In this document: positions 1 to 64,000 of the stretch, piece after piece | How positions within the stretch are numbered: position 1 is the stretch's first letter | How the letters are laid out: the number at the start of each line of letters is the position of its first letter | Source of the DNA: Candidatus Doudnabacteria bacterium | Lineage (GTDB): Bacteria > Patescibacteriota > Doudnabacteria > UBA920 | Reading direction: 5' to 3' | Length of the DNA stretch: 64,000 bases | NCBI GenBank assembly: GCA_016788665.1 | Contig: JAEUSF010000004.1 | Coordinates: 29,407 to 93,406 of the forward strand | Notes under the pieces: generated by a model | Told to the model about the DNA's origin: nothing | Seen by the model: only the letters and a program-made list of their open reading frames with translations | Databases searched by the model: none | Made by a program: the position numbers and the translations under genes

Positions 1-120
1 GCTCACGAAGGTCACGAAGTACAGCCAGGGGCATCCTGGACTCCAATCGGGTCAATGAACCCCGACCACGACGACTTCGGGGCATTCGACATCCACCAAC
101 TCCTCCAATCTCCAGAATAA
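1..120 (+). CDS. 3' end of a CDS continuing upstream of the window (partial, hypothetical)
   Basis: Frame 1 is open from base 1 to a TAA at 118-120. The segment is GC-rich and is followed by hairpins and a T-run. Confidence 0.25.
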   Translation, partial: AHEGHEVQPGASWTPIGSMNPDHDDFGAFDIHQLLQSPE

Positions 121-156
121 CTGGAGAAAGCGGGGGTTTTTTATTTTACAAAACAA

Positions 157-195
157 GGGGAATCCTTGCTGTAAGCAAAGATTCCCCTTGAGTTT
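157..195. terminator. Hairpin GGGGAATCCTTGC-loop-GCAAAGATTCCCC between the partial CDS and the fusA 3' end (possible bidirectional terminator)
   Basis: A 13-bp stem with one mismatch, a T-run on the plus side and an A-rich tract before it. It lies downstream of fusA on the minus strand. Confidence 0.3.
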
Positions 196-205
196 TACTC
201 TCTTT

Positions 206-235
206 GGTATTCGGAATTTGGTATTTGGAATTTAC
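206..235. repeat. Intergenic copy of the GAATTTGGTATTTGGAATTT-type dispersed AT-rich repeat
   Basis: Sequence ggtattcggaatttggtatttggaatttac; family members are listed in the findings. Confidence 0.4.
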
Positions 236-252
236 TTTTGCTCGGCAAAAGT

Positions 253-2376
253 TTACATACCTTTTCTTACATTTATACCAGCTCTGCTTTCAATAATCTT
301 AGCCGCAACGTTCTTAGGAACTTCGGCGTAGTGGTCAAATTCCATTGTATAGGAAGCTTGTCCTTGAGTCATAGACCTTAAGGTTGTAGCATAACCGAAC
401 ATTTCGGAAAGCGGCACTTGCGCGTTTATAACTTTCAAATGCAAGCGATCGGTCATTTCGTTAATTTGAGCACGTTTGCTGTTTAAGTCACCAATTACAT
501 CGCCCATGTTTGCTTCCGGAGTTATAACTTCAACTTTCATAACAGGTTCCAAAATAATTGGGTCGGCTTTTTTAACTGCATCTTGCAAAGCTTTAGAACC
601 GGCAATTTTGAAAGCCATTTCCGAAGAGTCGACTTCGTGGTAGCTACCATCGTAAGCGGTAGCTTTAAAGTCTACAAGTGGGTAACCTGCTATAACACCG
701 TTAGCAGCAGACTCTTGAATACCTTTGTCTATAGGTTTTATAAATTCTTTTGGAATAACACCACCAACAATAGCATCTTCGAATTCATAACCTTTACCGC
801 GCTCGAGTGGCTCAACACGCAAGTAAACGTGTCCATACTGACCCTTACCACCAGTTTGACGAATATATTTGCTTTCAGCTTCAGCCATTTTCTTAAATGT
901 TTCTTTGTAAGCAACTTCAGGCTTACCTACATTGGCTTCTACTTTAAACTCGCGCTTCATACGATCTACAATAATTTCCAAGTGAAGTTCGCCCATACCA
1001 GCTATAATAGTTTGCTGGGTTTCTTCGTTTGTAGAAAGTTTAAACGTTGGATCTTCTTCGGCCAATTTTTGCAAAGCAATGCCCATTTTTTCTTGGTCAG
1101 CTTTGGTCTTTGGCTCAATTGCCATAGAAATAACCGGTTCTGCGAACTTTATGGATTCTAATTGAACTGGTTTTTCTACGTCGCAAAGAGTATCTCCGGT
1201 AAAAGTATTCTTAGGACCTACCAAAGCACAAATGTCTCCTGCAAAAACTTCTTTAACCTCATCACGTTGGTCAGCGCGCATACGCACTATACGACCTACG
1301 CGTTCTTTGTCGCCTGTGCGTGCATTCAATACATACGAACCTGCTTCTAACATACCTGCATACACGCGGAAGAAACATAAACGGCCTACAAAAGGATCGG
1401 TGGCGATTTTAAAAGCTAAGGCTGTAAATGGTTCGTTGTCATTTGGCTTTCGAATTATTTCAGCACCGGTTTTTAAGTCATGACCTTTGGTTTCGCCACG
1501 GTCAATTGGAGAAGGTAGAAAGTTAGTAACAGCGTCTAAAACAGTTTGCACTATAATACCACGACCGTCGCCACCCAAAACTGGAAAGAATGTAGCTGAC
1601 TGCACAGCTTTTCTTATAGCGGACAAAAATTCCTGCTCAGTAAGTTCTTGACCTGCCAAATATTTTTCCATTAAGGCATCGTCAGATTCCACAACTTTTT
1701 CAAGCAGTCTGTGCCTATACTCTTTAGCCTTTTCTAACATGTCGGCTGGCACCTCGCCAATGGTAAACTCCTTGTCCTTATAATCTTTATAGGTATAGGA
1801 CTTCATGTTTATTAAGTCAACAACACCGCAAATATCTTTTTCAAAACCAATTGGAAGCTGAATAGGAAAAGCGTTCGGGGAAAGGCGTTTGTGAATGGAG
1901 TCGAGTGATTTATAAAAATCTCCACCAGTTTGGTTGATTTTGTTTATAAAGCACATACGAGGCACGCCGTATTTGTCTGCCTGACGCCACACAGTTTCGG
2001 ACTGCGGCTCAACGCCCATCTTACCGTCAAAAACTGTAACTGCGCCGTCTAAGACACGTAAACTGCGCTCCACTTCTACAGTAAAGTCTACGTGACCCGG
2101 GGTGTCTATAATGTTGATCTTGTGCTTAACATCACCAGCTAACTTAATAAAACGAGGCTGCCAATAACATGTAACAGCGGCGGCGGTAATAGTAATTCCG
2201 CGTTCGCGTTCCTGTTCCATCCAGTCGGTAGTGGTTTCACCTTCGTGAACCGCACCTATCTTGTGGATCATTCCGGTATTGAACAAAATACCTTCAGTAA
2301 CAGTAGTCTTACCGGCGTCAATATGGGCAATAATACCTATATTTCTTGTAACCTCAATAGGATATTCTCGGGGCAT
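253..2376 (-). CDS. fusA: Elongation factor G
   Basis: 707 aa with [10 protein letters not shown]1 motif and full EF-G architecture; follows rpsL-rpsG. Confidence 0.95.
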
Positions 2377-2449
2377 AAATAATATTTTTTAATTTCTTAT
2401 GATGTCTTATCGGTCTTTATTTTGACCTATTAGACCTATTTTAGTTGAT

Positions 2450-2495
2450 GGATAAATTCCAAATTACAAATATCAAATTTCAAATAAATTTCCAA
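2450..2495. repeat. Intergenic copy or copies of the GAAATTTG dispersed repeat in the rpsG-fusA spacer
   Basis: The minus strand reads ttggaaatttatttgaaatttgatatttgtaatttggaattta, i.e. tandem GAAATTTG units. Confidence 0.4.
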
Positions 2496-2585
2496 TAACC
2501 AATCTTCAAATCTTTACTTTGCTATTCTATGGCGTCTAAATATCTGGCACAGAAGCCGGAAATCGACGGGAAGGAAGGCAAAAAT

Positions 2586-2750
2586 ATGATTTACATTTTC
2601 CAGATCTCAAATAGTCGGATAGCCTTGGTTGTCGATCATAACTGGGAAGATGCACAAGACGAGTTAGCCAGACAAGTTCCAAACCAAGAATTGCATCGGC
2701 TCGGATGTTATGAGAATGGTGGAACTTCTATTTACGACCTCAAGGCTTGA
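2586..2750 (+). CDS. Small hypothetical ORF (54 aa; an alternative upstream ATG at 2529 gives 73 aa) inside the str operon spacer
   Basis: GGAAGGAAGG Shine-Dalgarno 8 nt upstream of the ATG at 2586. An imperfect hairpin plus GGCTTTTTTG follows (2765-2808). About 45% GC by eye, against an AT-rich background. Confidence 0.3.
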   Translation: MIYIFQISNSRIALVVDHNWEDAQDELARQVPNQELHRLGCYENGGTSIYDLKA

Positions 2751-2885
2751 CCACACAGCTTTATTAGCACCGATATCAACCGCAATCGCGGTAGGGTCGG
2801 GGCTTTTTTGCCTAAATTCTGTAGGCATCTGCCAGTCCGACAGGTCATTCTGGCGGGTAGTGTAGTAAATCAGTAGTTCTGTAGC

Positions 2886-3476
2886 TTAGCGTCTTCCGAA
2901 ACGTGCAAAATGGGCAAATGCCTTGTTAGCCTCTGCCATTCTATGAGTGTCTTCACGCTTCTTTATAGCTGATCCGACTTTGTTAAAACCGTCAACTATT
3001 TCTGCAGCAAGCTTCTGTGCCATAGGGGCGCCTTTTCTGGCTCTTGCAGCGGCTATAAGCCACTTCATACCAATACTGGTTCTTCTTGGCTCGGAAACTT
3101 CCATAGGTACCTGATAGTTCGCACCACCAATTCGGCGGGACTTAAGTTCCATAATTGGAGCAATATTTTTCAAAGCAATATCAAAAACTTGTCTGCCATC
3201 TAACTTGGTGACTTTTGGCTGTTTTAAGTCTTCTTTTGCACCCGACTTGTCTTCCGAAGTCTTGGCAGGAGAAACTTTAACCGGTGCCGGAGCAGCCGGA
3301 GTTAAAGAAGCAGCTTTCTCTCCCACTATTTCTAAAGCAGAATAAAAAATCTTGCGAGCAACATTTTTCTTTCCGCGTTCCATCATATAATTTATAAATT
3401 TGGAATACTTAACAGAACCGAATTTTGGATCCGGCTCAGGAGTATGTTTGTCGTATGATCTAGATTTTCTTGGCAT
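2886..3476 (-). CDS. rpsG: 30S ribosomal protein S7 carrying a roughly 35-aa Ala/Pro/Lys-rich insertion
   Basis: N-terminus MPRK..DPKFGS and C-terminus KREDTHRMAEANKAFAHF are canonical S7. It is 196 aa rather than about 156, with the low-complexity insert AASLTPAAPAPVKVSPAKTSEDKSGAKEDLKQPK. Confidence 0.9.
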   Translation of the reverse strand: MPRKSRSYDKHTPEPDPKFGSVKYSKFINYMMERGKKNVARKIFYSALEIVGEKAASLTPAAPAPVKVSPAKTSEDKSGAKEDLKQPKVTKLDGRQVFDIALKNIAPIMELKSRRIGGANYQVPMEVSEPRRTSIGMKWLIAAARARKGAPMAQKLAAEIVDGFNKVGSAIKKREDTHRMAEANKAFAHFARFGRR

Positions 3477-3568
3477 GATAGTAAATTTAAAATGTAAATC
3501 TCAAAGTGTAAAATATAGGTGTCTCGCCCTGCGAGACTCTATAATTTTTCATTTTGATTTTTAAATTT

Positions 3569-3982
3569 TTACTTTCTCTTAGCTCCGTATTTAGAGCGAC
3601 TACCTTTTCTCCCGTCGACTCCGAGAGTATCTAACTTACCGCGAACAATATGGTAACGGACACCAGGCAAATCTTTTACCCTGCCGCCGCGTATCATAAC
3701 CACACTGTGTTCCTGAAGGTTATGCCCTATTCCAGGAATATAGGCAATAACTTCCATACCGTTTGTCAGCTTAATTTTGGCAACTTTACGCAAAGCCGAG
3801 TTTGGCTTTTTTGGTGTGGTGGTATAGACCTTAAGACACACTCCGCGCATAAAAGGAGCACCTTTCCTTAAAGGGACTTCCCTATTCTTTAAAAGGTTCA
3901 ATCTATGCTGCAAAGCCGGAGACTTGGACTTGGCTCTGAGCGGCGATCTGCCTTTTCTAACTAACTGGTTGATTGTTGGCAT
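3569..3982 (-). CDS. rpsL: 30S ribosomal protein S12
   Basis: [12 protein letters not shown]..; 137 aa; canonical S12. Confidence 0.95.
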
Positions 3983-4065
3983 TTTGCTAGCTGGTAGCTA
4001 GTAGCTAGTAGGTTTGTAACCTGTATTTCCTACAAGCTACCACCTACTTCCTACAAGCTAAATAA
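3983..4065 (-). promoter_or_regulatory. Structured leader immediately upstream of the rpsL start (long imperfect inverted repeat)
   Basis: GCTAGCTGGTAGCTAGTAGCTAGTAGG ... CCTACAAGCTACCACCTACTTCCTACAAGC; the arms are near-complementary (GGTAGCT[A/T]GTAGG) and the tract abuts the ATG. Confidence 0.3.
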
Positions 4066-4363
4066 TTATTTTCTTGAATAATTTTAAATAAACAACAAAA
4101 AAATCCCATAGCAAAGGATTATTTGCTACTTCGCATTCTTGGTAATGTCTCGAAGCCTGTGAGACTAGTAACTGTAGCTGCTCCATTTATGGAGCCGTTA
4201 ATCGGCCTAATGAATCAGGCAACTACCATTTACATCTTCCCAAATTTGCGACTTATAAATAAGTAATTCCCTTGCATTTAAAAATTTTATCTAAATGCTT
4301 CGGGGGCTTCTTATTCAATTAAGCTAATTCTACAAAAACAGACCTCTTTTGTCAAGCTAGGCA

Positions 4364-4954
4364 TTAGCCGACTATAACACTCAAAACAACTCTATACAAA
4401 GGCTCAACCAATACCGACAAAAGCCCTGTCATAACCAAAATTATTAAAACTATAAACCCATAGCTCTCCCACTTTAAAATATTTTCCTGCCAAGACCTAG
4501 GTGCTACTGACAATAAAACCTTACTTCCGTCCAAAGGCGGGATAGGAATTAAGTTAAAAACTCCAAGTGCAATATTTAAAAAGATTCCCCTGCCTAAAAC
4601 TACTGCAGCAAAATCACTCGCCAGACCTAAGCGAATTATAAACAAAAACAAAATAGCTAGCGCAAAGTTACTTAAAGGTCCGGCTAAAGCGACCATAGCC
4701 ATGCCTAGCCGCTGAGGACGCAGATTGTCAAAATTTACCGGGACCGGCCTTGCAGCTCCAATACCAACCAAAAAAGGCATTAGTATAGACCCTATGGGGT
4801 CTATATGCGGTATTGGGTTTAAAGTTATTCTACCCGCTTCCCTAGCTGTGTCGTCACCAAACTTTTCGGCCATTAGCCCATGACTCACCTCATGAACAAC
4901 AACGGAAAAAATAAGTATTATAACGTCTATAATTTTTAATGTAGTAGCGTCCAT
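4364..4954 (-). CDS. Site-2 protease family (M50) membrane zinc metalloprotease
   Basis: HEVSHG HExxH motif in a TM helix, with the LDG motif (NLIPIPPLDGSKV) downstream; polytopic membrane protein. Confidence 0.7.
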   Translation of the reverse strand: MDATTLKIIDVIILIFSVVVHEVSHGLMAEKFGDDTAREAGRITLNPIPHIDPIGSILMPFLVGIGAARPVPVNFDNLRPQRLGMAMVALAGPLSNFALAILFLFIIRLGLASDFAAVVLGRGIFLNIALGVFNLIPIPPLDGSKVLLSVAPRSWQENILKWESYGFIVLIILVMTGLLSVLVEPLYRVVLSVIVG

Positions 4955-5103
4955 AATTTTTATTCAAAAAACATAAAGGATAATTTTGGGCGAATTAACC
5001 ACCCCTATCTCTTGCCAATTATACCAAACTATGATAAACTATTGAAGTTATATTGAATCCTTTCAATTTACCAATATTATATTTTAAATTCTTCAATTAT
5101 TCT

Positions 5104-5277
5104 ATGCCAAGAATGTGCGCAATTTGCGGCAAAACTTACAGCCGTACCATAAAACGTTCCCACTCCATGAGGCCTTCTATAGTCAGGCTTTTGCCTAACT
5201 TGCAATGGTTTAAGTCCGGCGGTAAGCGCGTAAAAGCCTGTACCCGATGCATGAAAACCGAAGCTAAGGCTAAATAA
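5104..5277 (+). CDS. rpmB: 50S ribosomal protein L28 (zinc-ribbon type); true start likely the internal ATG at 5104 rather than 5053
   Basis: MPRMCAICGK...RSHSMRP...LPNLQ...CTRC matches the L28 signature C-I-GK / RSH / PNLQ, with two CxxC pairs. Confidence 0.6.
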   Translation: MPRMCAICGKTYSRTIKRSHSMRPSIVRLLPNLQWFKSGGKRVKACTRCMKTEAKAK

Positions 5278-5393
5278 GAAAATTTTTAACTCCGTCCCGA
5301 TTTATCGGGACGGAGTTTTTTGTTATTTTCATAGACTTTTGTATACTAAGCTTAAGCCTTATAAGAAGGCAATCCTGTCGTTAAGGAGGTACC

Positions 5394-5630
5394 GTGAGAC
5401 ACAAAGGTACTGTAAAGTGGTTTCGGCCCGAAAAGGGTTATGGTTTTTTGGTAGTCTCAGGCATTGGCGACGTTTTTGTCCACCACAGCGAAATAAACAT
5501 GCCGGGTTACCGATCTTTGATAGCCGGACAAAAAGTAACCTTTCTCCTCATTAATGGACCAAAAGGTCCATACGCCGAAGAAGTTGTCCTGGTGCCTCAA
5601 CGCATGTACCTCGTCGGCAGCGCCAGCTAA
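5394..5630 (+). CDS. cspA: Cold-shock protein (CspA family), GTG start
   Basis: GTVKWF..KGYGFL..VFVHHS cold-shock-domain RNP motifs. AAGGAGGT Shine-Dalgarno 5 nt upstream. Confidence 0.9.
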   Translation: MRHKGTVKWFRPEKGYGFLVVSGIGDVFVHHSEINMPGYRSLIAGQKVTFLLINGPKGPYAEEVVLVPQRMYLVGSAS

Positions 5631-5646
5631 AACAAGCCGGCGTTTT

Positions 5647-6024
5647 TTATTTGACTAAACCATTCTCGTTTTGCAGAGAACTGTTTTGCACGACCGAACC
5701 AGCAAATAGAATTGCAGATACTGCAAAATATATCCAGCTGTTAATCAGGTTCATATAAAAAAGTGAAAAAAGCCTTCCTTCGCCGAATAAAAAACCCAGA
5801 AGAGACAGTACCAAAAAAACCACGGACAGTATTCGCATTGTAAAATATATTTTGGGGTGCTTGGAAAAAAGCACTAGAACAATTCCGAAAAAAATATGGA
5901 AAAAATCGTTAAAAGCATTGGTTTGTATTAAGGCTTCGTCTCCAACCAAAGGGTTGTTCACATAGCCCAAAGCTCCCATACAGAACAACAAAACCCCCAA
6001 AAACACAGAAATTTTCCTAGCCAT
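5647..6024 (-). CDS. Hypothetical small membrane protein
   Basis: 125 aa with 3-4 predicted TM helices; no motif recognised. Confidence 0.35.
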   Translation of the reverse strand: MARKISVFLGVLLFCMGALGYVNNPLVGDEALIQTNAFNDFFHIFFGIVLVLFSKHPKIYFTMRILSVVFLVLSLLGFLFGEGRLFSLFYMNLINSWIYFAVSAILFAGSVVQNSSLQNENGLVK

Positions 6025-6027
6025 AAA

Positions 6028-6612
6028 TTATTTCTCTAAAAATTTAATTCCCAATTTCTTAAAACCTTTAAAAACCACTTCCATTGGCAACCCTATTGAA
6101 CCGGTTATACTGCCGGAAATTTTTTCTATTAAGTCAAAACCCAAACCTTGCAAAGCATATGCCCCAGCGCGTCCCAAAGGCTCTTTTGTCGCAACATACT
6201 TTTTTATTTGCTCATTCGACAATTGCTTAAATTTTACCCGTGTTTCTATAACCTCATAAAAAACTTTATTTGCTAAAGCATCTATCATAACAACAGCGGT
6301 TACAACTTTATTTGTTTTTCCACTTAATGCCTTAAGCATCTGCATTGCCTGTTTATCGTCCTTCGGTTTACCGAAAATCTTTTTTCCTAAACACACTAAA
6401 GAGTCGGCAGCTATTATAACGCCTTTTGGATGTTTTTTCAAAGCAGCTTCGGCTTTGCCCCTGGCCAAAGACAAAGCCAATTTTCGAGCGTCTAGGTTTT
6501 TTTCAAAAACCTCGTCATATTCGGGATCAACAACTTTAAACTTAATTTCAAACAGGTTTAAAATTTGTCGCCTTCTGGGCGAGGTAGAAGCTAATATAAT
6601 CTCTTTAGACAT
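6028..6612 (-). CDS. maf: Maf-like nucleoside triphosphate pyrophosphatase (septum formation protein Maf)
   Basis: IILASTSPRRRQIL N-terminus diagnostic of Maf; 194 aa. Confidence 0.85.
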   Translation of the reverse strand: MSKEIILASTSPRRRQILNLFEIKFKVVDPEYDEVFEKNLDARKLALSLARGKAEAALKKHPKGVIIAADSLVCLGKKIFGKPKDDKQAMQMLKALSGKTNKVVTAVVMIDALANKVFYEVIETRVKFKQLSNEQIKKYVATKEPLGRAGAYALQGLGFDLIEKISGSITGSIGLPMEVVFKGFKKLGIKFLEK

Positions 6613-7054
6613 TTTTTAAAGGTTTTAAGTTAGAAGCCAAGCCCAAAGCCAAAGCTATAAGTACTAAATTTTTAATAATATACTGCCCTTCTAAAGTTGG
6701 TACAAAGGCCGACTGCCAAGCGACTTCGGGTAAAAAAACCAAAGGCATTAAAGTCATACCCATATGCAAAATAAACAAGGGTACTACTAACCTTAAAGCT
6801 TTCGGAAACAAAAACAAGCAACCTATAAACATTTCAAAAATCGCAAACAAAACAATAAATGTACTAAAGCTTAAAAACGGCAAGGTTTTTTGCTGCAAGT
6901 CCATAACTAAAGGATTAGCTGGAGAAACGTCTAAAATTTTTAGCAAACCAAACCAGAAATAAACAACAAACAAACTAAATCTTGCCAAAGGAATAGAAAT
7001 CTTTCTAGAAAAATTTATGAGCTTTTCGTCAAAGTCTAATATTTTATTTTGCAT
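6605..7054 (-). CDS. DoxX-like membrane protein
   Basis: 149 aa, 4 TM, FSLFVVYFWFGLLKI-type DoxX pattern; the start overlaps the maf stop. Confidence 0.4.
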   Translation of the reverse strand: MQNKILDFDEKLINFSRKISIPLARFSLFVVYFWFGLLKILDVSPANPLVMDLQQKTLPFLSFSTFIVLFAIFEMFIGCLFLFPKALRLVVPLFILHMGMTLMPLVFLPEVAWQSAFVPTLEGQYIIKNLVLIALALGLASNLKPLKNV

Positions 7055-7088
7055 AATTTAAATTCTACTCATTACATAAATCAATTTC

Positions 7089-7162
7089 TGGTCGGGCTGC
7101 TGGGAATCGAACCCAGACTACATCCACCCCATGGACGCGTACTACCACTATACTACAGCCCG
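7089..7162 (-). tRNA. tRNA-Pro (anticodon GGG)
   Basis: Hand-folded: acceptor CGGGCTG/CAGCCCG, T-arm CTGGG-TTCGATT-CCCAG, anticodon loop ATGGGGT, 3' CCA encoded. Confidence 0.8.
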
Positions 7163-7193
7163 CGAATTCAAAAGCTTCATATATTTTAACAAA

Positions 7194-7236
7194 AGAAGCC
7201 AAAAAAAAGAAGGCTCGAGAAATTTCGAGCCTTTTA
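7194..7236. terminator. Bidirectional rho-independent terminator (GGCTCGA-gaaatt-TCGAGCC flanked by A8 and T4)
   Basis: Perfect 7-bp stem with an A-run upstream and a T-run downstream; sits between tRNA-Pro and the ORF at 7254-7574. Confidence 0.5.
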
Positions 7237-7253
7237 GGCATTCAGAGGGTCAA

Positions 7254-7574
7254 TTAGACTCCCCAGCCGTATGTCGTCTCATAGTTGGTGAGTGGCCTTT
7301 GTAGAGGCATCTGTTCCAAACGATTGACCATCTTTGGCCCATCCAGCAAAGTATCTCCCGCCAAACCATGGGACCGGTCGTTTAGGAAAACACAGCACAG
7401 CATTCTTTCGCCGCTCACTACAACCAAAACGTGCACAGTTCGATCATGAAGCTTACGTGCTTCGTATGATTCGACAATAGCCATCGCTGGATTTTCCCCG
7501 AACGTCATACAAACTTCCTGCCCTTTGCTAAAGGGTCCAACGACTTCCCTGTGAACACGCAATATACGTTCCAT
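7254..7574 (-). CDS. Hypothetical protein (106 aa) in the GC-rich island
   Basis: GGAGGAG Shine-Dalgarno 6 nt upstream of the ATG and a terminator downstream. About 50% GC by eye, against the AT-rich flanks. Confidence 0.45.
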   Translation of the reverse strand: MERILRVHREVVGPFSKGQEVCMTFGENPAMAIVESYEARKLHDRTVHVLVVVSGERMLCCVFLNDRSHGLAGDTLLDGPKMVNRLEQMPLQRPLTNYETTYGWGV

Positions 7575-7650
7575 TATACTCCTCCAACCAAAGTTTTTAC
7601 TGCCAAAAAATAGGTTTCAAAAATTTAAAAACTATTTTTTTGCAACAAAA

Positions 7651-7676
7651 GAAAAACCCCCTTTGCAGGGGGTTTT
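7651..7676. terminator. Rho-independent terminator hairpin AAAACCCCC-tttgc-AGGGGGTTTT
   Basis: Perfect G/C stem flanked by A- and T-runs. Confidence 0.6.
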
Positions 7677-7848
7677 AAGCTTAAATACTTTAAAACGCCA
7701 CCTGCTTTAGGGGGTAATAATAATTATGCTGCTGTTCTGTACGCATTTCATATATGTATATATTATCAAAACAAACTTAGTTGTCAAATAAAAAAGCCGA
7801 TAAAAGTGGCTTTATGTGCAATTGCCTAAATGGCAAAATACAAAGCAC

Positions 7849-8235
7849 TTATTCGACTTGGGAGTTGTGAGAACTTGTCCCTAAAGATGGCCTAGGCGGC
7901 GGCGAATTATAGCGGGTGCCGGTAAAGGCATCCATTCCTTTGCGCTCACACAGAAGATTCAGCTCCTCGTCACTCAATTCTTCTACTACACGAATTTCCG
8001 GCTCCTGGCTAATCACGATTTTTCCCTCTTGTTTACTGGCGTTAAGGCACATTTTCATGCGCCCAAAGCATAGCCAACTTTTTAGATACGCTTTGGGAAT
8101 ATGAAATTTTTGGGAAGAGACAGCGCCGAATGTCTCTGTGTTATGTGGTTTGGAAAAGATTAGCACACGTGCTAGAATCTTTTTTTGTACACAAACAACA
8201 CTCGGCGCCGGCAAGGTTGGGGGCAGTCCGCCCAT
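7849..8235 (-). CDS. Questionable ORF (128 aa) in the GC-rich island
   Basis: No RBS and a low-complexity product; may be non-coding. Confidence 0.15.
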   Translation of the reverse strand: MGGLPPTLPAPSVVCVQKKILARVLIFSKPHNTETFGAVSSQKFHIPKAYLKSWLCFGRMKMCLNASKQEGKIVISQEPEIRVVEELSDEELNLLCERKGMDAFTGTRYNSPPPRPSLGTSSHNSQVE

Positions 8236-8940
8236 ACATTAGTTCTGAACAAAGCAAGCCTATGTTAGCTTTTAGCTGCCGATTACTTGGTCAACTCGTT
8301 TGTCAGTTGGAGATCAATAACAGCATCGCTGAAGCTCTTGCTGAGCTTCAAACTTAGCCCGACCTGGCTTGTTACCGGTTAACCGAAGAAGTGCCTCGGT
8401 CCAGTCTCGAACTGTGTCGCTTTTAGGTTCTTGATCCCTGTTTTTCGTCGGAATAAGGTCTGGTTCCTCATTCATCGGAAACATCCTCCGGTTTGATTGC
8501 CCGCCGACAGAGGCGGGCTTGGAGACTTACAAGGCAGTCAGCGTCGGTTAACGCTTTTTTAGTTGAACTCGTTTGTGACGAGCTCAATATAGACTGCCCA
8601 AATTGGCGGGACCTACGCGGCGGTGTTCGTTTCCGCTCGATCGACACAGAATTCCTGCAGGGCAGGCTCCGTGGAAGGTAAAAAGGATAATAAGTATCAA
8701 CCTCTCCTTCTCGGTCCCTAATTGTCGGGTGGATTTCGAATCCAGATAATTGTTCTCTTTCTCTCTCCGTGCGCTTACCCAAAAGAGAACAACCTATCTG
8801 GTTCTATTGGAAGCCACTTGCTTCACCTGGCTCCAGCCAGAGGCCGCTATTTAGCGGTCACAGCCACCCATAACTTTTGTAGACTTTGCGTCCACAGGCA
8901 TACAAACTTTTAAAAATTTATACGCCTGCAAACGCATTTT

Positions 8941-8966
8941 AAAACCCCGCTTCTTGCGGGGTTTAG
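8941..8966. terminator. Terminator-like hairpin AAAACCCCGC-ttcttgc-GGGGTTT, a near-copy of the 7651 hairpin
   Basis: Same AAAACCCC..GGGGTTT architecture as 7651-7676; followed by a second stem AAGGTGT..ACACCTT. Confidence 0.45.
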
Positions 8967-9184
8967 AAGGTGTGGTTTTTAATCCGTGTTTACACCTTAC
9001 CCCGCGCGCCAAAAAGTACGGCCTTCACAAAGACCGGGCGAATGGAAATAAGATTGTATATATTCTGTATCATCTTAAAAAGAATATTATACCCAATGTT
9101 TACTGTTGTCAAGCAAGTTATCAACAAGAGACAAAATGCAAAATTAAAAATTCAGAATGCAGAAATAAAAAGCCGTTAAAATTA

Positions 9185-9556
9185 TTATAAGTTTTTTTTT
9201 GCTGAGTTACTTGAGGCAATCATAATAGCCAATATCTCATGAGCTTCTTGCAAAAGGCTTTCCATTTTATTAAACGGTAATAGAGCCAAATCAATTAACA
9301 ACTCCATCCAAAAAATTGATTCATCGCATTCTTCAATCACAATACCAATTTTCGATATAAACTCAAGCTTAGACCGCGCTCTACACGCTGCCCTATAATT
9401 TGCCCCAACAGAGGTTCCGCATCGGAATAATTGATTCCCAATAATACTTCCTTCGTAATTTTTTGGAAGAGCTCGGCAGAGCTTAACTATCCTTATTGTA
9501 AAAGACTTTGTTCGGATTTTTAAGTCTTTGTCGGGCATAACATTTTGCACTCTCAA
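9185..9556 (-). CDS. Four-helix-bundle protein (23S rRNA intervening-sequence protein family)
   Basis: GSIIGNQLFRCGTSVGANYRAA motif characteristic of the TIGR02436/PF05635 family; 123 aa. Confidence 0.65.
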   Translation of the reverse strand: MRVQNVMPDKDLKIRTKSFTIRIVKLCRALPKNYEGSIIGNQLFRCGTSVGANYRAACRARSKLEFISKIGIVIEECDESIFWMELLIDLALLPFNKMESLLQEAHEILAIMIASSNSAKKNL

Positions 9557-9574
9557 TTTTCAGTTCTTCATTTT

Positions 9575-10540
9575 CTAAACTGTTAAATATCCACCGCCCT
9601 GCTCTACTGCTTTTTCAGCCATTTTATGAACAATGTCATTTAACTCTTCTTCACTGTAAAAGTCTATAAGAATTTTACCCGCTTGGCCTTGTCTTTGAAT
9701 TTTTACCTGAGCCCCAAGCTTTATGCGCAGTTCAGATTCCATTGCCATAAGTTTTGGGTCTGGAGCTGCCGCATCCATACTCTTTTTGGCTGTAAGCTCT
9801 CTAACTTTGTTTTCCACCTGCCTTACAGTCCAGTTATCTTCCATGGCTTTCTTAGCCATTAAAATAATTTTTTCCGGATCTTGTAAACCCAAAAGTCCCC
9901 TGGCATGACCTTCGCTTAAACGGCCTTCTATAACAAACCTCTGAACCTCTGCGGGAAGGTTAAGCAAACGCACAGTATTAGCTACCGCTGGCCTAGACTT
10001 ACCAACCTTTTTAGCCACCTGCTCTTGAGTAAGGCTAAACATAGTCATAAGCTTGCTATAAGCCTGACCATCTTCTATTGGGTTTAGTTCCTGGCGCTGA
10101 ATATTTTCTATAAGTGCAACTTCAAGCTTAGTCTGGTCAACCATTTCTTCCTTAATAATGGCAGGAACCATAGTAAGTCCCGCCAACTGGCTTGCCCGAA
10201 AACGCCTTTCACCCACTACCAACTCATAACCAGTCGGGGTTTTTATAACTACCAAAGGCTGAATAACCCCATGTTCTTTTATGGAGTCGGAAAGCTCTTT
10301 TAAAGCATTTGGTTCAAAAACTTTTCTTGGCTGAAAAGGGTTAGGAACTATTTTATCTATTTCAATCTGGTCAATACGTGCCCCTTCATAAGAAACTCTT
10401 TCAGAGACTTGGGCAGACACAACCGGCACTGCGGCAACAGACGCTTCTGAAACCGGTGGTACAGGAGCAGGCAAAATTGTTTCAAAACTGTCTAACGGCT
10501 GGATAGTTACGCTTGGCTGCGAGATAGAAATTGGGTCCAT
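9575..10540 (-). CDS. parB: ParB/Spo0J-like partition protein with an N-terminal Pro/Val-rich extension
   Basis: LVVGERRFRASQLAGL ParB box, HTH and C-terminal dimerisation region; 321 aa. Confidence 0.8.
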   Translation of the reverse strand: MDPISISQPSVTIQPLDSFETILPAPVPPVSEASVAAVPVVSAQVSERVSYEGARIDQIEIDKIVPNPFQPRKVFEPNALKELSDSIKEHGVIQPLVVIKTPTGYELVVGERRFRASQLAGLTMVPAIIKEEMVDQTKLEVALIENIQRQELNPIEDGQAYSKLMTMFSLTQEQVAKKVGKSRPAVANTVRLLNLPAEVQRFVIEGRLSEGHARGLLGLQDPEKIILMAKKAMEDNWTVRQVENKVRELTAKKSMDAAAPDPKLMAMESELRIKLGAQVKIQRQGQAGKILIDFYSEEELNDIVHKMAEKAVEQGGGYLTV

Positions 10541-10596
10541 GGTTTTTGTATTTACGAAAGTTATTTTACAAGGACAAAATATGCGTCCTGCTCAAA

Positions 10597-10680
10597 TGGT
10601 GGCCGAGGAGAGAGTCGAACTCTCATGGGTTTCCCCGCGCGATTTTGAGTCGCGTGCGTCTGCCATTCCGCCACTCGGCC
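10597..10680 (-). tRNA. tRNA-Leu (anticodon CAA), class II with a long variable arm
   Basis: Hand-folded: acceptor GGCCGAG/CTCGGCC, 3-bp D stem, anticodon loop CTCAAAA, variable hairpin CGGGGAAACCCAT, T-arm GAGAG-TTCGACT-CTCTC, CCA encoded. Confidence 0.85.
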
Positions 10681-10750
10681 CCCATTTAAACAAGAATACC
10701 TTAACTTTTTCCTATTTACTTTAAACGAACCTATATATTTTAGCAAAAGA

Positions 10751-11287
10751 CTAGAAACGGGTAAAGAGCATTTCGGCTAAATAAAAATAGGCCACATATC
10801 CGGTTAAGGCACCCAAAAACCAGCCTCCTAAAACATCCGAAACATAATGATAGCCCAAAATTATTCTACCCATACCCACAAATAATGCGACTCCAAAACC
10901 TACTATGCCCAAAACAGGATTGTAAAAAAACAATACGCTGCTTATGGCGGCAGAACTAATGGCGTGGCCAGATGGAAACGAATCTGGTCTTTTGGTGCCC
11001 CAAGAGAATAACCAGGACTTAGGCTGGGAAAAGTTATAAATCTGATGCGGTCTTTGTGTTTTTATAAACAAATATAAAATTTCGGCTACAACTCCGCGAG
11101 CTAAAACAAATGCCAAAAAAGCCGTAGCCGCTAAAATCCTGCTCTCCGGCCTAACAAGCAAAAAAACTCCTACAGCCAAATAATAAACTATTCCGTACAT
11201 TCCCCAAAACTTCCATATAAACCCAAACCAACTCATGCCTTGAAGTTTTGCCTGCCAAGCAGAATAAGCGCTTTCAGAAATCTTCAT
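10751..11287 (-). CDS. PAP2-family phosphatase (PgpB/BcrC-like)
   Basis: PSGH and HYVSDV PAP2 motifs; 178 aa membrane protein. Confidence 0.7.
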   Translation of the reverse strand: MKISESAYSAWQAKLQGMSWFGFIWKFWGMYGIVYYLAVGVFLLVRPESRILAATAFLAFVLARGVVAEILYLFIKTQRPHQIYNFSQPKSWLFSWGTKRPDSFPSGHAISSAAISSVLFFYNPVLGIVGFGVALFVGMGRIILGYHYVSDVLGGWFLGALTGYVAYFYLAEMLFTRF

Positions 11288-12090
11288 CTTATTAAATAGA
11301 CAATTAAAATTAACGCTGCAACAATAAGTCTATAAAAGGCAAATACCTTAAAATCGTGACTGGCTAAAAACTTTAACAAGTATTTAATCGACAAAAACCC
11401 AAAAATAGCTGCTGAAATAAAACCTACGATTAAAGGACCGTAAGAAACCCCCGCGCCAAACTCCCCAGCCTTAACCAAACCCGCGCCAAAAATTATGGGT
11501 GCCGACATAAGAAAACTAAACCTTGCAGCATCTGCCCGTTTAAAACCTAAAAGCAAGCCCATAGCCATAGTACTTCCGCTTCTGGAGACCCCGGGCACAA
11601 TTGCCAAAGCCTGGCTCAAGCCAACCAACAAAGCATCTTTTCTGGTTATACGGTCTAAATTTTTTTGTTTTTTTCCTAAATAATCTACCGCATAAATTAT
11701 AAAACCGAAAATAGAAAGCGTAAAAGCAATTAACAAAGGATTGCGAAAAGTTTTTTCAGCATGCTCTTCCAAAAGTTTTCCTATAACCGCCCCGGGTACA
11801 CTGGCTAAAATAAGCAACCAAGAAAGTTTTTGATAAATATTATTTTCAAAATTCCTAGTACTCTTAAACAAACTATGCCAAAAACCTCTTATTAAATCTC
11901 TTATGTCAGTTCTAAAATACACCAATACGGCCAAAAGCGTACCCCAGTGTAAAGCCAAGTCAAAGCCTAAACCAGGGTCTTTCCAATTAAAAAGCCAAGG
12001 TGTAATAACTAAATGAGCAGAAGAAGAAATAGGCAAAAACTCTCCCAAACCCTGAACCATACCCAAAATAAACGCCTGGAATATATTCAT
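11284..12090 (-). CDS. uppP: Undecaprenyl-diphosphatase UppP/BacA
   Basis: N-terminus MNIFQAFILGMVQGLGEFLPISSSAHL; 268 aa. Confidence 0.85.
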   Translation of the reverse strand: MNIFQAFILGMVQGLGEFLPISSSAHLVITPWLFNWKDPGLGFDLALHWGTLLAVLVYFRTDIRDLIRGFWHSLFKSTRNFENNIYQKLSWLLILASVPGAVIGKLLEEHAEKTFRNPLLIAFTLSIFGFIIYAVDYLGKKQKNLDRITRKDALLVGLSQALAIVPGVSRSGSTMAMGLLLGFKRADAARFSFLMSAPIIFGAGLVKAGEFGAGVSYGPLIVGFISAAIFGFLSIKYLLKFLASHDFKVFAFYRLIVAALILIVYLIR

Positions 12091-12131
12091 TTATATACAA
12101 ATAATTAATAAATCGCCCAATCAGGTTCTGC

Positions 12132-13385
12132 TCAATTATTTATTCCCGGAACTGGAAATTTTAGAGCAAAAGTTTTTACCTTTTCCTTAATTTCAATAAG
12201 CTTATTATCATTGGCTCTGTTTACCAAAGCTTCGTCTATTAAATCTGCCACTGTCTGCATATCTGCCTCCTTACAACCTCTTGTTGTTAATGCAGGAGTA
12301 CCCAGCCTTATTCCAGAAGGATCTAGCGGTTTTCTCGGGTCAAAGGGAATCATGTTTTTATTTATACTGATACCCACCTTTTCCAAAGTTTTTTCAGCTT
12401 CCTTACCCGTGACTTGTTTGCTACCAAACAAGTCTATAAGCATAAGGTGGTTATCTGTCCCCCCAGAAACAATCCTATAACCTTTTACTTGCAGACATTC
12501 TGCGAGCTTTCTTGCGTTCTGTATAACTTGTTTTGAATACTCAACAAACTCCGGCTTTAAGGCTTCTTTGAAGGCAACAGCCTTGGCAGCGTTTATGTGG
12601 TCATGCGGTCCGCCCTGCACACCCGGAAAAACCGCTTTATCTACGGCACTGGCAAACTTTTCCTTACACATAATAATAGCGCCTCGAGGCCCGCGTAAAG
12701 TTTTGTGGGTAGTTGTAGAAACGACATCGCAATACGGAACCGGATTTTCTAACTGCTTACCCGCTATTAGCCCGGCTATATGAGCAATATCAGCGAATAG
12801 AAAAGCACCTACCTTATCTGCTATTTCCCTAAAGCGTTTCCAGTCTAAAGACCGCGAGTACGCGCTAAAACCTGCCAATATCATTTTTGGCTTTTCTCTT
12901 AAAGCAATTTCCTCAACTTCATCCATATCTATAACTTCCGTTTCTTTTTTTACAAAGTATGGAATTATTGAATATAACTTTCCGCTAAAATTTAAAGGAT
13001 GACCATGGGACAAATGCCCGCCCTGGTCTAACGAGAAACCCAGCACCTTGTCACCTGGGTTTAAAAGTGCCATATACACAGCCAAATTTGCAGGGCTGCC
13101 ACTTAAAGCCTGGACGTTAACATGTTCTGCGCCGAACAAATCTTTAACCCTTTGTATTGCTAAATTTTCCGCTTGGTCTATAACTTCATTACCCCCATAG
13201 TAACGCTTACCCGGATAACCTTCACTATACTTATTGGTTAATATACTACCCATAGCTTCAAGCACAGCCGGCGAAACATAATTTTCAGAAGCAATAAGTT
13301 CTATTTCTTCATTCTGCCTTTTTTCTTCTTTTTTTACTATTTCATATAAATCTGGATCTTGGGTTTGTAAATGTGGGTAATTCAT
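12132..13385 (-). CDS. glyA: Serine hydroxymethyltransferase
   Basis: SENYVSPAVLEAMGS..YSEGYPGKRYYGG; 417 aa. Confidence 0.95.
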   Translation of the reverse strand: MNYPHLQTQDPDLYEIVKKEEKRQNEEIELIASENYVSPAVLEAMGSILTNKYSEGYPGKRYYGGNEVIDQAENLAIQRVKDLFGAEHVNVQALSGSPANLAVYMALLNPGDKVLGFSLDQGGHLSHGHPLNFSGKLYSIIPYFVKKETEVIDMDEVEEIALREKPKMILAGFSAYSRSLDWKRFREIADKVGAFLFADIAHIAGLIAGKQLENPVPYCDVVSTTTHKTLRGPRGAIIMCKEKFASAVDKAVFPGVQGGPHDHINAAKAVAFKEALKPEFVEYSKQVIQNARKLAECLQVKGYRIVSGGTDNHLMLIDLFGSKQVTGKEAEKTLEKVGISINKNMIPFDPRKPLDPSGIRLGTPALTTRGCKEADMQTVADLIDEALVNRANDNKLIEIKEKVKTFALKFPVPGINN

Positions 13386-13396
13386 GAGTTTTTTTA

Positions 13397-13870
13397 TTAA
13401 TACTTACCTATGTGTTTTTCAAAATGATCTTTAAAATTTTTTAAGGCAAAAGAAAATGCACTGTGTAGCGGCGAGGGCATGTTATCCAAAGTAAACCAAT
13501 CCAACTCATCAATTTTTTCAGGTTCGTTATTTTTTGCTTCCTCAGCATTTATTTGTATAAAAAAAGGTATTGCCAACCAGTGATTCACGACTCCATCAAA
13601 TTCTCTTAACACCGAACACGGCGCTACTCTACCAATTATTTTCCCCCTCGCCCCGTACTCCTCCAAAACCTCCTTTAACACATTTTCTTCCGGTGTTAGT
13701 CCAAACTCAAGTTTACCTGCTCCACTATCCCACTTGCCATTTTCATCGCGACAATTTTTACTGCGCCTATGGAGCAATATTCTTCCCTGCCCGTCAGTAC
13801 AATAAAACGGCGTACTCACTCCAATATAATCTACCCCAATCTTCATAGTATTATTTATAATGATATGCAA
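13397..13870 (-). CDS. Nudix hydrolase
   Basis: Nudix box GKLEFGLTPEENVLKEVLEEYG. Confidence 0.65.
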   Translation of the reverse strand: MHIIINNTMKIGVDYIGVSTPFYCTDGQGRILLHRRSKNCRDENGKWDSGAGKLEFGLTPEENVLKEVLEEYGARGKIIGRVAPCSVLREFDGVVNHWLAIPFFIQINAEEAKNNEPEKIDELDWFTLDNMPSPLHSAFSFALKNFKDHFEKHIGKY

Positions 13871-13901
13871 ATTCTAGCTAATTTAGTATTCCAAGGCTTG
13901 T

Positions 13902-15050
13902 CTATATAAACATATACAATAAGGTAAAAAGCCCAGCCAATATAAATAATGCCATAAAGCTTCCAGTAAGTCCAAAAACTATAATGCCTAAAAGACAAGC
14001 CAAAAACTTACCTACCGCCAAACTTTGTTCGAAAAAAACAATGTAAGGCACAACGTGAGTATTTTCAGCTCGAATATATGTCACTGTAGATAACGGTATA
14101 AAAGCTAATTCCTTACTGGTTCGCCCAAGAGAGTCCAAAAAAAATGTGCTCCAAAAACTGACAGCCATAAACCGCATAACCCAAACTATAGAACCAAAAA
14201 ATGCACCTATCCGAATAAGAACTCTTTTAGAATATTGATCGGTAACCTTCCCAATAATTAAAGCCAAAACAGCAGCCAGTAAACTTGCCACGGTCGCCAG
14301 CGCGCCGGCTCTCTCAAAATCTTTCACAATTATATAAATAAAAATAGGCCAGATGTTTAAAGCAAGCATTTCCTCTCCAAACCCCAAATAACCTAAAAAC
14401 TTTTTGGGATAGCTTTTGTACATTTCCCAAGTTTGGCTATATTCATAAACCTTGGGTGTAAAAATCTCCCGAGCTCGAAACAAAGGCACTAAACTAAGCG
14501 TGTATATAACAGAGGTAATTATAAAAGTTATAGTAAATCCAAATCTCTGAGACATAAAGCCTGCAAACAAAGGACCTGCTATGTGAGTCAAGCTAATTAG
14601 TGAATACACAACTCCAAACTCCCTACCAACCTGATCTCGGTCAGCATATCTCGCCATTAAGGAATGAAATCCGGGCCAATAAAAAGTCTTGGACAGCCCG
14701 TATAACAACGCCCCTATAAAAGCAATCGAGTGGTCGTTCTGCGAAGCTATAAGCACCATCCAATATAAAATCTGAAACGGTACCGAAAACGCAATAGCAT
14801 GCTTATACCCATAAAAACTCGCCACCTTTCCACCCAGCGGAATAAAAATTATATAAGTTCCGTAAACCAATGCTGTAAATAACATAACCTGGTTTATAGT
14901 AAAGCCTAAAACCGCATACAAAAAAATCGGCTCGAAAAGAGCCATCATGGACATAGCCAGATTTGCTACCGAAGCATGGGCATAAACCTCACTAATTTCT
15001 TCTTTTATTTTTTTTGAAAAATACTGAGGAAACCTGAAATGCAAAAGCAT
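13902..15050 (-). CDS. MFS-type transporter
   Basis: 382 aa with about 12 TM helices and an MFS-like topology. Confidence 0.55.
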   Translation of the reverse strand: MLLHFRFPQYFSKKIKEEISEVYAHASVANLAMSMMALFEPIFLYAVLGFTINQVMLFTALVYGTYIIFIPLGGKVASFYGYKHAIAFSVPFQILYWMVLIASQNDHSIAFIGALLYGLSKTFYWPGFHSLMARYADRDQVGREFGVVYSLISLTHIAGPLFAGFMSQRFGFTITFIITSVIYTLSLVPLFRAREIFTPKVYEYSQTWEMYKSYPKKFLGYLGFGEEMLALNIWPIFIYIIVKDFERAGALATVASLLAAVLALIIGKVTDQYSKRVLIRIGAFFGSIVWVMRFMAVSFWSTFFLDSLGRTSKELAFIPLSTVTYIRAENTHVVPYIVFFEQSLAVGKFLACLLGIIVFGLTGSFMALFILAGLFTLLYMFI

Positions 15051-15070
15051 GAATATTTTAATTTATATAT

Positions 15071-15733
15071 TTATTTAAATAATATCTTTTTTATTTCTTT
15101 TTCGCTCACAGGACCTTTCCGCAAAATTTCAAAGTTATTTTTCTCCAACTTAACCAAAGTAGAAGGTTTTCTTTTTAGCAACTTACCTGCATTTATAATT
15201 ATGTCTGGTTGAAACTTTTTTACTCTGAACTGTTTATAAACATCTTCTGCCGAATAACTGTCGTAACCGCCGGACAGAAGAGCGGATGGATTTGCACTAG
15301 TTGCTGTTATGGGTCGACCTAAAGCCTTAGCCAAGCCTAAAGCGATTCGATTATTTGGCATCCTGAGCCCTAAAAATCCACTCTTTGCTGTTAATATATT
15401 TAGTATTTCATTCCTAAACTCTTTATTCTTACTTCTTAATACTAAAGTAAGCGGTCCTGGCCAAAATTTAACAGACAATTTTTCTGCCTCCTTATTCCAC
15501 CCTACTAGCCTTTTACCATATGCTTTTGAAGGCACCACGACATGTACCGCTTTCTTAAAACCTCTTTCTTTGACATTATAAAGCTTTTTTACTGCCTTAA
15601 AATTACTTGCATCTACAGCGAGCCCATAGCTGGTGTCCGTTGGGTAAGCAACCACCTTGCCGCTTTTTAAAGCCAACACGCAAGCGTGAATGATTTCTTT
15701 ATGTTGGGATTTTGAATAGTTTAAAATAATCAT
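15071..15733 (-). CDS. tsaC: L-threonylcarbamoyladenylate synthase (YrdC/Sua5 family)
   Basis: VVAYPTDTSYGLAVDA YrdC motif; 220 aa. Confidence 0.8.
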   Translation of the reverse strand: MIILNYSKSQHKEIIHACVLALKSGKVVAYPTDTSYGLAVDASNFKAVKKLYNVKERGFKKAVHVVVPSKAYGKRLVGWNKEAEKLSVKFWPGPLTLVLRSKNKEFRNEILNILTAKSGFLGLRMPNNRIALGLAKALGRPITATSANPSALLSGGYDSYSAEDVYKQFRVKKFQPDIIINAGKLLKRKPSTLVKLEKNNFEILRKGPVSEKEIKKILFK

Positions 15734-15839
15734 ACTTGATACGAATAATCATATGTATGCTAAAGATACAGATAATACTGATTAAAATACATTGGTATTA
15801 TTTGTATAATTAGTATTCAATCCGTATATTAGTATCATT

Positions 15840-18800
15840 TTATATTACTAAGTTTATTATCCTACCCTTAATAAAAATCACTCTCTTTATAGTGTCACCC
15901 ACCAAAGCCTGCTTTACCGGCTCAAGCTTTAAAGCTTCATTCTTCACAGTTTCCTCACTAGCATTTAGAGCAACCCTGAGCTTACCCCTCACCTTGCCAT
16001 TTATTTGAACCACGATTTCGCTTTCACTTTCCAAAATTTTTGACTCGTCGAACAGAGGCCAAACCGCCTGTTGCAATGAGGTAACTTTATTCTTTTTCAG
16101 CTTAAGCACTTCCGCGCTCCTTAGCGCTAATTCTTCAGTTATATAGGGCGCAAAAGGATGAAGGACTTTTATGAATTTCTGCAAAGATTCCAAAGTAATA
16201 AAATCATCTTTAATCTGATTATGAAACTCCATAAAAGCAGAAATTGACGTATTGAACCTAAAATTTTCTATATCTTCCGTAACTTTCTTTATAAGCTTGT
16301 TTAGCTCCCTTTCCACTTTTTGGGTGTCTTGTACCCCTTTTTCCCCCTTCCCTTTTCTTGCCTCATGGGGTGCTTCAATTATTTCATTTGCCCAATTCCA
16401 AACCCTATCTAAAAACCTAGAAACCCCAACCACACCTGTATCAGACCAAGCAACCATAGACTCATGAGGACCTAAAAACATTTCATACATACGCAAAACA
16501 TCGGCCCCGTATTGCTTAACAATAGTCTGCGGATCCACAACGTTACCTCGGCTCTTAGACATTTTTTCACCGTCGGGGCCTAAAATTATACCGTGCGGTT
16601 TTCTTAACACATAAGGCTCCTTTTGACTAACCAAGCCCTGGTCATATAAAAACAAATTCCAAAAGCGACTATACAACAAATGCAAAGTCGTATGCTCCAT
16701 ACCGCCAAAGTACACATCCACCGGAGACCAATATTTTTGCTTTTGTAAGTCTGAAAATTTATTCTTATTTTTTGGGTCCATGTACCGTAGCCAGTACCAA
16801 GAGCTACCTGCCCACTGGGGCATAGTATTGGTTTCTCGCCATGCGGTTTTTTTACATATAGGGCACTTGGTTTTTAGCCAGGACTTTATATCTGCGAGCG
16901 GCGACTCACCTGTTCCGGTAGGTTCATATTTTTTTACATTAGGCAATTTAACAGGTAAATCTTTTTCCGGCACCGGCACCGCACCATGATCTTCACAGTG
17001 TATAAGCGGTATAGGTTCACCCCAATAACGTTGACGACTAAAAACCCAATCACGAAGTTTATAATTAACCACCTGAGTACCAAAAATCTCTGCCATTTTA
17101 GGTATTGCAACATCAGTACCCAAACCATCAAATTGTCCTGAATTAATGACCTTACCGTAGTCGGTAAAACACAAGTCTGAACACTTTTTTGTTATAAAAA
17201 GTAAATCTTTGTACCCTGTATCTGTAGCTTTGGTTTCTAAAACGTCAAGGACTGTAAAACCCAATCCATGTAGTTCTTTACGCATTTCCCCTTCTGTCCA
17301 ATATTTAAAATACCTCTCACTTTCCATCTTTGGATCTTTACCAAACCATTCCTTTGATTTTGCAAAATCCATCACAGAGAAAGCAAAAATACCACCGCGT
17401 TTTAAACTAGCATTAATACTTTTAACAATGATTTTAAACTGATCAGAATTGAAATGCAACAAAACCTTATTTGCAAAGATCAAATCATAAGGCTTAACTT
17501 CAATTTTATCTGTTAAAAGATTAAGCTTAATTACTTCCTTGCCCTGAGATTTCTGATATTCGATAAAGCTTTGTACTCCATCTGTCCTTTGTACTTTGTA
17601 TCCTAAACTTTCTACATAATTTGCATCTAACCCACGACCACTTCCCAATTCTAAAATGCTGGAATCTTTACTCGAAATTTCTTTGAGAAATTTATCTACC
17701 CATAGCTTATATTCACCTTCGACCTGCCTTACTGTTTTTTCTACATATTTACTAGCATTATTTTCATAGGTTTCTAAAGTTGCAAGTTGCTTTGGGTCTA
17801 AAGGAACAATAGGAACAACAACAGTTTTTATAGGCAAATTATATTTTTTCGCAAACTCAAAATCGCGCTGGTCGTGCGCAGGCACAGCCATAATAGCTCC
17901 TGTACCATAACTTCCTAAAACGTAATCCGCAACAAATACCGGAACTTCTTCTTTAGTAGCCGGATTTATAGCCTTTATACCTTTAAGCTCTACTCCGGTT
18001 TTTTCCCTTCCTTCTGCTGTTCTTTCTATATCTGCCTTAGACTTAGCTTTTTCAATGTATTTATTAACTTCTTTATAATTTGAAATTTGTAACTTTAAAT
18101 TTGAAATTATTTCATGTTCTGGAGCAATAACCATATAAGTCGCACCAAAAATAGTATCTGGGCGAGTAGTAAAAACTTTTATTCTTAATTCATAATTCTT
18201 AATTCCAAATTCAATTTCCGCACCCGTGCTTTTTCCAATCCAATTTTCCTGCTGCAATTTAACCGCTTCAGGCCACTGAGGCAGCTCTTTTAAACCTTGA
18301 AGTAGTTTTTCTGCATAAGCGGTAATTCTTAAATACCACTGCCTAAGCTCTTTTTTCTCTACCACGGTTCCGCAGCGTTCACATTTGCCGTCTATAACTT
18401 CTTCATTGGCAAGTCCAGTTTTGTCTTTTGGACACCAGTTAATAAGCCCTGTAGATTCAAAAGCCAGACCTTTTTTATAAAACTGTAAAAATAACCACTG
18501 TGTCCATTTATAATACTCCGGACTTGTAGTATTTATTTCCCTGCCCCAGTCAAACGAAAGCCCCCAAGAAAGCATTTGTTTTTTGGCATTGGCTACATTT
18601 TTCTTGGTAGTAATAGAAGGATGCACACCCATTTTTATAGCATAGTTTTCTGCAGGCAAACCAAAAGCATCCCACCCCATAGGAAATAGAGTTTCAAAGC
18701 CCTTCATACGATGATACCTAGCATAAACGTCCGCAGCTACATAAGGTCTTAAATGGCCCATGTGAAGTCCGGCGCCAGAGGGATAGGGAAATTCAACCAA

Positions 18801-18908
18801 AATATATTTTTTTGGCTTTTTTTTACTCTCGGTAGCTTTAAAAGGTTTTTTTGAAAGCCACTGCTTTTGCCATTTAGCTTCTACTTTTCCTGGATTGTAC
18901 TTTTGCAT
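15840..18908 (-). CDS. leuS: Leucyl-tRNA synthetase with an in-frame class I SAM-dependent methyltransferase domain insertion (about aa 361-585)
   Basis: HMGH, the TTRPDT editing motif, KMSKS and the anticodon-binding C-terminus are all present. At 1022 aa it exceeds the usual ~800-860. The insert carries ILELGSGRGLDANY (motif I) and LKRGGIFAFSV (post-II). Confidence 0.9.
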   Translation of the reverse strand: MQKYNPGKVEAKWQKQWLSKKPFKATESKKKPKKYILVEFPYPSGAGLHMGHLRPYVAADVYARYHRMKGFETLFPMGWDAFGLPAENYAIKMGVHPSITTKKNVANAKKQMLSWGLSFDWGREINTTSPEYYKWTQWLFLQFYKKGLAFESTGLINWCPKDKTGLANEEVIDGKCERCGTVVEKKELRQWYLRITAYAEKLLQGLKELPQWPEAVKLQQENWIGKSTGAEIEFGIKNYELRIKVFTTRPDTIFGATYMVIAPEHEIISNLKLQISNYKEVNKYIEKAKSKADIERTAEGREKTGVELKGIKAINPATKEEVPVFVADYVLGSYGTGAIMAVPAHDQRDFEFAKKYNLPIKTVVVPIVPLDPKQLATLETYENNASKYVEKTVRQVEGEYKLWVDKFLKEISSKDSSILELGSGRGLDANYVESLGYKVQRTDGVQSFIEYQKSQGKEVIKLNLLTDKIEVKPYDLIFANKVLLHFNSDQFKIIVKSINASLKRGGIFAFSVMDFAKSKEWFGKDPKMESERYFKYWTEGEMRKELHGLGFTVLDVLETKATDTGYKDLLFITKKCSDLCFTDYGKVINSGQFDGLGTDVAIPKMAEIFGTQVVNYKLRDWVFSRQRYWGEPIPLIHCEDHGAVPVPEKDLPVKLPNVKKYEPTGTGESPLADIKSWLKTKCPICKKTAWRETNTMPQWAGSSWYWLRYMDPKNKNKFSDLQKQKYWSPVDVYFGGMEHTTLHLLYSRFWNLFLYDQGLVSQKEPYVLRKPHGIILGPDGEKMSKSRGNVVDPQTIVKQYGADVLRMYEMFLGPHESMVAWSDTGVVGVSRFLDRVWNWANEIIEAPHEARKGKGEKGVQDTQKVERELNKLIKKVTEDIENFRFNTSISAFMEFHNQIKDDFITLESLQKFIKVLHPFAPYITEELALRSAEVLKLKKNKVTSLQQAVWPLFDESKILESESEIVVQINGKVRGKLRVALNASEETVKNEALKLEPVKQALVGDTIKRVIFIKGRIINLVI
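18077..18109. repeat. Dispersed AT-rich repeat copy inside leuS (encodes ISNLKLQISNYK)
   Basis: aatttgaaatttgtaactttaaatttgaaatta. Confidence 0.5.
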
Positions 18909-19114
18909 ATGTAAGTTTGACTTAAAATATGGGAATTGATAAATTGTGATTCAGGAGGACCTTAAATGGTCACAGAATGGATATCTTATCCGAAAGACGT
19001 GCTCGACGAAGATTGCAGCACACAACAACCGAGGATAACTACACAGCCCGATACCCCCGTAACCCCTTCGACTGACAAACAGCTTGAATTAGACTGGGAC
19101 CGACACTGCCGGGA

Positions 19115-19966
19115 TTACGGCAACGCCAGCTGAAACAACCTCTTCGCATTCTCGGTTGTTAGTCGTTCAACCTCTTCAAACGGCAAACCCTTTACCTGAG
19201 CCAAGTACTCTGCCACGTGGCGGACGAAAGAAGGCTCATTTTTTTTGCCTCTGTGGGGAACAGGTGTTAGGTAAGGACAATCTGTTTCCAAGATTATATG
19301 ATCCACTGGAGTCATTTTAACCAACTTTTCCATGTTTCCGGTCTTATCAAAAGTTATTATACCATTAAAGGAAACATAGGCACCTCTGTCTAAAAATTGG
19401 CTTAAAGCCTCTGGGCTGCCAGTAAAACTGTGGACTTCGAAGCGTAAACCTTGCACTCCTTCTGTATCTAAAATATTTATAAGATCCGTAAACAGCTCTT
19501 CATTGCCTTTTTCTGGCCGACTATGAATAACTAAAGTTTTGTTAAGTTCCTTGGCTAATTTAAACTGCAAAGTAAACGCCGCTTTTTGCTTTTCTTTAAT
19601 CCGAGCATGGAGTGACTTATCTTCAGGTAACCGATAATAGTCGAGTCCACACTCCCCTATGCCAACCACTTTTTCGTCTTGAGCAAGCTTTTTATATTCG
19701 TCGTAGTTAAAAGTTTCTTCGCGCGACCTAAAACTAGTTTCTTCTTCATCTACATACTGCGAGTGAGTATGTTCAGGGTGAAGTCCCACTACAGCGTAGA
19801 CTCCGCTTTCAAACTGTTTGGCTAACTCTACCGCTTGTTTTGACGTGTCTATTTGGGAGCCTACGTTTATAACCTTTACGCCCGCGTCCAAAGCCCGCTG
19901 CAAAGTTTCCTTAGCGTCGTTCTCAAAACTTTTAAAATTTACATGGGCGTGAGTGTCTATGAGCAT
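19115..19966 (-). CDS. tatD: TatD-family metal-dependent hydrolase
   Basis: MLIDTHAHVNF start with conserved His/Glu/Asp ligands; 283 aa. Confidence 0.85.
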   Translation of the reverse strand: MLIDTHAHVNFKSFENDAKETLQRALDAGVKVINVGSQIDTSKQAVELAKQFESGVYAVVGLHPEHTHSQYVDEEETSFRSREETFNYDEYKKLAQDEKVVGIGECGLDYYRLPEDKSLHARIKEKQKAAFTLQFKLAKELNKTLVIHSRPEKGNEELFTDLINILDTEGVQGLRFEVHSFTGSPEALSQFLDRGAYVSFNGIITFDKTGNMEKLVKMTPVDHIILETDCPYLTPVPHRGKKNEPSFVRHVAEYLAQVKGLPFEEVERLTTENAKRLFQLALP

Positions 19967-20082
19967 GAAATTAAGAAGTAAGAATTAGGAAGTAAGAATC
20001 AAGCAAAAATCACACTTGATTTTTTAGTAAATGATAGTAAAATAACCTAAACGCCATTTTGGTGTAATAACAAGGAGCGAGC

Positions 20083-20250
20083 ATGATTACCGACGACCAG
20101 ACGATTGCAAAGGCCATCAAGGCCGGAAGACTTCCGGCCACAACTCCCGATCCGTTCAAAAAATCAGACCTTACGAACAACCCGCCGCCACCCGATCGCC
20201 CCGCACAACTTGAACCCAACCATTGGCGAACCAAAGCCAAATCGTCGTAA
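20083..20250 (+). CDS. Small Pro-rich hypothetical ORF (55 aa) with its own Shine-Dalgarno and terminator, between tatD and metG
   Basis: AAGGAG 6 nt upstream of the ATG at 20083; TAA at 20248-20250; a G/C hairpin plus T-run follows immediately. GC-rich compared with the flanks. Confidence 0.3.
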   Translation: MITDDQTIAKAIKAGRLPATTPDPFKKSDLTNNPPPPDRPAQLEPNHWRTKAKSS

Positions 20251-20255
20251 CCTCC

Positions 20256-20286
20256 GCCGCTGCCTGCAAACGCAGCGGTCTTTTTT
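20256..20286 (+). terminator. Rho-independent terminator CCGCTGC-ctgcaaac-GCAGCGG + TCTTTTTT
   Basis: Perfect 7-bp G/C stem followed by a T-run. Confidence 0.6.
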
Positions 20287-20291
20287 ATCTA

Positions 20292-20329
20292 GCATTTACT
20301 CCAATACTAGATAGTATTGGAGTAAATGC
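20292..20329. repeat. 38-bp near-perfect palindrome (18-bp arms, 2-nt spacer) abutting the metG stop
   Basis: GCATTTACTCCAATACTA-ga-TAGTATTGGAGTAAATGC. Confidence 0.6.
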
Positions 20330-20333
20330 ACTA

Positions 20334-21758
20334 TTATTGAACACGAGGGAAAAGCGGCTCGGCTTTGGTTATTTTTTCTTTTTTTAAATGTTCTAAAATC
20401 TTTCTGCTTACTTCTGGCATAAACGGTTGTAAATGAGTAGACGTAGTAACCAAACAAGAAAGAATCTGCGTAGAAATTTCTTCAAACTTTTTTACGTCAG
20501 TCTTACCAAGTTCCCATAACTTGTTTTCGTCTACAGCCTTGTTGCCCCAGGCAACCCATTCCCACATTTTTGCCAAGGCTTCATGGAATTTATAATTTTC
20601 TATCAACTCATCAATATTATCAGATGTTTTCCAAAGCTGCGCTTCACCAATGACAAGTGACGGACTGTATTTTTCCACTAAAGTTGTAATACGACTAAGC
20701 AAATTACCAAGCCCATTAGCTAAGTCGCCGCTATACCGCAATTTCAGCTTTTCCTCACTTATATCACCATCCTGTCCAAACGGAACTTCTCGGAGCAGAA
20801 AATACCTTACTACATCTGGCCCATACTTAGTTGCCCACTCAATTGGGTCTATGACATTGCCTATAGTTTTGCTAATTTTTTGGCCATCTATGGTAAAGAA
20901 GCCATGCGCAAACACTTTTTTCGGGACTTTTTCGCCAATAGCCAGCAAAAGAGCAGGCCAAATTACACAGTGGAATTTTATAATATCCTTTCCTACCAAA
21001 TGCATATCGACCGGCCAGTATTTATTAAATTTTTCAGTGTCGGTTCCGTACCCCACTGCTGTACAGTAATTAAAAAGCTCATCTAACCAAACATAAATTG
21101 TTTGGCTTTCGTCCCACGGCAGGGGCAAAGCAAACTTTGCATTTTGCCTTGATATGGCTATATCTTCCAAGCCCTGATCTATAAAAGACAGAATTTCATT
21201 TTTTCTCTCTTCAGGCGCGACTACCAACTCTAAACTTAAGATTTTTTCTTTCAAAATTGGTCCGTATTCGGACAACTTAAAGAACCAATTCTTTTCCTTA
21301 ACCATTTCCGGCTTAGTCTTGTGGTCGGGGCATACACCGTTTACTAACTCGGATTCTTTTATAAAAGCTTCATGCCCAATACAATAAAGCCCTTCGTACT
21401 CACCCTCGTAGATTTTCCCTGAGTCTTTTAGCTTTAAAAAGAATTTATTTACAGCTTCAGCATGCCTTTTCTCAGTTGTGCGAATAAAATCATTATTAGT
21501 AATTTGTAATACATCCCATGCCGTAGAAAACTTAGCAGACATTTCGTCAGCAAAGCTTTGAGGGTCTTTACCTGCCTTCTCAGCACTGGTTGCAATTTTA
21601 CTTCCATGCTCAGCGGTACCTGCCAAAAAAAATGTGTCGACACCCTTATTGCGATAATACCGCGCCAGAACATCTGCAGCTATGGTTGTATAAGCCGAAC
21701 CAATATGGGGCTTATCGTTTATATAGTAAATAGGGGTGGTAATATAAAATTTTTCCAT
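20334..21758 (-). CDS. metG: Methionyl-tRNA synthetase (short form, no C-terminal tRNA-binding extension)
   Basis: YYINDKPHIGSAYTT, then HIGH and KMSKS-class motifs; 474 aa. Confidence 0.9.
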   Translation of the reverse strand: MEKFYITTPIYYINDKPHIGSAYTTIAADVLARYYRNKGVDTFFLAGTAEHGSKIATSAEKAGKDPQSFADEMSAKFSTAWDVLQITNNDFIRTTEKRHAEAVNKFFLKLKDSGKIYEGEYEGLYCIGHEAFIKESELVNGVCPDHKTKPEMVKEKNWFFKLSEYGPILKEKILSLELVVAPEERKNEILSFIDQGLEDIAISRQNAKFALPLPWDESQTIYVWLDELFNYCTAVGYGTDTEKFNKYWPVDMHLVGKDIIKFHCVIWPALLLAIGEKVPKKVFAHGFFTIDGQKISKTIGNVIDPIEWATKYGPDVVRYFLLREVPFGQDGDISEEKLKLRYSGDLANGLGNLLSRITTLVEKYSPSLVIGEAQLWKTSDNIDELIENYKFHEALAKMWEWVAWGNKAVDENKLWELGKTDVKKFEEISTQILSCLVTTSTHLQPFMPEVSRKILEHLKKEKITKAEPLFPRVQ

Positions 21759-21819
21759 TCAGATTTTTATAAGCAAAAAAATAAAAAAGGCTATTTCTAG
21801 CCTTATTATTATACAGTTT

Positions 21820-22869
21820 TTAAGTTTTTATCTCAACTTCAGGTTTTTTGGCACTTAGAAATTCGTTTACTACCACGGTTATAGCACTCACTAAGGGAAC
21901 GGCAATAAGGAGCCCTATAATCCCTGCCAATTTATAACCAATAAGCAAGGCAAGTAAAACCGCCAGGGGCGAAGTACCGACAGTCTTTTCCATAATTTTA
22001 GGAACCAAAACAAAGCCTTCCGTTTTTTGAATAAGTAAATACATAAAGGCGACAACTATAGCCAGGGGCGGGCTATAAATAAAAGCAATAATAACCGCAG
22101 GAACGGCAGATAAAAAAGGACCGATATACGGCATTACTTCCAACAGCCCTGCCAAAAGCGCAAGCAAAAGAGCGTTCGCCAACAAAGGATTTCCACCTTC
22201 GCTTCTAAATATAAGGCCTATCGCGACAAGACCTATGAGAGTCAAAACAAAAATAAAAAAACTCAAAATTACCTGGCCCAAAACCCACAAGCCCATTTTA
22301 CGCTGAATTTTCTCGAGTAGCGCCATGGTGAATTCGTGATGATGCTCAGGCAGAAGCGTAGCAATAAACTTTTTCATACCCTGCTCTTCCGCAACCAAAT
22401 AAAATGAAATAACCAATACGGTTATAAAAGTAAAAACTCCGCTGAAAACTCCGAAAGTTCCACTAACTACGGTACTAGAACCATTATCAGAGATAAAATT
22501 CTGTATTCGTTCCGGGGAAATAAAATTTTCTACAAACCCACTGCCAAAGCGTGCGCTTAGTTGTGCTACATACTCGGGCAAATTTGCCTGCAATATCTTA
22601 AATTGCTCTACTACCGGAGGTATTACCAAATAAATAACCAATCCTGCCAACCCTAACACCAACAAATAAACAGTCAAAACACTTACAGCCCGCGGAATTT
22701 TACGCTCACTAAAATAGTCGACCATTGGGTCCATGGCGGAAGCCAAAATTAATGCTAAAAGTAAAATAACAATTATATCGCGGACAACCCACAAAAACGC
22801 CAATACAAGCACAGCAAAAACAACTTTTAAAATTACCTGGGTAGTTTTGTCTAATTCCTTAAAAGTCAT
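21820..22869 (-). CDS. AI-2E family transporter (PerM/UPF0118)
   Basis: 349 aa with 8 TM; N- and C-terminal topology typical of AI-2E. Confidence 0.55.
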   Translation of the reverse strand: MTFKELDKTTQVILKVVFAVLVLAFLWVVRDIIVILLLALILASAMDPMVDYFSERKIPRAVSVLTVYLLVLGLAGLVIYLVIPPVVEQFKILQANLPEYVAQLSARFGSGFVENFISPERIQNFISDNGSSTVVSGTFGVFSGVFTFITVLVISFYLVAEEQGMKKFIATLLPEHHHEFTMALLEKIQRKMGLWVLGQVILSFFIFVLTLIGLVAIGLIFRSEGGNPLLANALLLALLAGLLEVMPYIGPFLSAVPAVIIAFIYSPPLAIVVAFMYLLIQKTEGFVLVPKIMEKTVGTSPLAVLLALLIGYKLAGIIGLLIAVPLVSAITVVVNEFLSAKKPEVEIKT

Positions 22870-22944
22870 ATTTTACAAAAAAATTTTATTGGGCTTTTTT
22901 GCTAGTCTTATTTCTACAACCCCAGAAAACCAAAGTCGCCTCTT

Positions 22945-23169
22945 TTAAAAAGGCGACTGTTCTTCTAGAGCTAAAAGTTTCTTTGCTTCTTCTATTCTTG
23001 TATCCAATTTTTTTATTTCATCAAAACAGTAGGCTTTTATTTGTTCGCGTAAAAATTCTGTTAATCCTTCAGCCTTTAAGTCGCGGATTAAAATCTGCTT
23101 AATGGTTTCATCCAAAGCGGACTGCTCCACTAAATAAATTATATTGTCTAAATTTGCCTGATCTTGCAT
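22945..23169 (-). CDS. Hypothetical small protein (74 aa)
   Basis: Start overlaps the stop of the upstream 43-aa ORF (TAATG); AAGAGGAGG Shine-Dalgarno. Confidence 0.35.
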   Translation of the reverse strand: MQDQANLDNIIYLVEQSALDETIKQILIRDLKAEGLTEFLREQIKAYCFDEIKKLDTRIEEAKKLLALEEQSPF

Positions 23170-23300
23170 TAGTTTCCGGCCTCCTCTTTAGAGCCCAAAG
23201 CATATAAGAGCTTTTCTAGACTTTCTTTTTTTAAAGTATCTGCCTGTAACTCAGCCCTGACCGCTTCCAAACTAACTTCCGGATGTGCAATTTTTTCCAT
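23169..23300 (-). CDS. Hypothetical small protein (43 aa), 4 nt downstream of nfo
   Basis: ATG at 23298-23300 on the minus strand, translation MEKIAHPEVSLEAVRAELQ...; translationally coupled to the next ORF. Below the ORF-track size cutoff. Confidence 0.25.
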   Translation of the reverse strand: MEKIAHPEVSLEAVRAELQADTLKKESLEKLLYALGSKEEAGN

Positions 23301-23304
23301 ATTT

Positions 23305-24192
23305 TTATATTTTTTCCCGTAATTTTTTTAAAATTTTAATATCTTCTTTGACTTTATCATGCTCGGTTTCTAAAATCAAGGGAAAGCTGGATTTGTTTTG
23401 AAATTTGTAATTTGAAATTAGAAATTTCATAAAAGCAGAGAAGCCTTTCTCCCCAATCTCTCCTTCACCAATATGCTCATGCCTGTCTTTGCGGCCTCCC
23501 AACGGAACTTTCGAGTCATTTACATGAGACATTTTAAGCCATTTTAGACCAATTGCCTTGTCAAACTTTTTAAAGGTCTCAGCCGCGGTTTTAGGAGTCC
23601 TAAAGTCATACCCACCAGAAAAAGCATGCTGAGTGTCAAAACAGATACCTCCAAAAGATTTATACTTCAAAAGTGGCTCCATAAGTTCAGCCAGTTCTTC
23701 GAATGTATCACCTATAACCTCACCGGCACCTGCTGCTATTTCCAAAAGAAATTTAGTTTTTATAATTTTTGCCGAGGCTTCGTACTTATTGAGCACCGCA
23801 ATAAAACCTTTTTTCGCCTGCTCCATACCCTTTTCCTGACCCAAGTCCTTAAAACTACCCATGTGGATCATAAGTAAACTTGCCCCCAAAGAATTTGCTC
23901 GAACAAGCTCTTCTGAAACAACGGAAATAGACCCATGGAACGTTGTTTTTTTGGCAGACCCAAAATTCACAATATAGGGCGCATGAACCACAAACTCCGA
24001 AAATTTATACTTCTCCATTTCGGACTTAAACCTCTCTATATCTGCCTCTAAAATTTTAGGTGCAGGCCCTCCCATAGGAGGTCTAGTAAAAATCTGAAAA
24101 ATTTCACACTCGAGGTCTGCCGCATTTTTTGGGGCATTCCAAACCCCACCGGCAGCACTCACATGACAACCTATTTTAAACATATTCTCCAT
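23305..24192 (-). CDS. nfo: Endonuclease IV (AP endonuclease, TIM barrel)
   Basis: Conserved His/Glu/Asp metal ligands and the C-terminal PLILET motif; 295 aa. Contains a 7-aa ISNYKFQ stretch encoded by the dispersed repeat. Confidence 0.85.
   Translation of the reverse strand: MENMFKIGCHVSAAGGVWNAPKNAADLECEIFQIFTRPPMGGPAPKILEADIERFKSEMEKYKFSEFVVHAPYIVNFGSAKKTTFHGSISVVSEELVRANSLGASLLMIHMGSFKDLGQEKGMEQAKKGFIAVLNKYEASAKIIKTKFLLEIAAGAGEVIGDTFEELAELMEPLLKYKSFGGICFDTQHAFSGGYDFRTPKTAAETFKKFDKAIGLKWLKMSHVNDSKVPLGGRKDRHEHIGEGEIGEKGFSAFMKFLISNYKFQNKSSFPLILETEHDKVKEDIKILKKLREKI
23396..23427. repeat. Dispersed AT-rich repeat copy inside nfo (encodes ISNYKFQ)
   Basis: ttttgaaatttgtaatttgaaattagaaattt. 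Confidence 0.5.
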
Positions 24193-24643
24193 TTTCCAAA
24201 TATATTGAAATATTTTTTCTTATTGCATTAATACTCTTTTTAACCCTACTTTTTAAATTTGTATTCAAGTGAGCTTCTAGCTCATTTTCCTTTACAAATT
24301 TGAAACCTAAAAGTTCTGACTCTTGGATTACGATTTTCGCAATATCTTCTTCGGTTAAAGTCCCTCCATCAAAAAGAAATTGCACTGCTTCACCCTCTTT
24401 TGAACTGCAGTAGTCTACACAAATCAGCCTAAAACTAGAAATTATAAGGCCAATCTCTTCCTCCACCTCCCGCCTGCAGGCTGTTTTAGGCGACTCGTGG
24501 TCTTCCACACTCCCGCCGGGCAATATCCAGCCTTCTTTATAACTTGGCTTAACCAACAAAATCTCTCCGCGAACGTTAAAAAACAACGCGCCCGCTCCCA
24601 TTCTTTTTTTTGCCAACGAGTCCAAATAAGCTTGTCTGTCCAT
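24176..24643 (-). CDS. Nudix hydrolase
   Basis: Nudix box GGSVEDHESPKTACRREVEEEIGL. Confidence 0.7.
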   Translation of the reverse strand: MDRQAYLDSLAKKRMGAGALFFNVRGEILLVKPSYKEGWILPGGSVEDHESPKTACRREVEEEIGLIISSFRLICVDYCSSKEGEAVQFLFDGGTLTEEDIAKIVIQESELLGFKFVKENELEAHLNTNLKSRVKKSINAIRKNISIYLENGEYV

Positions 24644-24649
24644 ATATTC

Positions 24650-25918
24650 TTACCGCTTCAAAAGCTTTTTAAATATTTCGCTATTTTTATACGGTCCAAT
24701 AACTGCTAAAGACATTTTATTTTCCGTAAACAACTCATTTGCCACCTCTTGTATGTCTTTTGCCGTTACCTTGTCTATGCGCCTAAATACTTCTTCAGGA
24801 TTTTCGACTTTAGGAAAGAAAGCATTTCTTTCCAAATACCAATCAAGTCTAACCTGGTTGTCTTCCAACGCCAAAGTTGTCTTGCCTTTTATGTATTCCT
24901 TTGCTTTTTTTATTTCCTTCGCTTCTACAGGCATTGTTTTAATTTTTTCCAGTTCTTGCTTTATTATTTTTATAGCTTCCTCAATTTTTATTGTCTGCAC
25001 TCCTGCCCTTATAGAAAAGACACCTGTGTCCTGATAGTTACTGTTTGAAGCACTAACATAGTATGCAAGCCCCCTTCTTTCCCTAACTTCCAAAAACAAC
25101 CTGCTCGACATTCCACCGCCCAATATTGCGGACAACACAGAAATAGCGGCGTTCTTTTTGTGGCCATACCCAAAAGATTTAAACCCAAAAGACAAATGAG
25201 CCTGTTCCGTAGCTTTATATTTAACTTCCAACCTGGGAGTTTCTTGTCTGTCTGTCACCTTTGCCCATTTCTGGTGGTTTTTATAAGGATAGTTTAGCCA
25301 ATACTTTTTTACCAATCGCTCAAACAACTTTTTGTCATATTTACCAGAGATCCCCAAAATCATGTTGGGTGTTTGGTAGTTTCGGTCAATGTAGTCCAAA
25401 AACATGTCCCGGGTAAAAGCAGTCACAGTTTCTTTACTACCTGCAATGTCACAGCCCAAGGCGTCTTTTGGCCACATAAGTTTTTCCAAAATATTTTCCA
25501 CCTCATACATAGGGGTGTCCTTGTACATATTTATTTCTTCAACAATTACGCCCTTTTCCCGTTCCAATTCATCCGGGTCTAAAAGAGGGTGCTGAACCAT
25601 GTCGGTAAGCACCTCAAAAATTAGTTCCAGATGCTTACTAGCTGCTTTAATAAAATATTGCGTATGCTCTTTGCCTGTATTGGCATTCATTTCACCGCCT
25701 ATAGAGTCTATAAGCGAGGAAATAGAAAGAGCGGACGGATATTTAGTCGTCCCTTTAAATAAAAAGTGCTCCAAAAAATGACTTATACCATTTTCTTTTT
25801 GCGACTCGCTTCGAGATCCAGTTTTAACAAAAAAATCCACCACCACGCTTTCAGAATCCGAAGAAGGGACTTCTACTATTATCAGCTTATTTTTTAAAAC
25901 TCTTTTTGTATGTTTCAT
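24650..25918 (-). CDS. M16-family zinc peptidase (insulinase-like)
   Basis: Inverted zinc motif HFLEH...E; 422 aa. Confidence 0.8.
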   Translation of the reverse strand: MKHTKRVLKNKLIIVEVPSSDSESVVVDFFVKTGSRSESQKENGISHFLEHFLFKGTTKYPSALSISSLIDSIGGEMNANTGKEHTQYFIKAASKHLELIFEVLTDMVQHPLLDPDELEREKGVIVEEINMYKDTPMYEVENILEKLMWPKDALGCDIAGSKETVTAFTRDMFLDYIDRNYQTPNMILGISGKYDKKLFERLVKKYWLNYPYKNHQKWAKVTDRQETPRLEVKYKATEQAHLSFGFKSFGYGHKKNAAISVLSAILGGGMSSRLFLEVRERRGLAYYVSASNSNYQDTGVFSIRAGVQTIKIEEAIKIIKQELEKIKTMPVEAKEIKKAKEYIKGKTTLALEDNQVRLDWYLERNAFFPKVENPEEVFRRIDKVTAKDIQEVANELFTENKMSLAVIGPYKNSEIFKKLLKR

Positions 25919-25930
25919 TACTTTCCTTTC

Positions 25931-27010
25931 TTAAAGAATATTATACTTTATTTCTGTCGGCACTTGAATAAATTTATTAACCTTGTTATTTTCCAAATAA
26001 ACCAAATCCTCAATCCGCACACCGCCTTTTTTTGGCATATATACACCGGGTTCAATACTAAATACCATACCATTTTCCAACAAATCTTTTGAATTCGGGG
26101 AAAGGTTGGGAAGCTCATGAATCTCAAGTCCTGTTCCATGCCCTAAACTGTGAATAAAAAATTGGTCTAACTTTTTTTCGGCCAAAATTTCCACAGACTT
26201 TTTATACACTCGGTCACCGGTAACAATATGAGTCTTACCGCCACCCTGCGACATCCCCCTGTCAATATAACGAATAGACTCCGAGTAAGCTCTTTCAACC
26301 TGATTATAAGCCTCTTCCATTTTCCTATTGGCTTTTTTTATAAAGACAGTCCGAGTAAAATCACTGCAATAATTTTTATATTTAAAACCAAAATCCAGTA
26401 TTATAGTTTCCCCTGCTTTTAACTCTTTATTGTCGGGCACATGATGTGGAATTGCGGCGTTAACTCCGCTTGCAACAATGGGCGGGAAAGAAACACTTTC
26501 GGCTCCAAGTCTCAAACCTGCATTTTTAATAAAGTGCGCGAGTTTAATTTCAGTCATGCCTGGCTTCACAATTTCTCTTTTTACGAGAATAAAGACCTTT
26601 TCTACAATTTGCATAGACTTTTTTACAAGTCTTATCTCGCCTAGCTCTTTTACCTGTCTCATTTCGTCGGCCTTGCTCCTTGCTGGCAGAATTTTGCATT
26701 TGAAATTTGATATTTGAAATTTACTCTTCAAATACTCTCCTTCTCCATACGTGAAGTCATAGCCGATATAAAGCTCCTTACAACCCTTTAAGTATTGTGC
26801 AATATTTTTTAAGCGGTCAACTTTTTTCACCCAAGTAATTTTTTCAAGACCGCCTCCAAAAGCGACGATATTATTTTTTGTGACCAATAAAAAATCATCT
26901 CCCTGCAAAGCCAAAGGCCTGCCTGTCAAATAAAACAGGCTCTCTTTTTTCTTTATAAGAATAGGGTTTGAAAGGGATTTTTGAAGGTTTTTAAGACGAT
27001 TTGAATACAT
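25931..27010 (-). CDS. pepP: M24-family Xaa-Pro aminopeptidase/prolidase
   Basis: HSLGHGTGLEIHE, ...IEPGVY..., GGVRIEDLV metal-ligand motifs; 359 aa. Confidence 0.8.
   Translation of the reverse strand: MYSNRLKNLQKSLSNPILIKKKESLFYLTGRPLALQGDDFLLVTKNNIVAFGGGLEKITWVKKVDRLKNIAQYLKGCKELYIGYDFTYGEGEYLKSKFQISNFKCKILPARSKADEMRQVKELGEIRLVKKSMQIVEKVFILVKREIVKPGMTEIKLAHFIKNAGLRLGAESVSFPPIVASGVNAAIPHHVPDNKELKAGETIILDFGFKYKNYCSDFTRTVFIKKANRKMEEAYNQVERAYSESIRYIDRGMSQGGGKTHIVTGDRVYKKSVEILAEKKLDQFFIHSLGHGTGLEIHELPNLSPNSKDLLENGMVFSIEPGVYMPKKGGVRIEDLVYLENNKVNKFIQVPTEIKYNIL
26698..26722. repeat. Dispersed AT-rich repeat copy inside pepP (encodes KFQISNFK)
   Basis: atttgaaatttgatatttgaaattt. Confidence 0.5.
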
Positions 27011-27066
27011 ATTCTGTTTTTACTGAAAATCAGTGCTTAGCAGATCAATATTTATATACTACATTA

Positions 27067-27210
27067 CACCTCCCATCGCGTATGCGACGGACTCCTCCTA
27101 AGTGGAGGGGAATCCCTATGCATCCAGTAACCTCGGCAGTACTCTCCTCCTTATAGGAGGAGAGTACTCTACGTAAGGAGAGGGAGGTGGTTCAAACTTA
27201 AACAATATAC
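27067..27210. repeat. Composite hairpin-array module, left copy (A cgcgtatgcgacg; B CCTCCtaagtGGAGG; C palindrome AGTACTCTCCTCC-ttatagg-AGGAGAGTACT; D GGGAGGTGGT..CAAACTTA)
   Basis: B-C-D recur in the same order at 27591-27706, and A recurs inverted at 27663-27685. Confidence 0.7.
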
Positions 27211-27551
27211 TTTTTAATCTCTTCCACGACTCCATTTAAATTATTTAAAACTTCCACATTCTGAAAACGAATAATTTTTATATTTTGATTAAAAATATAT
27301 TCAGTTCTTGTTTTGTCGTACTCCTGTGCTTTTGAGTTATTATGGGTTTCTCCATCTAATTCTATTCCCAAACTGTTACCGTGACAATAAAAATCAATAA
27401 TATAAGCCCCGACTCCATACTGCCTGCGAAATTTCACCCCCAACTTGCTATTCTTTAGCTGATTCCATAATAGTATTTCTGGCAAACCTAAATTATTCCG
27501 AAGTTCTTTCCTTCTTCGTTTATATTTCGGATTGTTGAAAATGTAATCCAT
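27198..27551 (-). CDS. DUF559 (Vsr/restriction-endonuclease-like fold) domain protein
   Basis: LLWNQLKN..LGVKFRRQY.VGAYIIDFYC....LGIELDGETH matches the DUF559 signature; 117 aa, flanked by repeat modules. Confidence 0.75.
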   Translation of the reverse strand: MDYIFNNPKYKRRRKELRNNLGLPEILLWNQLKNSKLGVKFRRQYGVGAYIIDFYCHGNSLGIELDGETHNNSKAQEYDKTRTEYIFNQNIKIIRFQNVEVLNNLNGVVEEIKKYIV

Positions 27552-27564
27552 AAATATATTATTA

Positions 27565-27706
27565 CCGCCCCACGATGCTGTTGCATCGCACCCCTCCTAA
27601 AAGGAGGGGAATACTACGGTCGTCCCACCAAAGGTGGGACTCTCCTCCTTATAGGAGGAGTACGTCGCATACGCGACGGGAGGTGGTATACAAACTTACA
27701 TCAACT
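27565..27706. repeat. Composite hairpin-array module, right copy (four tandem G/C hairpins: CGATGC-tgtt-GCATCG; CCCCTCC-taaaa-GGAGGGG; GTCCCACC-aaa-GGTGGGAC; CTCCTCC-ttatagg-AGGAGG; then CGTCGC-atac-GCGACG and GGGAGGTGGT..CAAACTTA)
   Basis: Direct repeat of the 27091-27210 module; it forms the 3' UTR of glyQS. Confidence 0.7.
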
Positions 27707-29087
27707 GATTCATAATATACCCCCTTACCTCTTCTATTTTTATTCTTTCCTGTTGTTTGGTGTCACGGTTTCTAATAGTCACCGCACCGTCTTCCAAACT
27801 ATCAAAATCCACTGTTATACAAAAAGGCGTACCAATTTCGTCTTGACTATAATAGCGCTTGCCTACATTTCCCCTGTCATCCCACGCCACCATAAAATCT
27901 TTTCTCAAATTTTCATAAATTTCTCTTGCTTTAGAAACCAATTCAGGCTTGTTTTTCAAAAGCGGAAAAACTGCAGCTTTGTAAGGCGCCAGTTTGTAGG
28001 GTAACTTTAAGGTAATATTTTCCGGATCACTGTCGTCATATGCCGAAGTAAGGACAGCTAAGAAAGTACGACTAACTCCCCATGTTGGTTCTATACAGTG
28101 TGGCAAAACTTTTTCGCCTGTTTGCGGGTCAGTATATTCCAAAGATTGTCCTGATTTTTCCTGATGATTCTTTAAGTCATAGTCAGTTCTATACGCCAAG
28201 CCATATAACTCTTTTTGGCCAAATGGAAATTTAAATTCAGTATCTATACTACGCTTACTATAGTGTGCCCTATCGGCTTCCGGTATTTCTATAAAAACCG
28301 CCTGGTCAAAAATTCCAATTTCCTTACACCACTCTTTTTGCTGGTCCAGCCAATATTCAAACCACTTTTCCCATTCTTCCGGTCTTACAAAGTATTCTAT
28401 CTCCATTTGCTCAAACTCCCGGGTTCTAAAAATAAAGTTACCAGGAGTAATTTCATTCCTAAAAGCCGGACCTATTTGGGCAATGCCAAAAGGCAGCTGC
28501 TTACGGCTGGTACCCAATATATTTTTAAAATTTACAAACATACCTTGTGCCGTTTCGGGCCTCAAATATACTTTAGAGTCTTCGTCATCCACTGGCCCCA
28601 AGTTTGTCTTAAACATCATATTAAACTTTTTCGGCTCGGTAAGCTCGTTACCTTTTGGAGACCTTAGGCCCATTTTTTTTAATGTCTCAACCATTTGTTC
28701 AAATGTCATACCTGCGACCTGGACTCCATTTTCTTCCAAAAAATGATCAAGCCTAAAACGTTCATGAGTTTCTTTGTCCTCAACCAGAGGATCATTAAAA
28801 GTCGCTACATGCCCCGAAGCCTGCCAAACTTTTGGGTTCATTATTAATGCAGCGTCCACACCCACAACGTCATCCCTTTGCTGAACAAACTTTTTCCACC
28901 ACAACTGTTTAATGTTGTTTTTTAGCTCTGTGCCCAAAGGCCCATAATCCCACGAATTAGCCAGCCCGCCGTATATTTCGCTGCCCGGAAAAACAAATCC
29001 TCTTCTTTTGCAAAGACTTACAATTTTATCCATTTTGTCAGACTTGTTTGTTGCAGATAGAATAGGGCCGTTTTCTAATGTTGTCAT
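27696..29087 (-). CDS. glyQS: Glycyl-tRNA synthetase (alpha2 homodimeric type)
   Basis: IVSLCKRRGFVFPGSEIYGGLANSWDYGPLG N-terminus and class II motifs FRNEITPGNFIFRTREFEQMEIEYF; 463 aa. Confidence 0.9.
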   Translation of the reverse strand: MTTLENGPILSATNKSDKMDKIVSLCKRRGFVFPGSEIYGGLANSWDYGPLGTELKNNIKQLWWKKFVQQRDDVVGVDAALIMNPKVWQASGHVATFNDPLVEDKETHERFRLDHFLEENGVQVAGMTFEQMVETLKKMGLRSPKGNELTEPKKFNMMFKTNLGPVDDEDSKVYLRPETAQGMFVNFKNILGTSRKQLPFGIAQIGPAFRNEITPGNFIFRTREFEQMEIEYFVRPEEWEKWFEYWLDQQKEWCKEIGIFDQAVFIEIPEADRAHYSKRSIDTEFKFPFGQKELYGLAYRTDYDLKNHQEKSGQSLEYTDPQTGEKVLPHCIEPTWGVSRTFLAVLTSAYDDSDPENITLKLPYKLAPYKAAVFPLLKNKPELVSKAREIYENLRKDFMVAWDDRGNVGKRYYSQDEIGTPFCITVDFDSLEDGAVTIRNRDTKQQERIKIEEVRGYIMNQLM

Positions 29088-29283
29088 AATTTACCGCTTT
29101 TAATATAAGAAATAATTCATTTAAAGTATAACAAAAACGGGTTATTTTGGCTAAATTTGCCCTCTACAACAATTCACATAAAATTAATACTCAATAATAT
29201 ATCATGTAGACAGTTGAAAATTATAGACAACTGAACAAATGGAGTAAAACAAACAAAGGCGTTCAAACTAAGGAGGAGTTTCA

Positions 29284-30114
29284 ATGAAACTCAGCGTGTT
29301 AGGGTGCGGAGCTCCGGTGTCTCACTTGCCAAACGTAAACACTCAAAGCCCCTCTGCCTATATTTTGGAATGGGGCCATGGCGGAAAACTTCTGCTTGAA
29401 TGTAGCACAGGCATTCAGGACAGGCTTAAAAAGAAAGGATTCGATATAGCAGAAATTCAGCACATATTCCTGTCGCATATTCATACAGACCACGTAGGAG
29501 GATTCCCAAGTTTATACCAAGACCTCTGGCTCAATACATTATGGGAGAAATCGGACGAAAGACGGCTAAAGGCATCATCCACCCGGACCATTTACTGTTC
29601 CAGGCAAACATCCACTAACCTGCTAAAAATTTTACGGCTGCTTATGCCGGAAAGCAAAGGCAGGCTCTACCCCTACCCCGAACTCAACTTTGTGGACATT
29701 CAAAACAAAGCCCGCTTGGAATTGAATGGGGCCAAACTTACAACAGTACCAACCTTCCATGGATCCGGCATGGTTAGAAGCTTGGCTATTCGGGTAGAAA
29801 ACTACGAGGGCGTATTTGTATACTCGGGCGACACCGGAATATGCCAGGGCATTGAAGACATCTGTCGGGGTGCCGACCTGTTTTTATGCGAAGCCTGCGC
29901 AATAACCGACGCAGAAATGCGTGCCCGCGGCCACCTCACACCAAAACAAGCCGGTCTCCTAGCAAAAAATGGCGGGGTCAAAAAACTTGTCCTCACCCAT
30001 CTAGCCGCCCCCCGCCTGCATGATTTGGAGCCTGTAATCCAAGAGGCTCTCAGCTCCGGATTTGCAGGTAAAATCCAAATTGCCCAAGACGGAGACGTTA
30101 TTAACCTGCCCTAA
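29284..30114 (+). CDS. MBL-fold metallo-hydrolase (RNase Z/ElaC-like short form)
   Basis: HIHTDHVGG HxHxDH motif, AAGGAGG Shine-Dalgarno, terminator downstream; noticeably GC-richer than neighbours. Confidence 0.65.
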   Translation: MKLSVLGCGAPVSHLPNVNTQSPSAYILEWGHGGKLLLECSTGIQDRLKKKGFDIAEIQHIFLSHIHTDHVGGFPSLYQDLWLNTLWEKSDERRLKASSTRTIYCSRQTSTNLLKILRLLMPESKGRLYPYPELNFVDIQNKARLELNGAKLTTVPTFHGSGMVRSLAIRVENYEGVFVYSGDTGICQGIEDICRGADLFLCEACAITDAEMRARGHLTPKQAGLLAKNGGVKKLVLTHLAAPRLHDLEPVIQEALSSGFAGKIQIAQDGDVINLP

Positions 30115-30126
30115 ATACGCATTCCT

Positions 30127-30158
30127 ACCCACATAGCAAAACTATGTGGGTATTTTTA
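30127..30158. terminator. Rho-independent terminator ACCCACATAG-caaaa-CTATGTGGGT + TTTTT
   Basis: Perfect 10-bp stem followed by a T-run; lies between the MBL gene and the convergent tgt. Confidence 0.6.
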
Positions 30159-31364
30159 AATTTTTACTTCTTTATAAGTCTCAAGCATGTCGCCAAAAAA
30201 ACCGTAAGTAATAGCGTTACGAATTTTGGCCATAAAATTTAAATAAAACTTTAAATTGTGCATGGTAGCAAACCTGGTTGCCAAAGGTTCGCCAGTAGCA
30301 AACAAGTGTCTTAAATAAGCTTTAGTATGGTTTAAGCACAAATAACAATCGCAAGTATTGTCTATGGGCGAAAAATCTTCTTTATATTTTTCAAGTCTAA
30401 TATCGATTGTCGAATACCCTTCTTGTTTTTTAAATTCCTCATTCTTCGTTCCGAATTTTGCATTTACATAAAGTCTTCCGTGCCTAGCCTCTCTAGTTGG
30501 AATAACACAGTCAAATGTGTCACAACCTCTAGCCACTGCTTGAATTATGTCATAAGGTGTTCCCACGCCAAGTAAATGCTTGGGAGCATTTTCCGGCAGA
30601 TAAGGTATAGCGGACTCGACCGCTCGCATCATTTCTTCATGAGGCTCGCCCACCGCAACACCGCCTATGGCAAAACCTTCAAACCCCATTTGCACCATAG
30701 CCTTTGCCGATTTTTCCCGCAAATCTGGAAACGAGGCGCCTTGCACTATACCCCAAAGCTTTTGCCCTGGGTTAATTGGATCGCCGTCTAAAACTATTTT
30801 CTGATGCTCTCTAATTGCCCGCTCCGCCCAACGATTCGTTAACTCTATGGACTCAAGACTTCGCTCGTGCGTAAATGGATAGCCTGGAAAATCGTCCAAA
30901 ATAAGACACACGTCGCTGCCCAAATTTGCCTGAATATCTACGGACTTTTCCGGACTTAAAACCTCCTGTCTTCCGTCCAGGTCGAACTGAAATAACACGC
31001 CCACCTCCATAACTTTGCGCATTTTAGACAAAGAAAAAACCTGAAAACCTCCGCTGTCGGTAAATATTGGCCCTTTCCAATTCATGAATTTATGAAGCCC
31101 TCCAGCTTTGTATATAAGCGCATCGCCCGGTCTTTGCCACAAATGGTAAGTGTTTGCCAGTATCATATCTGCACCCCAAAACTTGAGTTCCTCTGAAGTA
31201 ACGGTCTTTACCGCGCCTTTTGTACCAATAGGTAAAAACGTCGGCGTATTTACGTCTCCATGGGCAGTATGTATTACACCAGTCCTCGCCCGTATTAAGC
31301 CTTCCCCCATATTAGCCAAAGAATTAGGCGAAGATGCTTTTTGTATTACTTCGAAATATTGCAT
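30156..31364 (-). CDS. tgt: Queuine tRNA-ribosyltransferase
   Basis: LANTYHL, FTDSGGFQV, and zinc site CDCYLC..H; 402 aa. Confidence 0.9.
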   Translation of the reverse strand: MQYFEVIQKASSPNSLANMGEGLIRARTGVIHTAHGDVNTPTFLPIGTKGAVKTVTSEELKFWGADMILANTYHLWQRPGDALIYKAGGLHKFMNWKGPIFTDSGGFQVFSLSKMRKVMEVGVLFQFDLDGRQEVLSPEKSVDIQANLGSDVCLILDDFPGYPFTHERSLESIELTNRWAERAIREHQKIVLDGDPINPGQKLWGIVQGASFPDLREKSAKAMVQMGFEGFAIGGVAVGEPHEEMMRAVESAIPYLPENAPKHLLGVGTPYDIIQAVARGCDTFDCVIPTREARHGRLYVNAKFGTKNEEFKKQEGYSTIDIRLEKYKEDFSPIDNTCDCYLCLNHTKAYLRHLFATGEPLATRFATMHNLKFYLNFMAKIRNAITYGFFGDMLETYKEVKI

Positions 31365-31473
31365 GCTAATAAACCAACGCTTGTCTTAATTTTTCCTACA
31401 CTGAAATACTACTTTACCATATTATACAAAACAGCGTTGCAAAATGCCATATGGCCCCGCAACGCTGCATAAA

Positions 31474-31812
31474 TTATTGTATTTTATTTTCCGGAATAAT
31501 TTTCCGAACTTCTTGCAAAGCCTCTTTAGGATCTCCGCTATGCTTCAAATGGTCTACAATTTCCTTACGTATCTGAATTTCACGTTCTATTCTTTCAATA
31601 GCTTCCTCGGGAGTTTCTCCGGACAGTCTTATTTCCCTAGCCAAAACAATTTTTGAATGTTCAGGTAACTTGTCAAAAAGTTCACGAAGCCTGTTTAGTA
31701 ATTCAGTTTGAATAGTCCCCTTTTTTTCGTGAAACTTATGCTCTCCACTTTTTCCTTTAAGAGAGCTAGGCACTGATTCAGGTAAACCAAATCTTTCTAC
31801 GTTGTTTGGCAT
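31474..31812 (-). CDS. Hypothetical protein (112 aa)
   Basis: Charged, helical; no recognised motif. Confidence 0.35.
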   Translation of the reverse strand: MPNNVERFGLPESVPSSLKGKSGEHKFHEKKGTIQTELLNRLRELFDKLPEHSKIVLAREIRLSGETPEEAIERIEREIQIRKEIVDHLKHSGDPKEALQEVRKIIPENKIQ

Positions 31813-31847
31813 AAATTTTATTTTAGTTTGAAAATTATTAATTATTT

Positions 31848-32972
31848 TTACTTATGTTTTTTTATGTTTCGCCTTCCTTCTTCAGTCTTATATTTGGGTT
31901 TTTTGCCTCTATTGCTGTGAGTTGAATAAGTTACTTCCGCATTTGTTCTTTTTGTAGACGCGTCTGTATCGTGCCTTTGCCTATAAGCCAAATGTCCTAC
32001 TTTACTAGATTGTTGCTTATTTTTTAATGCCAACACTTCTTTAGGTGTTAAGGTTTTTCTGTCTCTCAATTCTTCAACGGGATCAGGTTTAACATTACTC
32101 CAACCAAACATGTTATTTAATTGGCCTGGATCCTTTATTTGAGCAGATAAGGACTCTTGCACATACTCAGTATTATTACTCTCTTCAATTTTGGGCCGCA
32201 AATTCCTTAAGTCATTCGTTGATACTTGCCGAACCGGTTTTAACTTAGCTAATTCTAACCTTTCAACCTCCCTTTTCATTCCCGCAACACTCATACGAGA
32301 AATGTCTAAAAGTGCAAAAGCGGAAGAAGACAGCCTGGGTTTCCGGTCAACAAATAAATGTAAAAAAATTTCATCCAGCAAACCTTTTTTAATTTCTGGT
32401 GCAACAGGGTAGTCGAGCTTTGCCTTTTCTCTCAATAAAATTTTGACATCACTATCTGGCTTTTCTAAATAACCTTCTATTCGCTCATAAGCAAACACGG
32501 AACGACTGATTTCTATCGAAATTTCTTTTAATCCCTCTAAATCTATTATGGTCAAATCTTTTGGCAAAGCAAAAACCTTAATAAAATTTTCCAGCTCAGG
32601 CTCCATAGTAACTTTTTGAGTTTGGACAATTTCTGTTTTCTGTTCCAGAAGCTTTCTTTCCTGTTCTTCTAACCGCTGTCTTTTTTCAACCTGCCAATCC
32701 TCAAGCTCATCATCATCCAAACCAGTTAAGTCAGGAAGAGAATTTTTAACTCTTAGGATCTCCGCATCAACCTCATTAAGACGATCGGAAAATTTGTAAT
32801 TCAAGTCTAGCAGTGAATTAAGTTGCTTTACTGCATTTTTAAAAACAGAAAAAGAATGAAACAAGTTTTCTACAAGAATTTTTTTTAACTCCTGCTCACT
32901 CTTACACTTAGAAAGCTCCACTTTACCTAAATCTTGACTTGGCTCAAAATATGAACCATATTCTTTTATCAT
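31848..32972 (-). CDS. Hypothetical coiled-coil protein (374 aa) with a very basic C-terminus
   Basis: E/K/L-rich heptad-like regions and a C-terminal ...KKPKYKTEEGRRNIKKHK. Confidence 0.4.
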   Translation of the reverse strand: MIKEYGSYFEPSQDLGKVELSKCKSEQELKKILVENLFHSFSVFKNAVKQLNSLLDLNYKFSDRLNEVDAEILRVKNSLPDLTGLDDDELEDWQVEKRQRLEEQERKLLEQKTEIVQTQKVTMEPELENFIKVFALPKDLTIIDLEGLKEISIEISRSVFAYERIEGYLEKPDSDVKILLREKAKLDYPVAPEIKKGLLDEIFLHLFVDRKPRLSSSAFALLDISRMSVAGMKREVERLELAKLKPVRQVSTNDLRNLRPKIEESNNTEYVQESLSAQIKDPGQLNNMFGWSNVKPDPVEELRDRKTLTPKEVLALKNKQQSSKVGHLAYRQRHDTDASTKRTNAEVTYSTHSNRGKKPKYKTEEGRRNIKKHK

Positions 32973-33038
32973 AAAAATTGATTTCTTTTATAATAACATA
33001 AACTAAAAGCCCAAGGCTAAACCTTGGGCTTTTTCTAA

Positions 33039-35288
33039 CTATCTATCAAAACTTCTTCTCGGACCTCGACTGTGTCCACCATGACCACCACCATGACCAG
33101 CGCTGCGGGGACCGCGGGGTCTGAAATCGTCATGCCCAGCAGAAGCAGCAAGCTGCTCAGGAGTCGCAGCTGGCGCAAAAGGCTTATGAGTCAAATTGAT
33201 CCTACCTTGGTCATCTATTTCACTTACCTGAACTTTTATAGCATCGCCTATTTTTACCACATCTTCCACTCTACCCACGCGATAGTTGGCAAGCTGAGAA
33301 ATATGTACCAAACCTTCTTTGCCTGGCAAAACTTCCACAAAGGCACCAAAATCCATAAGTCTGGTTACCTTACCGTCGTAAACCTCACCGGCTTCTACTT
33401 CTTTAACAATATTTTGAATCCACTCGACAGCCTTCTTTGCGCTTTCGGCATCTGAAGAAGTTACCATAACAAGCCCGTCATCTTCAATGTCAATTTTAAC
33501 ACCCGGACAATTAGCAATAATTTCGTTAATGGTTTTGCCACCGCTGCCAATAACCTCTCTTATTTTGTCAGGCTTTATCTTGAAAGAAGTAATTCTTGGA
33601 GCATATGGTGACATTTCAGCTCTTGGAGCAGAAATTGCTTCTTTCATTTTGGAAATAATATGTATGCGAGCTGGCTTAGCCTGGTTTAAGGCTTGTTCTA
33701 AAATTTCTGCAGTCAAACCTTTTACCTTTATATCAAGCTGCAAAGCCGTCACACCTTCTTCGCTTCCGGTAACTTTAAAGTCCATATGACCGTTAAAATC
33801 TTCTATACCAGCAATGTCAGTTAAAACTTTAAACTTAGAAGTATCTGACTCGTCCATAACAAGCCCCATAGCACAACCACCAATAATATGCTTAATGGGT
33901 ACACCAGCGTCCATTAAAGCCAAAGTACTGCCGCAAGTTGAAGCCATACTAGTAGAGCCATTGGAAGACATAATTTCACTTACCAACCTCAAAGTGTAAG
34001 GGAATTCCTCCTTACCCGGCACCACCACTTCTACTGCGCGCTCTGCCAAAGCACCATGGCCAATTTCACGCCTGCCTGGACCACGAATAGGCGAAACTTC
34101 TCCAACTGAATATCCTGGGAAATTGTAGTGGTGAATATAACGCTTTGTCCTGCCATCAAGCGGATCTTCCATACCATCTAGCATCTGCTCGTCACCAGGA
34201 CTACCCAAAGTAACAGTTGTTAAAGCCTGAGTTTCTCCGCGTGTAAACAAGGCACTACCATGGGTACGAGGCAAAATTCCAACTTCACAAGTTATGGGCC
34301 TTGTTTCGTTTAATGCGCGCCCATCGACACGCTTGTCCTTTTCCAAGATTTGTTTCTGCTGATATTTCTTTAAAACTTTATCTACAGCATCTTCTGCTTC
34401 GTCTTTCACTTTAACCCCTTCAATATCGCCCAAAGCAGAAACAGCAAACATGACAGCCTCGTCTGTAAGCTTTTCAATATTTTCTTCCCTCAACTCCTTG
34501 CTCTTTACATATACAGCGGAGTCAATTTTTTCTGAGGTTAAAAATTCCTTTACCTTTACCAAAACCTGCTCGTTAAGTTTTTTTATAATAGGTTCTGTCT
34601 TTGCCTTACCAATTTGTTTTGCAAAGTCTTTTTGGCAGTCTACCAAATTACCCAAATGCTTCTGAGCAACCTTAACAGCTTCGACTATTTCATTTTCCGT
34701 AACAAGCTTAGCTCCCATTTCCACCATAATAACATGCTCGCCAGTTCCACAAACTACTAAATCCATTGTAGATTTGTCCTGCTGTTCATGAGTAGGATTT
34801 ACCACATACTGACCCTCAACTTTGCCTACACGCACACCGGCTACAGGACCGTCGTAAGGAATATTGGAAATTGCCAGCGCCATAGAAGCAGCATTCACAG
34901 CTAAAATATCAGGCTCGTTTACGCCGTCAATAGAAAGAACCGTTGCAACTATTTGCACATCGTTTCGCATGCCTTCAGGAAACATGGGTCTTAAAGTTCT
35001 ATCTATAACCCTGCCTTTTAAAATTGCGTCGTCGGTCGCCCTGCCCTCACGCTTTATCCACCGACTACCCTTTATTTTACCAGCAGCGTAAAGCCTTTCC
35101 TCGTAGTCCACCAATAAAGGGAAAAAATCTATTCCCTCGCGAGCTTTGTTACTCATTACTGCCGTAGCTAATACTACGGTGTCACCAAGCCTGGCAATAA
35201 CACTACCGTTTGCCTGAGTATGAAGTTTTCCATACTCAAAAACAATTTGGCTTTCACCAACTTGGCAAGAAATTTTTTTCGAATCCAT
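33039..35288 (-). CDS. pnp: Polynucleotide phosphorylase with a Gly/His/Arg-rich C-terminal tail
   Basis: Two RNase PH domains, KH and S1 domains; 749 aa, ending AGHDDFRPRGPRSAGHGGGHGGHSRGPRRSFDR. Confidence 0.95.
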   Translation of the reverse strand: MDSKKISCQVGESQIVFEYGKLHTQANGSVIARLGDTVVLATAVMSNKAREGIDFFPLLVDYEERLYAAGKIKGSRWIKREGRATDDAILKGRVIDRTLRPMFPEGMRNDVQIVATVLSIDGVNEPDILAVNAASMALAISNIPYDGPVAGVRVGKVEGQYVVNPTHEQQDKSTMDLVVCGTGEHVIMVEMGAKLVTENEIVEAVKVAQKHLGNLVDCQKDFAKQIGKAKTEPIIKKLNEQVLVKVKEFLTSEKIDSAVYVKSKELREENIEKLTDEAVMFAVSALGDIEGVKVKDEAEDAVDKVLKKYQQKQILEKDKRVDGRALNETRPITCEVGILPRTHGSALFTRGETQALTTVTLGSPGDEQMLDGMEDPLDGRTKRYIHHYNFPGYSVGEVSPIRGPGRREIGHGALAERAVEVVVPGKEEFPYTLRLVSEIMSSNGSTSMASTCGSTLALMDAGVPIKHIIGGCAMGLVMDESDTSKFKVLTDIAGIEDFNGHMDFKVTGSEEGVTALQLDIKVKGLTAEILEQALNQAKPARIHIISKMKEAISAPRAEMSPYAPRITSFKIKPDKIREVIGSGGKTINEIIANCPGVKIDIEDDGLVMVTSSDAESAKKAVEWIQNIVKEVEAGEVYDGKVTRLMDFGAFVEVLPGKEGLVHISQLANYRVGRVEDVVKIGDAIKVQVSEIDDQGRINLTHKPFAPAATPEQLAASAGHDDFRPRGPRSAGHGGGHGGHSRGPRRSFDR

Positions 35289-35424
35289 TTTAATTTCCTT
35301 TTTCAGAATGACATCCAGATTAACGACGACTTACAAAAAGTCTTCGCAATATCCAGCTGCCATACTGACACTTAATTTTAAAACTTGAAGCCCGAATCCC
35401 AAAATCCGAAAATTCTTAACTTTT

Positions 35425-35454
35425 TTCGAATTTCGTATTTCGTGCTTCAAATTT
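35425..35454. repeat. Intergenic relative of the dispersed AT-rich repeat
   Basis: ttcgaatttcgtatttcgtgcttcaaattt; compare 206-235. Confidence 0.3.
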
Positions 35455-35455
35455 A

Positions 35456-35857
35456 TTATTCAGATTTCATACTACCCAACATTTCATGTTCAAAATGCAT
35501 TAAAAATTCCGCGGGATCTGGAGTTGATCCGAAAAGAACATGGTCAACGCTATTTCTCTGACTACGATCTTTTTGGCTCTCCACGCCTTTTGCCTGAAAC
35601 CAGTTCTTCCACGCCTCGCTAAAAGCTTTATAGCTTTCACTCCCTTCCTGCCCATACTTACTATAAATAATTTCGTATTTAGTACTGTCAACAATTTCAA
35701 TAAACCTACTTTTTTCCTCCAAAGACAAAAACCCATTACCAAGCAAGGCCTGCTTAATTTTTTGGGTCTCCGGCTTTGTATATACAGCTTGGCAAATCTC
35801 CCTCGCGTCTTGCGTCCACTGCTTTTCAAAATTTTCTATATCAAGCCAATTATGCAT
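35456..35857 (-). CDS. Hypothetical protein (133 aa) inserted between rpsO and pnp
   Basis: No motif recognised; it interrupts the usually adjacent rpsO-pnp pair. Confidence 0.4.
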   Translation of the reverse strand: MHNWLDIENFEKQWTQDAREICQAVYTKPETQKIKQALLGNGFLSLEEKSRFIEIVDSTKYEIIYSKYGQEGSESYKAFSEAWKNWFQAKGVESQKDRSQRNSVDHVLFGSTPDPAEFLMHFEHEMLGSMKSE

Positions 35858-35936
35858 AGATTTTACCTAATTTACCGCAACTCGGACTTTAGTACAATAA
35901 CCAAAGCCCGAGCAACGTGTCTACTTTAGCCCCCGA

Positions 35937-36218
35937 TTATTCTTCTATTGAAGTTATTTTTATCTTTAGTTTCTCAGCAATTTTCTTCCAGCGCTTTTCA
36001 TCTTCACCCTTTAAATAGCGAAGTAAACGGCGTCTGTTGCCAACCATTTTTAAAAGACCCCGTCTAGAATGGTTATCTTTCTTGTGAGTTTTTAAGTGCT
36101 CTGAAACCTGAGCTATTTCTTCGGTAAGAATAGCTATTTGAACCTCAGGACTTCCAGTATCATCTTTGTGGACTCGATACTTTTTTATAAGATCCTGTTT
36201 TTGCTTAGGGCTTAACAT
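35937..36218 (-). CDS. rpsO: 30S ribosomal protein S15
   Basis: [14 protein letters not shown]...[20 protein letters not shown]; 93 aa. Confidence 0.9.
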
Positions 36219-36362
36219 TTACACCTTTCTTCTTTAAAAAATAGCCTAAAGACTATTTTTTAAATGCTCTGCACGAAATGAATTGCGAAAGCCTTTGTAT
36301 AGTTTCGCATTACGTATTCAATCGTGGATTAATAAATACAGACTAATTATACTTAATATTGC

Positions 36363-37211
36363 CTATTTTTGCAAGTATCTTACAAACTCTTTCGCCACGT
36401 TAAATTTACTTATTTTTTCGAAGCTGCTAAAACCGGGGTTTCTATTAACTTCCAACACAAAGCACTGCCCTTGCCTTTCTAAAATATCTACCTTAGAAAG
36501 CTCCCTGCCCAAGACTGCCGCGGCCTTTTCGGCTAACTCAATTATGTGGGGATTAATATCTTTGGCATCTAAAGCTTTTCCCGATTTATAGTCTATTTTA
36601 AACTTATTTTGCCCACAGGCAGAAGAAATATCAAATCTAATAACTTTGGGCAGTGCCTTGTATCCAACAGTAATAACTTTGTATTCATAATCAGCCGGAA
36701 TATATTGTTGTAAAAGTAGCTCACCCTTTGGATACTTTGCATATATTTTTTTCAACTGAGCAAGGTCATGAACCAAATATACATGCCTTGCCTTCATACC
36801 ATAAACCCATTTCAAAACCCACGGAGTTTTGTTTAGGTTTTCAAAAATAGCGTCGTCTAAAATGACCCGTGTCTCCGGCATTAAAATACCAGCAGCTTTT
36901 AGCTTTTTATAATCCTCCCACTTACCTAAAGCCAAAAATCCAACGGCGATATTTTCGTCCACTACCTTCTTTCCGTCTTTTATAAAACTTTTTGCCAGCT
37001 CAACAACTTGAGGTAAATATTGAGGACTTTGGTTACAAAATACATTCCGAACATATAAAACACTAAACTTGCGAATGTCTAATTTATTTTTTGACTCAAA
37101 TAATTCGTTCACTGAAAAAGCCACGGCTTTACAACCTGCATTTTGCAATTCTTCAAGCAATCTTTGGCTTGCGTAACTTTCTTTGTTAGATATAAGCAAA
37201 ATCATGACCAA
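36363..37211 (-). CDS. ATP-grasp fold ligase (RimK/glutathione-synthetase-like)
   Basis: LEVNRNPGF ATP-grasp C-terminal motif; 282 aa. Confidence 0.55.
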   Translation of the reverse strand: MVMILLISNKESYASQRLLEELQNAGCKAVAFSVNELFESKNKLDIRKFSVLYVRNVFCNQSPQYLPQVVELAKSFIKDGKKVVDENIAVGFLALGKWEDYKKLKAAGILMPETRVILDDAIFENLNKTPWVLKWVYGMKARHVYLVHDLAQLKKIYAKYPKGELLLQQYIPADYEYKVITVGYKALPKVIRFDISSACGQNKFKIDYKSGKALDAKDINPHIIELAEKAAAVLGRELSKVDILERQGQCFVLEVNRNPGFSSFEKISKFNVAKEFVRYLQK

Positions 37212-37250
37212 TAAATTATCTCATTTTAAAACACGTCTGTCATTATATAC

Positions 37251-37339
37251 CATGTCGCATAATGTGATATAATATATTTGTATTTAATGATGTCGTCATA
37301 ACAGCTGTGTATACTGTGGATAAACAACATGTCGCATAA
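37251..37339. promoter_or_regulatory. Two direct copies of CATGTCGCATAAT (37251-37263, 37327-37339) plus a degenerate copy (37289-37302) in the divergent promoter region upstream of the xer gene
   Basis: The 13-mer is repeated exactly; GCGCATAATGT-like core; TATAAT-like -10 boxes overlap. Confidence 0.4.
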
Positions 37340-37393
37340 TACTAATAACTTTTAGCTGGTAGCCTAAATTTCTCCAAGCCACTATCTACAATA

Positions 37394-38449
37394 ATGGAAA
37401 CAAAACCTCAAAAAAATACTACTACCCCTCTTGGCCTGCAAGTTCAGGAATTTTTGGAGTACTGCGAAATCGGCAAAAACCAAAGCCAAAATACTTTGTC
37501 CGCCTACGAGCGTTACTTAAGAAAATTTATACACTTCGGTGAAAGCATTGGTATAACCGTACCGGAAAAAATTGACCTTACCACAATAAAAAAGTACAGG
37601 CTATACTTAAACCGACTCGAAGACGAAAACGGCAAGCAACTTAAACTCATAACCCAAAACTACCACCTTATAGCTTTAAGAACGTTTTTAAAGTTCTTGC
37701 ACAAAAACGACGTTAAGACGCTCTCACCCGAAAAAATAGAACTACCAAAAAACCCCCAACGCCAAGTTGAGTTTTTGGAAAAAGAAGAACTCAAAAGACT
37801 CTTTGAAGCGGTCAAAGAGGAAAAGGAGGAGCTGGTAAGTTTGCGGGACACTGCCATACTTACTACCCTATTTTCAACCGGCTTACGCGTGAGCGAACTG
37901 GCTTCCCTAAAGCGCGAAGGCTTAAACTTGGACAGACGGGAATTTACCGTCAGGGGCAAAGGTGGAAAGCTAAGGCTTGTATTTCTAAGTGACGAAGCAG
38001 CCAACGCTATAAAAAACTACCTAAAAAAGCGAACCGATAATAATAAAGCTCTGTTTATGGGCCATTCAAAAATCGGACACGCTTCTTCTGAAAATAAAGA
38101 AACAAATAAAGAGCAAAAACGAATTGAAAAAGAAATAGAAAGCATGGGACAAGACACCGGTGAAAGAACCGGCAATACTGGCAGAAAAGCATACGGTCTG
38201 ACGGTCAGACAAATTCAAAGAATTATAAAAAAATATTGCATGTTGGCTGGTATTATTAAAAAAGTCACCCCTCACACGTTAAGACATTCATTTGCCACAG
38301 ATCTTTTACAAAATGGTGCCGATATCCGCTCTGTTCAAACCCTGCTAGGCCATTCCAGCATTACCACTACCCAAATTTATACCCATATAACAAACCAAGG
38401 TCTACGAGACATTCATAAGAAATTTCATAATGCCGACGACAAAAAATAG
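37394..38449 (+). CDS. Tyrosine site-specific recombinase (XerC/XerD/XerS-like) with a K/E-rich insertion
   Basis: N-terminal SAM-like core-binding domain. Catalytic region HTLRHSFATDLLQNGADIRSVQTLLGHSSITTTQIYTH with the R...HxxR...Y residues present; 351 aa. Confidence 0.85.
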   Translation: METKPQKNTTTPLGLQVQEFLEYCEIGKNQSQNTLSAYERYLRKFIHFGESIGITVPEKIDLTTIKKYRLYLNRLEDENGKQLKLITQNYHLIALRTFLKFLHKNDVKTLSPEKIELPKNPQRQVEFLEKEELKRLFEAVKEEKEELVSLRDTAILTTLFSTGLRVSELASLKREGLNLDRREFTVRGKGGKLRLVFLSDEAANAIKNYLKKRTDNNKALFMGHSKIGHASSENKETNKEQKRIEKEIESMGQDTGERTGNTGRKAYGLTVRQIQRIIKKYCMLAGIIKKVTPHTLRHSFATDLLQNGADIRSVQTLLGHSSITTTQIYTHITNQGLRDIHKKFHNADDKK

Positions 38450-38549
38450 ACCAATTATAAAACCCGTACCATTTCCTAGTACGGGTTTTATGTATTACCG
38501 TTAAACATCTGTTTCTGTTAGTATTAATTGTTAATTATTCTGTTGTCGC

Positions 38550-38735
38550 CTATACATACCACTTGTATTCACTCATAGTACGCATAGCTTCTTCCAGGTT
38601 AACCTGATATTCCCTCTGCGTATCCTTACTATAAATTGTCAAAGGAACCTCGCAATAAGGGCAGACTCCTGCCTTTTCCCTCCCAAAACCACAAGTATCG
38701 CACATAAACATGTAGAGGCCGTTCATTTTATTCAC
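38550..38735 (-). CDS. Small zinc-ribbon protein (61 aa)
   Basis: CDTCGF...CPYCEV gives two CxxC pairs. Confidence 0.3.
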   Translation of the reverse strand: MNKMNGLYMFMCDTCGFGREKAGVCPYCEVPLTIYSKDTQREYQVNLEEAMRTMSEYKWYV

Positions 38736-38980
38736 CTCCCCTCGTGAAATTAATGGTTTCTAAGTTTGTCTCCTTTCTTTTAAATTATTTGTCTCCTACT
38801 TATGGTTTATTCCTATTTTTACACATTGTCAAGTCCGTAGAATAATTAACTTATTTAAGTACCACAAAAAAATAATAAAGCTTGTTTACACGGTTGCTAA
38901 TTTGCAGAATACTTGAATTTTTTTGGTATTTTTGGTATAGTTTATGAGAAATTTAAAATCCGTCCTCCCGACTATGGCAT

Positions 38981-39057
38981 GGTCTCGTAGCTCAGCTGGA
39001 TAGAGCGCAAGCTTGCGGAGCTTGAGGTCGCAGGTTCGACTCCTGCCGAGATCACCA
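38981..39057 (+). tRNA. tRNA-Arg, apparent anticodon GCG
   Basis: Hand-folded: acceptor GGTCTCG/CGAGATC (G2:U71), Arg-like D-arm TAGCTCAGCTGGATAGAGC, anticodon stem CAAGC/GCTTG with loop TTGCGGA, T-arm GCAGG-TTCGACT-CCTGC, CCA encoded. Confidence 0.75.
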
Positions 39058-39122
39058 TAGTTGGACGGATGGCTAGTTTTTCCCCTTCACACATCAGGCA
39101 TATATATAACAAGCCTGTAAAC

Positions 39123-39197
39123 GGCCTCGTAGCTCAATGGATAGAGCAGTGCTCTTCTAAGGCATTGATGTTGGTTCGATTCCAACCGAGGCCACCA
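39123..39197 (+). tRNA. tRNA-Arg (anticodon TCT)
   Basis: Hand-folded: acceptor GGCCTCG/CGAGGCC, D-arm AGCTCAATGGATAGAGC, anticodon loop CTTCTAA, T-arm GTTGG-TTCGATT-CCAAC, CCA encoded. Confidence 0.8.
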
Positions 39198-39340
39198 CTT
39201 CTTCGCCAAGGCTTCGCAGTGCAAGCATTATTCTTGCACAACCCTACCTTGTCGATGAAATTGTAAAATTCAATACATGCGAAGAAGTGTCCTACGAAGC
39301 TTTAGCGAAGTAGGACATTTGCATTATAATAAATACACAT

Positions 39341-40027
39341 ATGCAAGAACGAATTCAAAAATTTTTAAGTTCCGCCGGATTAGCCAGCCGCAGAAAAGCG
39401 GAAGAGTTTATTAAGTCCGGGCAAGTTACAGTGAACGGTAAAAAAGCTAAACTAGGAGATAAAATAGATCCTTCAAAAGACAGCGTAAAAGTATACGGCA
39501 AAGCGGTTAAACCTGCTGAAGAAAAAATTTATCTCATGCTCAACAAACCCAAAGGCTACATGGTAAGCAAAAGCGATCCGCGCGGCAGAAAAACTGTATT
39601 TAGCCTTTTACCTGAAGAATTAAGAAATAAGCTGTGGAATGTAGGCCGACTAGACTTTGCAACAGAAGGACTTTTAATCATGACTAACGACGGCGACTTA
39701 ACCCAAGAACTTTCTCACCCTAAATACGAGCACGAGAAAGAATATGAGGTAGAAACCTACGAACAACCAAACGAATCCCAACTCGAGCACTTAAGGCACG
39801 GAGTAGAAATTCCAACCGGCCTAACCAGCGAAGCGCAGGTTAAACTTAAAAACAACAAAGTTTATATTACGTTGCATGAAGGCAAAAAACGTCAAATCCG
39901 AAGAATGTTTGACGCAGTAGGGCTAAGCGTAACTGCCTTAAGACGCATACGAATGAACAAATTAAAACTCCCCCCAGATTTACCGCCAGGGCAGTTTAGA
40001 ATGGTTTCAAAAGAAAGTATACTTTAA
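39341..40027 (+). CDS. S4-domain pseudouridine synthase (RsuA/RluB family)
   Basis: N-terminal S4 domain RIQKFLSSAGLASRRKAEEFIKSG; catalytic region GRLDFATEGLLIMTNDGDL; 228 aa. Confidence 0.85.
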   Translation: MQERIQKFLSSAGLASRRKAEEFIKSGQVTVNGKKAKLGDKIDPSKDSVKVYGKAVKPAEEKIYLMLNKPKGYMVSKSDPRGRKTVFSLLPEELRNKLWNVGRLDFATEGLLIMTNDGDLTQELSHPKYEHEKEYEVETYEQPNESQLEHLRHGVEIPTGLTSEAQVKLKNNKVYITLHEGKKRQIRRMFDAVGLSVTALRRIRMNKLKLPPDLPPGQFRMVSKESIL

Positions 40028-40099
40028 TTAGTTTGTCACATTTGTTGTACTAAAATAAAGATTATACGCACAACTATAAATATTTTAGTCACGCGACAA

Positions 40100-40870
40100 A
40101 TGCGATACAAACTCATGTTCTTAATAATTCTAATAATCTTAACTAGCTCAATATTGGGCTGGTTTGCCTATGTACAAAACTATTCCAAACCCATAGAGAC
40201 AGCTTATAACAGCCAAGACCATGTCCTAATTGCACCACCCGAACAAAACCCCACCCCCAAAGCCCAAATACAAGCCGCAGAAATTTTACCCAAAGTCTTT
40301 TTAAACAAAGCGCCGTTTACTGTTCAGGCTCCGACTGCCAACTGGAATGACAAAATGTACGCCGAAGGCTGCGAAGAAGCTAGTATGCTTATGGCCGCAG
40401 AATACTTTTCAGGCAACACCGAAAGTATGCTTAATACCAGCTATGCGCTGGAGAAAATTAAAGAATTAGCGGAATGGGAACAAGAAAAATTTGGCTACCA
40501 CCTAGATATAAATGCCGAAAAAATGGCAATAACTTTAAAAGAATACTTAGGGCTTAATGCGGAGATAATCCACAGCATGACAGAAGATCACATGAAAAGT
40601 GAACTCTTAAAAAACCGCCTGATTATCTGGATAGTAAACGGGCAGGAACTAAATAACCCTAACTTTAGAACCCCCGGGCCACCTTTTCATGTCTTGCTTA
40701 TAAAAGGCTATGACAGCGAAGGTTTTGTAACCAACGATCCTGGAACCAGAAAGGGCATGAACTATCCATACACTTACGAAACGCTTTTTAACGCCGGAGG
40801 CGACTGGGACCATACCATAAACGCTGTAAACAAAGGCAGTAAAACCGCAATTGTGGTATGGAAAAATTAG
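40100..40870 (+). CDS. Secreted or membrane-anchored C39-like (papain-fold) peptidase domain protein
   Basis: N-terminal TM or signal sequence; candidate catalytic Cys in AEGCEEASMLMAAEYF with His and Asp downstream (WIVNGQ..FHVLLIKGYD). Confidence 0.45.
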   Translation: MRYKLMFLIILIILTSSILGWFAYVQNYSKPIETAYNSQDHVLIAPPEQNPTPKAQIQAAEILPKVFLNKAPFTVQAPTANWNDKMYAEGCEEASMLMAAEYFSGNTESMLNTSYALEKIKELAEWEQEKFGYHLDINAEKMAITLKEYLGLNAEIIHSMTEDHMKSELLKNRLIIWIVNGQELNNPNFRTPGPPFHVLLIKGYDSEGFVTNDPGTRKGMNYPYTYETLFNAGGDWDHTINAVNKGSKTAIVVWKN

Positions 40871-40895
40871 TGCAAAATAAAAAAGCCCAAGCGCA

Positions 40896-41180
40896 TTAAC
40901 GTTTTGGACTATTGATCGAACGGACATTGGTGGACAGTGCTTGCATACGATTACCCGCATCGACAAGCCGCTCCAACTCGGCAGTGTGATCATTGACGAT
41001 TCTGCCATCTGGCAGCTTCACAATGACGAAAGCCCCTCGACTATCGCGTTGTGCCGGGCGGGCACCGGCAAGTTTTGCATCACCCGCCTGACGCTGGTAA
41101 TCTACAAAGGTAACCATGCAGCCATCAAGCCTTATGAGTCTTTCACCTTTCTGAAGGGTGAAACATGTTTGAAATTCCAT
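40896..41180 (-). CDS. Hypothetical protein (94 aa), GC-rich
   Basis: AGGAGGAG Shine-Dalgarno 5 nt upstream of the ATG; preferred over the overlapping plus-strand ORF, which lacks an RBS. Confidence 0.35.
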   Translation of the reverse strand: MEFQTCFTLQKGERLIRLDGCMVTFVDYQRQAGDAKLAGARPAQRDSRGAFVIVKLPDGRIVNDHTAELERLVDAGNRMQALSTNVRSINSPKR

Positions 41181-41240
41181 TGCGCTCCTCCTAGCTAAAG
41201 GATAGTATCATACTTACGAACTTTATTCAACGCCATGTTT

Positions 41241-41285
41241 AAATTTTCAAACAACCAAAGGTCATATTTGCGCTACGCAAAGATG
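41241..41285. terminator. 45-nt near-perfect palindrome (14-bp outer stem plus 6-bp inner stem), likely bidirectional terminator downstream of the ABC exporter
   Basis: CAACCAAAGGTCAT-a-TTTGCG-cta-CGCAAA-g-ATGACCTTTGGTTG flanked by AT-rich runs. Confidence 0.5.
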
Positions 41286-41346
41286 ACCTTTGGTTGTTTA
41301 ATACTTTATAAAATTTTACATTTTAAATTTTTAATTTTGCTTTCCC

Positions 41347-43086
41347 CTACCTTTCTCCAATCTGCTGTCTCCACATAGCAAAATACAGACCCTTTAGGGC
41401 AAGCAAGTCCTCGTGCCTGCCATGCTCAACAACCTGGCCCTTTTCTAAAACATAAATTTTATCGGCGTGCATTATAGTCGACAACCTATGGGCAATAAGC
41501 ACGGTAATTTGGTGGCTGTTTTTACTTAGCTCTTTTATAGTTGAAGTAATTTGTTCTTCGGTTAAAGAGTCCAATGCAGAAGTAGCTTCGTCAAACACCA
41601 AAAGCTTAGGGTTTCTTAAAAGTGCTCGCGCAATAGAAAGCCTTTGTTTTTCCCCACCCGAAACCTTAACCCCACCTTCGCCTATTACAGTCTCCAAACC
41701 CCTGTCAGCTCTCTGCATAAGACTGTCGGCAGAAGATTTTTTCAGCACATCCCAAAGCTCTGAGTCTGAACTTCCAGGCTTGGCAAATTTTAAATTTTCA
41801 CCAATTGTACCGGCGAAAAGCTGCGTATCTTGTGTCACCAACCCTATTTGGCTCCTTAAGGTTTCCAAATCTGCCTCTTCCATTTTTATACCGTTATAAA
41901 AAACCACGCCGTCATTTGGCCTGTACAAGCCCACCAAAAGTTTAACCAAAGTCGTCTTACCGCTACCCGAAGGCCCCACAAAAGCCACGGTCTCCCCTGC
42001 TTTAGCCGCAAAACTTACACCATCTAAAGCCGGGCGATTACCCGTCTGATGTTTAAAAACAACTTTCTCAAATTCAATCTGCTTTAACACACCAACCTCT
42101 TTAGCACTCACAGGCTTTGGTTCTTTAGGAGTATTCAGTATTTCTTTATAATTTTCCAAAGATGTCTGCGCTTCCCTATATGCATTGACCACATTACCCA
42201 ATTCCTGCAAAGGATTAAACAAAAAGAAAGAATAAATCCACAAAGAAAAGAATTCGCCCAAAGTTAACTCGCGGCTAAAAACCAAATACACCATTACAAA
42301 CAAAATTATTGTCCGCAAAAAATTTACCGCTGTACCCTGAATAAAACTTAATGTTCGCAAATACTTAACCTTTTCCAATTCCAGCTTAAGTATTTCTCCC
42401 GTGGTACGGTTAAGCCGGTTTATTTCTGAGTCGGACAAACCCAAAGACTTTACCAATTCTATATTACGCAGGCTTTCCGTAGTCGAACCAGCCAAAGCAT
42501 TGGTCTGCGAAACTATTTTTGCCTGCACAATCTTTATTTTTTTACTCAGCACTGCCGACAAAATGCCCAAAATAGGCACTATGGCTAAATACACAGCAGC
42601 AATAATCCAGCTGACTAAAAAAGCATAAATAACAACAAAAACAAACCCTATGAGTGTAAAAAATAAAACATTTACAAAAGCTGTAATAAGCTTTTCTACA
42701 TCTGTTCGTACTCTCTGAAGCTTTTCTAACGTTTCACCGCTCCTTTGGTCTTCGAATACTTGGTATGGTAACTGTAGTGAATGCGCCAATCCGTCCGTAT
42801 ACATTTTTGCGCCCAGCTTTTGAGTAACTGTATTAACAAAATAATCCTGAAAGTTTTTGGCCACTCGCGAAACAAAAGCCGTACCCATAGACAACAAAAG
42901 CAAAAAACCAACCCCCCTGAAAAAATCACTGCGGCTTAACTCTTCAAATTTCGTAACATAATTATCAAGAACCAACCGGAATAAATATGGGTCAATAAGT
43001 GAGAAAATCTGGTTTATGGCCGCTAAAAACAAAGCTAAGGCCAAAATTTTCCAAAACGGTTTTATGTATTTGAATAAAATTTGCAT
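41347..43086 (-). CDS. ABC transporter, fused permease/ATPase (MsbA-like exporter)
   Basis: Six TM helices; Walker A GPSGSGKTT, signature VSGGEKQRLSIARAL, Walker B LLVFDEATSALD; 579 aa. Confidence 0.9.
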   Translation of the reverse strand: MQILFKYIKPFWKILALALFLAAINQIFSLIDPYLFRLVLDNYVTKFEELSRSDFFRGVGFLLLLSMGTAFVSRVAKNFQDYFVNTVTQKLGAKMYTDGLAHSLQLPYQVFEDQRSGETLEKLQRVRTDVEKLITAFVNVLFFTLIGFVFVVIYAFLVSWIIAAVYLAIVPILGILSAVLSKKIKIVQAKIVSQTNALAGSTTESLRNIELVKSLGLSDSEINRLNRTTGEILKLELEKVKYLRTLSFIQGTAVNFLRTIILFVMVYLVFSRELTLGEFFSLWIYSFFLFNPLQELGNVVNAYREAQTSLENYKEILNTPKEPKPVSAKEVGVLKQIEFEKVVFKHQTGNRPALDGVSFAAKAGETVAFVGPSGSGKTTLVKLLVGLYRPNDGVVFYNGIKMEEADLETLRSQIGLVTQDTQLFAGTIGENLKFAKPGSSDSELWDVLKKSSADSLMQRADRGLETVIGEGGVKVSGGEKQRLSIARALLRNPKLLVFDEATSALDSLTEEQITSTIKELSKNSHQITVLIAHRLSTIMHADKIYVLEKGQVVEHGRHEDLLALKGLYFAMWRQQIGER

Positions 43087-43114
43087 AAGTTATAATGCGT
43101 AATAAATATTAAAG

Positions 43115-44392
43115 CTAGCTTAACACCGACATTGCCACAGCCGCAACCCCACACACAGCTATAACCACTGTTGAAGCCACAGCAAAAATATTTTGTCCGC
43201 GACTGTTTACATACTTACCCATTAATTCTTTGTCATTTAATATTTTAATTAAGAAATAGAAAAACAGCGGCAAAAGTATACCGTTTAACGACTGAGTATA
43301 TAGTACTATTTTAAAAAGAGGGAAAAAAGGCGTCAGCACACAAAACGCCGCACCTATAAGATTTATTAAAAATAAAGAATAGAAGATTGGCCCCCGCTTA
43401 AACGGTTCATCTAAAGACCCGGTAAAACCAAAAAACTCAGTAAATGCATACGCTGATGTTAAACTCACTATTACAATACCAATTAAGGCGGCATTTATAA
43501 GCCCCAAGGCAAAAAGAAAACTAGCCAAGGAACCCGCAAAAGGCCTAATTGCAATAGCAGCCTGCTCTCCCGACTCCAGAGGCATACCAAAGGCATACAA
43601 AGTAGCAGCTGTGGCTGCAATGATAAAGAAAGTAAAGAAGTTTGAAATAAAAGCTCCCAAATATGATTCAAGCTTAGCATAAGACAAACGAGAAACCGGT
43701 ACATTTTTATCTTTCATATAGCTCTGAATAAAAAACTGCCCCCAAGGTGTTATGGTGGTTCCAAGCACTGCAACCGCTATTATAAGATAATTTGGGCTAA
43801 AAATATTTGAAGGCGGTATAAACAAAGACTGCACAGCCACTGTCCAATCGGGGTGAATTTTATAAGCCGAAAATACATAGGCTAAATAAAATACAATTCC
43901 TGTTAAAAATATCTTTTGGCTTTTTTCGTACCTTGTAAAGGTAACCAAACTAAAGCAGAACAAAATTGTAACAACCAAAAATGCCGTCGGCGGTATATTG
44001 AGCATTGCCCCCGCAGTCTTTAGTGCCGCAAAATTCGTTAGCAAAGTACCAAAGTTAGCAACTAAAAGGGCCGCGAAAGCAAAAAAAGCCACCTTAATAC
44101 CAAACCTTTCTCTAATAATATCGCCAAGGCCCTTGCCTGTCACGATTGCAGCTCTTGAACCCATCTCCTGGCTAATACCGTAAAGAATGGTCAATATTGG
44201 GAGCAAAAAAAGCGCGCCGTATCCCAAGTGTGCGCCCGCATATGAATAAGTTATAACCCCAGCCCCATCGTTCCCCGCCATGGTAGTAATCACCGAAGGA
44301 CCCAAAACCGCCAAAAACAAAAAAATATGCCGCCTGTAGCGGGTAAGAGGGTTTTGGTTATTTTCTTTCATCTCCACTGTCTGTTCTGCCAT
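43115..44392 (-). CDS. mntH: Nramp-family divalent metal transporter (MntH-like)
   Basis: GPSVITTMAGNDGAGVITYSYAGA resembles the Nramp DPGN/MPxH region; 11 TM; 425 aa. Confidence 0.75.
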   Translation of the reverse strand: MAEQTVEMKENNQNPLTRYRRHIFLFLAVLGPSVITTMAGNDGAGVITYSYAGAHLGYGALFLLPILTILYGISQEMGSRAAIVTGKGLGDIIRERFGIKVAFFAFAALLVANFGTLLTNFAALKTAGAMLNIPPTAFLVVTILFCFSLVTFTRYEKSQKIFLTGIVFYLAYVFSAYKIHPDWTVAVQSLFIPPSNIFSPNYLIIAVAVLGTTITPWGQFFIQSYMKDKNVPVSRLSYAKLESYLGAFISNFFTFFIIAATAATLYAFGMPLESGEQAAIAIRPFAGSLASFLFALGLINAALIGIVIVSLTSAYAFTEFFGFTGSLDEPFKRGPIFYSLFLINLIGAAFCVLTPFFPLFKIVLYTQSLNGILLPLFFYFLIKILNDKELMGKYVNSRGQNIFAVASTVVIAVCGVAAVAMSVLS

Positions 44393-44401
44393 TTTTATAT
44401 A

Positions 44402-45616
44402 TTAAGCATGAGGAAATAATTGCCTAAGTACGTCGTCTATAGTAACCACGCCTAAAAGCTTCTTGTTTTTGTCTAGCACCGCAGCCGCATTTAGGTTATA
44501 CCTTGTCATAAGTTTAATAATTTTCTTAAGCTTATCTGTAGCTTTTAAACTCCCTGTGTTCACGGACTTGCTTAAATTTTTTACTATATCGTCAGGCTTC
44601 GCAAGCAGTATGCGCCTCAAAGAAACCACCCCGTGGAATTTACCATCTTCAGAAGTTACATATACATATACCAAAGACCGTAATCCGGGTGATGCTTTTT
44701 TTACCTCTTCCACAACCTGCTCCACCTTCCAATCAGGTCTGGCGCTTACAAAGTCAGGAGTCATAAGCCCACCTGCAGTATTGTTGGCGTACTTTAAAAG
44801 CTTCTGAACTCGCTGAACCTTATTACCACTTACCTTAGACAAAAACCTGCCCGCGTCTTCACTGGAAAATGTTTTAATTAAGTCCACTACTTCGTCACTA
44901 GACATTTGACTTAAAATTTTACCAGCTTTCTCCGGGCCCAAATATTTTACCAGCAAATTTTGTAAATGAGGCTCGACTTCTTCCAGCACCTTTGCAGCCT
45001 GAGAATCGCCCAAGGAAGTCAGAAGAGTTGAACCTTGTTTAACATCCAGTTCTTCTACTATATTTGCCAAGTCTGCCGGATGCAACCTTCTCATCTCTTC
45101 CGACAAAGTCTTTAGCTTTAAAGGACCGCTATCCAAAAGCTGTGCCTGCCTCCAATCTATAAGCGAGGGTTTAATCCAACGCGTAAAAATATTGTCACTA
45201 AAATCCATTCGCCTTAAAAAGCCTTTAAAACTTGCATCTATAGCTAGAACACACATTCTGCTTTTAAAATCCCCTATCCTCAAATCGTTGACCCTTACAA
45301 GCCGGGTGCCGGTAATGTCTACAATCTGCCTGTCCAGCACCTCTTTCTTAAGAGGAATAAAGTGTCTGTTGTCAGGCAAATTCTCAAAGGAAATTTTTGA
45401 AAACGAGCTTTTTAAGGAAATTTCTTTGCTGGTAAAATTTTCAACGTATTCATAAGGCACATATAAAATTTTCTTTTCGTACGTTAACACAGCTAAAAAC
45501 TCCAAAGGCGCAAAAAAACCTTCTTTCAAACTTATTAAAACATCGTCAAGCCTTCCCACCACATTGTCGGAACTGTCCGTAACGGTGTTGTTTAACAGTT
45601 GGCTAATATATGGCAT
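44402..45616 (-). CDS. Soluble MgtE_N-like plus tandem CBS domain protein (no TM domain)
   Basis: The helical region (LHPADLANIVEELD...) resembles the MgtE N-domain. Two CBS motifs follow (GLMTPDFVSARPDWKV..., VVTIDDVLRQL). 404 aa with no hydrophobic segments. Confidence 0.55.
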   Translation of the reverse strand: MPYISQLLNNTVTDSSDNVVGRLDDVLISLKEGFFAPLEFLAVLTYEKKILYVPYEYVENFTSKEISLKSSFSKISFENLPDNRHFIPLKKEVLDRQIVDITGTRLVRVNDLRIGDFKSRMCVLAIDASFKGFLRRMDFSDNIFTRWIKPSLIDWRQAQLLDSGPLKLKTLSEEMRRLHPADLANIVEELDVKQGSTLLTSLGDSQAAKVLEEVEPHLQNLLVKYLGPEKAGKILSQMSSDEVVDLIKTFSSEDAGRFLSKVSGNKVQRVQKLLKYANNTAGGLMTPDFVSARPDWKVEQVVEEVKKASPGLRSLVYVYVTSEDGKFHGVVSLRRILLAKPDDIVKNLSKSVNTGSLKATDKLKKIIKLMTRYNLNAAAVLDKNKKLLGVVTIDDVLRQLFPHA

Positions 45617-45944
45617 AGAAAATAGCGTAAAAAGAAAAGCGAAAAATTTAAATTATATTATCTACTTCGCTCTACACTCTACGCATAAAAAAATTATACC
45701 ACTTTTATGAAAGATTGCACAAACAAAACACTATAAAACCCCTCTATTAAATACTCTCTAACTATAAAATTGAGTCTTTTTCGTGTTCACGTTATTTATA
45801 TGAAATGAAACCATTAAATCTTAAGCTGTAAAATAGAAGCTTAAACGGAACGGCCTTAAGGCCGATTCAATTTAAAAGAAAAACTAAGCAATACAAAACA
45901 AACCCGCGACAAAGTAATTTAACAGGCCAATGTTTTTTTTAAAA

Positions 45945-46277
45945 CTATTTCAAAATAGCCTTCCCAACCAAAGAAACAAGAGTAACTATAATGCTTCCAA
46001 AGAATGCCGGCCAAAAACCCACAACCTCAAAGCCTTTTACGAAGGTCGCCATTTTAAACAACAGCGTATTTATAACCAGCAAAAAGAAACCTAAAGTCAC
46101 CAAAGTCAAAGGCAAGGTAAGTATCCTTAATGGCCAACCTATCAAAATATTAAGTATAGACAGAACCAGAGCAACCAACAAAGCCGTACCGAAACCATTT
46201 ACATAAATTCCCGGTACTAAGTTAGCAGCCAGCATGACTCCAAAAGCATTTATAACAAGTCTCAAAATTATATTCAT
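45945..46277 (-). CDS. Phage-holin family 4 / DUF360-like small membrane protein
   Basis: 110 aa, 3-4 TM; NGFGTALLVALVLSILNILIGWPLRILTLPLTLVTLGFF pattern. Confidence 0.55.
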   Translation of the reverse strand: MNIILRLVINAFGVMLAANLVPGIYVNGFGTALLVALVLSILNILIGWPLRILTLPLTLVTLGFFLLVINTLLFKMATFVKGFEVVGFWPAFFGSIIVTLVSLVGKAILK

Positions 46278-46353
46278 ACATACAATATAGCAATAAATAA
46301 CTTATTTGCAAATAAAAAACATAACTGATAAATTGGCATAGAAAGGAGGTACC

Positions 46354-46668
46354 ATGCTTCAAAAAGGCACAAGGCTCATGTTCCGTACCGTGCAAGGAAA
46401 AAAAGAGCTGGTATCCTTGAGCGGTTCGTCAATTGAACTTACAGACGGCCAGCTTTTTGCGCTGAAAAACATCCCGACCAGACTACAAAGAGCTTGGAAT
46501 GTTGCAGCTACTCACGATATAGTCTACAAAAACGGCCAATTCAACTTCACAAATGGCACGATTGTGAAATCAGAACATATGCCGGAGTTCTTAGTCGCAG
46601 AATTTGTAGGCTGTGAACAACGCGACTACCCAACTAGCAACCAGCTGCCATCACAGCCGCCATGCTAG
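46354..46668 (+). CDS. Hypothetical protein (104 aa)
   Basis: GAAAGGAGGTACC Shine-Dalgarno immediately upstream of the ATG (same motif as csp); no family recognised. Confidence 0.4.
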   Translation: MLQKGTRLMFRTVQGKKELVSLSGSSIELTDGQLFALKNIPTRLQRAWNVAATHDIVYKNGQFNFTNGTIVKSEHMPEFLVAEFVGCEQRDYPTSNQLPSQPPC

Positions 46669-46783
46669 TATACCCGGTCTTCCTTGCCGAACTCTACAAC
46701 TTGTGTTCAAGTAACAAAACCAACACCCTTTTCAACCAAACTAGAAAGGAGGTCTTGGTTTTTTTTTATGATATTATTAGCAT

Positions 46784-47527
46784 ATGAAAATAAGTTTTGT
46801 TATTCCTGCCTATAACGAGGAAAGGTATTTACCCAAGTGCCTGGAAAGTATTATAAAAGAAACCAACAAACATTCTGACATACAGTCAGAAATAATTGTT
46901 GTAAACAATGCCTCAACAGACAGAACCAAAGACATTGCTCTAAACTTTACCACAGTAAAGGTCGTAGACGAACCAAAAAAGGGTTTAGTATTTGCCAGGG
47001 CAGCAGGGGCAGAAAAAGCTACCGGCGACCTTATAGCCCACATAGATGCTGACTGCATGCTACCGCCGGGCTGGTTAGAAAAAGCCACAAAAAACTTTAC
47101 AGAAAATAAAAGCCTGGTCGCTTTAAGCGGACCTTATGTTTACTACGACTTTTCACCATTTCAAAATTTATTGGTAAAAACATACTACTCGCTGGCTACT
47201 CTGCCTAATTTCGCTATAAAAATATTCTCCAAAAATAGCTCCATTCTCCAGGGCGGAAACATTGTTGTTAAAACCCAAGCCTGGAAGAAAATGGCTCCCC
47301 CGTCACCCGGCATAAATTTTTATGGCGAAGACACCGACTTAGCCTCGAGGCTTAGCAAGATTGGCGAAATAAAATTCGACCCCAATTTTACTAACACCAC
47401 TTCTGGTCGAAGGCTTTTAAACGAAGGCATTCTAAAAACCGCCTACAAATACATAATGAATTTTTTATTTGTGCTTTTTTTAAAACGGCCTTTCACAAAA
47501 AAGTACACCGACATACGTCCACATTAA
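46784..47527 (+). CDS. Family 2 glycosyltransferase
   Basis: ISFVIPAYNEE start; the DxD-like HIDAD; 247 aa. Confidence 0.8.
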   Translation: MKISFVIPAYNEERYLPKCLESIIKETNKHSDIQSEIIVVNNASTDRTKDIALNFTTVKVVDEPKKGLVFARAAGAEKATGDLIAHIDADCMLPPGWLEKATKNFTENKSLVALSGPYVYYDFSPFQNLLVKTYYSLATLPNFAIKIFSKNSSILQGGNIVVKTQAWKKMAPPSPGINFYGEDTDLASRLSKIGEIKFDPNFTNTTSGRRLLNEGILKTAYKYIMNFLFVLFLKRPFTKKYTDIRPH

Positions 47528-47590
47528 AACCAATTATTTGCAAACAAAAAACCCTTGCACAAGCGTAAGGGTTTTTTGTTTAGAATCAAA

Positions 47591-47854
47591 TTAACCGAGC
47601 GGGCTTGTTGCATACACCAATTTTTTTCTAACAACCAGAATTTCAAAGGCAACAAAGGTTAAATATAACAGCCCGCTTACACATGTGTGCAAAATTGAAG
47701 CGTTGGTAAACAACATTAAAGCAATACCGCTTGTCAAAGTAAACGCAAACAAAGCATAGCTTAAATTCAACCCTGGCTTGGACGGCTTAAAAAGCAAAAA
47801 ACTTGTAAAACCCAAACTTACTAAAGCTGAAATAATATGAAAAGCTAATATCAT
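47591..47854 (-). CDS. Hypothetical small membrane protein (87 aa)
   Basis: 3 TM; start overlaps the cyoE stop. Confidence 0.3.
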   Translation of the reverse strand: MILAFHIISALVSLGFTSFLLFKPSKPGLNLSYALFAFTLTSGIALMLFTNASILHTCVSGLLYLTFVAFEILVVRKKLVYATSPLG

Positions 47855-48738
47855 AGCAATAATTTATTTAAATATTTATCTATAGGAATTATAACACACA
47901 ACCCTAAGAGGACAATTAAGGAAAATAAAAATACCTGTTTAGCCCAAACTGTTTCGTTAACGTTTTTATACAAACCTTTTAAAGCAAGCAGAAGCCAAGC
48001 AAAAGAAAGAAAAAGCATAAGTAGCATGTAAAAAATTCCAGTATACCCAAACACATACAAAGACCAAGTGGCAGGTATAAACAAGAAAATATAAGCCAAA
48101 ATTTGAAGCTTAGTTGCCTCACTCCCGCTTTTTACCGGCAACACAGGCAATCCCGCAGACGCATAATCCTTAAGCCTAAAAATTCCAATGGCGTAAAAAT
48201 GAGGCATCTGCCATAAAACTAAAATTGCAAAAATAATTAAAGCGCCCATATCTAAACTTAGAGAGGCAGCCGCATATCCCACAACGGGCGGCACAGCACC
48301 GGCTATGGCGCCCACTAAAGTGGAATGGGAAGAAAGTTTCTTTAAAGGCGTATAAAAAGCCACATAAAAAACAACTCCTACCCAAGCTACCCAAAAGGCC
48401 AAGTGTCCGGCTATAAAATACAAAACCGTACTGCCCAAAAAGAGCAAAGTACTAGCAAACAAAAACGCTTTATACTTTGTTATTTTACCCAAAACCAAGG
48501 CTCGCTTACTCGTTCTTTCCATTTTTGCATCTATTTCTACATCCCAAATATTATTCAGCACACAAGCCCCAGCCATAACAAGCCCTAAACCAACCACGCA
48601 AAACACAAATCTAATAACAGAAAATTCGTTATAGTCAGACCCTAAAAAGAAACCAGCCACGACACTCAAGGAATTTCCATATACTATGCCTGGTTTGGAA
48701 AGATAATAATAGAGCTTAAATTTTTCTTGTAAGTTCAT
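47851..48738 (-). CDS. cyoE: Protoheme IX farnesyltransferase (heme O synthase, UbiA family)
   Basis: NNIWDVEIDAKMERTSKR UbiA/CyoE Asp-rich motif; 295 aa, polytopic; sits at the end of the cyo operon. Confidence 0.8.
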   Translation of the reverse strand: MNLQEKFKLYYYLSKPGIVYGNSLSVVAGFFLGSDYNEFSVIRFVFCVVGLGLVMAGACVLNNIWDVEIDAKMERTSKRALVLGKITKYKAFLFASTLLFLGSTVLYFIAGHLAFWVAWVGVVFYVAFYTPLKKLSSHSTLVGAIAGAVPPVVGYAAASLSLDMGALIIFAILVLWQMPHFYAIGIFRLKDYASAGLPVLPVKSGSEATKLQILAYIFLFIPATWSLYVFGYTGIFYMLLMLFLSFAWLLLALKGLYKNVNETVWAKQVFLFSLIVLLGLCVIIPIDKYLNKLLL

Positions 48739-49082
48739 TTATGTATTGCTTCCTTCTCCATTATTTCGTGATCTGTTTTCATACCCGAAGACATCATGTT
48801 GTAATTTAAATGCCCCATAATCCACAAACACCCCGCCACTACAATAATAACAACTCCCATAGTAGAAATAAAAAACAAATTATTCCACTTTTGCGAAGAT
48901 TCTGCTCTCATATGCAAAAAAAATATAACCTGGGCCATTACCTGCAAAATCGCCAGAACAAATATAAACAACCCTGCACTAGGCATGCCTTTTACCACCC
49001 AAAAAAAAGCAACAAGGGTCAGTAAAAGAGAAAACAAAAACCCTAACAAAATATGTTTAAATGTGGGCATACAAATATACAA
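48735..49082 (-). CDS. cyoD: Cytochrome bo3 quinol oxidase subunit IV
   Basis: 115 aa, 3 TM, in the operon position of cyoD. Confidence 0.55.
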   Translation of the reverse strand: MYICMPTFKHILLGFLFSLLLTLVAFFWVVKGMPSAGLFIFVLAILQVMAQVIFFLHMRAESSQKWNNLFFISTMGVVIIVVAGCLWIMGHLNYNMMSSGMKTDHEIMEKEAIHK

Positions 49083-49635
49083 TGGTAAAAATAAAAATCC
49101 AGACTACGTCTAGAAAATGCCAAAACAAAAACAATCTTCTAAGCTTAGAAGCCACAAAATCAGACAGCCCAAAAGACCTTAGTTGGAAAAACGAAACGGT
49201 AATCCACAAAATTCCAGCAGCTATATGCAGTCCGTGCAAAATAATTAAGGAAAAAAATGCAGACAAAAAAGCATTGGTCTGCCAGGAATATCCTTCCAAA
49301 ACTAGGTTATTCAGCTCCTTATAACCCAGAAACAAAAAAAATGAACCTAAAATTAAAGTCAGCAACAGCCAAAAACTTGTAGCGCGTACATTTCTTTTCT
49401 CTACGTACAAACCAGCTAAACCGCATGTAAAACTGCTCGTAAGTAAAACTATTGTCGAGAACAAAACCAAAGACAGATTAAACAGCTCTTCGCCCCCTGG
49501 ACTATTAAAATTGTTATTTTTCAAAACTATGTAAGAAGCAAACAACGCGGCAAACATTATTAAGTCTGTCATTAAATACAGCCAAAAACCTAAAAAACTG
49601 TTTTCCTGCTGATGCTGGTGAAAAATTTCTGTCAT
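49057..49635 (-). CDS. cyoC: Heme-copper oxidase subunit III
   Basis: 192 aa, 5 TM; conserved subunit III helices (GLHIAAGILW). Confidence 0.75.
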   Translation of the reverse strand: MTEIFHQHQQENSFLGFWLYLMTDLIMFAALFASYIVLKNNNFNSPGGEELFNLSLVLFSTIVLLTSSFTCGLAGLYVEKRNVRATSFWLLLTLILGSFFLFLGYKELNNLVLEGYSWQTNAFLSAFFSLIILHGLHIAAGILWITVSFFQLRSFGLSDFVASKLRRLFLFWHFLDVVWIFIFTIVYLYAHI

Positions 49636-49638
49636 AAT

Positions 49639-51642
49639 TTATTGTTTTAACTGCCAAATTTCCTTTAGTCCCCTGCTTTCCATTTTAGCTACGTCTTCGG
49701 ACTTTATTGTAAACTCGGTGTGATGATCAAACGACCTAAAAATTACACAGGTAACTGCTCCAACAAAACCTACTGCCCCAAGCCAGACAATATGCCAGAC
49801 AAAAGCAAAACCAACTAAAAATAAAAATGCAGAAATATAAATTCCTACCGCTGTGTTTTTAGGCATTACAATATCTTCGTACTGTTTATTAGCCTGCCCA
49901 CTTACTAGCTTATCAACCTGCCCACTAACTTTCATATCCCAAAAAGCATCTCTGTTCTTTATTTCTGGAATAACCGCAAAATTATAAACCGGAGGCGGAG
50001 AAGAAGTTGACCATTCTAAAGTTCGTCCGTCCCACGGATCACCACTCTGGTCTTGGTTCTGTTTTCTTTCTTTTATACTAACTATTATTTGCCATATTTG
50101 AGCACAGACCGCCACACAAATAATAATAAATCCCAATCCTGCCACCATAAACAACCCTTGCCAACCTCTCGACGCATCGTAGTGATCAAGCCTTCTGGTT
50201 ACCCCCATAAGCCCTAAAATATACAAAGGAGTAAAGGAAACCAAAAAACCAGCTATCCAAAGCCAAAATGCTCTCTTACCCCATTTTTCGTTTAGCAAGA
50301 AGCCAGTTACCTTGGGGAACCAATAAGTAATAGCGGCAAATATTCCAAACAAAGCTCCTCCAATAACCATGGTATGGAAATGTGCAACTAAAAATAAGCT
50401 GTTATGAAGCTGAAAGTCCAAGCCTGGGATTCCAAGCATTACTCCGGCCATGCCTCCTAAAGTAAAAGTAAAAACAAAACCAAAAAACCAATGCATAGCA
50501 GAAGTAAAACGCGGATCGCCTTTATAAAGAGTAGCCAGCCAATTAAAAATTTGCACTCCTGTTGGTATGGCAATAAGGCCAGTCATAATACCAAAAAACG
50601 CATTTACGTTGGCCCCAGCTCCCATAGTAAAAAAATGATGCAGCCAAACCAGCATGGAAAGTCCGGAAATAAGCAATGCGTCAGCTACTAAAGAACCATA
50701 TCCAAACAATCTCCTTCGACTGAAGGTTGCCACAATTTCCGAATAAATTCCAAAGGCAGGTAGCATAAGTATATAAACCTCCGGATGCCCCCATGACCAA
50801 ATAAGGTTCACGTAAAGCATGGGGTTACCTCCCAAGTTGGAAGTAAAGAAGTGCATACCAAAAGCTCTGTCTAAAGAAAGCATAAGCAGAGTCATGGTCA
50901 AAATTGGAAAAGTGGAAACCACCAACAATAAACTGCCCAGGCAAGTCCAGACAAACATTGGCATTTTCATTAGAGTCATCCCAGGCGCCCGCATTTTTAA
51001 AATTGTAACCAAAAGATTTACGCCTGAAAGCAAACTGCCAAGCCCCGAAATTTGTAGACTCCAAATCCAATAATCCACCCCAACGCCCGGACTAAACTCA
51101 AGCTCAGACAAAGGCGGCATAGCAAGCCAGCCTGTCGCAGCAAATTCACCACCGAAGAAAAAAAATAAATTTATAAATAACGCACCGGCAGCATATAGCC
51201 AAAAACTTAAAGTGTTTAAAAGTGGAAAAGCTACATCCCGAGCCCCAATCTGCAAAGGCAATATATAATTCATAAGCCCAAACAAAAATCCAGTGGTCAC
51301 AAAGAAAATCATAATAGTGCCGTGCGCGGTAAAAATTTGTTGGAAATGATCCGCGGTCAAATACCCTCCCGAACCACTTGCCAAAGATTGCTGAAGCCAA
51401 ATCATACCAGCATCTAAGCCTCCCCTTACTAACATTAAGGCCGCGACCACAAAATACATAATACCTATTTTTTTAGGGTCAGTAGACGTCAACCATTCCT
51501 GCCATAGCCATTTCCACTTTTTTGTATATGTTAAATATACAAAAATTCCCAGTCCCGCCAAAACCATAGACAAAGCACCGCCAATTGTAAACCATTCGTG
51601 AGGCAACGAAGCCCAAGTTAGTTTTCCAAACCAAAATTTCAT
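49639..51642 (-). CDS. cyoB: Heme-copper oxidase subunit I (quinol oxidase type)
   Basis: [23 protein letters not shown] and the His ligands of heme/CuB; 667 aa. Confidence 0.9.
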   Translation of the reverse strand: [667 protein letters not shown]

Positions 51643-51643
51643 A

Positions 51644-52591
51644 TTAGTAACTAAAAGAAGGATTATTATTATCTAAACTATCCACATTATGACTTGGCAT
51701 ACCAGGCATGTACCCCCCATCAGGCATAAATTTTTCCATTATTTTTTCGTATAAACTGTCCTCAACAAATGAAAAGACTTCTGGTTCATGTTTTTTTTCC
51801 TCCTCGCTCAATCTCTCGTATTCTTTTAGCGTAAGTTTTAAACTTTTGCTTTTAACATTTTTTAACCAATTCCCGTAATCTGTTTCCGAGACTGAATGTA
51901 GAACAAAATTCATGTCAGCAAAACCACGCCCGTTAATTTCTGCTGCAAAACCTTCAAAATCACCTTTCTGATCCGCTTGTAAATGAAGCTTTGTTGTCAT
52001 TCCCGCCATAGAATACATTTGCCCACCCAAACGAGGTATCCAAAAAGAATTCATAGGCGCGTCTGCAGTTAAATTAAATTCAATAGGAGTTTGTTCGGGC
52101 ACCTGCAAAAAATTTATTGTAGCGATGCGCTCGTTTGGATAAATAAACAACCACTTCCAATTTAAAGCCACCACCTGTATGACGATAGGTTCCTTTTTAA
52201 GGCTTAGGGGCTTGTATGGATCTAAATCATGCGTACTTTTCCAATTAATTACAGAAATGGAAAAAATTAAAATAACGGGCACTAACCATACAAAAATCTG
52301 CCACAAACCTTCGTGTGATTTATTTTTTTCGAATAAAGAAATTTTTTCGTGTTTTCTACGTTTTAAAATAAATACGGCAAAACAAAACAGTGGTATTGCC
52401 ACCACAAGCATTAAAAACAACACCAGCTTAAACAACATATACTCTTTTATAGCAACTTCCCCTGCCGGCTGAAGCAAGGCAAAGTTTACCAGCCTAATTT
52501 TAGGCCAGACAAAAAACCACAAAGCCAAGCCCAGCAAAAATACGTCTATTACCACTAAATACAGTATAATAATTTTTTGTTTCTTCGACAT
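51644..52591 (-). CDS. cyoA: Quinol oxidase subunit II
   Basis: Two N-terminal TM helices plus a cupredoxin-fold domain; NSFWIPRLGGQMYSMAGMTTKLHL resembles CyoA with no CuA Cys/His cluster evident. Confidence 0.75.
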   Translation of the reverse strand: MSKKQKIIILYLVVIDVFLLGLALWFFVWPKIRLVNFALLQPAGEVAIKEYMLFKLVLFLMLVVAIPLFCFAVFILKRRKHEKISLFEKNKSHEGLWQIFVWLVPVILIFSISVINWKSTHDLDPYKPLSLKKEPIVIQVVALNWKWLFIYPNERIATINFLQVPEQTPIEFNLTADAPMNSFWIPRLGGQMYSMAGMTTKLHLQADQKGDFEGFAAEINGRGFADMNFVLHSVSETDYGNWLKNVKSKSLKLTLKEYERLSEEEKKHEPEVFSFVEDSLYEKIMEKFMPDGGYMPGMPSHNVDSLDNNNPSFSY

Positions 52592-52781
52592 GCTTATTTT
52601 AGATAATTATATCATAGTTATTGACTACTTTAATCTTTTTTTGTATAATTGTACTAATTTATAGAACTCCCCGGCTGACACAGCAACCGGCATTGTACTC
52701 TTACCAATACTGTGTAAGAGTTTTATTGTTTTTAGGTTCTCCAAATTTTTCATTTTGATTTTTCATTTCAATTTGAAACAT

Positions 52782-52857
52782 GGCGACTATGGTATAATGG
52801 TTATTACGCTGCTCTGTGGAAGCGGAAATACGGGTTCAATTCCCGTTAGTCGCCCCA
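52782..52857 (+). tRNA. tRNA-His (anticodon GTG) with genomically encoded G-1
   Basis: Hand-folded: G-1 opposite C73, acceptor GCGACTA/TAGTCGC, anticodon loop CTGTGGA, T-arm ACGGG-TTCAATT-CCCGT, CCA encoded. Confidence 0.85.
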
Positions 52858-52959
52858 AAAATAATAAGCCTTACTTGTTAAAGTAGGGCTTATTATTTTG
52901 AGAATTTATTAATTTAGTTGCTATAATATAGTAGAATAGACTTAAATAACATTACAACC

Positions 52960-53343
52960 ATGGACTTAAACGAAGAAGAATTAAAAACCAAACTCACCCC
53001 GGAGCAATATCATATTTTGCGTGAAAAAGGTACCGAGGCACCTTTTTCAAGCCCCCTTTTGGAAGTGCATGACAAAAACATGGACTTCGCATGTGTTGTA
53101 TGTGGCAACATTCTATTTAAAGGCGATGCTAAATTTGAAAGCGGTACAGGCTGGCCATCTTTTGATCAAGCGTTGCCGGGAAGTGTTAAAATAAGCAATG
53201 ATAATTCTCATGGTATGAGCAGAACCGAGGTAACTTGTTCAAAATGCGGTAGCCATTTAGGTCACGTTTTTAACGACGGCCCAGCCACAACCGGCCAACG
53301 CTACTGCATAAATGGAGCTTGTTTATTAACCAAAAAAATTTAA
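52960..53343 (+). CDS. msrB: Peptide-methionine (R)-S-oxide reductase
   Basis: Zinc sites CVVCG..CSKCG, catalytic region HLGHVFNDGP; 127 aa. Confidence 0.9.
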   Translation: MDLNEEELKTKLTPEQYHILREKGTEAPFSSPLLEVHDKNMDFACVVCGNILFKGDAKFESGTGWPSFDQALPGSVKISNDNSHGMSRTEVTCSKCGSHLGHVFNDGPATTGQRYCINGACLLTKKI

Positions 53344-53392
53344 TTGATTAAGCAATACAGAAGCTATCGTTCTTATTTTTTAAGATGCAAAA

Positions 53393-54190
53393 ATGCCAAA
53401 TTCATATCCCCCACCTGTTATAGCCTTAGGGCAACAACCAAACGGCTTTTTTCCAAAAAGATATTTAGTTTCCAAACTAGAAACTGCTCGAAATCTCCAA
53501 AAGGAAATTGGCGGAAAAATAATCTTTTTTTACCACGACTCAGACTCCGACTATAGGGAAACCATAACAGTATTAAAAGACAAAAATACACAAAGTGAAT
53601 TCCGTTTAAACTTCACGCAAGAAAATAAAATCCAAAAGAACTTTTCGCCCCTTTACTTAAAAAGAATCCCAGAAAATTGGAAAGCGGAAATTTTAAAACA
53701 ACTACCTCGCGCACTAGAAGAAAACCAAATTAAATTATTTTCTTCGATTGGAGCCAAAAATACAGCTGATTTTTGTTTAGAAATGTATAAAAAACTCGGG
53801 CTACTCGAAGGCGTAGAAATCATAAGGTCGAGCAATCAAGATTTTCGCCAAAAAGCTCCAAACCTAACAAACGATTACTACGCTGACGTAAAATACGAAA
53901 ACGAAATAGTTAGGGCAAAAGTATTAGCAAAAGACAATAAAAAATTTGGACTACTTCACCACGGAGGGGGTAAAAACACAGAATTTGAAATCTCAGAGGA
54001 GATACCCAAAAATCAAATTACTCCGGGGAGAGACGAAAGATTTGGTTGGATGAACTCTGTTATAAAAAGCACACACTACATTTGCGGAAATTCTGAATTT
54101 GAATATTTAAAAAAAGAAAAATTCCCAGAAGTTAAATTTCTAAAAAGAGATCAGGTAGAAGACGAAAGCCTTGCCTGGTTACCCTCTTAA
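53393..54190 (+). CDS. Hypothetical protein (265 aa), first gene of the bshB/bshA-like cluster
   Basis: No family placed with confidence; it occupies the slot where a third thiol-pathway enzyme would be expected. Confidence 0.45.
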   Translation: MPNSYPPPVIALGQQPNGFFPKRYLVSKLETARNLQKEIGGKIIFFYHDSDSDYRETITVLKDKNTQSEFRLNFTQENKIQKNFSPLYLKRIPENWKAEILKQLPRALEENQIKLFSSIGAKNTADFCLEMYKKLGLLEGVEIIRSSNQDFRQKAPNLTNDYYADVKYENEIVRAKVLAKDNKKFGLLHHGGGKNTEFEISEEIPKNQITPGRDERFGWMNSVIKSTHYICGNSEFEYLKKEKFPEVKFLKRDQVEDESLAWLPS

Positions 54191-54238
54191 ATCTTAAATC
54201 CCCGCTTACCCACAGGCGGGTATAATCTTAAGTAAACT

Positions 54239-54976
54239 ATGAATAAAATTATGTCCCGCGGAGCGGGATCCGGCTTCGCCGGAAAAATACTATGTGTTGG
54301 TGCACACCCCGATGACATTGAATTCGGTATTGGTGCCTTAATAATAAAAGAGACTTCACAAAACACCGATGTAAAATATATTATCGGTTCTTTAGGCGAA
54401 GCTGGTTCAAATGGCACCCCGGAAGAAAGAGAACAGGAAGCAATAGCAGCTGCTTCAATTTGCGGAGTAAATGACGTTGAATTTTTAAACTTGGGGGGCG
54501 ACTGCCATATTGAAGATTCTGCTATAAACGCAATTACCTTAGCTAAAAAAATTCGTGAATTTAAACCCGACATTGTTTTAGCTCCTGAAATGCACTTCAA
54601 CCAGCACCCCGACCATTACAATATTTCAAAACTCACTCATTCTGCTTGCAGACTAGCTCGTTATGGCGGTTTAAGTGAAATAAAAGAACTTCCTGTACAC
54701 AAAATTAATTCACTATTTTTTTACCCTTCTCGCGCTGAATGGGGCAATTCACCCGACGTGTTAATAGACGTTTCGGAGAACTTTGAAATCTGGATAAAGG
54801 CCATGGAAGCGCATACTTCCCAAATGAAAACACGAAACTATATAAATCTGGTATCGACAAAAGCTGCAGCATGGGGAGCTTCAATAGGAGTCAACTATGC
54901 TGTAGGGCTTTGGACAAACGACCCAATCCGCGTAAATACTATTTCAGACTTAAACCTGTCTTCACGAAAGTACTAA
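54239..54976 (+). CDS. PIG-L/LmbE-family N-acetylglucosaminyl deacetylase (BshB/MshB-like)
   Basis: VGAHPDDIEFG and HPDH motifs; 245 aa. Confidence 0.75.
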   Translation: MNKIMSRGAGSGFAGKILCVGAHPDDIEFGIGALIIKETSQNTDVKYIIGSLGEAGSNGTPEEREQEAIAAASICGVNDVEFLNLGGDCHIEDSAINAITLAKKIREFKPDIVLAPEMHFNQHPDHYNISKLTHSACRLARYGGLSEIKELPVHKINSLFFYPSRAEWGNSPDVLIDVSENFEIWIKAMEAHTSQMKTRNYINLVSTKAAAWGASIGVNYAVGLWTNDPIRVNTISDLNLSSRKY

Positions 54977-54977
54977 C

Positions 54978-56108
54978 ATGAATAAAAAGCTTAATATTGG
55001 AATTGTTTGCTATCCTAGCGTAGGCGGCAGCGGAATTGTCGCCACTAACTTAGGCAACTCTTTGGCCGAACTTGGGCACAGCGTACATTTTATTGCTTAC
55101 GAGAAGCCTTTTAGGCTAAACGAAAAACAAAAAAATGTACACTTTCATAAAGTTTATATAAACAAATACGAACTATTCAAATACCCCGATTACACCCTCC
55201 CCCTCTCAGTTGCAATTGGTTCCATACATAAAAAATATAAATTAGATATTTTACATGTCCATTATGCGGTGCCACACGCAACCGCAGCGCTGCTTGCTGA
55301 ACAAATGCTTACACACAGCGGGATAAAACCGCCCCATTTGGTCACCACCCTTCACGGCACAGATATTACTTTGCTTGCAAAAAATAAACATCTCTACGAA
55401 ATTATAAAATACTCTATAGAAAACTCTTGCTGCGTTACAGCAGTTTCGGACTATTTAGCACAGCAAACAAAAAAAATCCTGCAAACAACAAAGCCTATAA
55501 AAGTCATACACAACTTTTATAGCCCGAAGGAAGTTACCAAATCTAAAGAGAAAGTAAGAAAAAGCTTAAATCTCAAGCCGACCGACTTTGTTGCCTTACA
55601 CATGTCTAACCTGCGGGAAGTTAAACGCATACCAGACTTACTAAAAATAGTTTCAAATTTTAAAAGCCAAGAAAACTTTAAACTCCTTATACTTTCTGGC
55701 GGAAGCTTTCAGCAGTACAAGCCGCTTGTCAAAAAACTTGGCATAGAGGAAAAAGTTGTTTTAGTAGAAAATGCTCAAGACATAGAAAATTATATAAACG
55801 CAGCAGACTTTGGCCTTTATACTTCTGGCGAAGAAAGCTTTGGTCTTTCCATTTTAGAAACCATGAGCCTTGGAAAACCGGTTGTAGCCAGCCGTGCCGG
55901 CGGTGTACCGGAAGTCATAACCGACAAACAAAATGGGTTCCTGTGCAAAGTCGGTGACATAAAAAGCTTTGTCAGCAAAATAAAGCTGCTAGAAAAAGAC
56001 CAAGACCTGCTTACATCTTTGGGAGAAAACGCAAGACAAACTGCCGAACAAGAGTTTTCCTCCAAAAAAATTATAAATGAATACCTTAATTACTACAGGC
56101 ACATATAA
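54978..56108 (+). CDS. GT4 glycosyltransferase resembling BshA (N-acetyl-alpha-D-glucosaminyl L-malate synthase)
   Basis: N-terminus LNIGIVCYPSVGGSGIVATNLGNSLAELGH is typical of BshA-like GT4 enzymes; ...HGTDITLL... and the C-terminal E..G.PVVASRAGG donor-binding motifs are present; 376 aa. Confidence 0.75.
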   Translation: MNKKLNIGIVCYPSVGGSGIVATNLGNSLAELGHSVHFIAYEKPFRLNEKQKNVHFHKVYINKYELFKYPDYTLPLSVAIGSIHKKYKLDILHVHYAVPHATAALLAEQMLTHSGIKPPHLVTTLHGTDITLLAKNKHLYEIIKYSIENSCCVTAVSDYLAQQTKKILQTTKPIKVIHNFYSPKEVTKSKEKVRKSLNLKPTDFVALHMSNLREVKRIPDLLKIVSNFKSQENFKLLILSGGSFQQYKPLVKKLGIEEKVVLVENAQDIENYINAADFGLYTSGEESFGLSILETMSLGKPVVASRAGGVPEVITDKQNGFLCKVGDIKSFVSKIKLLEKDQDLLTSLGENARQTAEQEFSSKKIINEYLNYYRHI

Positions 56109-56247
56109 AACAAACAGCTCCCTAAAAACGGGAGTTGTTTTTAGTTTTAATGAACCCTTGTAAATTTCAAGCATTTGGTTTAATATAAACAAACCTTCAG
56201 TCTAGGCAACCCCTCGGCTGAATATCTCTTCTTAGTTTGGAGGAACA

Positions 56248-56991
56248 ATGACAAGAACGCTAACGGCGCTCTTTTTATTTGTATGTCTGGTCGCCCAGGC
56301 ATACGGAGTTACCATGACGGTATCGCCGGGCAACATGAACGGCTGGGCATTTATCACCGAAAGCGGGACACCTACAGGCACCCTAGTTAATGGACCCGGA
56401 TCCCCGCCTGCGGGTACCGGAAGTGCAGAATTCACCGTATTGACTTCCGGCGACCGCTTACTGCTTTCCACGCTCAACCACAACGGGCTCGGGCTGTCCG
56501 AAATTACTACCCTGTCTTATAGCACATACCGTCAAGCCGGCGGAAGCGCCCTTGCGGTATCCCTTCAGTTCGACATCGACACCGATTCGACGGATGCAAA
56601 CACCAGCTGGATGGGACGTCTCGTATACGAGGCATACTATACCCAGACTGTACTGGACAACACCTGGCAGACCTGGAACACGATGACCACCGGGGCCAAC
56701 TGGTGGTTCTCAGGCGCTCCTGGGAACGCAACTTGTTCTATCGGTTCACCCTGCACGTGGGCTCAAGTCCTCACCGCCTTTCCAAATGCCGCCATAAACG
56801 GCAATACGAACCTTAAGGGCGGAGGCGGGTGGAGTGGCTTCATTGGTAATGTGGATAATCTACGCCTCGCTACTCAGAGGTTTGATACAACCTACGACTT
56901 TGAAGCTCAAAATCAGGTACCCGAACCATCGACGCTTCTGCTTATGAGCATAGGGCTCGCAGGTCTCTGGGCAAAACGCAGGCGGTCATAA
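56248..56991 (+). CDS. Secreted PEP-CTERM sorting-signal protein, GC-rich
   Basis: Signal peptide MTRTLTALFLFVCLVAQAYG. C-terminal VPEPSTLLLMSIGLAGLWAKRRRS is PEP + hydrophobic helix + Arg cluster. Roughly 55% GC by eye. Confidence 0.6.
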   Translation: MTRTLTALFLFVCLVAQAYGVTMTVSPGNMNGWAFITESGTPTGTLVNGPGSPPAGTGSAEFTVLTSGDRLLLSTLNHNGLGLSEITTLSYSTYRQAGGSALAVSLQFDIDTDSTDANTSWMGRLVYEAYYTQTVLDNTWQTWNTMTTGANWWFSGAPGNATCSIGSPCTWAQVLTAFPNAAINGNTNLKGGGGWSGFIGNVDNLRLATQRFDTTYDFEAQNQVPEPSTLLLMSIGLAGLWAKRRRS

Positions 56992-57006
56992 CTGACCCGC
57001 CCTTTA

Positions 57007-57043
57007 ACAGTCGACACCTATTTGGTGAAGACTGTCTTTTTTT
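57007..57043 (+). terminator. Weak terminator-like hairpin plus T8 after the PEP-CTERM gene
   Basis: ACAGTC..GACTGT stem with a long loop, followed by CTTTTTTT. Confidence 0.3.
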
Positions 57044-57665
57044 ATTTATATTCAACAATTTTACCAGCCTGAATTTCCACCCTGTCAGCCAGCCTTAAAT
57101 TTTTTACCTGCTCTTTGCTCAATATTTTAAAATGTTTTATTTTGTCCAAAGCTTTAGGGACTGCAAATAAATTTTTTTCAGTCGTTCTCCAGTCAAGAAA
57201 GTTAAAAGTTCTTAAGTCGCATAAACTACTATACTCTCTTAAATTCTTTCTTCCCCGCTCGTCAAAATACTCATGAAAAAAAGAAAGTGCCAGCTCCCTT
57301 ATATTTTTATAAATAGGCTCGCGGTACCTTAAAACCGCGTGGTTGGTTTTACTTAACGCACCCAAGCTGCCATATTTTTCAAATACGCAAACCACATGGT
57401 CAAAATCATCCTTGTTAGCTCTTAAGTCCATAACCAAAGGCTTGTGGCCGCAAAATTCCAAAGCAGCCGCGGCAAACATAGCCCCTTCCATGCAATGGGC
57501 TTTTTTAGTTTGCATAACAAAACGCGGCGACATACAAGTTTCCCCGCCTTTTTCAAAGTTAAACTTTAAAGAATTCAAATAATCTTGAATTTTCTGGGGT
57601 GTACTTAAACGCTTAAATACCTCGAGCTCGCTTTTCGTGTATAAATTCTTAATTCCTAATTCCAT
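57042..57665 (-). CDS. Hypothetical protein with a transglutaminase-like Cys-His-Asp core (putative)
   Basis: AHCMEGAMFAAAALEFCGHKP resembles the G-C-x-x-F-A TGase-core pattern, with His/Asp downstream; 207 aa. Confidence 0.35.
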   Translation of the reverse strand: MELGIKNLYTKSELEVFKRLSTPQKIQDYLNSLKFNFEKGGETCMSPRFVMQTKKAHCMEGAMFAAAALEFCGHKPLVMDLRANKDDFDHVVCVFEKYGSLGALSKTNHAVLRYREPIYKNIRELALSFFHEYFDERGRKNLREYSSLCDLRTFNFLDWRTTEKNLFAVPKALDKIKHFKILSKEQVKNLRLADRVEIQAGKIVEYK

Positions 57666-57675
57666 ATTCCAAGTT

Positions 57676-58620
57676 CTATTTTTTTACCCCATGTCCGCCA
57701 AATTGCTTTCTTAAAAGCGCTACAATTTTGTTTGAAAACTTTTGCTGATTCTTTTCCTCTACCGACTCCTTCCTTACATTCACCGAGTCCTCTATAACCC
57801 TTGCGTCTATACCCAGCTCTTTAGCAGCCTCCACAGTCCATTCGCCCTCCCCGAGCATAGCAATTTGACCCTTGGTACCTTCTATATCTTCCTGCTCAAA
57901 AATATTTCGCGTTAAATCTATTAGCCAACTTCTTATAACCGTACCTTGTTGGTAAATTTTGGTAACTTGAAGCAGATCTAAATCCAATTTTGAAGCTTTC
58001 ATTATACCGTAGCCCTCAGCTATTGCTTCCATCATGCCATACTCAATACCGTTATGGACCATTTTAACAAAATGCCCCGCCCCGTTTTTCCCCACCAATC
58101 CAAAATTTTCACCCGCCGAAAGCGCCTTAAAAACCCCATCAACTTCCTTCCATTTTTCCTTTTCACCCCCCACCATAAGAGCAAAACCATTTTTTTCTCC
58201 CCACACGCCCCCGCTCGTGCCACAATCATAAAAAGCTATACCTTTTTGCTTAAGCTCTTTTGCGGTTTGTATAGAATCTTTATAAAAACTATTTCCCCCG
58301 TCTATAACAACATCGCCCTTTTTTAAAAGCCCGCCCAATAAACTCTTGTTAAAAATAAAGTCTTTTACCAACTCATGAGGCAGCATAATCCAAAAAACTC
58401 TTGGCCCTTCGCCCATATCCCCAACCAAATCGTCTATGCTGGAGTATGCCTTGCTTTTGACTTTCGACTTGTCATTTGTCCCTGAAAAAAAATCTCCAAT
58501 TTCTTTCCGTGGACCTTCGCTCCTGTTCCAGGCTAACACCTCAAAGCCGTTTTTACTAAGGCGCTTTGCTATTTGCATACCCATCTTACCCAAACCAAAC
58601 ACAGCAATTGTCTTTTTCAT
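57676..58620 (-). CDS. gnd: 6-phosphogluconate dehydrogenase-like NAD(P)-dependent dehydrogenase (short, YqeC/Gnd-like)
   Basis: N-terminal Rossmann IAVFGLGKMGMQIAKRL; 6PGDH C-terminal domain; 314 aa. Confidence 0.75.
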   Translation of the reverse strand: MKKTIAVFGLGKMGMQIAKRLSKNGFEVLAWNRSEGPRKEIGDFFSGTNDKSKVKSKAYSSIDDLVGDMGEGPRVFWIMLPHELVKDFIFNKSLLGGLLKKGDVVIDGGNSFYKDSIQTAKELKQKGIAFYDCGTSGGVWGEKNGFALMVGGEKEKWKEVDGVFKALSAGENFGLVGKNGAGHFVKMVHNGIEYGMMEAIAEGYGIMKASKLDLDLLQVTKIYQQGTVIRSWLIDLTRNIFEQEDIEGTKGQIAMLGEGEWTVEAAKELGIDARVIEDSVNVRKESVEEKNQQKFSNKIVALLRKQFGGHGVKK

Positions 58621-58908
58621 ACTTATTTTTAAAGGTTTATTAAGATAATATTAACTTTTAACTATTTACAAAACTCTCATTTTATGGTATTATATCATCC
58701 GATGCACAATCAAGACTATATTGAGCTTTTCACGGCGGGACAAATCCCGCCAGAGGCAGCCATCATGGCTGCAAAAAAAGATAGAGCGAATCAAAGACTC
58801 GGATCCCCCCGAAGGGGATACGAAAAGCTGCAGGAGGAAAACAACGAGCGCTGATTACTTCAATCAGCAGCAAACTTCTTTAGCCGTCTGCTTTACAAAG
58901 ACGGCTTT

Positions 58909-59466
58909 TTATTTTGGCTTCATTAAACTTACAAATTTCTTTTTAAATTTTTCTAATTTAGGGTTTATAATCACCATGCAATACGGATTATTTCTATTTC
59001 TTTCAAAATAGTTCTTATGATAGCCTTCCGCCTCATAAAACTTCTGAAAAGGTGTAATTTCTGTAACTATAGGCGAATTAAATACCTTGTCGTTCTCCAA
59101 TTCATTCACAAACTCTTCTGTTTCTTTTTTTTGCTCTTCGTTAGTATAAAACACAACACTCCTATATTGCTCACCAACGTCGTTCCCCTGTTTGTTTAAA
59201 GTGGTAGGATCATGCGTAGAAAAGAAAACCTCAAGCAAATCACGATAATTTATTTCTTCTGGGTCAAATTCCACTTTTATTGCCTCAGCGTGTCCCGTGT
59301 TACCTAACGACACCTGTTCATAGGTCGGGTCTTCCACCCTGCCTCCGCTATAACCTGGCATAACCGACTGTACACCCCTTAACCCTAAAAAAATAGCCTC
59401 CGTGCACCAAAAACATCCTCCCCCAAAAACCGCTGACTGCAATAAATTGTTTTTTTCTATATTCAT
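58909..59466 (-). CDS. msrA: Peptide-methionine (S)-S-oxide reductase
   Basis: GGGCFWCTEA active-site motif; 185 aa. Confidence 0.9.
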   Translation of the reverse strand: MNIEKNNLLQSAVFGGGCFWCTEAIFLGLRGVQSVMPGYSGGRVEDPTYEQVSLGNTGHAEAIKVEFDPEEINYRDLLEVFFSTHDPTTLNKQGNDVGEQYRSVVFYTNEEQKKETEEFVNELENDKVFNSPIVTEITPFQKFYEAEGYHKNYFERNRNNPYCMVIINPKLEKFKKKFVSLMKPK

Positions 59467-60029
59467 CGGATAATTCTTATTTCTAAAAGGCTTTTTCTTA
59501 ACTTTTTATAATTAGGCTGAGTTTTAAAAACCAGCTGCCAAAAATTACTACCGTGGTTCAATTCTTTTAAATGACAAAGCTCATGAACCACCAAGTAGTC
59601 TGCCAGTTCTTCTGGCAAGTCCAAAATTTTATAGTGAAAGCTTAAATTCCCTTTCCGACTACAACTTCCCCACCGAGTTTTTTGGTTCTTTATGCTTATG
59701 CGATTATAACCAAACCCGTAAAATGCATTCCACTTTCTAACCTTCTCTTCCGCATATTTTTTTGCCGTCTCTTTCTTTAACAAAAATTCACCTGCTGTGA
59801 CCCTTAGGCTTGGCGCCAATTTAACTTTCTCAAAATACTTTAGCTTTTTTAAAACCCAACTCGCTTTTAACCTTAAAAAGTTTTCAAAAACACTTTCCTG
59901 AGCAAAATAAGGCAAAGTCACAACTAGCCCGGTCTCGCAGCTCACCGAAATACTCACCCTCCTTGCTTTAATACTTTTATAAAGCTTATAGCTGACTTTT
60001 TGATTTTGGAGCTCTATTTCTTTTTCCAT
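59463..60029 (-). CDS. DUF45/YgjP-like zinc metallohydrolase (M48-related)
   Basis: YLVVHELCHLKELNHGSNFW has HExxH plus a downstream H; 188 aa. Confidence 0.6.
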   Translation of the reverse strand: MEKEIELQNQKVSYKLYKSIKARRVSISVSCETGLVVTLPYFAQESVFENFLRLKASWVLKKLKYFEKVKLAPSLRVTAGEFLLKKETAKKYAEEKVRKWNAFYGFGYNRISIKNQKTRWGSCSRKGNLSFHYKILDLPEELADYLVVHELCHLKELNHGSNFWQLVFKTQPNYKKLRKSLLEIRIIR

Positions 60030-60328
60030 CTATATTTTTCCATTTCTATACTAAAATTAGCCGTAACTTCCACACCTTCTTCTTCCAATAAAATTTTTTG
60101 CAAACTTTTTGTGGCAGAAAAATTCCCTTTTATGCTTATATTCCCTTGGCTGTTTAAAACCCGCCACCAAGGAAGCGAACCCAAGTCCTGTACACTTTTT
60201 AGAATTGCCCCCACCTGCCTTGCTGCCCTTATATTTCCGCATATTGCTGCAATTTGTCCATAACTAGCCACACGCCCTTTCGGAATCTGTCCAACTGCCA
60301 AAATTACCTTTTCTTTAAAACTTCTCAT
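60014..60328 (-). CDS. Alkyltransferase-like protein (MGMT DNA-binding domain with Trp replacing the acceptor Cys)
   Basis: VASYGQIAAICG..AARQVGAIL is the MGMT helix-turn-helix. The active-site motif reads PWWRV instead of PCHRV. 104 aa; overlaps the upstream gene by 16 nt. Confidence 0.6.
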   Translation of the reverse strand: MRSFKEKVILAVGQIPKGRVASYGQIAAICGNIRAARQVGAILKSVQDLGSLPWWRVLNSQGNISIKGNFSATKSLQKILLEEEGVEVTANFSIEMEKYRWKKK

Positions 60329-60392
60329 ATTTAATTGTACTATATATAATCTTATTTGACAAAAATTGCCCTATGTGACATAATTAATCACT

Positions 60393-61718
60393 ATGAATTC
60401 AAACATCTCAACACAATCTTTCAATGGATTAAGTATTGCACCAAAACTTTTAGAAATACTTGATAAAAACAGTTTTAAGATTCCAACACCTATCCAATTA
60501 CAATCTATACCAACCGCACTGGAAGGTAAAGATATTATGGGAATTGCTCAAACCGGCACCGGCAAAACCTTGGCTTTTGGCATACCCATGCTGCAAAGGC
60601 TGGCAATAAATAAAGGCAAAGGTCTTGTATTACTCCCCACCAGAGAGCTAGCAGTTCAGGTAGATGAATCTTTAAACAAAATTGGCAGGCCTTTAGGGCT
60701 TAAGACCGCAATTCTGATAGGCGGTGAAAGTATGGGCAAACAACTCAGGCAAATTAGAAACAATCCCCACCTAATTATTGCAACCCCTGGCAGGCTTATA
60801 GACCACCTAGAACAGAAAAGCATAAAACTCGACGCAGTGAACATTTTAGTCTTAGACGAAGCAGACAGAATGCTAGACATGGGTTTTGCTCCGCAAATAA
60901 AGAAAATTCTAAACTTGGTTCCCAAAGACAGGCAGACCATGCTCTTTTCAGCAACCATGCCGACAGGAATTGTCGACATTGCCAAAAATTATCTCAAGTT
61001 GCCAGTACGTATAGAAGTAGCACCTCAAGGCTCCTCTTCTAAAAATATAACTCAGGAACTATTCGTTGTCAGAAAAGAACAAAAAATTCACTTGCTGGAA
61101 AGCCTCTTAAAAGAATATTCGGGCAGCGTTTTAATTTTCAGCCGAACCAAATTTGGGGCAAAAAAAATTGCTGCGCAAATTAGACGCATGGGCCACAGCT
61201 CCACCGAAATTCATTCCAACAGATCTTTAAGCCAACGCCTAGAGGCTTTAAACGGCTTTAAGCTTGGAAAATATAAGATTATGGTCGCAACAGACATAGC
61301 CGCTCGAGGTATAGACGTAACAGGAATAGAAGTTGTCATAAACTTTGACCTCCCCCAACAAGCTGAAGACTATGTGCACAGAATTGGCCGTACCGGCCGA
61401 GCGAGCCACTTGGGACATGCCATTACTTTTGCAACACCTGACCAAAGATTAGACGTACGAGCAATTGAAAGATTAATAAAAAAAGAACTTCCGGTTTCAA
61501 AACTACCTCCTGCCCTACCTTCAGAAACCCCTGAAGCCAGGCCGCAGAGAGATTTCAAGCACACTGAATACCCGGCCAGAAATTCACCTTACAAAGCGAA
61601 GAAAAACTTTAAAGATGCAGAGCTAAAACCTGCTTATGCCCAAAAACGAGGGGAAAGCGGACAAGGCTACTTCATTCAAAAACCTCAATATAAAAGTCGT
61701 TTCGGAAAACGCCGATAA
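60393..61718 (+). CDS. DEAD-box ATP-dependent RNA helicase
   Basis: Q motif, AQTGTGKT, DEAD (VLDEADRML), SAT, HRIGRTGRAG; 441 aa. Confidence 0.9.
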   Translation: MNSNISTQSFNGLSIAPKLLEILDKNSFKIPTPIQLQSIPTALEGKDIMGIAQTGTGKTLAFGIPMLQRLAINKGKGLVLLPTRELAVQVDESLNKIGRPLGLKTAILIGGESMGKQLRQIRNNPHLIIATPGRLIDHLEQKSIKLDAVNILVLDEADRMLDMGFAPQIKKILNLVPKDRQTMLFSATMPTGIVDIAKNYLKLPVRIEVAPQGSSSKNITQELFVVRKEQKIHLLESLLKEYSGSVLIFSRTKFGAKKIAAQIRRMGHSSTEIHSNRSLSQRLEALNGFKLGKYKIMVATDIAARGIDVTGIEVVINFDLPQQAEDYVHRIGRTGRASHLGHAITFATPDQRLDVRAIERLIKKELPVSKLPPALPSETPEARPQRDFKHTEYPARNSPYKAKKNFKDAELKPAYAQKRGESGQGYFIQKPQYKSRFGKRR

Positions 61719-61734
61719 CCTTCTTTAAAAAAAA

Positions 61735-61762
61735 CCGCTCTCTAAAGAGAGCGGTTTTTTTT
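61735..61762. terminator. Rho-independent terminator CCGCTCTC-taaa-GAGAGCGG + T8 (A-run upstream; bidirectional)
   Basis: Perfect 8-bp stem flanked by A7 and T8. Confidence 0.65.
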
Positions 61763-61999
61763 ATACCACATTTTTTTTACAAGACCCAATGACCATGTTG
61801 AAATAAAGTAACCAAATACTGGAACTATCGCCTTTAATACAGCCAAAGACTCATTGATAACTAAAAGCCAACCAAAAGAAATAAAATAAGTTAAAGTAAC
61901 AATAAGCAGCCTTCTCGTCAGGCTTGTCTCCCAAGCCTTGTCCGCTTCCACTCTTGTATTCCGCTCCTTAATTTCTAATATTTCTTTTTCTAAATTCAT
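61742..61999 (-). CDS. Hypothetical 2-TM membrane protein (85 aa)
   Basis: Two hydrophobic helices; no motif. Confidence 0.3.
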   Translation of the reverse strand: MNLEKEILEIKERNTRVEADKAWETSLTRRLLIVTLTYFISFGWLLVINESLAVLKAIVPVFGYFISTWSLGLVKKMWYKKNRSL

Positions 62000-62768
62000 A
62001 TTTTACAAGTTCAATTGCCATAAAAAGTGGAAACTCTTTCCTAGCAATATTTTCTGCTTTGGCCCGAGGGCCCGAGTCACTCTTTTTAAGAGAAACCCAC
62101 TCTTCTAAATTTTCTACTACTAACTGATTTTTGTAAAAGGCCTTAAAGTAAGCCTGGAGAGGCCGGTGAAAAGAATATGTGGTGTTAAAAACCTTTTTAC
62201 CCGGATGCATATCCATTACCTTGCTGCTCTCAGTTAAATAAGAATCAACTCGCCTATACTGCACATTTTGTTTACTGTCGTACTCCCAACTAGACTTTCC
62301 TGGTACCCTGAAAGCGGGATGATTTAGCACAACAACACAGCGTCCGCCGGGTTTTAGAATACGAGATATTTCACTTACAGTATTTTGATAATTTTTTATA
62401 TTTTGTAAAGCCAAAATTATTACCGCAGCATCATATGTGGAAGATTTTATATTTTCCATCTTCTCAGCATTGGCAACTAAATACACACCCTTTGGGTCTT
62501 GCTGTTTCGCAATTTTTATTAGCTCCTGGCCAATATCTACACCCGTAACCTTAGCTCCAATACACCCAAATTCTCTGGCAAAAAACCCGCTGCCGCAGGC
62601 GACGTCTAAAACAAGTTCCCCTGCCTTTAAATTAAGCATGCGGAGCAAGTTAGGTTTTATGACCGTGTTTTGATAACTCGCATCGTCGCTAACAACCTTT
62701 TCGTACCAATTTGCCACATTTCCCCACGATGTATTTTGCTTTTTTAATTTTTGCATGTTTTTGGGCAA
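61968..62768 (-). CDS. Class I SAM-dependent methyltransferase
   Basis: Motif I LVLDVACGSGFFAREF; 266 aa. Confidence 0.7.
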   Translation of the reverse strand: MPKNMQKLKKQNTSWGNVANWYEKVVSDDASYQNTVIKPNLLRMLNLKAGELVLDVACGSGFFAREFGCIGAKVTGVDIGQELIKIAKQQDPKGVYLVANAEKMENIKSSTYDAAVIILALQNIKNYQNTVSEISRILKPGGRCVVVLNHPAFRVPGKSSWEYDSKQNVQYRRVDSYLTESSKVMDMHPGKKVFNTTYSFHRPLQAYFKAFYKNQLVVENLEEWVSLKKSDSGPRAKAENIARKEFPLFMAIELVKYEFRKRNIRN

Positions 62769-62783
62769 TCAAATTTAACCCAT

Positions 62784-64000
62784 TTACTTTGTCCACCAAT
62801 TTTTTAAATCTTTGGCAATCCAAGCTTCCGCCTCTTTCGGACCGTTCGTCCCCTGTTCATAAACATAAGTAGGCGCCTTAGTAAACTGACTACTTTCTGT
62901 TATGGAGTCAACAAACTTCCATGAAGCCTCAATTTCGTCGCTCCTTATGAAGAGACGTTGATCCCCCTCCATAAAATCCAACAAAAGTCTTTCGTATGCA
63001 GATGGAATTTCACCTTTGAAAACTGACTTGTACCCAAACTCCAAATTAGCCTGGTAAAGCTCTATCCCAAATCCAGGTATTTTGTTGTTAATTTGCAAAT
63101 AAACAGATTCGTCAGGCTGAATCTTAAAGGTTAGCACGTTAGAATCACAACCTTTAAAAAGACACCTTACCGGTTCCTTAAAATGAACAGATATTTCAGT
63201 CGTTTTTTTAGAAAGCTTTTTTCCCGACCTTAAATAAAACGGGACTCCGGCCCATCTAGGTAAATTAACAAAGGTTTTAAGAGCAAAATACGTCTCTGTT
63301 GTTGTTTTTCCTCCAACCTCTTTTTCATAACTTTTGTACTGCCCTTTAACTAGCTGATTTTTTATTTTTTCTGCATCAAAGGTATCTAGTGCCTTAAGAA
63401 CCCTTAACTTTTCGTCTCGTATCATTTCCGCAGTCAAATTATAAGGTTCGTCCATTGCTATAAGCGCGAGCATTTGCAAAATGTGGTTTTGTAGAAAATC
63501 TTTAATGGCGCCCGTTTCGTTATAGTAAGCCGTCCTGTCTTCTACGCCACCTTTTTCCAACACGGAAATTTCTACGTGGTCTATATACTTATTATTCCAT
63601 AATGGTTCAAACAAACTATTAGCAAACCTCACAACCATAAGGTTCTGAACGGTCTCTTTACCAGCGTAATGATCTATTCTATAAATTTGGTCTTCTTTAA
63701 AGTACTTAAGCAAAAGCTTGTTCAAACTTTGGGCGGATTTCAAGTTAAAGCCGAACGGTTTTTCCACCAAAACTCTCGCCTGCCGTTTGTGAGCAGTACA
63801 AGATACTAACAAACCTTGGTCTTTAAGGATTTGTGCCAAACTCGAAAACTGCTGGGGTTTTGTTGCAAAATAAAAAAGCCGATTGTAGCACTCGTGCTCT
63901 GCCTGGTCGTGATCAGACAACAATTTAGCCAACGCACCAAAACTTTCCGGCCTGTCAAAGTCGCCTTGGAAGTAAACAAGTTTCTTTAAAAATTCAGACC
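62784..64000 (-). CDS. zwf: Glucose-6-phosphate dehydrogenase, 5'-truncated by the window edge
   Basis: RIDHYAGKE active-site motif. The frame stays open beyond the called TTG at 63932: upstream in-frame codons read ...LVYFQGDFDRPESFGA, G6PD-like. The N-terminal NADP domain is outside the window. Confidence 0.85.
   Translation of the reverse strand, partial: SEFLKKLVYFQGDFDRPESFGALAKLLSDHDQAEHECYNRLFYFATKPQQFSSLAQILKDQGLLVSCTAHKRQARVLVEKPFGFNLKSAQSLNKLLLKYFKEDQIYRIDHYAGKETVQNLMVVRFANSLFEPLWNNKYIDHVEISVLEKGGVEDRTAYYNETGAIKDFLQNHILQMLALIAMDEPYNLTAEMIRDEKLRVLKALDTFDAEKIKNQLVKGQYKSYEKEVGGKTTTETYFALKTFVNLPRWAGVPFYLRSGKKLSKKTTEISVHFKEPVRCLFKGCDSNVLTFKIQPDESVYLQINNKIPGFGIELYQANLEFGYKSVFKGEIPSAYERLLLDFMEGDQRLFIRSDEIEASWKFVDSITESSQFTKAPTYVYEQGTNGPKEAEAWIAKDLKNWWTK

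Follow-up and report, generated by a model that had tools for sequence, protein, structure and literature searches.

What is a GC-rich, gene-poor segment of about 2 kb doing beside a tRNA gene in a member of Candidatus Doudnabacteria? The segment occupies positions 7196-9184 of a stretch of 64,000 nucleotides (the window, i.e., the whole stretch of DNA that was analysed). A preliminary description had read it as the remnant of an element integrated at tRNA-Pro or, alternatively, as a structured RNA. The analysis of the window and of related genomes leads, at the level of sequence, to the following conclusions: (i) the segment is probably a regulatory locus on the minus strand, conserved in Candidatus Doudnabacteria between parB and tRNA-Pro; (ii) there is a better than even chance that it holds two tandem ribosome-mediated (leader-peptide) transcription attenuators of the trp/ilv type.

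Eleven distinct related Doudnabacteria loci, with a ParB 72-90% identical to that of the window, were compared. The frame tRNA-Leu / parB / locus / tRNA-Pro is common to these loci, and the gene order in every one recovered is parB, P1 leader, variable small-gene region, tRNA-Pro. The P1 leader directly follows parB in all 11 (nhmmer, E = 1e-45 to 3e-9) and the small-gene region at this site measures 1.3-2 kb in all of them. Ten of the 11 have a tRNA-Pro(GGG) gene at the end of the homologous region; in L092 the contig stops before any tRNA-Pro. The P2 leader is present in five loci (L001, L066, L067, L090 and L092). The interior, i.e., folded leader, sORF1, block C and 106-aa ORF, is limited to the closest relatives, and its content varies by lineage. 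All the features in 7196-9184 read on the minus strand, as do the neighbouring genes. The segment is bordered by:

7089-7162, minus strand: tRNA-Pro(GGG), distal border of the locus, outside the regulatory units
9185-9556, minus strand: 23S-rRNA-IVS-family four-helix-bundle gene, matching PF05635 (23S_rRNA_IVP) with E = 1.2e-15

The PF05635 match agrees with the family assigned earlier to this neighbour. The gene is found in the window and in L001, is decayed in L096 and is absent from the other relatives; judging from this distribution, it is a sporadic insertion between parB and P1. A diversity-generating retroelement was considered for this Avd-like neighbour and rejected, since there is no RT-like ORF and since direct repeats of more than 18 nt are absent from 6900-9700. 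In L001 and L066 the tRNA-Pro gene has the opposite orientation, with partial copies on its flanks. The island does adjoin tRNA-Pro, as first described, but it lies 3' of it in plus-strand coordinates only: because the tRNA is a minus-strand gene with its 3' end at 7089, the island is on its 5' (upstream) side.

The GC content, first given as roughly 50% over about 2 kb, is lower when measured: 44.1% over 7196-9184 and 47.6% in the core (7850-9000), for a window mean of 39.5%. Among windows of 2 kb the island ranks in the top 3%, its core in the top 1%. These levels are matched or exceeded at ~29.3-30.1 kb and ~56.2-57.0 kb, where the peaks fall on ordinary protein genes. Moreover, the GC content of the island is patchy, both promoter/leader stretches having only 27-32%. 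A consensus scan gave 11 promoters (4.7 in shuffles) and 10 terminators (2.7 in shuffles). Conservation is higher in the non-coding leaders than in the coding sequence beside them: hardly any position of the P2 leader varies, against 77-86% identity for the 106-aa ORF.

The ORFs of the island have no match in Pfam, NCBIfam or PHROGs. With Rfam 15, whose families include tmRNA, RNase P, SRP, 6S, riboswitches, T-box, OLE, GOLLD, HEARO, ROOL and raiA, the window and four related loci match tRNAs only, for the island at gathering as well as permissive thresholds; the best non-tRNA matches are terminator-driven and far below threshold. Thus no Rfam family explains the region beyond the tRNA, and the absence of tmRNA, RNase P RNA and SRP RNA, first judged by eye, is confirmed (Rfam; ARAGORN for tmRNA). 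Long ORFs are indeed lacking in 7575-9184, and the stop-codon pattern gives no sign of recoding or of a long decayed frame. The ORF 7254-7574 is real; to call it the only convincing one was too strict, since relatives also keep two very short leader ORFs (27 and 14 codons) and an ORF of 53 aa.

The first putative attenuator (unit 1) is made of:

9084-9112, minus strand: promoter P1, -35 box TTGACA (9112-9107), -10 box TATAAT/TAATAT, 10/12 consensus matches
9073-8990, minus strand: leader ORF 1, 27 codons plus TAA, MIQNIYNLISIRPVFVKAVLFGARGKV
9019-9036, minus strand: hairpin within leader ORF 1, CGGTC..GGCCG followed by a U run, terminator-like in the scan
8992-9005, minus strand: region 2, GCGGGG-U-AAGGUGU, last codons and stop of leader ORF 1, predicted 5' strand of the antiterminator
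8956-8973, minus strand: region 3, ACACCUU..CCCCGC, able to pair with region 2 or region 4
8964-8942, minus strand: terminator T1, AAACCCCGC aagaa GCGGGGUUU, 9-bp stem (-15.2 kcal/mol) followed by a U run

Neither box of P1 varies among the window, L001 and L066, and all 11 loci have TTGACA. Since the ATG lies ~10-12 nt after the -10 box, leader ORF 1 would be leaderless or nearly so. It extends over 27-32 codons from an invariant ATG and is open in all 11 loci, the other two frames being stopped in every locus. The dN/dS ratio is 0.15-0.29 in close pairs; in distant pairs dN is about equal to dS, with small counts and saturated changes. The peptide has a conserved core, P-V-F-x-K-A-V-h-F, and no obvious run of one codon (Ile, Leu and Val codons are scattered at positions 8-11). 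This peptide is more conserved than is usual for amino-acid-sensing leaders. The stem of the intra-ORF hairpin is kept with changed sequence, i.e., CGGTC/GGCCG, CGACC/GGTCG (L097) and CGGTA/TACCG (L092), and the hairpin would act as an RNA polymerase pause hairpin.

The duplex of regions 2 and 3 has an energy of -22.6 kcal/mol in the window, the range over the 11 loci being -14 to -24 kcal/mol (RNAduplex), with z-scores of -1.2 to -5.2 relative to shuffles, the value being weak (-1.2) in 2 of the 11. A covariance model of the antiterminator form (R2) matches 9 loci. The inner stem of regions 2/3 differs by lineage (GGUGU/ACACC, UUGGUUU/AAACCAA, UUUGGU/ACCAAA, GGUGA/UCACC). Regions 2, 3 and 4 also change jointly, from GCGGGG/CCCCGC/GCGGGG to GGGCAG/CUGCCC/GGCAGG in L097, this covariation being counted over few lineages. 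The stop codon of leader ORF 1 falls within region 2 or at most 17 nt from it in all loci. T1 is present in 11/11 loci, with lineage-specific stems.

Between T1 and the second unit the following features are found:

8937-8486, minus strand: folded leader RNA (~450 nt), with a 23-bp hairpin (8937-8887), a multi-branch domain, further hairpins and a final helix
8874-8724, minus strand: multi-branch domain of the folded leader, closed by GUU.GGGUGG/CCACCC.GAC, with the invariant loop AGCGCACGGAGAGAGA
8524-8486, minus strand: final helix of the folded leader, CUCC/GGAG, pairing with the Shine-Dalgarno sequence of sORF1
8475-8314, minus strand: sORF1, 53 aa, MNEEPDLIPTKNRDQ...QELQRCCY, Shine-Dalgarno sequence GGAGGA 9 nt upstream
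8091-8210, minus strand: block C, 120 nt, non-coding, with the inverted repeat TAGCAC-GT-GTGCTA and the hairpin AGAGACA..TGTCTCT
7849-8016, minus strand: sORF2 in its window version, GTG start, 55 aa
7792-7813, minus strand: weak terminator-like hairpin, AAGCC..GGCUU and a U run, closing the sORF1-sORF2 unit immediately before P2

The folded leader, carried only by the window, L001 and L066, has a minimum free energy of -182 kcal/mol and a z-score of -8.2 on the minus strand versus -5.4 on the plus strand. Its consensus contains 136 pairs, with 93% of the cells paired. Eighteen pairs are changed on both sides, versus 1-5 in slid controls, and none of 500 shuffles reaches 18; the structure was derived from the same three sequences (window, L001, L066) that were used for the pair counts. 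The local stems reported at 8731-8745 and 8840-8865 are present and are parts of this one conserved fold. The suggestion of a structured RNA in the 8.2-8.95 kb segment is thus partly upheld: there is a strong covarying fold at 8940-8485 on the minus strand, which reads best not as a known RNA standing by itself but as the long leader of a small-gene transcript behind a putative attenuator. The Shine-Dalgarno sequence of sORF1 is paired with the folded leader in all three sequences.

The product of sORF1 is hydrophilic and has no Pfam, NCBIfam or PHROG match. At the same place L066 has a 57-aa ORF, 38% identical over 55 aa (E = 2.7e-7). Block C is 95% identical to its counterpart in L001 and nearly invariant in the three genomes, i.e., more conserved than the flanking ORFs. 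It is overlapped by promoter-like hexamers on both strands, among them a plus-strand TTGGAA-17-(TG)TAGAAT at 8150-8178. An sORF2 family of 60-67 aa (M..DPEIR..W..TMR.P...C.DL.EE) is found in L001, L066, L090 and L095. The window version, which has lost 22 nt and retains only the first ~12 residues of the family, is probably a degenerate copy. The hairpin at 7792-7813 does not vary in L001 and L066, its stem there reading AGCCG/CGGCU.

The second putative attenuator (unit 2) is more compact in its peptide and carries a run of one codon:

7760-7787, minus strand: promoter P2, TTGACA, 16 nt, (TG)n TAATAT, 10/12 consensus matches, with TG
7751-7707, minus strand: leader ORF 2, 14 codons plus TAA, MKCVQNSSIIIITP, with four consecutive Ile codons (AUA AUU AUU AUU)
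7715-7653, minus strand: attenuator 2 RNA, i.e., region 1 ACCCCCU (7715-7709), region 2 GCAGGUGGCGUUUUAAA (7705-7689), region 3 (7678-7665) and T2
7676-7653, minus strand: terminator T2, GC stem then U run, top-ranked terminator in the scan, preceding the 106-aa ORF

P2 is invariant in close relatives and conserved in L067, L090 and L092, and the ATG lies 8 nt after its -10 box. The peptides of the relatives are MKR(M/I)QNSSIIIITP, MKFLKNSLIVVIITP(D/E)RQAAV and MKFNSTNLNINIIITPDRQAAF; ATTATTATTACCCC is invariant in all six leader ORF 2 sequences. A cluster of Ile codons at the predicted stalling position, four in a row in the window and 2-4 in relatives, followed by Thr-Pro, is kept in 6/6 sequences. 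The 2:3 pairing is nested inside a 1:4 pairing (RNAalifold). When the footprint of a ribosome is masked, the 2:3 pairing forms if Ile9 occupies the A site; for A-site positions from Ile10 onward, and for a ribosome at the stop codon, the 3:4 terminator is favoured at equilibrium. The two similar hairpins mentioned in the preliminary description are T2 (7676-7653) and T1 (8964-8942), both followed by U runs on the minus strand. T1 and T2 are present in all homologous leaders; being flanked by A runs and U runs, they could also be plain bidirectional terminators.

Behind T2 come:

7595-7650, minus strand: AU-rich inverted repeat with 27-nt arms, 81% complementary, between T2 and the ribosome-binding site
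7574-7254, minus strand: 106-aa ORF, ribosome-binding site GGAGGAG at 7586-7580
7233-7210, minus strand: terminator T3 of the 106-aa gene, 9-bp stem then T8, conserved in L001 and L066

The ORF, its ribosome-binding site and its own terminator (7233-7210) are those announced at the outset. L001 and L066 carry the inverted repeat almost unchanged, and it is predicted to fold into a hairpin. Searches of 5.8 and 1.84 billion proteins returned only two close relatives of the 106-aa protein (82% and 60% identity), which on this evidence is a lineage-restricted orphan. A 130-aa ORF placed behind a P2-type leader in L092 aligns with it at 23% identity. The AlphaFold model has a pLDDT of 36 and is unusable. 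The 106-aa family is poor in Ile (1.9-4.7% versus a mean of 6.9%), a slight point in favour of attenuation; the sORF2-family proteins are not, which counts against it.

Both units thus present the same succession, i.e., a strong promoter, a near-leaderless, promoter-proximal short ORF, an antiterminator at the end of this ORF and, mutually exclusive with it, a terminator placed before the downstream gene. The ORFs, promoters, terminators and alternative pairings, together with their conservation and covariation in relatives, are established as far as sequence goes. The position of the ribosome would then decide termination in both units. In unit 1, P1 would start the nearly leaderless 27-codon ORF carrying the putative pause site, and region 3 would be both the partner of region 2 and the 5' arm of T1. 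A ribosome at the stop codon would cover region 2, so that T1 forms and transcription ends; a ribosome stalled earlier would leave region 2 free, so that the 2:3 antiterminator forms and read-through follows. This read-through would reach the ~450-nt folded leader, sORF1, block C and sORF2, and the last helix of the folded leader would sequester the Shine-Dalgarno sequence of sORF1. Unit 1 might respond to branched-chain amino acids, to a sequence-specific arrest or to the general speed of translation.

In unit 2, a ribosome with Ile9 in its A site would hide region 1 and free region 2, leading to the 2:3 antiterminator. With Ile10 or a later codon in the A site, antitermination would require the 2:3 pairing to be made ahead of the terminator, while the RNA is still being transcribed. 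T2 would result if the ribosome reads on to the stop codon, and likewise if the ORF is not translated. From the outcomes of the masking folds, the 106-aa gene would therefore most likely be switched on when charged tRNA-Ile is scarce, Ile being the presumed signal. The downstream ORFs (53, ~55 and 106 aa) have no family match in Pfam, NCBIfam or PHROGs, and none is recognisable as a gene of amino-acid biosynthesis, transport or aminoacylation. The regulated genes are unlike the classical targets of attenuators, i.e., amino-acid biosynthesis and aminoacyl-tRNA genes. CPR bacteria largely lack amino-acid biosynthesis pathways.

The closest known counterparts of unit 2 are the leaders of ilvGMEDA (ilvL) and ilvBN (ivbL) of E. 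coli and other Proteobacteria, where a leader ORF with branched-chain codons (here I-I-I-I-T-P) directly precedes a Rho-independent terminator and an alternative antiterminator helix is set by the position of the ribosome. The locus has no sequence similarity to them and no Rfam or NCBIfam leader family match; both of its short ORFs would be (nearly) leaderless, orphan small proteins take the place of the ilv enzymes downstream, and the host is a CPR bacterium with a reduced genome. With trpL, unit 1 shares the four-region layout, the intra-ORF hairpin and U run, a stop codon set for region 2 to be covered, and a region 2 resembling region 4. It differs from trpL by having no tandem codons for one amino acid and by the conservation of the peptide sequence itself. 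The matches to Rfam Trp_leader and Phe_leader are at chance level and lie on the terminators (E = 0.06-1.6, far below gathering).

Is the island nevertheless decayed foreign DNA from a mobile element integrated at tRNA-Pro? Like tRNA-linked genomic islands, it adjoins a tRNA and has a somewhat raised GC content (44% versus 39.5%); its interior is confined to the closest relatives with lineage-variable content, the adjoining IVS-family gene is sporadic, and tRNA-Pro is inverted with flanking partial copies in L001 and L066. However, the same bounded locus with the P1 leader occupies this place in 11/11 relatives and is absent from the site in none. Comparable GC peaks are ordinary genes. The island ORFs match no integrase, transposase or phage family (Pfam, PHROGs), and no similarity of the island to phages or plasmids was found. 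Elements that target tRNAs insert at the tRNA 3' end, and here the island is on the other side. The 3' end of tRNA-Pro has no copy beyond chance anywhere in the window, i.e., no att-like repeat: blastn-short of 7060-7200 versus the whole window gave chance matches only, of at most 15 nt within the tRNA, and a repeat search detected no such copy either. Moreover, constraint is stronger on the non-coding parts than on the ORFs, the reverse of what decay would leave. The origin proposed in the preliminary description is thus very improbable. Hardly more credible is a module resembling type I toxin-antitoxin systems, in which the plus-strand promoter of block C (8150-8178) would drive an RNA antisense to sORF1. 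A plus-strand hairpin with a T run at 8540-8562 could end this RNA; it keeps its pairing through two compensatory changes, with a conserved flanking A/T run, and block C is 95% conserved. Nevertheless, the sORF1 product is hydrophilic and lacks the features generally known for type I toxins, and block C would fit an operator or promoter for sORF2 equally well.

Two other readings concern the RNA units themselves. P1-T1 might simply be a gene for a small protein or an sRNA that ends in a strong terminator (T1), and 8937-8486 an independent structured RNA or a riboswitch-like sensor acting on the translation of sORF1 through the CUCC/GGAG helix, with no attenuation. The very strong, strand-specific fold (z of -8.2 versus -5.4), its 18 compensatory pairs, the invariant loop AGCGCACGGAGAGAGA, the long-range closing helix and the pairing of the sORF1 Shine-Dalgarno sequence in all three sequences agree with this. 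Yet no promoter was found between T1 and the folded segment, so that the latter would be transcribed only by read-through of T1; the folded domain exists in one clade only whereas the P1 leader exists in all relatives; there is no Rfam match; and the mimicry of the 3' arm of the terminator by region 2, seen in every lineage, is left unexplained. This reading is thus doubtful. Still less likely are leaders in which the nascent peptide, sensing a translation inhibitor or another small molecule (erm, cat, tnaC-like) instead of the supply of an amino acid, arrests its own ribosome. As in the leaders of ermC, ermB and cat and in TnaC, SecM and MifM, translation of an upstream short ORF would remodel the downstream RNA, and the unit 1 motif P-V-F-x-K-A-V-h-F is conserved beyond what the sensing of a codon run needs. 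IFVI is the stalling motif of ErmCL, which the Ile/Val-rich motif plus Thr-Pro of unit 2 may recall by analogy. Most of these leaders, however, control the translation of a known resistance or secretion gene, while the output predicted here is transcription termination and the targets are orphans: no resistance gene lies downstream and the regulated ORFs have no family matches. Four codons for the same amino acid in tandem are, moreover, the classical mark of amino-acid sensing.

Attenuation by leader peptides, the preferred reading, can be carried further. CPR attenuation on leaderless leader ORFs might couple the supply of Ile from the host or environment to lineage-specific small proteins, and the 450-nt segment might represent a new class of structured RNA (sensor or scaffold) and not a passive leader; this extension is speculative and rather improbable.

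CPR bacteria have tiny genomes with few recognisable regulators, and as far as we are aware almost nothing is known of their gene regulation. Full-text literature searches found no paper on leader-peptide attenuation in CPR/Patescibacteria. If the attenuation reading is true, these organisms use the position of the ribosome as a sensor of nutrients or translation, and do so on leaderless transcripts. The switch is compact (100-130 nt) and could be tested in a heterologous host. The three orphan small proteins, in a locus kept beside parB across Doudnabacteria, would be singled out as a candidate set induced by starvation or stress. In other words, a tRNA-adjacent, GC-rich, gene-poor signature can mark a conserved regulatory locus and not the scar of a mobile element.

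The region 7196-9184, between the parB side and tRNA-Pro and called here the island or locus, is rather likely, from the comparison of related sequences, to carry tandem leader-peptide attenuators, the second probably Ile-responsive, which would control small orphan genes, the locus itself being conserved across Doudnabacteria. Unit 1 comprises P1, leader ORF 1 and T1, unit 2 comprises P2, leader ORF 2 and T2, and T3 ends the 106-aa gene.

Elements of the locus, in minus-strand order (window coordinates)
9112-9084, minus, candidate promoter P1
9073-8990, minus, leader ORF 1 (27 codons)
8964-8942, minus, terminator T1
8937-8486, minus, folded segment (450 nt)
8475-8314, minus, sORF1 (53 aa)
8210-8091, minus, block C, 95% identical to L001 (a related contig)
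8016-7849, minus, sORF2
7813-7792, minus, weak terminator
7787-7760, minus, candidate promoter P2
7751-7707, minus, leader ORF 2 (14 codons)
7676-7653, minus, terminator T2
7650-7595, minus, AU-rich hairpin
7586-7254, minus, ribosome-binding site and 106-aa ORF
7233-7210, minus, terminator T3
7089-7162, minus, tRNA-Pro(GGG)

Overall, the features listed in the preliminary description stand, but its GC value and its integration reading do not. The GC content is about 39.5% for the window, 47.6% for the core of the island (7850-9000) and 27-32% for the two promoter/leader stretches. GC is indeed elevated, the island being in the top 3% among the 2-kb windows of the window, but over 7196-9184 it amounts to 44.1% and not to about 50%. 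Peaks just as high occur at two other places (~29284-30114 and 56248-56991, up to 50-54% in 500-nt windows), each an ordinary protein-coding ORF, thus a GC maximum of such size does not single out the island. One of these two ORFs encodes a Gly/Pro/Thr-rich protein with a signal-peptide-like N-terminus. The 106-aa ORF (7254-7574, minus) has the GGAGGAG ribosome-binding site and the terminator attributed to it, both of the similar hairpins are present, as are the local stems, and the lack of long ORFs is confirmed, no frame staying open long within 7575-9184. An alternative genetic code is ruled out: all three stop codons are scattered through all six frames, thus such a code cannot rescue a long gene.

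In a search of 5.8 billion proteins, just one close relative of the 106-aa protein was found; it is on contig L001, where the gene order is that of the window. ParB (9575-10540) assigns the organism to Candidatus Doudnabacteria, and ten further distinct loci (designated L plus a number) were recovered by way of this protein. In all of them tRNA-Leu(CAA) precedes parB, which is followed by 1.3-2 kb holding only short ORFs; tRNA-Pro(GGG) closes this stretch in every locus except L092, where the contig ends first. L066 has a ParB 90% identical and the whole island. When the island is aligned with its counterparts in L001 and L066, the closest loci, the ORFs prove less conserved than the non-coding blocks. 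Profile searches built from blocks of the window/L001/L066 alignment show that the block of P1 and its leader immediately follows parB in each locus (E = 1e-45 to 3e-9), and the block of P2 and its leader, i.e., the one in front of the 106-aa gene, is matched in L067, L090 and L092. The interior of the locus differs from lineage to lineage. L070 was compared only in part in its interior, a run of about 100 N (11337-11435), most likely a scaffold gap, lying inside the homologous region.

The position next to a tRNA gene and the foreign composition had been taken as the signature of an integrated-element remnant at tRNA-Pro. This hypothesis is rejected, since the locus is syntenic and conserved in relatives, no copy of the tRNA 3' end (the proposed att-type repeat) occurs within the window, there is no integrase, and the island is on the 5' side of the minus-strand tRNA-Pro.

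The frame tRNA-Leu(CAA)-parB-locus-tRNA-Pro(GGG) is conserved, yet the orientation of the tRNA genes flips between lineages: tRNA-Pro is inverted in L001, L066, L090, L093 and L095, and tRNA-Leu in L093 and L095.

tRNA sites in the comparison of orientations
window, 7089-7162
L001, 2887-3116
L066, 13349-13577
L090, 6893-6966
L093, 6315-6388 and 3793-3876
L095, 6512-6585 and 3238-3322

Partial copies flank the inverted tRNA-Pro of L001 and L066: one repeats 42-43 nt of its 3' part, the other its 5' part together with sequence upstream. These flips and partial copies suggest recurrent local recombination at these tRNA genes. An 18-nt motif (17/18 identical) found upstream of both tRNA-Pro (7179-7196) and tRNA-Leu (10733-10750), on the minus strand, may be a shared tRNA promoter element. 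In L092, a LAGLIDADG_3-like ORF (3299-3993; weak Pfam match in a precomputed table) starts inside or beside tRNA-Leu, just upstream of parB.

The flanking gene at 9185-9556 does belong to the 23S-rRNA-IVS family of four-helix bundles, as previously stated; it encodes a PF05635 (Avd-like) protein and is sporadic among relatives. It is found between parB and P1 in the window and in L001 (339-692) and is absent there in the other relatives besides L096, where a decayed copy with in-frame stops occupies the same place (~4490-4880). L070 has such a gene at a different site (4422-4775), adjoining a Sua5-family gene. The IVS-family gene behaves like a mobile or often-lost gene. A search of GTDB genomes for relatives of its protein recovered 64 loci from many phyla, none of which has the island.

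Leader ORF 1 starts at an ATG (9073) located 10-12 nt past the -10 box, thus it is leaderless or nearly so. The homologous ATG opens an ORF of 27-32 codons in 11/11 loci, while both other frames have stops in every locus. Between close pairs the changes are mostly synonymous (dN/dS 0.15-0.29), the counts for distant pairs being too small to inform. The peptides share the core P-V-F-x-K-A-V-h-F. A hairpin followed by a U run is included in the ORF (9036-9019), and its stem is kept with differing sequences across lineages. Region 2, GCGGGG-U-AAGGUGU, holds the last codons and the stop codon of leader ORF 1; region 3, ACACCUU..CCCCGC, is the 5' arm of T1 and is able to pair with region 2. The MAFFT alignments of distant P1 leaders lose the helix register, thus column counts were replaced by per-sequence duplex energies with shuffles and by a covariance-model search. 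The 2:3 duplex (antiterminator) has an energy of -22.6 kcal/mol in the window. Over all loci the energies range from -14 to -24, and against shuffled partners z lies between -1.2 and -5.2. The covariance model of the antiterminator form finds 9 of the loci; its alignment took in three spurious matches as well and was therefore kept out of pair counting. Regions 2, 3 and 4 change together between lineages (e.g., GGGCAG/CUGCCC/GGCAGG in L097), and the inner stems are UUUGGU/ACCAAA in L090, L092 and L093.

The predicted arrangement matches the trp attenuator. Once at the stop codon, a ribosome would cover region 2 and T1 (the 3:4 pairing) would form; a ribosome held back earlier would leave region 2 free, allowing the antiterminator. 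Leader ORF 1 has no single-codon run to point to the signal of unit 1.

Leader ORF 2 (from 7751) encodes MKCVQNSSIIIITP, with four Ile codons in a row, then Thr-Pro-stop. Its counterparts in relatives are MKR(M/I)QNSSIIIITP, MKFLKNSLIVVIITP(D/E)RQAAV and MKFNSTNLNINIIITPDRQAAF, and ATTATTATTACCCC is invariant in 6/6 sequences. The 5' arm of T2 is the partner of region 2 (GCAGGUGGCGUUUUAAA), and region 1 (ACCCCCU, the Thr-Pro codons) pairs with either region 2 or the 3' arm of T2. Unit 2 was folded with the ribosome footprint masked at successive positions. Without ribosome, a composite hairpin ending at the U run is predicted. With Ile9 (the first Ile codon) in the A site, the 2:3 helix forms in the masked fold; with Ile10 or Ile12 there, the 3:4 terminator has already become the equilibrium fold, and it also forms with the ribosome at the stop codon. 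Antitermination from Ile10 or Ile12 would depend on 2:3 forming first during transcription. The logic is the same as in ilv and thr leaders, and the most economical reading is that charged tRNA-Ile would control the 106-aa gene through unit 2. Genes behind P2-type leaders encode members of two families, that of the 106-aa protein, which is Ile-poor, and that of sORF2 (as in L090), which is not. Between T2 and the ribosome-binding site of the 106-aa gene, the AU-rich inverted repeat (7595-7650) has 27-nt arms, 81% complementary, and is almost invariant in L001 and L066.

A structured RNA had been proposed as the alternative to an integrated element. The minus-strand fold of 8940-8485 reaches -182 kcal/mol (z = -8.2; plus strand, z = -5.4) and includes a 23-bp hairpin as well as the stems at 8731-8745 and 8840-8865 pointed out earlier. 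Window, L001 and L066 give a consensus of 136 pairs in which 93% of cells are paired. Changes on both sides affect 18 pairs (slid controls, 1-5; 0/500 shuffles reach 18), a count drawn from two lineages only and from the same sequences that gave the structure. A multi-branch domain is closed by two invariant blocks, GUU.GGGUGG and CCACCC.GAC, and has the invariant loop AGCGCACGGAGAGAGA; its covariance model finds the close clade only, apart from a questionable, reduced match in L093 (E = 1). The last helix joins CUCC to GGAG, the latter being part of the sORF1 ribosome-binding site. The structured-RNA proposal is correct in part. Since no promoter is seen between T1 and the folded segment, we read the latter as a putative leader reached by T1 read-through, an independent function being the less likely alternative.

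On the plus strand, a good promoter-like site (TTGGAA-17-TAGAAT with TG, 8150-8178) lies inside block C, and a conserved hairpin followed by a T run (8540-8562) is found about 375 nt downstream. Together they would yield an RNA antisense to the whole of sORF1 and its ribosome-binding site.

sORF1 is homologous in the window and L066 (38% identity, E = 2.7e-7). The sORF2 family (60-67 aa) has members in L001, L066, L090 and L095; in the window a 22-nt deletion leaves only the first dozen residues, and this copy is probably decaying. As for the 106-aa protein, it is an orphan: HMMER, run exhaustively against 1.84 billion representatives, gave one true relative and two spurious matches to a repeat protein. 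A 130-aa ORF of L092 aligns to its family at 23% identity. The AlphaFold model (2-sequence alignment) has a pLDDT of 36 and is unusable.

At the gathering threshold Rfam gives only tRNAs over the whole window. Looser limits (E of at most 10 for 7100-9300, at most 0.05 for four related loci) add nothing but matches to Phe_leader, Trp_leader and sRNA that are sub-threshold and driven by terminators. The Rfam check proposed for the island gives no known ncRNA that would account for it. Pfam, PHROGs and NCBIfam have no match to any ORF of the island or to the leader peptides, and no leader family of Rfam or NCBIfam matches. No similar DNA was found by blastn in phage and plasmid collections, nor any match in a viral sequence scan or in a metagenome scan with an exact 24-mer; with a degenerate pattern, the sole metagenome match was a biotin-carboxylase coding motif.

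Several other readings were ruled out. GGGUGG..ACCGC is not a T-box, having no Rfam T-box match and being positioned after the terminator. The T-loop-like UGGAUUCGAAAUCCA is not tmRNA-like, having no ARAGORN match and belonging to a long hairpin. A DGR is rejected, there being no reverse transcriptase and no repeats. The 75-aa plus-strand ORF 8130-8357 is regarded as spurious: its apparent conservation tracks that of the nucleotides, and its frame runs across the plus-strand promoter-like site.

Among known systems, the ribosome-mediated attenuators of Proteobacteria (trp, ilvGMEDA and ilvBN leaders) come closest; with them the locus has in common the leader ORF, the terminator, the exclusive antiterminator, the placement of the stop codon and, in unit 2, the codon run. 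Unlike in these attenuators, there is no functional link of the genes to amino-acid supply. In full-text literature searches, nothing turned up on leader-peptide attenuation in CPR/Patescibacteria, nor on this locus. On sequence evidence that is entirely comparative, the locus offers a plausible first glimpse of how ribosomes may mediate regulation in a phylum that is poorly understood.

Follow-up and report, generated by a model that had tools for sequence, protein, structure and literature searches.

What a methyltransferase domain does inside a leucyl-tRNA synthetase (LeuRS) is the question raised by this locus. Few known proteins are as conserved as the aminoacyl-tRNA synthetases. The window analysed here is a stretch of 64,000 nt of a Candidatus Doudnabacteria bacterium (assembly GCA_016788665.1, contig JAEUSF010000004.1, positions 29,407-93,406 of the forward strand), an uncultured, ultra-small bacterium of the CPR. 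All coordinates of protein features given below are on the minus strand of this window.

The host synthetase and the point of insertion

The leuS ORF (15840..18908) encodes 1022 aa followed by a stop, a complete class Ia LeuRS with a nested methyltransferase. It starts with ATG, and the ORF list gives no internal stops and no frameshifts, which bears out the original prediction of an in-frame LeuS-methyltransferase fusion with uninterrupted read-through. Pfam assigns the LeuRS domains PF13603, PF00133, PF09334 and PF08264. The product aligns end to end with Thermus thermophilus LeuRS (1h3n, E 5.8e-224), reaching the last residue. It is 100% identical to the NCBI entry [quoted passage not shown] (P0003); this public record is labelled only as leucine--tRNA ligase. 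A tRNA-Leu(CAA) gene lies in the window at 10597-10680.

The catalytic domain is recognised by the HMGH and KMSKS signatures and by the matches to PF00133 and PF09334. In the HIGH signature HMGH (18753..18764, aa 49-52), all of 76 aligned LeuRS have G51 and H52, and the conservation of H49 and M50 is 90% or more. KMSKS (16551..16565, aa 782-786) is invariant in the aligned LeuRS. The CP1 editing domain is present as well (PF13603, E 1.7e-62). In its threonine-rich motif TTRPDT (18153..18170, aa 247-252), T247, T248, P250 and T252 are invariant in relatives with and without the insert. The editing-site motif HDQRD (17862..17876, aa 345-349), with H345, D346, R348 and D349 invariant in the aligned LeuRS, includes the conserved Asp that anchors the alpha-amino group in LeuRS editing; the insertion point is 16 residues downstream. 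TTRPDT, GTG and HDQRD are invariant across the 76 relatives, both insert-bearing and insert-free. The helical anticodon-binding domain PF08264 is found at aa 865-987, and the C-terminal tRNA-binding domain is covered by the alignment to T. thermophilus LeuRS. The Leu-specific domain (T. thermophilus ~580-636) is absent; this domain is variable in LeuRS and not defining. The LeuRS part is otherwise intact, with the aminoacylation signatures and editing-site residues all kept.

The CP1 domain is divided into a part before the insert (17808..18248, aa 221-367, positions 1-143 of the 185 in the PF13603 model) and a part after it, beginning KVINSGQFDG (17061..17153, aa 586-616, model ~144-182), followed by the return strand to the catalytic domain, KLRDWVFSRQRYWGEPIP (17007..17060, aa 617-634). 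When aa 367-578 are deleted in silico, the PF13603 match becomes contiguous (model 1-182 of 185, 215.5 bits), so the insert sits within CP1, and not behind its end as had been proposed. Every motif quoted in the original prediction is at the place given for it (among them a 20-residue segment at aa 341-360 and NSGQFDGL at aa 589-596), and 17154-17828 translates exactly to aa 361-585.

The linker PIVPLDP (17796..17816, aa 365-371) leads from a CP1 strand into the methyltransferase, and CSDLCFTDYG (17154..17183, aa 576-585, from the junction alignment) leads back to CP1; the sequences spanning the two LeuRS/methyltransferase junctions are KTVVVPIVPLDPK and CFTDYGKVINSGQFDGL. The N-terminal junction is common to P0004, P0005 and L004. 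In the AF2 model of the insert, a coil at residues 1-11 precedes helix 1, which begins at residue 12, and pLDDT drops to ~51 at the end. The spacing between the HDQRD and NSGxFxG anchors is 244 aa, compared with 26-47 aa in most insert-free relatives, and query residues 1-370 and 580-777 align with T. thermophilus LeuRS 1-369 and 376-579. Together, these two comparisons give a net insertion of ~200-210 aa. The architecture is a triple nesting, with the methyltransferase in a CP1 surface loop of variable length (“site B”) and CP1 itself in the Rossmann catalytic domain. The product is a predicted bifunctional protein, in which two short linkers join the LeuRS to an entire class I SAM-dependent methyltransferase (aa ~372-575).

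The methyltransferase is found at the identical junction in four independent assemblies: the window (P0003), JBBRWU010000001, Ga0172371_10005830 and CAYZEI010000004. A search for the same fusion elsewhere had been advised in the original prediction, and the three further assemblies carry it uninterrupted at the same residue. The gene order MetRS-TatD-LeuRS-TsaC-MFS is conserved among the assemblies. With the same in-frame insertion and neighbourhood in four independent assemblies, the fusion is not a chimera; the three further assemblies stand in here for read-coverage evidence. Purifying selection acts on the methyltransferase domain, with a dN/dS of 0.10 at dS 0.79 (L004 versus L005); between the window and the other three copies pN is 0.27-0.28 and pS 0.71-0.79. 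Embedded copies are 54-66% identical to one another in the set of three proteins that the protein search gave, whereas L004 and L005 share 85%. The insert evolves faster than its host, being 54-57% identical compared with ~75% for the LeuRS core.

An artefact, be it a chimeric assembly, a hidden frameshift or a removed intein or intron, could be suspected from the GC content of the insert, which is below that of the rest of leuS (33.2% versus 39.1%). However, this explanation is so improbable as to be effectively refuted already: the junctions are common to four assemblies from different projects, and pN is far below pS, a codon-level signal of translation in frame. Hint motifs are not seen in the sequence. 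An intein or mobile intervening sequence was also rejected, as the methyltransferase fold covers the whole insert, the C-junction has no terminal His-Asn, and the direct or inverted repeats flanking the insert do not exceed chance. No second copy of the methyltransferase was found within the window.

The methyltransferase domain and its free-standing relatives

The class I SAM-dependent methyltransferase domain (17184..17795, aa 372-575) is composed of two N-terminal helices and a core of alternating strands and helices. DSSP gives nine strand segments, and the insert has the seven-stranded alpha/beta fold. The AF2 model of the insert has a pLDDT of 92.4. Its top structural matches are SAM-bound 3e23, DhpI, cg3271, toxoflavin N-methyltransferase and PMTs. 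In a full-length AF2 model made with a shallow, LeuRS-only alignment, the LeuRS core is confident and the insert has a pLDDT of ~44-68. In Pfam, Methyltransf_23 is above its cut-off in the leuS product; the profile scores are 38.1 bits for PF13489 (cut-off 27) and 27.2 for PF08241 (cut-off 21.2). Profile search and fold prediction thus agree on the class I fold that had been proposed from the letters.

Motif I, the SAM-binding glycine loop ILELGSGRGLDANY (17616..17657, aa 418-431), contains the E/D-x-G-x-G-x-G pattern as LELGSGRG (aa 419-426). In insert numbering, its E60 and G62 are invariant in the family and G66 and D68 at least 90% conserved. The post-I acidic loop RTD (17580..17588, aa 441-443) ends with D443 (D83 in insert numbering), invariant among 117 family members and, by comparison with class I methyltransferases in general, the predicted ligand of the SAM ribose. 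The motif II strand YDLIFANKVLLHF (17451..17489, aa 474-486) carries a catalytic-type His, H485 (H125), which is also invariant in the family. LKRGGIFAFSV (17373..17405, aa 502-512), with its invariant G146, had been called “post-II”; in the nomenclature of Kagan and Clarke it is the classical motif III.

The insert keeps 39 of the 51 family positions that are at least 85% conserved, among them Y21, Y28, W43, E60, G62, G66, D68, D83, H125, K167, R172, Y176 and W177. The SAM-binding and putative catalytic residues E60, G62, D83, H125, R172 and W177 are present in all four embedded copies. By these alignments, the insert keeps every predicted SAM-binding and family-invariant residue, and the domain is apparently a working one. 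The lid or substrate segment MDFAKSKEWFGKDPKMES (17319..17372, aa 513-530) is remodelled. It stands in for the near-invariant K-x2-G-x-G...P of the free-standing family, and K153, G156, G158 and P171 all differ. Residues M144, D145, K148, E151, F153, K155, D156, K158, M159, E160 and S161 are invariant in three embedded copies. The remodelled lid suggests a specificity that may have shifted from that of the free-standing enzymes.

The nearest relatives of the insert are free-standing methyltransferases of ~200 aa with 40-47% identity. A BLAST of the insert alone, as the original prediction had advised, places these closest, with the LeuRS-embedded copies as a separate subgroup. The embedded methyltransferase, as judged from these matches, is a descendant of this large free-standing family. 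Free-standing relatives consist of one domain only and lack any RNA-binding module; where relatives occur fused, it is with NUDIX (three proteins), HAD, HIT/DcpS, ASCH, a peptidase or an O-methyltransferase. A word-indexed search with the insert as query returned two free-standing proteins and missed the self-match, and its profile version also missed the embedded copies. As the word index is not exhaustive, the count of embedded copies rests on other protein and genome searches. A mixed alignment of LeuRS and free-standing methyltransferases was discarded, with only ~12% of methyltransferase residues in the insert columns.

Neighbouring free-standing genes were rejected as donors: the methyltransferase of L001 gives E 0.19 against the insert, and the NUDIX of L002 gives E 0.056 against the NUDIX insert. 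The neighbourhoods of three free-standing relatives are mutually unrelated and give no consistent hint; one adjoins GluRS. The net charge is +1 to +2 in the embedded copies, with a family mean of -8. It was dropped as a sign of RNA binding because one free-standing CPR member has +6, which makes the charge uninformative. When the GC-rich leader of leuS and the spacer between metG and tatD were compared with Rfam, a single sub-threshold chance match came up.

Other enzymes in the CP1 domain of related LeuRS

A census of inserts in the 120 nearest LeuRS reveals other enzymes in the same domain. Site B, which holds the methyltransferase, carries a NUDIX domain in 21 of them, a methyltransferase in 3, a HAD phosphatase in 1 and an esterase-like hydrolase in 1. 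At a second CP1 site (site A), Ser_hydrolase is present in 56 of the 120. The 141-aa insert that P0101 and P0103 carry at site C matches nothing in Pfam and nothing convincingly in the PDB. One hydrolase family has entered LeuRS at three separate positions. Methyltransferase-bearing LeuRS are rare, with 2 loci among 185,579 GTDB species representatives.

The presence of inserts varies between LeuRS that are 89-96% identical. P0020 and P0033 have cores 96.4% identical and yet differ by one 177-aa hydrolase, and the empty P0010, with a loop of 8 aa, is 88.7% identical to P0005, which carries both hydrolase and methyltransferase. A NJ tree splits the methyltransferase-bearing LeuRS between two clades and intersperses them with LeuRS that are empty or carry NUDIX. 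The catalytic motifs of the sibling inserts, read in the sequences, are intact: the nucleophile elbow GHSxG and a complete NUDIX box are both there.

From sequence and synteny, then, the site B loop of orthologous leuS in Doudnabacteria-like CPR is a putative cassette port that holds NUDIX, HAD, Ser_hydrolase, methyltransferase or nothing. The sibling LeuRS with NUDIX, HAD or Ser_hydrolase have the same host, loop and neighbourhood, and likewise a small single-domain enzyme with intact motifs; the inserted fold and chemistry differ from those of the methyltransferase variant. This cassette-like system, with the methyltransferase as one allele, is absent from the original prediction. Sibling fusions are found in databases, for example as the JGI entry [quoted passage not shown]. 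The statement that no synthetase of this architecture had been described agrees with our literature searches; these gave no published account of a methyltransferase in LeuRS, of the sibling fusions or of a swappable port, with most subscription journals outside their reach.

Possible functions and known systems

The explanation that we consider best, and hold with moderate confidence, is that of a scaffold LeuRS with a cassette port and an autonomous, active methyltransferase acting on a small metabolite. The LeuRS would still charge and proofread tRNA-Leu, providing a constitutively expressed scaffold, and the nested methyltransferase would be an autonomous and catalytically active module. 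Its substrate would most likely be a small phosphorylated or anionic metabolite of the phosphobase or nucleotide type, as for PMT-, RPA2492- or DhpI-like enzymes, rather than tRNA. Lid remodelling would have moved specificity away from the free-standing enzymes. The cassettes would probably be gained, lost or swapped by homologous recombination of leuS alleles through the highly conserved flanks (AHDxRDFEFA and NSGxFxGL).

The family profile matches Plasmodium phosphoethanolamine N-methyltransferases with E 3e-11 to 8e-10, ranked directly below 3e23. Two invariant residues of the family have counterparts in PfPMT, the His in His-132 and the Arg in Arg-179; around the His, the profile alignment pairs “..dlifAnaVllHft” with “DLIYSRDAILHLS”, where His-132 is counted from chain residue 52. 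In PfPMT, Tyr-19 and His-132 form the “catalytic latch”. The lid aligns with the PfPMT substrate loop from Tyr-160 to Tyr-175 and is replaced in all embedded copies, so the substrate may differ from that of the free-standing family. NCBIfam gives the insert only sub-threshold matches to BioC, TehB and UbiG and no RNA-methyltransferase family, with all equivalogs far below cut-off. We infer the chemistry of the insert from homology, and even 3e23, the homologue of solved structure closest to it, is an uncharacterised protein. Against the preferred explanation, the position of the insert only 16 residues from the editing-site Asp, together with the entry of one hydrolase family at three LeuRS sites, speaks for a functional tie to the chemistry of LeuRS rather than for mere tolerance of the loop.

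A possible alternative, though clearly less probable, is a cis-acting domain: LeuRS would recognise tRNA-Leu and the nested domain would methylate it, or the aminoacyl or adenylate group in the editing domain, as a covalent version of METTL6-SerRS. Neither Pfam nor NCBIfam matches it to a family of RNA methyltransferases, it shares its catalytic-type residues with the free-standing, single-domain family, and the best characterised relatives use small molecules. A tRNA modification made by the domain would have to be dispensable, given that near-identical LeuRS do without it. The CP1 loop next to the editing pocket could also be read, as a long shot, as a modular “accessory-chemistry port” for the four kinds of cassette and possibly others, which would treat the 3' end of LeuRS-bound tRNA, mis-acylated or damaged aminoacyl-tRNA, aminoacyl-adenylate or Ap4A. 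The PMT-like methyltransferase would then N-methylate the alpha-amine of aminoacyl-adenylate or aminoacyl-tRNA; these have an amine-C-C-O-P (or ester) skeleton in common with phosphoethanolamine. Were this true, CP1 would work as a station that can be extended for proofreading, repair or the processing of by-products.

It is unlikely that the domain is a silent SAM/SAH-binding or structural module, tuning LeuRS editing or aminoacylation as a metabolic sensor or merely tolerated. This would fit its dispensability at short evolutionary distance, the lid region, where 12 of 51 conserved positions differ from the consensus of the family, and the faster divergence of the insert. On the contrary, the six SAM-binding and putative catalytic residues kept in all copies and a dN/dS of ~0.10 fit a working enzyme and not a decaying passenger, and sibling inserts also keep their catalytic motifs. 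That the domain methylates protein, be it LeuRS itself or some other translation factor, is improbable too; no specific sequence tie to such families was seen, and the profile-level relatives are small-molecule enzymes of the PMT and TehB-like kinds.

The LeuRS editing domain here hosts a second catalytic domain, in relatives a third, and the guest varies between near-identical orthologues. Such inserts provide a natural map of CP1 positions that accept 150-210 aa, of use in LeuRS engineering. Rapid in-frame domain exchange in an essential gene of genome-reduced CPR bears on how small proteomes are reshuffled. The fusion is also a testable lead on a large uncharacterised methyltransferase family (RPA2492/3e23-like), and possibly on new chemistry linked to the charging of tRNA. 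Should the module prove an unrelated housekeeping enzyme riding on LeuRS, it would still be a clear example of triple nesting, mechanistically ordinary.

Among known enzymes, the RPA2492 (PDB 3e23) family and the Plasmodium PMTs (3uj6, 4iv0, 4r6w) are the best relatives in sequence and structure, sharing the fold, the SAM motifs and the equivalents of PfPMT His-132 and Arg-179. In contrast to the insert, they are free-standing, with only 14-28% identity to it, and the lid differs in the embedded copies. The crystals of the nearest solved homologue contained SAM. The equivalent of His-132 in PfPMT-like PMTs, H485, is present and family-invariant. Y21 (invariant) and Y28 (near-invariant) are in the N-terminal helix of the insert, which lies outside the PfPMT profile alignment. 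The family columns aligned with PfPMT Tyr-160 and Tyr-175 are not tyrosine, and only the Tyr-181 column is aromatic (F174). Membership of the phosphoethanolamine N-methyltransferases is not supported by profile scores, as the relation is seen only by the family profile (E ~1e-10) and the single sequence finds no PMT at E<=0.01.

Assignment to the tRNA methyltransferases (METTL6/Trm140, Trm9, CmoA) is likewise not supported by sequence, with no Pfam or NCBIfam match, no RNA-binding extension and only generic fold similarity. Trm140 with SerRS in yeast is a comparable association. The METTL6-SerRS-tRNA-Ser complex is non-covalent and eukaryotic, with demonstrated m3C32 tRNA activity (PMC11479938), whereas the present association is covalent, nested and bacterial, and has no RNA-methyltransferase sequence signature.

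As for the host, the LeuRS editing domain PF13603 is a textbook inserted module. A survey reports it in 213 insertion events, with zero as host, as an “insertion-exclusive” module (PMC13114784). The canonical CP1 of class Ia synthetases has the same nested architecture in the Rossmann fold; here, PF13603 itself hosts a further catalytic domain. CAAD-domain insertions occur in cyanobacterial ValRS, LeuRS, IleRS and GluRS, and peptide insertions in the CP1 of Aquifex and Giardia LeuRS. The cyanobacterial ValRS is membrane-anchored (PMC4893482). These inserts are likewise lineage-specific extra sequence in class I synthetases that keep their canonical function. They are non-catalytic, being membrane anchors or short editing-tuning peptides, whereas the LeuRS described here contains a complete second enzyme that is interchangeable with others.

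Architecture and authenticity of the leuS insert

Leucyl-tRNA synthetase (LeuRS) is encoded by a single ORF of 1022 codons with an ATG start (leuS, 15840..18908, minus strand). This bears out the straight-through LeuS-methyltransferase reading frame of the original prediction, whose peptides each lie at their stated position and whose interval 17154-17828 translates to exactly residues 361-585. The full protein carries the LeuRS set of Pfam domains, PF13603 (the editing domain CP1, E 1.7e-62), PF00133, PF09334 and PF08264, and can be aligned over its whole length with T. thermophilus LeuRS (1h3n, E 5.8e-224). In this alignment residues 1-370 pair with 1-369 and residues 580-777 with 376-579, so that around 210 residues take the place of about six. 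The distance between the HDQRD and NSGxFxG anchors is 244 residues, against mostly 26-47 in insert-free relatives. The Leu-specific domain of the T. thermophilus enzyme (about 580-636) is missing.

An insertion into LeuS had been predicted correctly, but its site had been placed after the end of CP1 and in fact lies inside it. The native protein covers only model positions 1-143 of the 185 in PF13603, and in silico deletion of residues 367-578 gives a contiguous match over positions 1-182 (215.5 bits), so the methyltransferase interrupts CP1 rather than following it. It starts 16 residues downstream of the editing-site HDQRD motif, and there are three levels of nesting, with the methyltransferase within CP1 and CP1 within the Rossmann catalytic domain. 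HMGH, KMSKS, TTRPDT, GTG and HDQRD are all retained; an alignment of 76 relatives, both insert-bearing and insert-free, shows nearly all residues of these motifs to be invariant and a few to be at least 90% conserved. Judged by its sequence the LeuRS is intact, and its function, editing included, would be kept, since these motifs are present and conserved.

The same methyltransferase, with the same junctions, is found in the LeuRS of three further assemblies from other projects: JBBRWU010000001 (P0004, a Doudnabacteria MAG), Ga0172371_10005830 (P0005) and CAYZEI010000004 (locus L004, labelled Saccharibacteria by the depositor). Codon-level comparison of the insert gives pN 0.27-0.28 and pS 0.71-0.79 between the window and the other copies; loci L004 and L005, whose comparison is the least saturated, give dN/dS of 0.10 with dS 0.79. 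These values show that the insert is translated under constraint. The nested methyltransferase is thus selectively maintained. Given the recurring junctions and this constraint, the chimeric assembly feared originally can be dismissed, and an artefact of any kind is barely conceivable. The GC content is 33.2% in the insert against 39.1% in the rest of leuS, which is compatible with a foreign or faster-evolving origin. No meaningful repeats were found in the insert flanks, and no intein-type junction residues are visible in the insert sequence.

All methyltransferase-bearing loci share the gene order MetRS-TatD-LeuRS-TsaC(Sua5)-MFS. The L004 LeuRS contains a hydrolase and the methyltransferase, with core identity of ~84% to P0005; its leuS neighbourhood and LeuRS match Doudnabacteria loci, so the record label, “uncultured Candidatus Saccharibacteria”, may be wrong. 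The NCBI entry identical to the window protein reads [quoted passage not shown], and public annotation of these sequences is limited to leucine--tRNA ligase or LeuRS/esterase (JGI).

The 64-kb window holds no second leuS and no free-standing copy of the nested methyltransferase. The 206-nt leuS leader (18909-19114) and the metG-tatD spacer (19967-20333) are GC-rich, at about 48-50% against 39.5% overall, and an Rfam scan of both gave no match above threshold. MetRS (20334-21758, minus strand) has catalytic and anticodon domains and, at 474 aa, no room for the C-terminal extension of many longer bacterial MetRS. A tRNA-Leu(CAA) gene (10597-10680, minus strand) lies 5 kb downstream of leuS and adjoins parB.

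Identity of the inserted methyltransferase

The predicted SAM-methyltransferase fold is supported by profile and model alike. Methyltransf_23 matches residues 394-555 of the full protein with 38.1 bits (curated cut-off 27) and the insert alone with 42.3 bits (E 8.4e-11). The insert is confidently modelled as a folded domain from an alignment of 116 free-standing homologues (pLDDT 92.4, pTM 0.90), with two N-terminal helices, an alternating strand/helix core and nine DSSP strand segments; the full-length model is unreliable across the insert region. An exhaustive phmmer scan found 1737 relatives, and the best 150 of these are nearly all single-domain proteins of ~200 aa with 29-47% identity. 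The NCBIfam scan returned no RNA-methyltransferase family, and BioC/TehB/UbiG-type matches were below threshold only.

In a search with a profile of the whole family, the next matches after the solved RPA2492 structure (3e23) are Plasmodium phosphoethanolamine N-methyltransferases (E 3e-11 to 8e-10). A family-invariant His (H125 of the insert, H485 of LeuRS) aligns opposite His-132 of the P. falciparum enzyme (PfPMT), one half of its Tyr-19/His-132 catalytic latch, and a family-invariant Arg opposite Arg-179, which reportedly takes part in phosphate binding. At 51 positions conserved in at least 85% of free-standing members, the window copy retains 39, among them every SAM-motif residue as well as Y21, Y28, W43, H125, K167, R172, Y176 and W177. 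Read from the alignment, its catalytic residues are retained.

The deviations cluster just past strand 5, where the near-invariant K153-x2-G156-x-G158 and P171 of the free-standing family are replaced by MDFAKSKEWFGKDPKMES. This segment is itself conserved across embedded copies and aligns with the PfPMT substrate loop, Tyr-160 to Tyr-175. We read the domain as a probably active methyltransferase whose catalytic apparatus is PMT-like and whose substrate lid has been re-tuned.

Insertion sites and exchange among close relatives

We aligned the 120 best LeuRS matches, whose source-named members are all labelled CPR/Patescibacteria, except one labelled “bacterium”; the counts describe the neighbourhood of the window query rather than a census. 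Three hot-spots were found. Site A lies where CP1 begins, between GAEIEF and IKVFTTRPDT (after aa ~236, about 18195-18200 in the window), and holds a PF06821/PF00561 Ser_hydrolase in 56/120. Site B, the methyltransferase site, holds NUDIX in 21, methyltransferase in 3, HAD in 1 and the site-A hydrolase family in 1 (P0024), along with segments that could not be assigned (122, 60 and 46 aa). Site C follows RYWGEPIPLIHC (after aa ~640, about 16985-16990) and holds Ser_hydrolase in two proteins (P0079, P0106) and a 141-aa domain in two others (P0101, P0103). This last domain is not matched by any Pfam family, nor convincingly by any PDB sequence; by eye its sequence (…RKRKTVDTRSF…GDVIPLF…) looks ASCH/PUA-like. 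The window LeuRS has no insert at site A or C, and elsewhere the hydrolase is combined with methyltransferase, NUDIX or HAD. The sibling inserts keep readable catalytic motifs, a GHSxG elbow and a complete NUDIX box, and the sole PDB sequence match of the NUDIX insert is Ap4A hydrolase (1f3y, E 7e-6).

The window LeuRS core is closest to P0006 (84%), which retains at site B a remnant of just 46 aa, followed by P0007 (81%), which has NUDIX there in a syntenic locus (L002); identity to other methyltransferase-bearing LeuRS is lower, at 76-77%. In the core NJ tree, methyltransferase-bearing LeuRS fall in two clades, mixed among NUDIX-bearing and empty ones. Furthermore, whole catalytic domains of 177-210 aa are cleanly present or absent between P0020, which lacks an insert, and P0033, which has the hydrolase at site A (96.4% core identity), and between P0010, which lacks inserts, and P0005, which has both hydrolase and methyltransferase (88.7%). 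In an essential gene, this amounts to domain polymorphism almost at strain level. The nested methyltransferase is dispensable over short evolutionary distance and interchangeable with small hydrolases.

The methyltransferase inserts form a single subgroup and share their junctions exactly; identity is 54-66% among the three search proteins and 85% between L004 and L005, whereas no free-standing protein exceeds 47%. This implies a single origin, with later loss, replacement or transfer. Cassette exchange would most simply be explained by recombination among leuS alleles across flanks that are nearly invariant.

Neighbouring genes were ruled out as donors. The window lacks three genes that the P0004 locus (L001) has. 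At 2638-3282, metG and tatD are separated by a free-standing Methyltransf_11 gene that is not related to the insert (E 0.19); at 4318-4731 an IS200-like Y1 transposase fragment immediately precedes leuS, and at 9443-9811 tsaC is followed by a bAvd/23S_rRNA_IVP gene. A free-standing NUDIX gene of 157 aa lies between an MFS transporter and SHMT in the window (13397-13870, minus strand; PF00293, E 1.3e-13); L002 has one at the same position, which is not the donor of the P0007 NUDIX insert (E 0.056).

Possible function and known systems

We give about an even chance to an autonomous small-molecule methyltransferase module carried on LeuRS. The synthetase would serve as scaffold and expression vehicle, and the substrate would be a small phosphorylated or anionic metabolite. 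Beyond the profile and residue evidence given above, this is supported by the free-standing relatives, which lack an RNA-binding module, and by their fusion partners: NUDIX (three proteins), HAD, HIT/DcpS, ASCH, peptidase and O-methyltransferase. The NUDIX, HAD, HIT/DcpS and ASCH fusions recur outside LeuRS (P0333, P0220, P0153, P0155, P0165, P0255). The partner set overlaps that of the LeuRS insertion ports and consists mostly of enzymes of nucleotide or phospho-ester metabolism, which hints at a shared “house-cleaning” theme. As for genomic context, a free-standing homologue from Candidatus Berkelbacteria (P0281, 41% identity; L011 2124-4612) lies immediately downstream of GluRS and of the genes for ribosomal proteins L27 and L19, the sole translation-linked context among three such neighbourhoods inspected.

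A purely passive fusion, however, fits poorly with a port that adjoins the editing pocket, with one hydrolase family present in LeuRS at three different sites, and with a remodelled methyltransferase lid. It also sits uneasily with METTL6, a near fold neighbour of the insert and an aaRS-dependent methyltransferase, whose tRNA is presented by the synthetase (PMC11479938). Activity directed at tRNA or the aminoacyl group is about half as probable as the small-molecule module. A silent or regulatory SAM-binding module is unlikely, and a protein substrate more so.

Synthetases with inserted or appended domains are already known, CP1 itself being one example; CAAD anchors are inserted in cyanobacterial class I synthetases, and Aquifex and Giardia LeuRS have peptide insertions in CP1. 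What is new is a complete second enzyme nested in the editing domain, and one exchangeable with other enzymes between close orthologues. In agreement with the original prediction that no such aaRS had been described, a full-text literature search, with most subscription journals outside it, found no description of this architecture in LeuRS and no paper on CPR synthetase insertions. Finally, a domain-insertion survey from 2026 lists PF13603 as insertion-exclusive, never as host in any of 213 cases (PMC13114784), whereas in the window this domain is itself the host of a complete second enzyme.

Follow-up and report, generated by a model that had tools for sequence, protein, structure and literature searches.

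The ISN[YFL]K segments of three Doudnabacteria genes are probably in-place heptanucleotide repeats rather than copies of an inserted element

What places nearly the same AT-rich segment, read as ISN[YFL]K, in three unrelated genes within 64 kb of DNA? The stretch in question, hereafter the window, comprises 64,000 nucleotides of a Candidatus Doudnabacteria genome with a G+C content of 39%. A reading made without database searches had noted the segment in leuS, nfo and a pepP-like gene, as well as relatives in non-coding DNA, and had taken it for a dispersed unit of 21-24 bp that inserts in frame in the manner of the Rickettsia palindromic elements (RPEs). We find every one of the claimed copies in place, and translation yields the peptides that had been described: Nfo has ISNYKFQ, LeuS has ISNLKLQISNYK and the M24 peptidase has KFQISNFK. 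The host genes, all three on the - strand, and the repeats within them are as follows:

15840-18908, - strand: leuS, host gene (Pfam tRNA-synt_1_2, tRNA-synt_1, Anticodon_1 and Methyltransf_23)
18072-18108, - strand: leuS site 2 array (AAATTTC/AAATTWH), right after APEH; TRF period 7, 4.6 copies; encodes IISNLKLQISNYK
18177-18214, - strand: leuS site 1 array, unit GAATTWW, before VFTTRPDT; TRF period 7, 4.7 copies, and lag-7 scan (lag-7 identity 0.66); encodes EFGIKNYELRI
23305-24192, - strand: nfo (endonuclease IV), host gene (Pfam AP_endonuc_2, 8.5e-34; PDB 1QTW, 5.8e-42)
23396-23429, - strand: heptanucleotide array (AAATTTC)~4.4 in nfo; TRF period 7, 4.4 copies, 83% matches, and lag-7 scan; encodes FLISNYKFQN by translation
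25931-27010, - strand: M24 family Xaa-Pro peptidase (pepP-like), host gene (Pfam Peptidase_M24, 3.7e-58; PDB 4RGZ, 1.2e-45)
26689-26722, - strand: array in the gene of the M24 Xaa-Pro peptidase, (AAATTTC/AAATATC)~3.6; TRF; encodes KFQISNFKC

The motif is indeed commoner than base composition predicts. With up to three mismatches, the 23-mer TTTGAAATTTGWWAYTTGAAATT has eight overlapping matches at four loci (2455-2484, 18079-18108, 23397-23431 and 26699-26721), against 0.05 expected from shuffles, and none of 100 shuffles reaches eight; the exact 10-mer TTGAAATTTG occurs four times against 0.99 expected, a weakly significant excess. The claimed dispersed unit of 21-24 bp, however, is actually a 7-bp tandem, (AAATTTC)n, of three to five units. 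TRF reports period 7 at all four ISNxK loci (~3.6-4.7 copies) and at nine further loci, which brings the period-7 arrays of the window to 13. Likewise, a stringent lag scan of the window returns seven regions at lag 7 against none in controls, and zero to one at lags 5, 6, 8, 9 and 10. The non-coding 'relatives' of the motif are repeats as well, but those at 203-233 (TTTGGWA), 35424-35443 (TTTCGWA) and 52744-52774 (ATTTTYN) are heptamer arrays of other units. The intergenic and leader arrays, for which no strand is given, are:

203-233: intergenic (TTTGGWA)4.4, between the fusA stop, which it closely follows, and a terminator hairpin
2454-2498: intergenic (AAATTHC)~4.6 with a degenerate tail, 78 nt upstream of the fusA start
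3983-4015: (TAGCTAG)3.4, with its end 5 nt before the ATG of a 137-aa gene (3569-3982, - strand)
9132-9166: intergenic (CAAAATG)4.9, 19 nt downstream of the stop of a 23S_rRNA_IVP-family ORF
19969-20003: tatD leader array, CTTACTT/CTTAATT on the gene strand, ~5 units
35424-35443: short intergenic (TTTCGWA)2.9, by TRF
41309-41340: intergenic (AAATTTT)4.0, directly downstream of the stop of a 579-aa gene
52744-52774: degenerate array of period 6/7 (ATTTTTC/ATTTCA), with its end 8 nt before tRNA-His (52783)
57642-57672: (GGAATTA/AGAATTW) across the start codon of a 207-aa ORF (57042-57665, - strand), by TRF and lag-7 scan

The array at 2454-2498 is inverted with respect to the coding AAATTTC copies, and the one at 203-233 is inverted relative to the 2454 array; the strong terminator hairpin lies at 154-190. 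The tatD leader array ends 5 nt upstream of the tatD ATG (gene start 19966, - strand), and both its position and its unit type are kept in at least nine lineages. The leader array of a 395-aa gene is also conserved across lineages, and the array at 57642-57672 encodes the N-terminus of the 207-aa ORF, MELGIKN.

These arrays belong to a much larger population. Our census covered the window and 80 Doudnabacteria loci, 1.47 Mb in all, with a third-order Markov model as the control, and it yielded 169 period-7 arrays against 10 in the control (~17-fold); the neighbouring periods 6 and 8 gave 23 and 38. The 169 arrays are built from 96 distinct units, which grade without break into other heptamers, and they measure ~30 bp (10-90% range 23-36 bp) in coding and non-coding sequence alike. 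Their density is ~2-4 per 10 kb in 33 loci, and 37 related loci have none; perfect lag-7 runs are enriched only in the array-rich loci, with none in 37 array-free Doudnabacteria loci of similar G+C. While ~63% of the arrays lie in ORFs, 37% fall into the ~10% of the sequence that is non-coding, and 35 of 61 distances between an array and the adjacent gene start are within -2 to +9 nt.

In our view, each ISN[YFL]K segment is probably a simple-sequence repeat (SSR) of a heptanucleotide, with three to five units and ~30 bp, and a member of this genome-wide population in a Doudnabacteria subclade; misalignment in a register of 7 nt would have produced the arrays where they now stand, and selection would then have filtered them. 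The arrays occupy permissive sites in place, that is, spacers, where they often extend as far as the start codon that follows, and variable segments on protein surfaces, and their units vary between sites and between lineages. As to the process, a chance proto-repeat of two units, for which ATTnnnAATT, underlying the conserved I-x-N-Y of LeuS, is a candidate, would have been spread by misaligned replication or repair in the 7-nt register, be it through slipped-strand mispairing or through unequal or misaligned conversion, and the arrays would then have been homogenised through concerted evolution. In ORFs, only the stop-free strand would survive selection, the unit that would put a stop in frame would be the deviating one, and the net change in length would be whatever the protein tolerates. 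The coding copies are most likely without any function in themselves; copies adjacent to start codons may or may not affect expression.

The host proteins allow the question of insertion to be addressed site by site. Relative to T. thermophilus LeuS (2V0C), the LeuS of the window has no gap at site 1 and a single additional residue at site 2. Moreover, ISNYKEV is found in an array-free orthologue (L048) at the same position and with the same length, written in different synonymous codons, and the variants ISNYNDV, ISNIDEV, ISNFDQV and ISNWDEV occur in L035, L051, L034 and L042, respectively. With the peptide at the orthologous site and the array absent, leuS drops out as an insertion host, and ISNYKEV is ancestral in LeuS. 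From it, the array extends 5' in the array-rich lineages (L033, L030, L032, L022 and the window). At one leuS site, L030 carries (AATTTCC)4.6 and L032 (AAGTTCC)4.7, both perfect, a difference that points to concerted evolution; perfect arrays lie in a LeuS hairpin whose length equals that of T. thermophilus LeuS. As a separate observation, a methyltransferase domain is inserted into LeuS at aa 394-555.

The M24 peptidase is no insertion host either, as its length equals that of its nearest relatives, with +2 aa relative to 4RGZ. Among the three host proteins, only Nfo has a longer loop, both in comparison with E. coli Nfo and with short-form orthologues. Its segment from the conserved F to PLILET is, as had been pointed out, seven residues longer than in E. 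coli Nfo (1QTW), with the gain split into alignment gaps of 4 + 3; judging from this alignment and from TIM-barrel topology, the array would sit between helix alpha7 and strand beta8 (PLILET), in the segment that connects them. The gain over the comparators ranges from +3 to +7 aa, yet other heptamer arrays occupy the same site: in sister lineages, the loop holds arrays of at least ten different units, and those of different lineages include AAATTTC, TAAAGGA, AATGCAG, TATCCAA, GTTAATT, TTGTCAA, GAAATTA and AAATCTT. A 28-nt span with at least 15/21 identity at lag 7 is present in 26 of 139 Nfo orthologues, whereas none of the 139 reaches this identity in the loop at lags 5, 6, 8 or 9, and longer loops go with a higher local density of arrays (rho 0.52, p 1e-6). 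The closest relative of the window has 81% Nfo identity in the genome scan and 75% in the metagenome scan; an exact-protein look-up of the window Nfo returned no match, and pairs of near-identical loci stem from the same assemblies. The Nfo loop of other lineages also holds GC-rich, multi-hairpin in-frame inserts that look element-like, and the window contains no copy of these.

Clade-wide, the expectation of insertions of 7 or 14 residues is not borne out. For 90 coding arrays, the net gain in length over array-free orthologues has modes at +4 and 0 aa, with five arrays at +7 aa, four at +14 aa and 15 at zero.

The agreement in frame and orientation between the three genes, which had been cited in favour of insertion, is real, but it is uninformative, since it is arithmetically forced. 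Because 7 is coprime to 3, a heptamer array in an ORF must give one cyclic peptide of seven residues in one orientation; a common peptide and a shared 'frame' are therefore no evidence of insertion. The three frames of (AAATTTC)n read KFQISNF, NFKFQIS and ISNFKFQ, a single cyclic peptide, while the opposite strand, (TTTGAAA)n, has TGA in all frames. Where the consensus predicts a stop triplet, it is kept at 0 of 59 in-frame positions, but at 129 of 153 (84%) out-of-frame positions. Stop-containing consensus units as such are not depleted in coding arrays (53 of 100 against a proportion of 0.53 expected), because it is the specific in-frame unit that is altered. Among non-coding arrays, units with stops on both strands are enriched (37 of 65 against 29% expected).

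The origin by misalignment in place also meets with difficulties. Slippage predicts steps of +/-7 nt and broad length distributions, but the arrays are uniformly ~30 bp long, and the 15 coding arrays without net change include the perfect ones in the LeuS hairpin; such in-place rewriting without change in length stays unexplained by the misalignment model. Against a purely local origin stand the recurrence of one unit at four of the 13 window sites and the sharing of units, which is higher within loci (14%) than between them (7.9%; permutation p 0.0005). The retention of the tatD leader array across lineages further hints at constraint. A bolder account, to which we give only a small chance, is that the arrays are not products of ordinary slippage, but of lineage-specific resynthesis of ~30-nt patches from a template displaced by exactly 7 nt, which would rewrite even leuS at constant length, and that start-adjacent arrays were co-opted as Shine-Dalgarno-independent leaders. 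If displaced-template rewriting were true, the clade would reveal the mechanism that biases bacterial SSRs towards heptamers, for which an explanation has long been lacking.

The enrichment at gene starts could also indicate functional cis-elements. The arrays might be multimeric RNA or DNA sites that bind one ligand per 7 nt, for instance a cold-shock-domain-type protein, or unstructured, G-poor leaders in genomes where Shine-Dalgarno (SD) sequences are rare, with the coding copies as spill-over or in dual use. The distances to gene starts, the conserved leader arrays of tatD and the 395-aa gene, the uniform length of ~30 bp and the presence of an SD-like core in only 16% of genes would all fit this account. 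Nevertheless, we regard it as unlikely: most arrays lie inside ORFs, in orientations without obvious reference, and the leader arrays are indel hot spots, as indels concentrate there even between the ~90% identical genomes L032 and L101. With 96 different units, any array binder would have to be sequence-blind, and a sequence-blind binder provides no reason for the identity of neighbouring units. Three specific roles were considered and set aside. As for arrays replacing the SD sequence, 7% of array-adjacent genes have one against 16% of the rest, a difference that is not significant (p 0.29), and SD use is rare in the clade generally. For a promoter role, there is no enrichment of sigma-70-like sites, one weak match overlapping an array; for a structured RNA, the folds are weak, and there is no Rfam match beyond tRNAs.

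Slightly more doubtful still is a spread of the AAATTTC family between sites by ectopic recombination or conversion, which would make it dispersed, but not transposable. AAATTTC is the unit of four of the 13 window arrays against two of 152 elsewhere (binomial p 9e-5), despite a background rank of only 21 of 1171, and other genomes repeat units too (AAGGGCT three times in L011, AAGTACT three times in L032 and AACTCGC twice in L046). A length of ~30 bp is, in addition, close to the minimum for homologous pairing. However, the flanks share no homology through which a conversion tract could reach a new site, the LeuS copy appears to have been seeded by the ancestral motif, and the four host sites concerned each hold a different unit in L030. 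An equal excess could result if AAATTTC were preferred for its composition or its compatibility with ORFs.

The small non-autonomous mobile element of the sequence-only reading, RPE- or MITE-like, 21-24 bp long and inserting in frame in genes as well as in intergenic DNA, now appears very improbable. It would account for one 23-mer at four loci in 64 kb, for the over-use of AAATTTC in the window genome and for the long Nfo loop, and it has a parallel in the GC-rich hairpin inserts of this loop in other lineages. Yet two of the three host genes contradict it, LeuS showing no insertion and PepP none relative to its near relatives, with ISNYKEV ancestral. The arrays have no defined ends and neither terminal nor internal palindromes, fold weakly (-4 to -7 kcal/mol) and consist of units that grade into other heptamers; the gains are not of 7 or 14 aa, and the agreement in frame is forced. 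The four ISNxK copies have no hairpin in common (MFE -4.3 to -7 kcal/mol, z-scores +0.95 to -2.7). RPEs, by comparison, are MITE-like, palindromic true insertions of ~150 bp that form discrete families with a conserved peptide (PMC10969869). The arrays are like them in being DNA-level repeats that are translated in frame inside unrelated housekeeping proteins, where the fold tolerates it, but they span 21-38 bp in ORFs, are non-palindromic, have boundaries that grade into the flanks and involve no insertion in two of three genes; the length of ~150 bp, the palindrome and the conserved element consensus and peptide of RPEs are all absent. Next to no likelihood is left for chance low complexity, given AT-rich DNA, or for selection on an ISNxK/KFQ peptide at the protein level. 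The low G+C content, the modest excess of the 10-mer and ISNY as a conserved LeuS motif could be cited in their favour, but against them stand the 23-mer count, a period-7 excess that is absent at neighbouring periods, and nucleotide identity between units whose reading frames differ, an identity that selection on the protein could not generate. The view of a segment shaped at the DNA level holds.

If the segments are SSRs that arose in place, they are of a kind that has been described before in cyanobacteria and in a small number of other bacteria, with Beggiatoaceae and Xanthomonas among the closest cases. According to a survey of genomes with many long SSRs (Mrazek et al., 2007, as cited in PMC4679880 and PMC4692102), heptanucleotide repeats are the most abundant class of long SSRs in most genomes surveyed, for which polymerase slippage is the hypothesis put forward. 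Known examples are the STRR-type repeats of Calothrix and Nostoc, GGGAATC in Xanthomonas and GGGGAYT in Nostoc (PMC4692102). The Doudnabacteria arrays share with bacterial heptanucleotide SSRs the tandem 7-nt units, the period-7 excess, many loci per genome, lineage-specific presence, and probably also wide variation in length and sequence between related genomes; as in STRR-type repeats, the units are arranged head-to-tail, occur at multiple loci of restricted lineages and are enriched in non-coding DNA and at start codons. Unlike the known cases, with their few favoured G-rich units, they belong to the CPR/Patescibacteria, are AT-rich and diverse in unit, and are short and uniform (3-5 units), with the majority in ORFs, including essential housekeeping genes.

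In marine Beggiatoaceae and in some Cyanobacteria and Bacteroidetes, direct repeats of TAACTGA are found upstream of start codons, and their stop-free orientation reads LSVISYQ (MacGregor, 2015; PMC4679880). Like these repeats, which have 2-6 copies per set, our arrays cluster directly upstream of start codons and have stops in all frames in one orientation, with a repeating peptide of seven residues in the other, the only one tolerated in ORFs. The TAACTGA repeats differ in that one heptamer dominates, chiefly in intergenic DNA, and related heptamers are rarely repeated, whereas our arrays have many units and are mostly coding. In Nostoc PCC 7120, (TTTTGAA)3-4 lies upstream of recF, and (GACYAAT)8 overlaps the recO start codon (bioRxiv 10.1101/2022.06.06.494920); the likeness extends to a similar AT-rich unit in 3-4 copies, within or abutting the start codon, but for the Nostoc heptamers a regulatory effect was reported in reporter assays. 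Both for TAACTGA and for the heptamers of Nostoc, translational or regulatory roles have been put forward, and one CspB monomer binds one heptamer (PMC4679880; bioRxiv 10.1101/2022.06.06.494920).

The tandem repeats of Borgs are likewise pervasive, genome-specific, fast-evolving and A-biased, create new peptide segments, and lie in ORFs in about half of the cases. Their unit lengths in ORFs are all divisible by three, so that they form amino-acid tandem repeats (PMC9879509); with a unit of 7 nt, by contrast, one DNA unit is read in three frames, and slippage by a single unit would shift the frame. In phase-variable contingency loci, an SSR within or upstream of a surface or variable gene acts as a switch through its unit number; here, the arrays are hosted by the housekeeping genes leuS, nfo, pepP and, through its leader, tatD, which argues against such loci. 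A DNA uptake sequence, that is, one over-represented 9-12-mer, was also rejected, given the 10-mer count and the diversity of units.

With no RPE-like mobile element in the window, a false annotation lead is removed. At the same time, heptanucleotide SSRs are extended to the Candidate Phyla Radiation, where they are found in loops of the essential enzymes LeuS, Nfo and PepP and in start-codon leaders, with signs that orthologous hot spots evolve in concert. The clade includes sister lineages rich in arrays and others free of them, as well as perfect arrays in segments of fixed length; it is thereby a natural comparative system, which bears on why bacterial SSRs favour 7-nt units and on slippage versus templated rewriting.

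As a minor observation, inverted pairs of arrays flanking genes do not stand out as a class, as same-unit pairs are 24 direct and 27 inverted; individual suggestive pairs occur at fusA in the window, at a 117-aa gene in L011 and in L007, where they form a hairpin of -28.5 kcal/mol.

All the motif copies claimed in the sequence-only reading are present in the window, and their number lies above compositional expectation: a degenerate 23-mer searched with up to three mismatches gave 8 matches against 0.05 expected, and 0 of 100 shuffles reached 8, so the observation is real and non-random. The proposed unit of 21-24 bp does not hold, as Tandem Repeats Finder resolves each copy into 3.6-4.6 tandem units of 7 bp; the ISNYK-type segments are encoded by the heptamer AAATTTC. 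The arrays concerned are the following.

23397-23427, array in nfo (- strand gene, 23305-24192); the + strand reads TTTGAAATTTGTAATTTGAAATTAGAAATTT
18072-18108, array in leuS (- strand gene, 15840-18908), after APEH (site 2); the + strand reads TTTATAATTTGAAATTTGTAACTTTAAATTTGAAATT
18177-18214, second leuS array, before VFTTRPDT (site 1), period 7 by Tandem Repeats Finder
26698-26722, array in the gene of the M24 Xaa-Pro peptidase PepP (- strand, 25931-27010); the + strand reads ATTTGAAATTTGATATTTGAAATTT
2454-2498, array in the spacer upstream of fusA, reverse complement of the coding motif

Tandem Repeats Finder reports 13 period-7 arrays in the window, with units as varied as TTTGGWA, TAGCTAG, CAAAATG, ATTCWTA, AAKTAAG, TTTCGWA, AAATTTT and others. 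An independent scan for self-identity at lag 7 found 7 regions versus 0 in Markov controls, while lags 5, 6, 8, 9 and 10 yielded 0-1 regions each in the same window. AAATTTC, which ranks 21 of 1171 in background frequency, is re-used in this genome (4 of 13 arrays versus 2 of 152 elsewhere, p 9e-5). In the phase encoding N-F (23397-23427, 26698-26722 and 18077-18108), it reads A AAT TTC and matches the X XXY YYZ slippery pattern of -1 frameshifting, a match that is probably coincidental, because other arrays have other units.

The closest match to the window Nfo is 81% identical, and the relatives of this protein assign the window to Candidatus Doudnabacteria (Patescibacteria/CPR); many of the records are labelled 'uncultured Saccharibacteria'. 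In a census of the window and 80 fetched Doudnabacteria loci (1.47 Mb; individual loci are denoted by L numbers), we counted 169 period-7 arrays of at least 2.8 copies, compared with 10 in a third-order Markov control and with 23 and 38 arrays of periods 6 and 8. They comprise 96 distinct units, typically in 4-5 copies, and span a median of 30 bp (10-90% range 23-36 bp), alike in coding and non-coding DNA. About 63% lie within ORFs; given a coding density of 90%, non-coding DNA is enriched ~3.6-fold. Units are shared more often within a locus than between loci (14% versus 7.9%, p 0.0005). In 33 loci the density is 2-4 arrays per 10 kb, and 37 related loci of comparable G+C contain none; the distribution is patchy, as at least one array occurs in 28/33 of the loci nearest to the window, 7/33 of the next and 8/14 of the most distant.

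The three host genes do agree in the frame and orientation of the motif, as had been pointed out, but this carries no weight as evidence for insertion. Since 7 and 3 have no common factor, a run of three units passes through every reading phase, and (AAATTTC)n yields a single cyclic peptide whatever the frame (KFQISNF, NFKFQIS or ISNFKFQ), whereas the complementary (TTTGAAA)n has TGA in all frames. An ORF with an AAATTTC array must carry it in this orientation only and necessarily encodes ISN[FY]K/KFQ; the agreement is forced by this arithmetic and by the TGA on the other strand. Across the census, a sense-strand stop triplet predicted by the array consensus is kept at 0 of 59 in-frame positions but at 129 of 153 (84%) out-of-frame positions, which identifies the arrays as DNA repeats patched just enough for an open ORF. 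Among non-coding arrays, units that have stops on both strands are over-represented (37/65 versus 29% expected).

A precise insertion of 7 or 14 residues had been predicted. Compared with array-free orthologues, the commonest net length differences among 90 coding arrays are instead +4 aa (17 arrays) and 0 aa (15 arrays), with only 5 at +7 and 4 at +14. In LeuS, an insertion is ruled out: in some 40 orthologues the segment after APEH does not vary in length and follows the pattern L-x3-I-[SKET]-N-[YWF]-x-[ED]-V, and the ancestral-type ISNYKEV also occurs in the array-free L048 through different synonymous codons, with near-variants in L035, L051, L034 and L042. Relative to T. thermophilus LeuS, site 1 shows no gap and site 2 one additional residue. 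The I-x-N-Y codons (ATTnnnAATTA) harbour a pre-existing 7-nt proto-repeat, and the stretch 5' of this motif has, in array-rich lineages, turned into a heptamer array based on that local unit (GAAAATT in L033, AGAATCA in L030, GAATTAC in L032, CAAATTT in the window), with a lag-7 identity of 0.56-0.68 versus about 0.3 elsewhere. At site 1, the arrays of L030, (AATTTCC)4.6, and L032, (AAGTTCC)4.7, are both perfect and differ by a single substitution found in all units, which is concerted evolution.

Relative to its near relatives, the PepP copy is no insertion either: they match it in length, and this site holds arrays of other units in them (AAGATTA, AGTTAAA, AAAGCGC and others). PepP of the window exceeds the shortest forms by 4 aa and the peptidase structure 4RGZ by 2 aa. 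For Nfo, an insertion holds in part: the 7 additional residues relative to the E. coli protein stand, but the excess over short-form Doudnabacteria orthologues is about 3-5 aa, and in sister lineages at least 10 further units form arrays in this loop. A 28-nt window reaching at least 15/21 identity at lag 7 is present in 26 of 139 orthologues, and at lags 5, 6, 8 or 9 in none. Longer loops go with a higher local array density (rho 0.52, p 1e-6), with a minor circularity in that density counts the nfo array itself. From the alignment to E. coli Nfo (1QTW) and TIM-barrel topology, the site would be the alpha7-to-beta8 connection, which presumably faces away from the metal site. The earlier interpretation was right about a DNA-level origin and largely wrong about a mobile insert.

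Several of these sites have further peculiarities. LeuS site 1, before VFTTRPDT, even accommodates a whole extra domain in many orthologues, a Ser_hydrolase / alpha-beta-hydrolase insert of roughly 190 aa. The window LeuS (1022 aa) has a SAM-methyltransferase domain (Pfam Methyltransf_23/11) after the editing domain (aa 394-555, 17244-17729). Orthologues with extra inserted domains include the following.

L007, 15230-18199, LeuS orthologue
L033, 15342-18419, LeuS orthologue

In the Nfo loop of L004, L005, L010, L011, L014, L015, L021 and L068, and also L083, L084 and L097, GC-rich in-frame inserts of 40-100 nt replace or accompany the heptamer array. They fold as two or three hairpins (-16 to -37 kcal/mol; e.g. 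tcccgcaaaagcggga, ctcccctgaagggag, tgccttcggca) and some lineages share homologous inserts at this position; the window contains no copy. They resemble the small dispersed repeats inside heptamer arrays that Elhai et al. reportedly described in Nostoc in 2008. Other housekeeping proteins have orthologous array hot spots as well, among them a ~500-aa protein of L006, L011, L015, L020, L027 and L039 with GIMNYELRIKN, GIMKYELGIRN and EISNYQFLISNF among the array peptides at one site; at several of these hot spots, the net length is below that of array-free orthologues.

Most non-coding arrays end -2 to +9 nt from a start codon (35 of 61 distances to the adjacent gene start), often filling the entire spacer of co-directional genes.

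19969-20003, window, start-adjacent array in the tatD leader
3983-4015, window, start-adjacent array
L001, L007, L009, L011, L012, L020-L023, L032, L033, L046 and other loci, start-adjacent arrays

Similar units recur in the tatD leader of at least 9 lineages, and the (TACTTTA)n leader of a 395-aa gene is likewise recurrent. When L032 is compared with L101 (~90% identical), leader arrays account for nearly all indels. The arrays fold weakly, and no promoter-like, terminator-like or Rfam signals are attached to them. In array-rich loci including the window, an SD-like core (GGAG/GAGG/AGGA, -20 to -3) precedes only 16% of ATG-start ORFs, with start codons uncurated, and G enrichment upstream of starts is absent; the sequences suggest that initiation is largely SD-independent in this clade. 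SD-core frequency does not differ significantly between genes with an adjacent array and the rest. Inverted same-unit arrays flank single genes, namely fusA (window 203-233 versus 2454-2485) and a 117-aa gene (L011 18709-18739 versus 19083-19112), and lie back to back in L007 (18936-18997; hairpin of -28.5 kcal/mol); overall, same-unit pairs show no orientation bias (24 direct versus 27 inverted).

Heptanucleotide SSRs are an established class of bacterial repeats, and the window arrays have its defining features. Known examples are the heptamer TAACTGA, arrayed ahead of start codons in Beggiatoaceae and subject to the same stop/peptide logic (LSVISYQ) (PMC4679880), and, in Nostoc, (TTTTGAA)3-4 close to start codons (bioRxiv 10.1101/2022.06.06.494920). 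The novelty lies in the phylum (CPR), the unit diversity and the high share of copies within essential genes. We demonstrate a DNA-level process in a 7-nt register, which is lineage-restricted, acts at many sites and homogenises arrays, and after which a purifying filter keeps frames open. Misaligned replication or repair may propagate chance proto-repeats; array hot spots are probably just permissive sites. PMC4679880 and PMC4692102 attribute this idea, polymerase slippage, to Mrazek et al. (2007); a scheme of this type does not explain why 7 is preferred, the tight array length of ~30 bp, fixed-length rewriting without net length change, the re-use of AAATTTC or the excess of within-locus unit sharing. 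The suggested likeness to Rickettsia palindromic elements fails, since RPEs/MITEs are true insertions of ~150 bp in discrete families with a conserved peptide (PMC10969869), all of which the window arrays lack. Borg amino-acid tandem repeats differ in that their unit lengths are multiples of three (PMC9879509). For the question why heptamers are favoured among bacterial SSRs, this clade is a clean system for comparison.

Over the whole window (1-64000), GC skew stays negative (cumulative -2.75), with about 80% of ORFs on the - strand and no skew switch, hence no replication origin or terminus. A stretch of about 1.6 kb (7575-9184) has no convincing ORF, Pfam or Rfam match, and the listed ORFs 7849-8235 and 8468-8782 look spurious; its G+C of 0.45-0.54 exceeds the window mean, and it adjoins a 23S_rRNA_IVP-family ORF (9185-9556).
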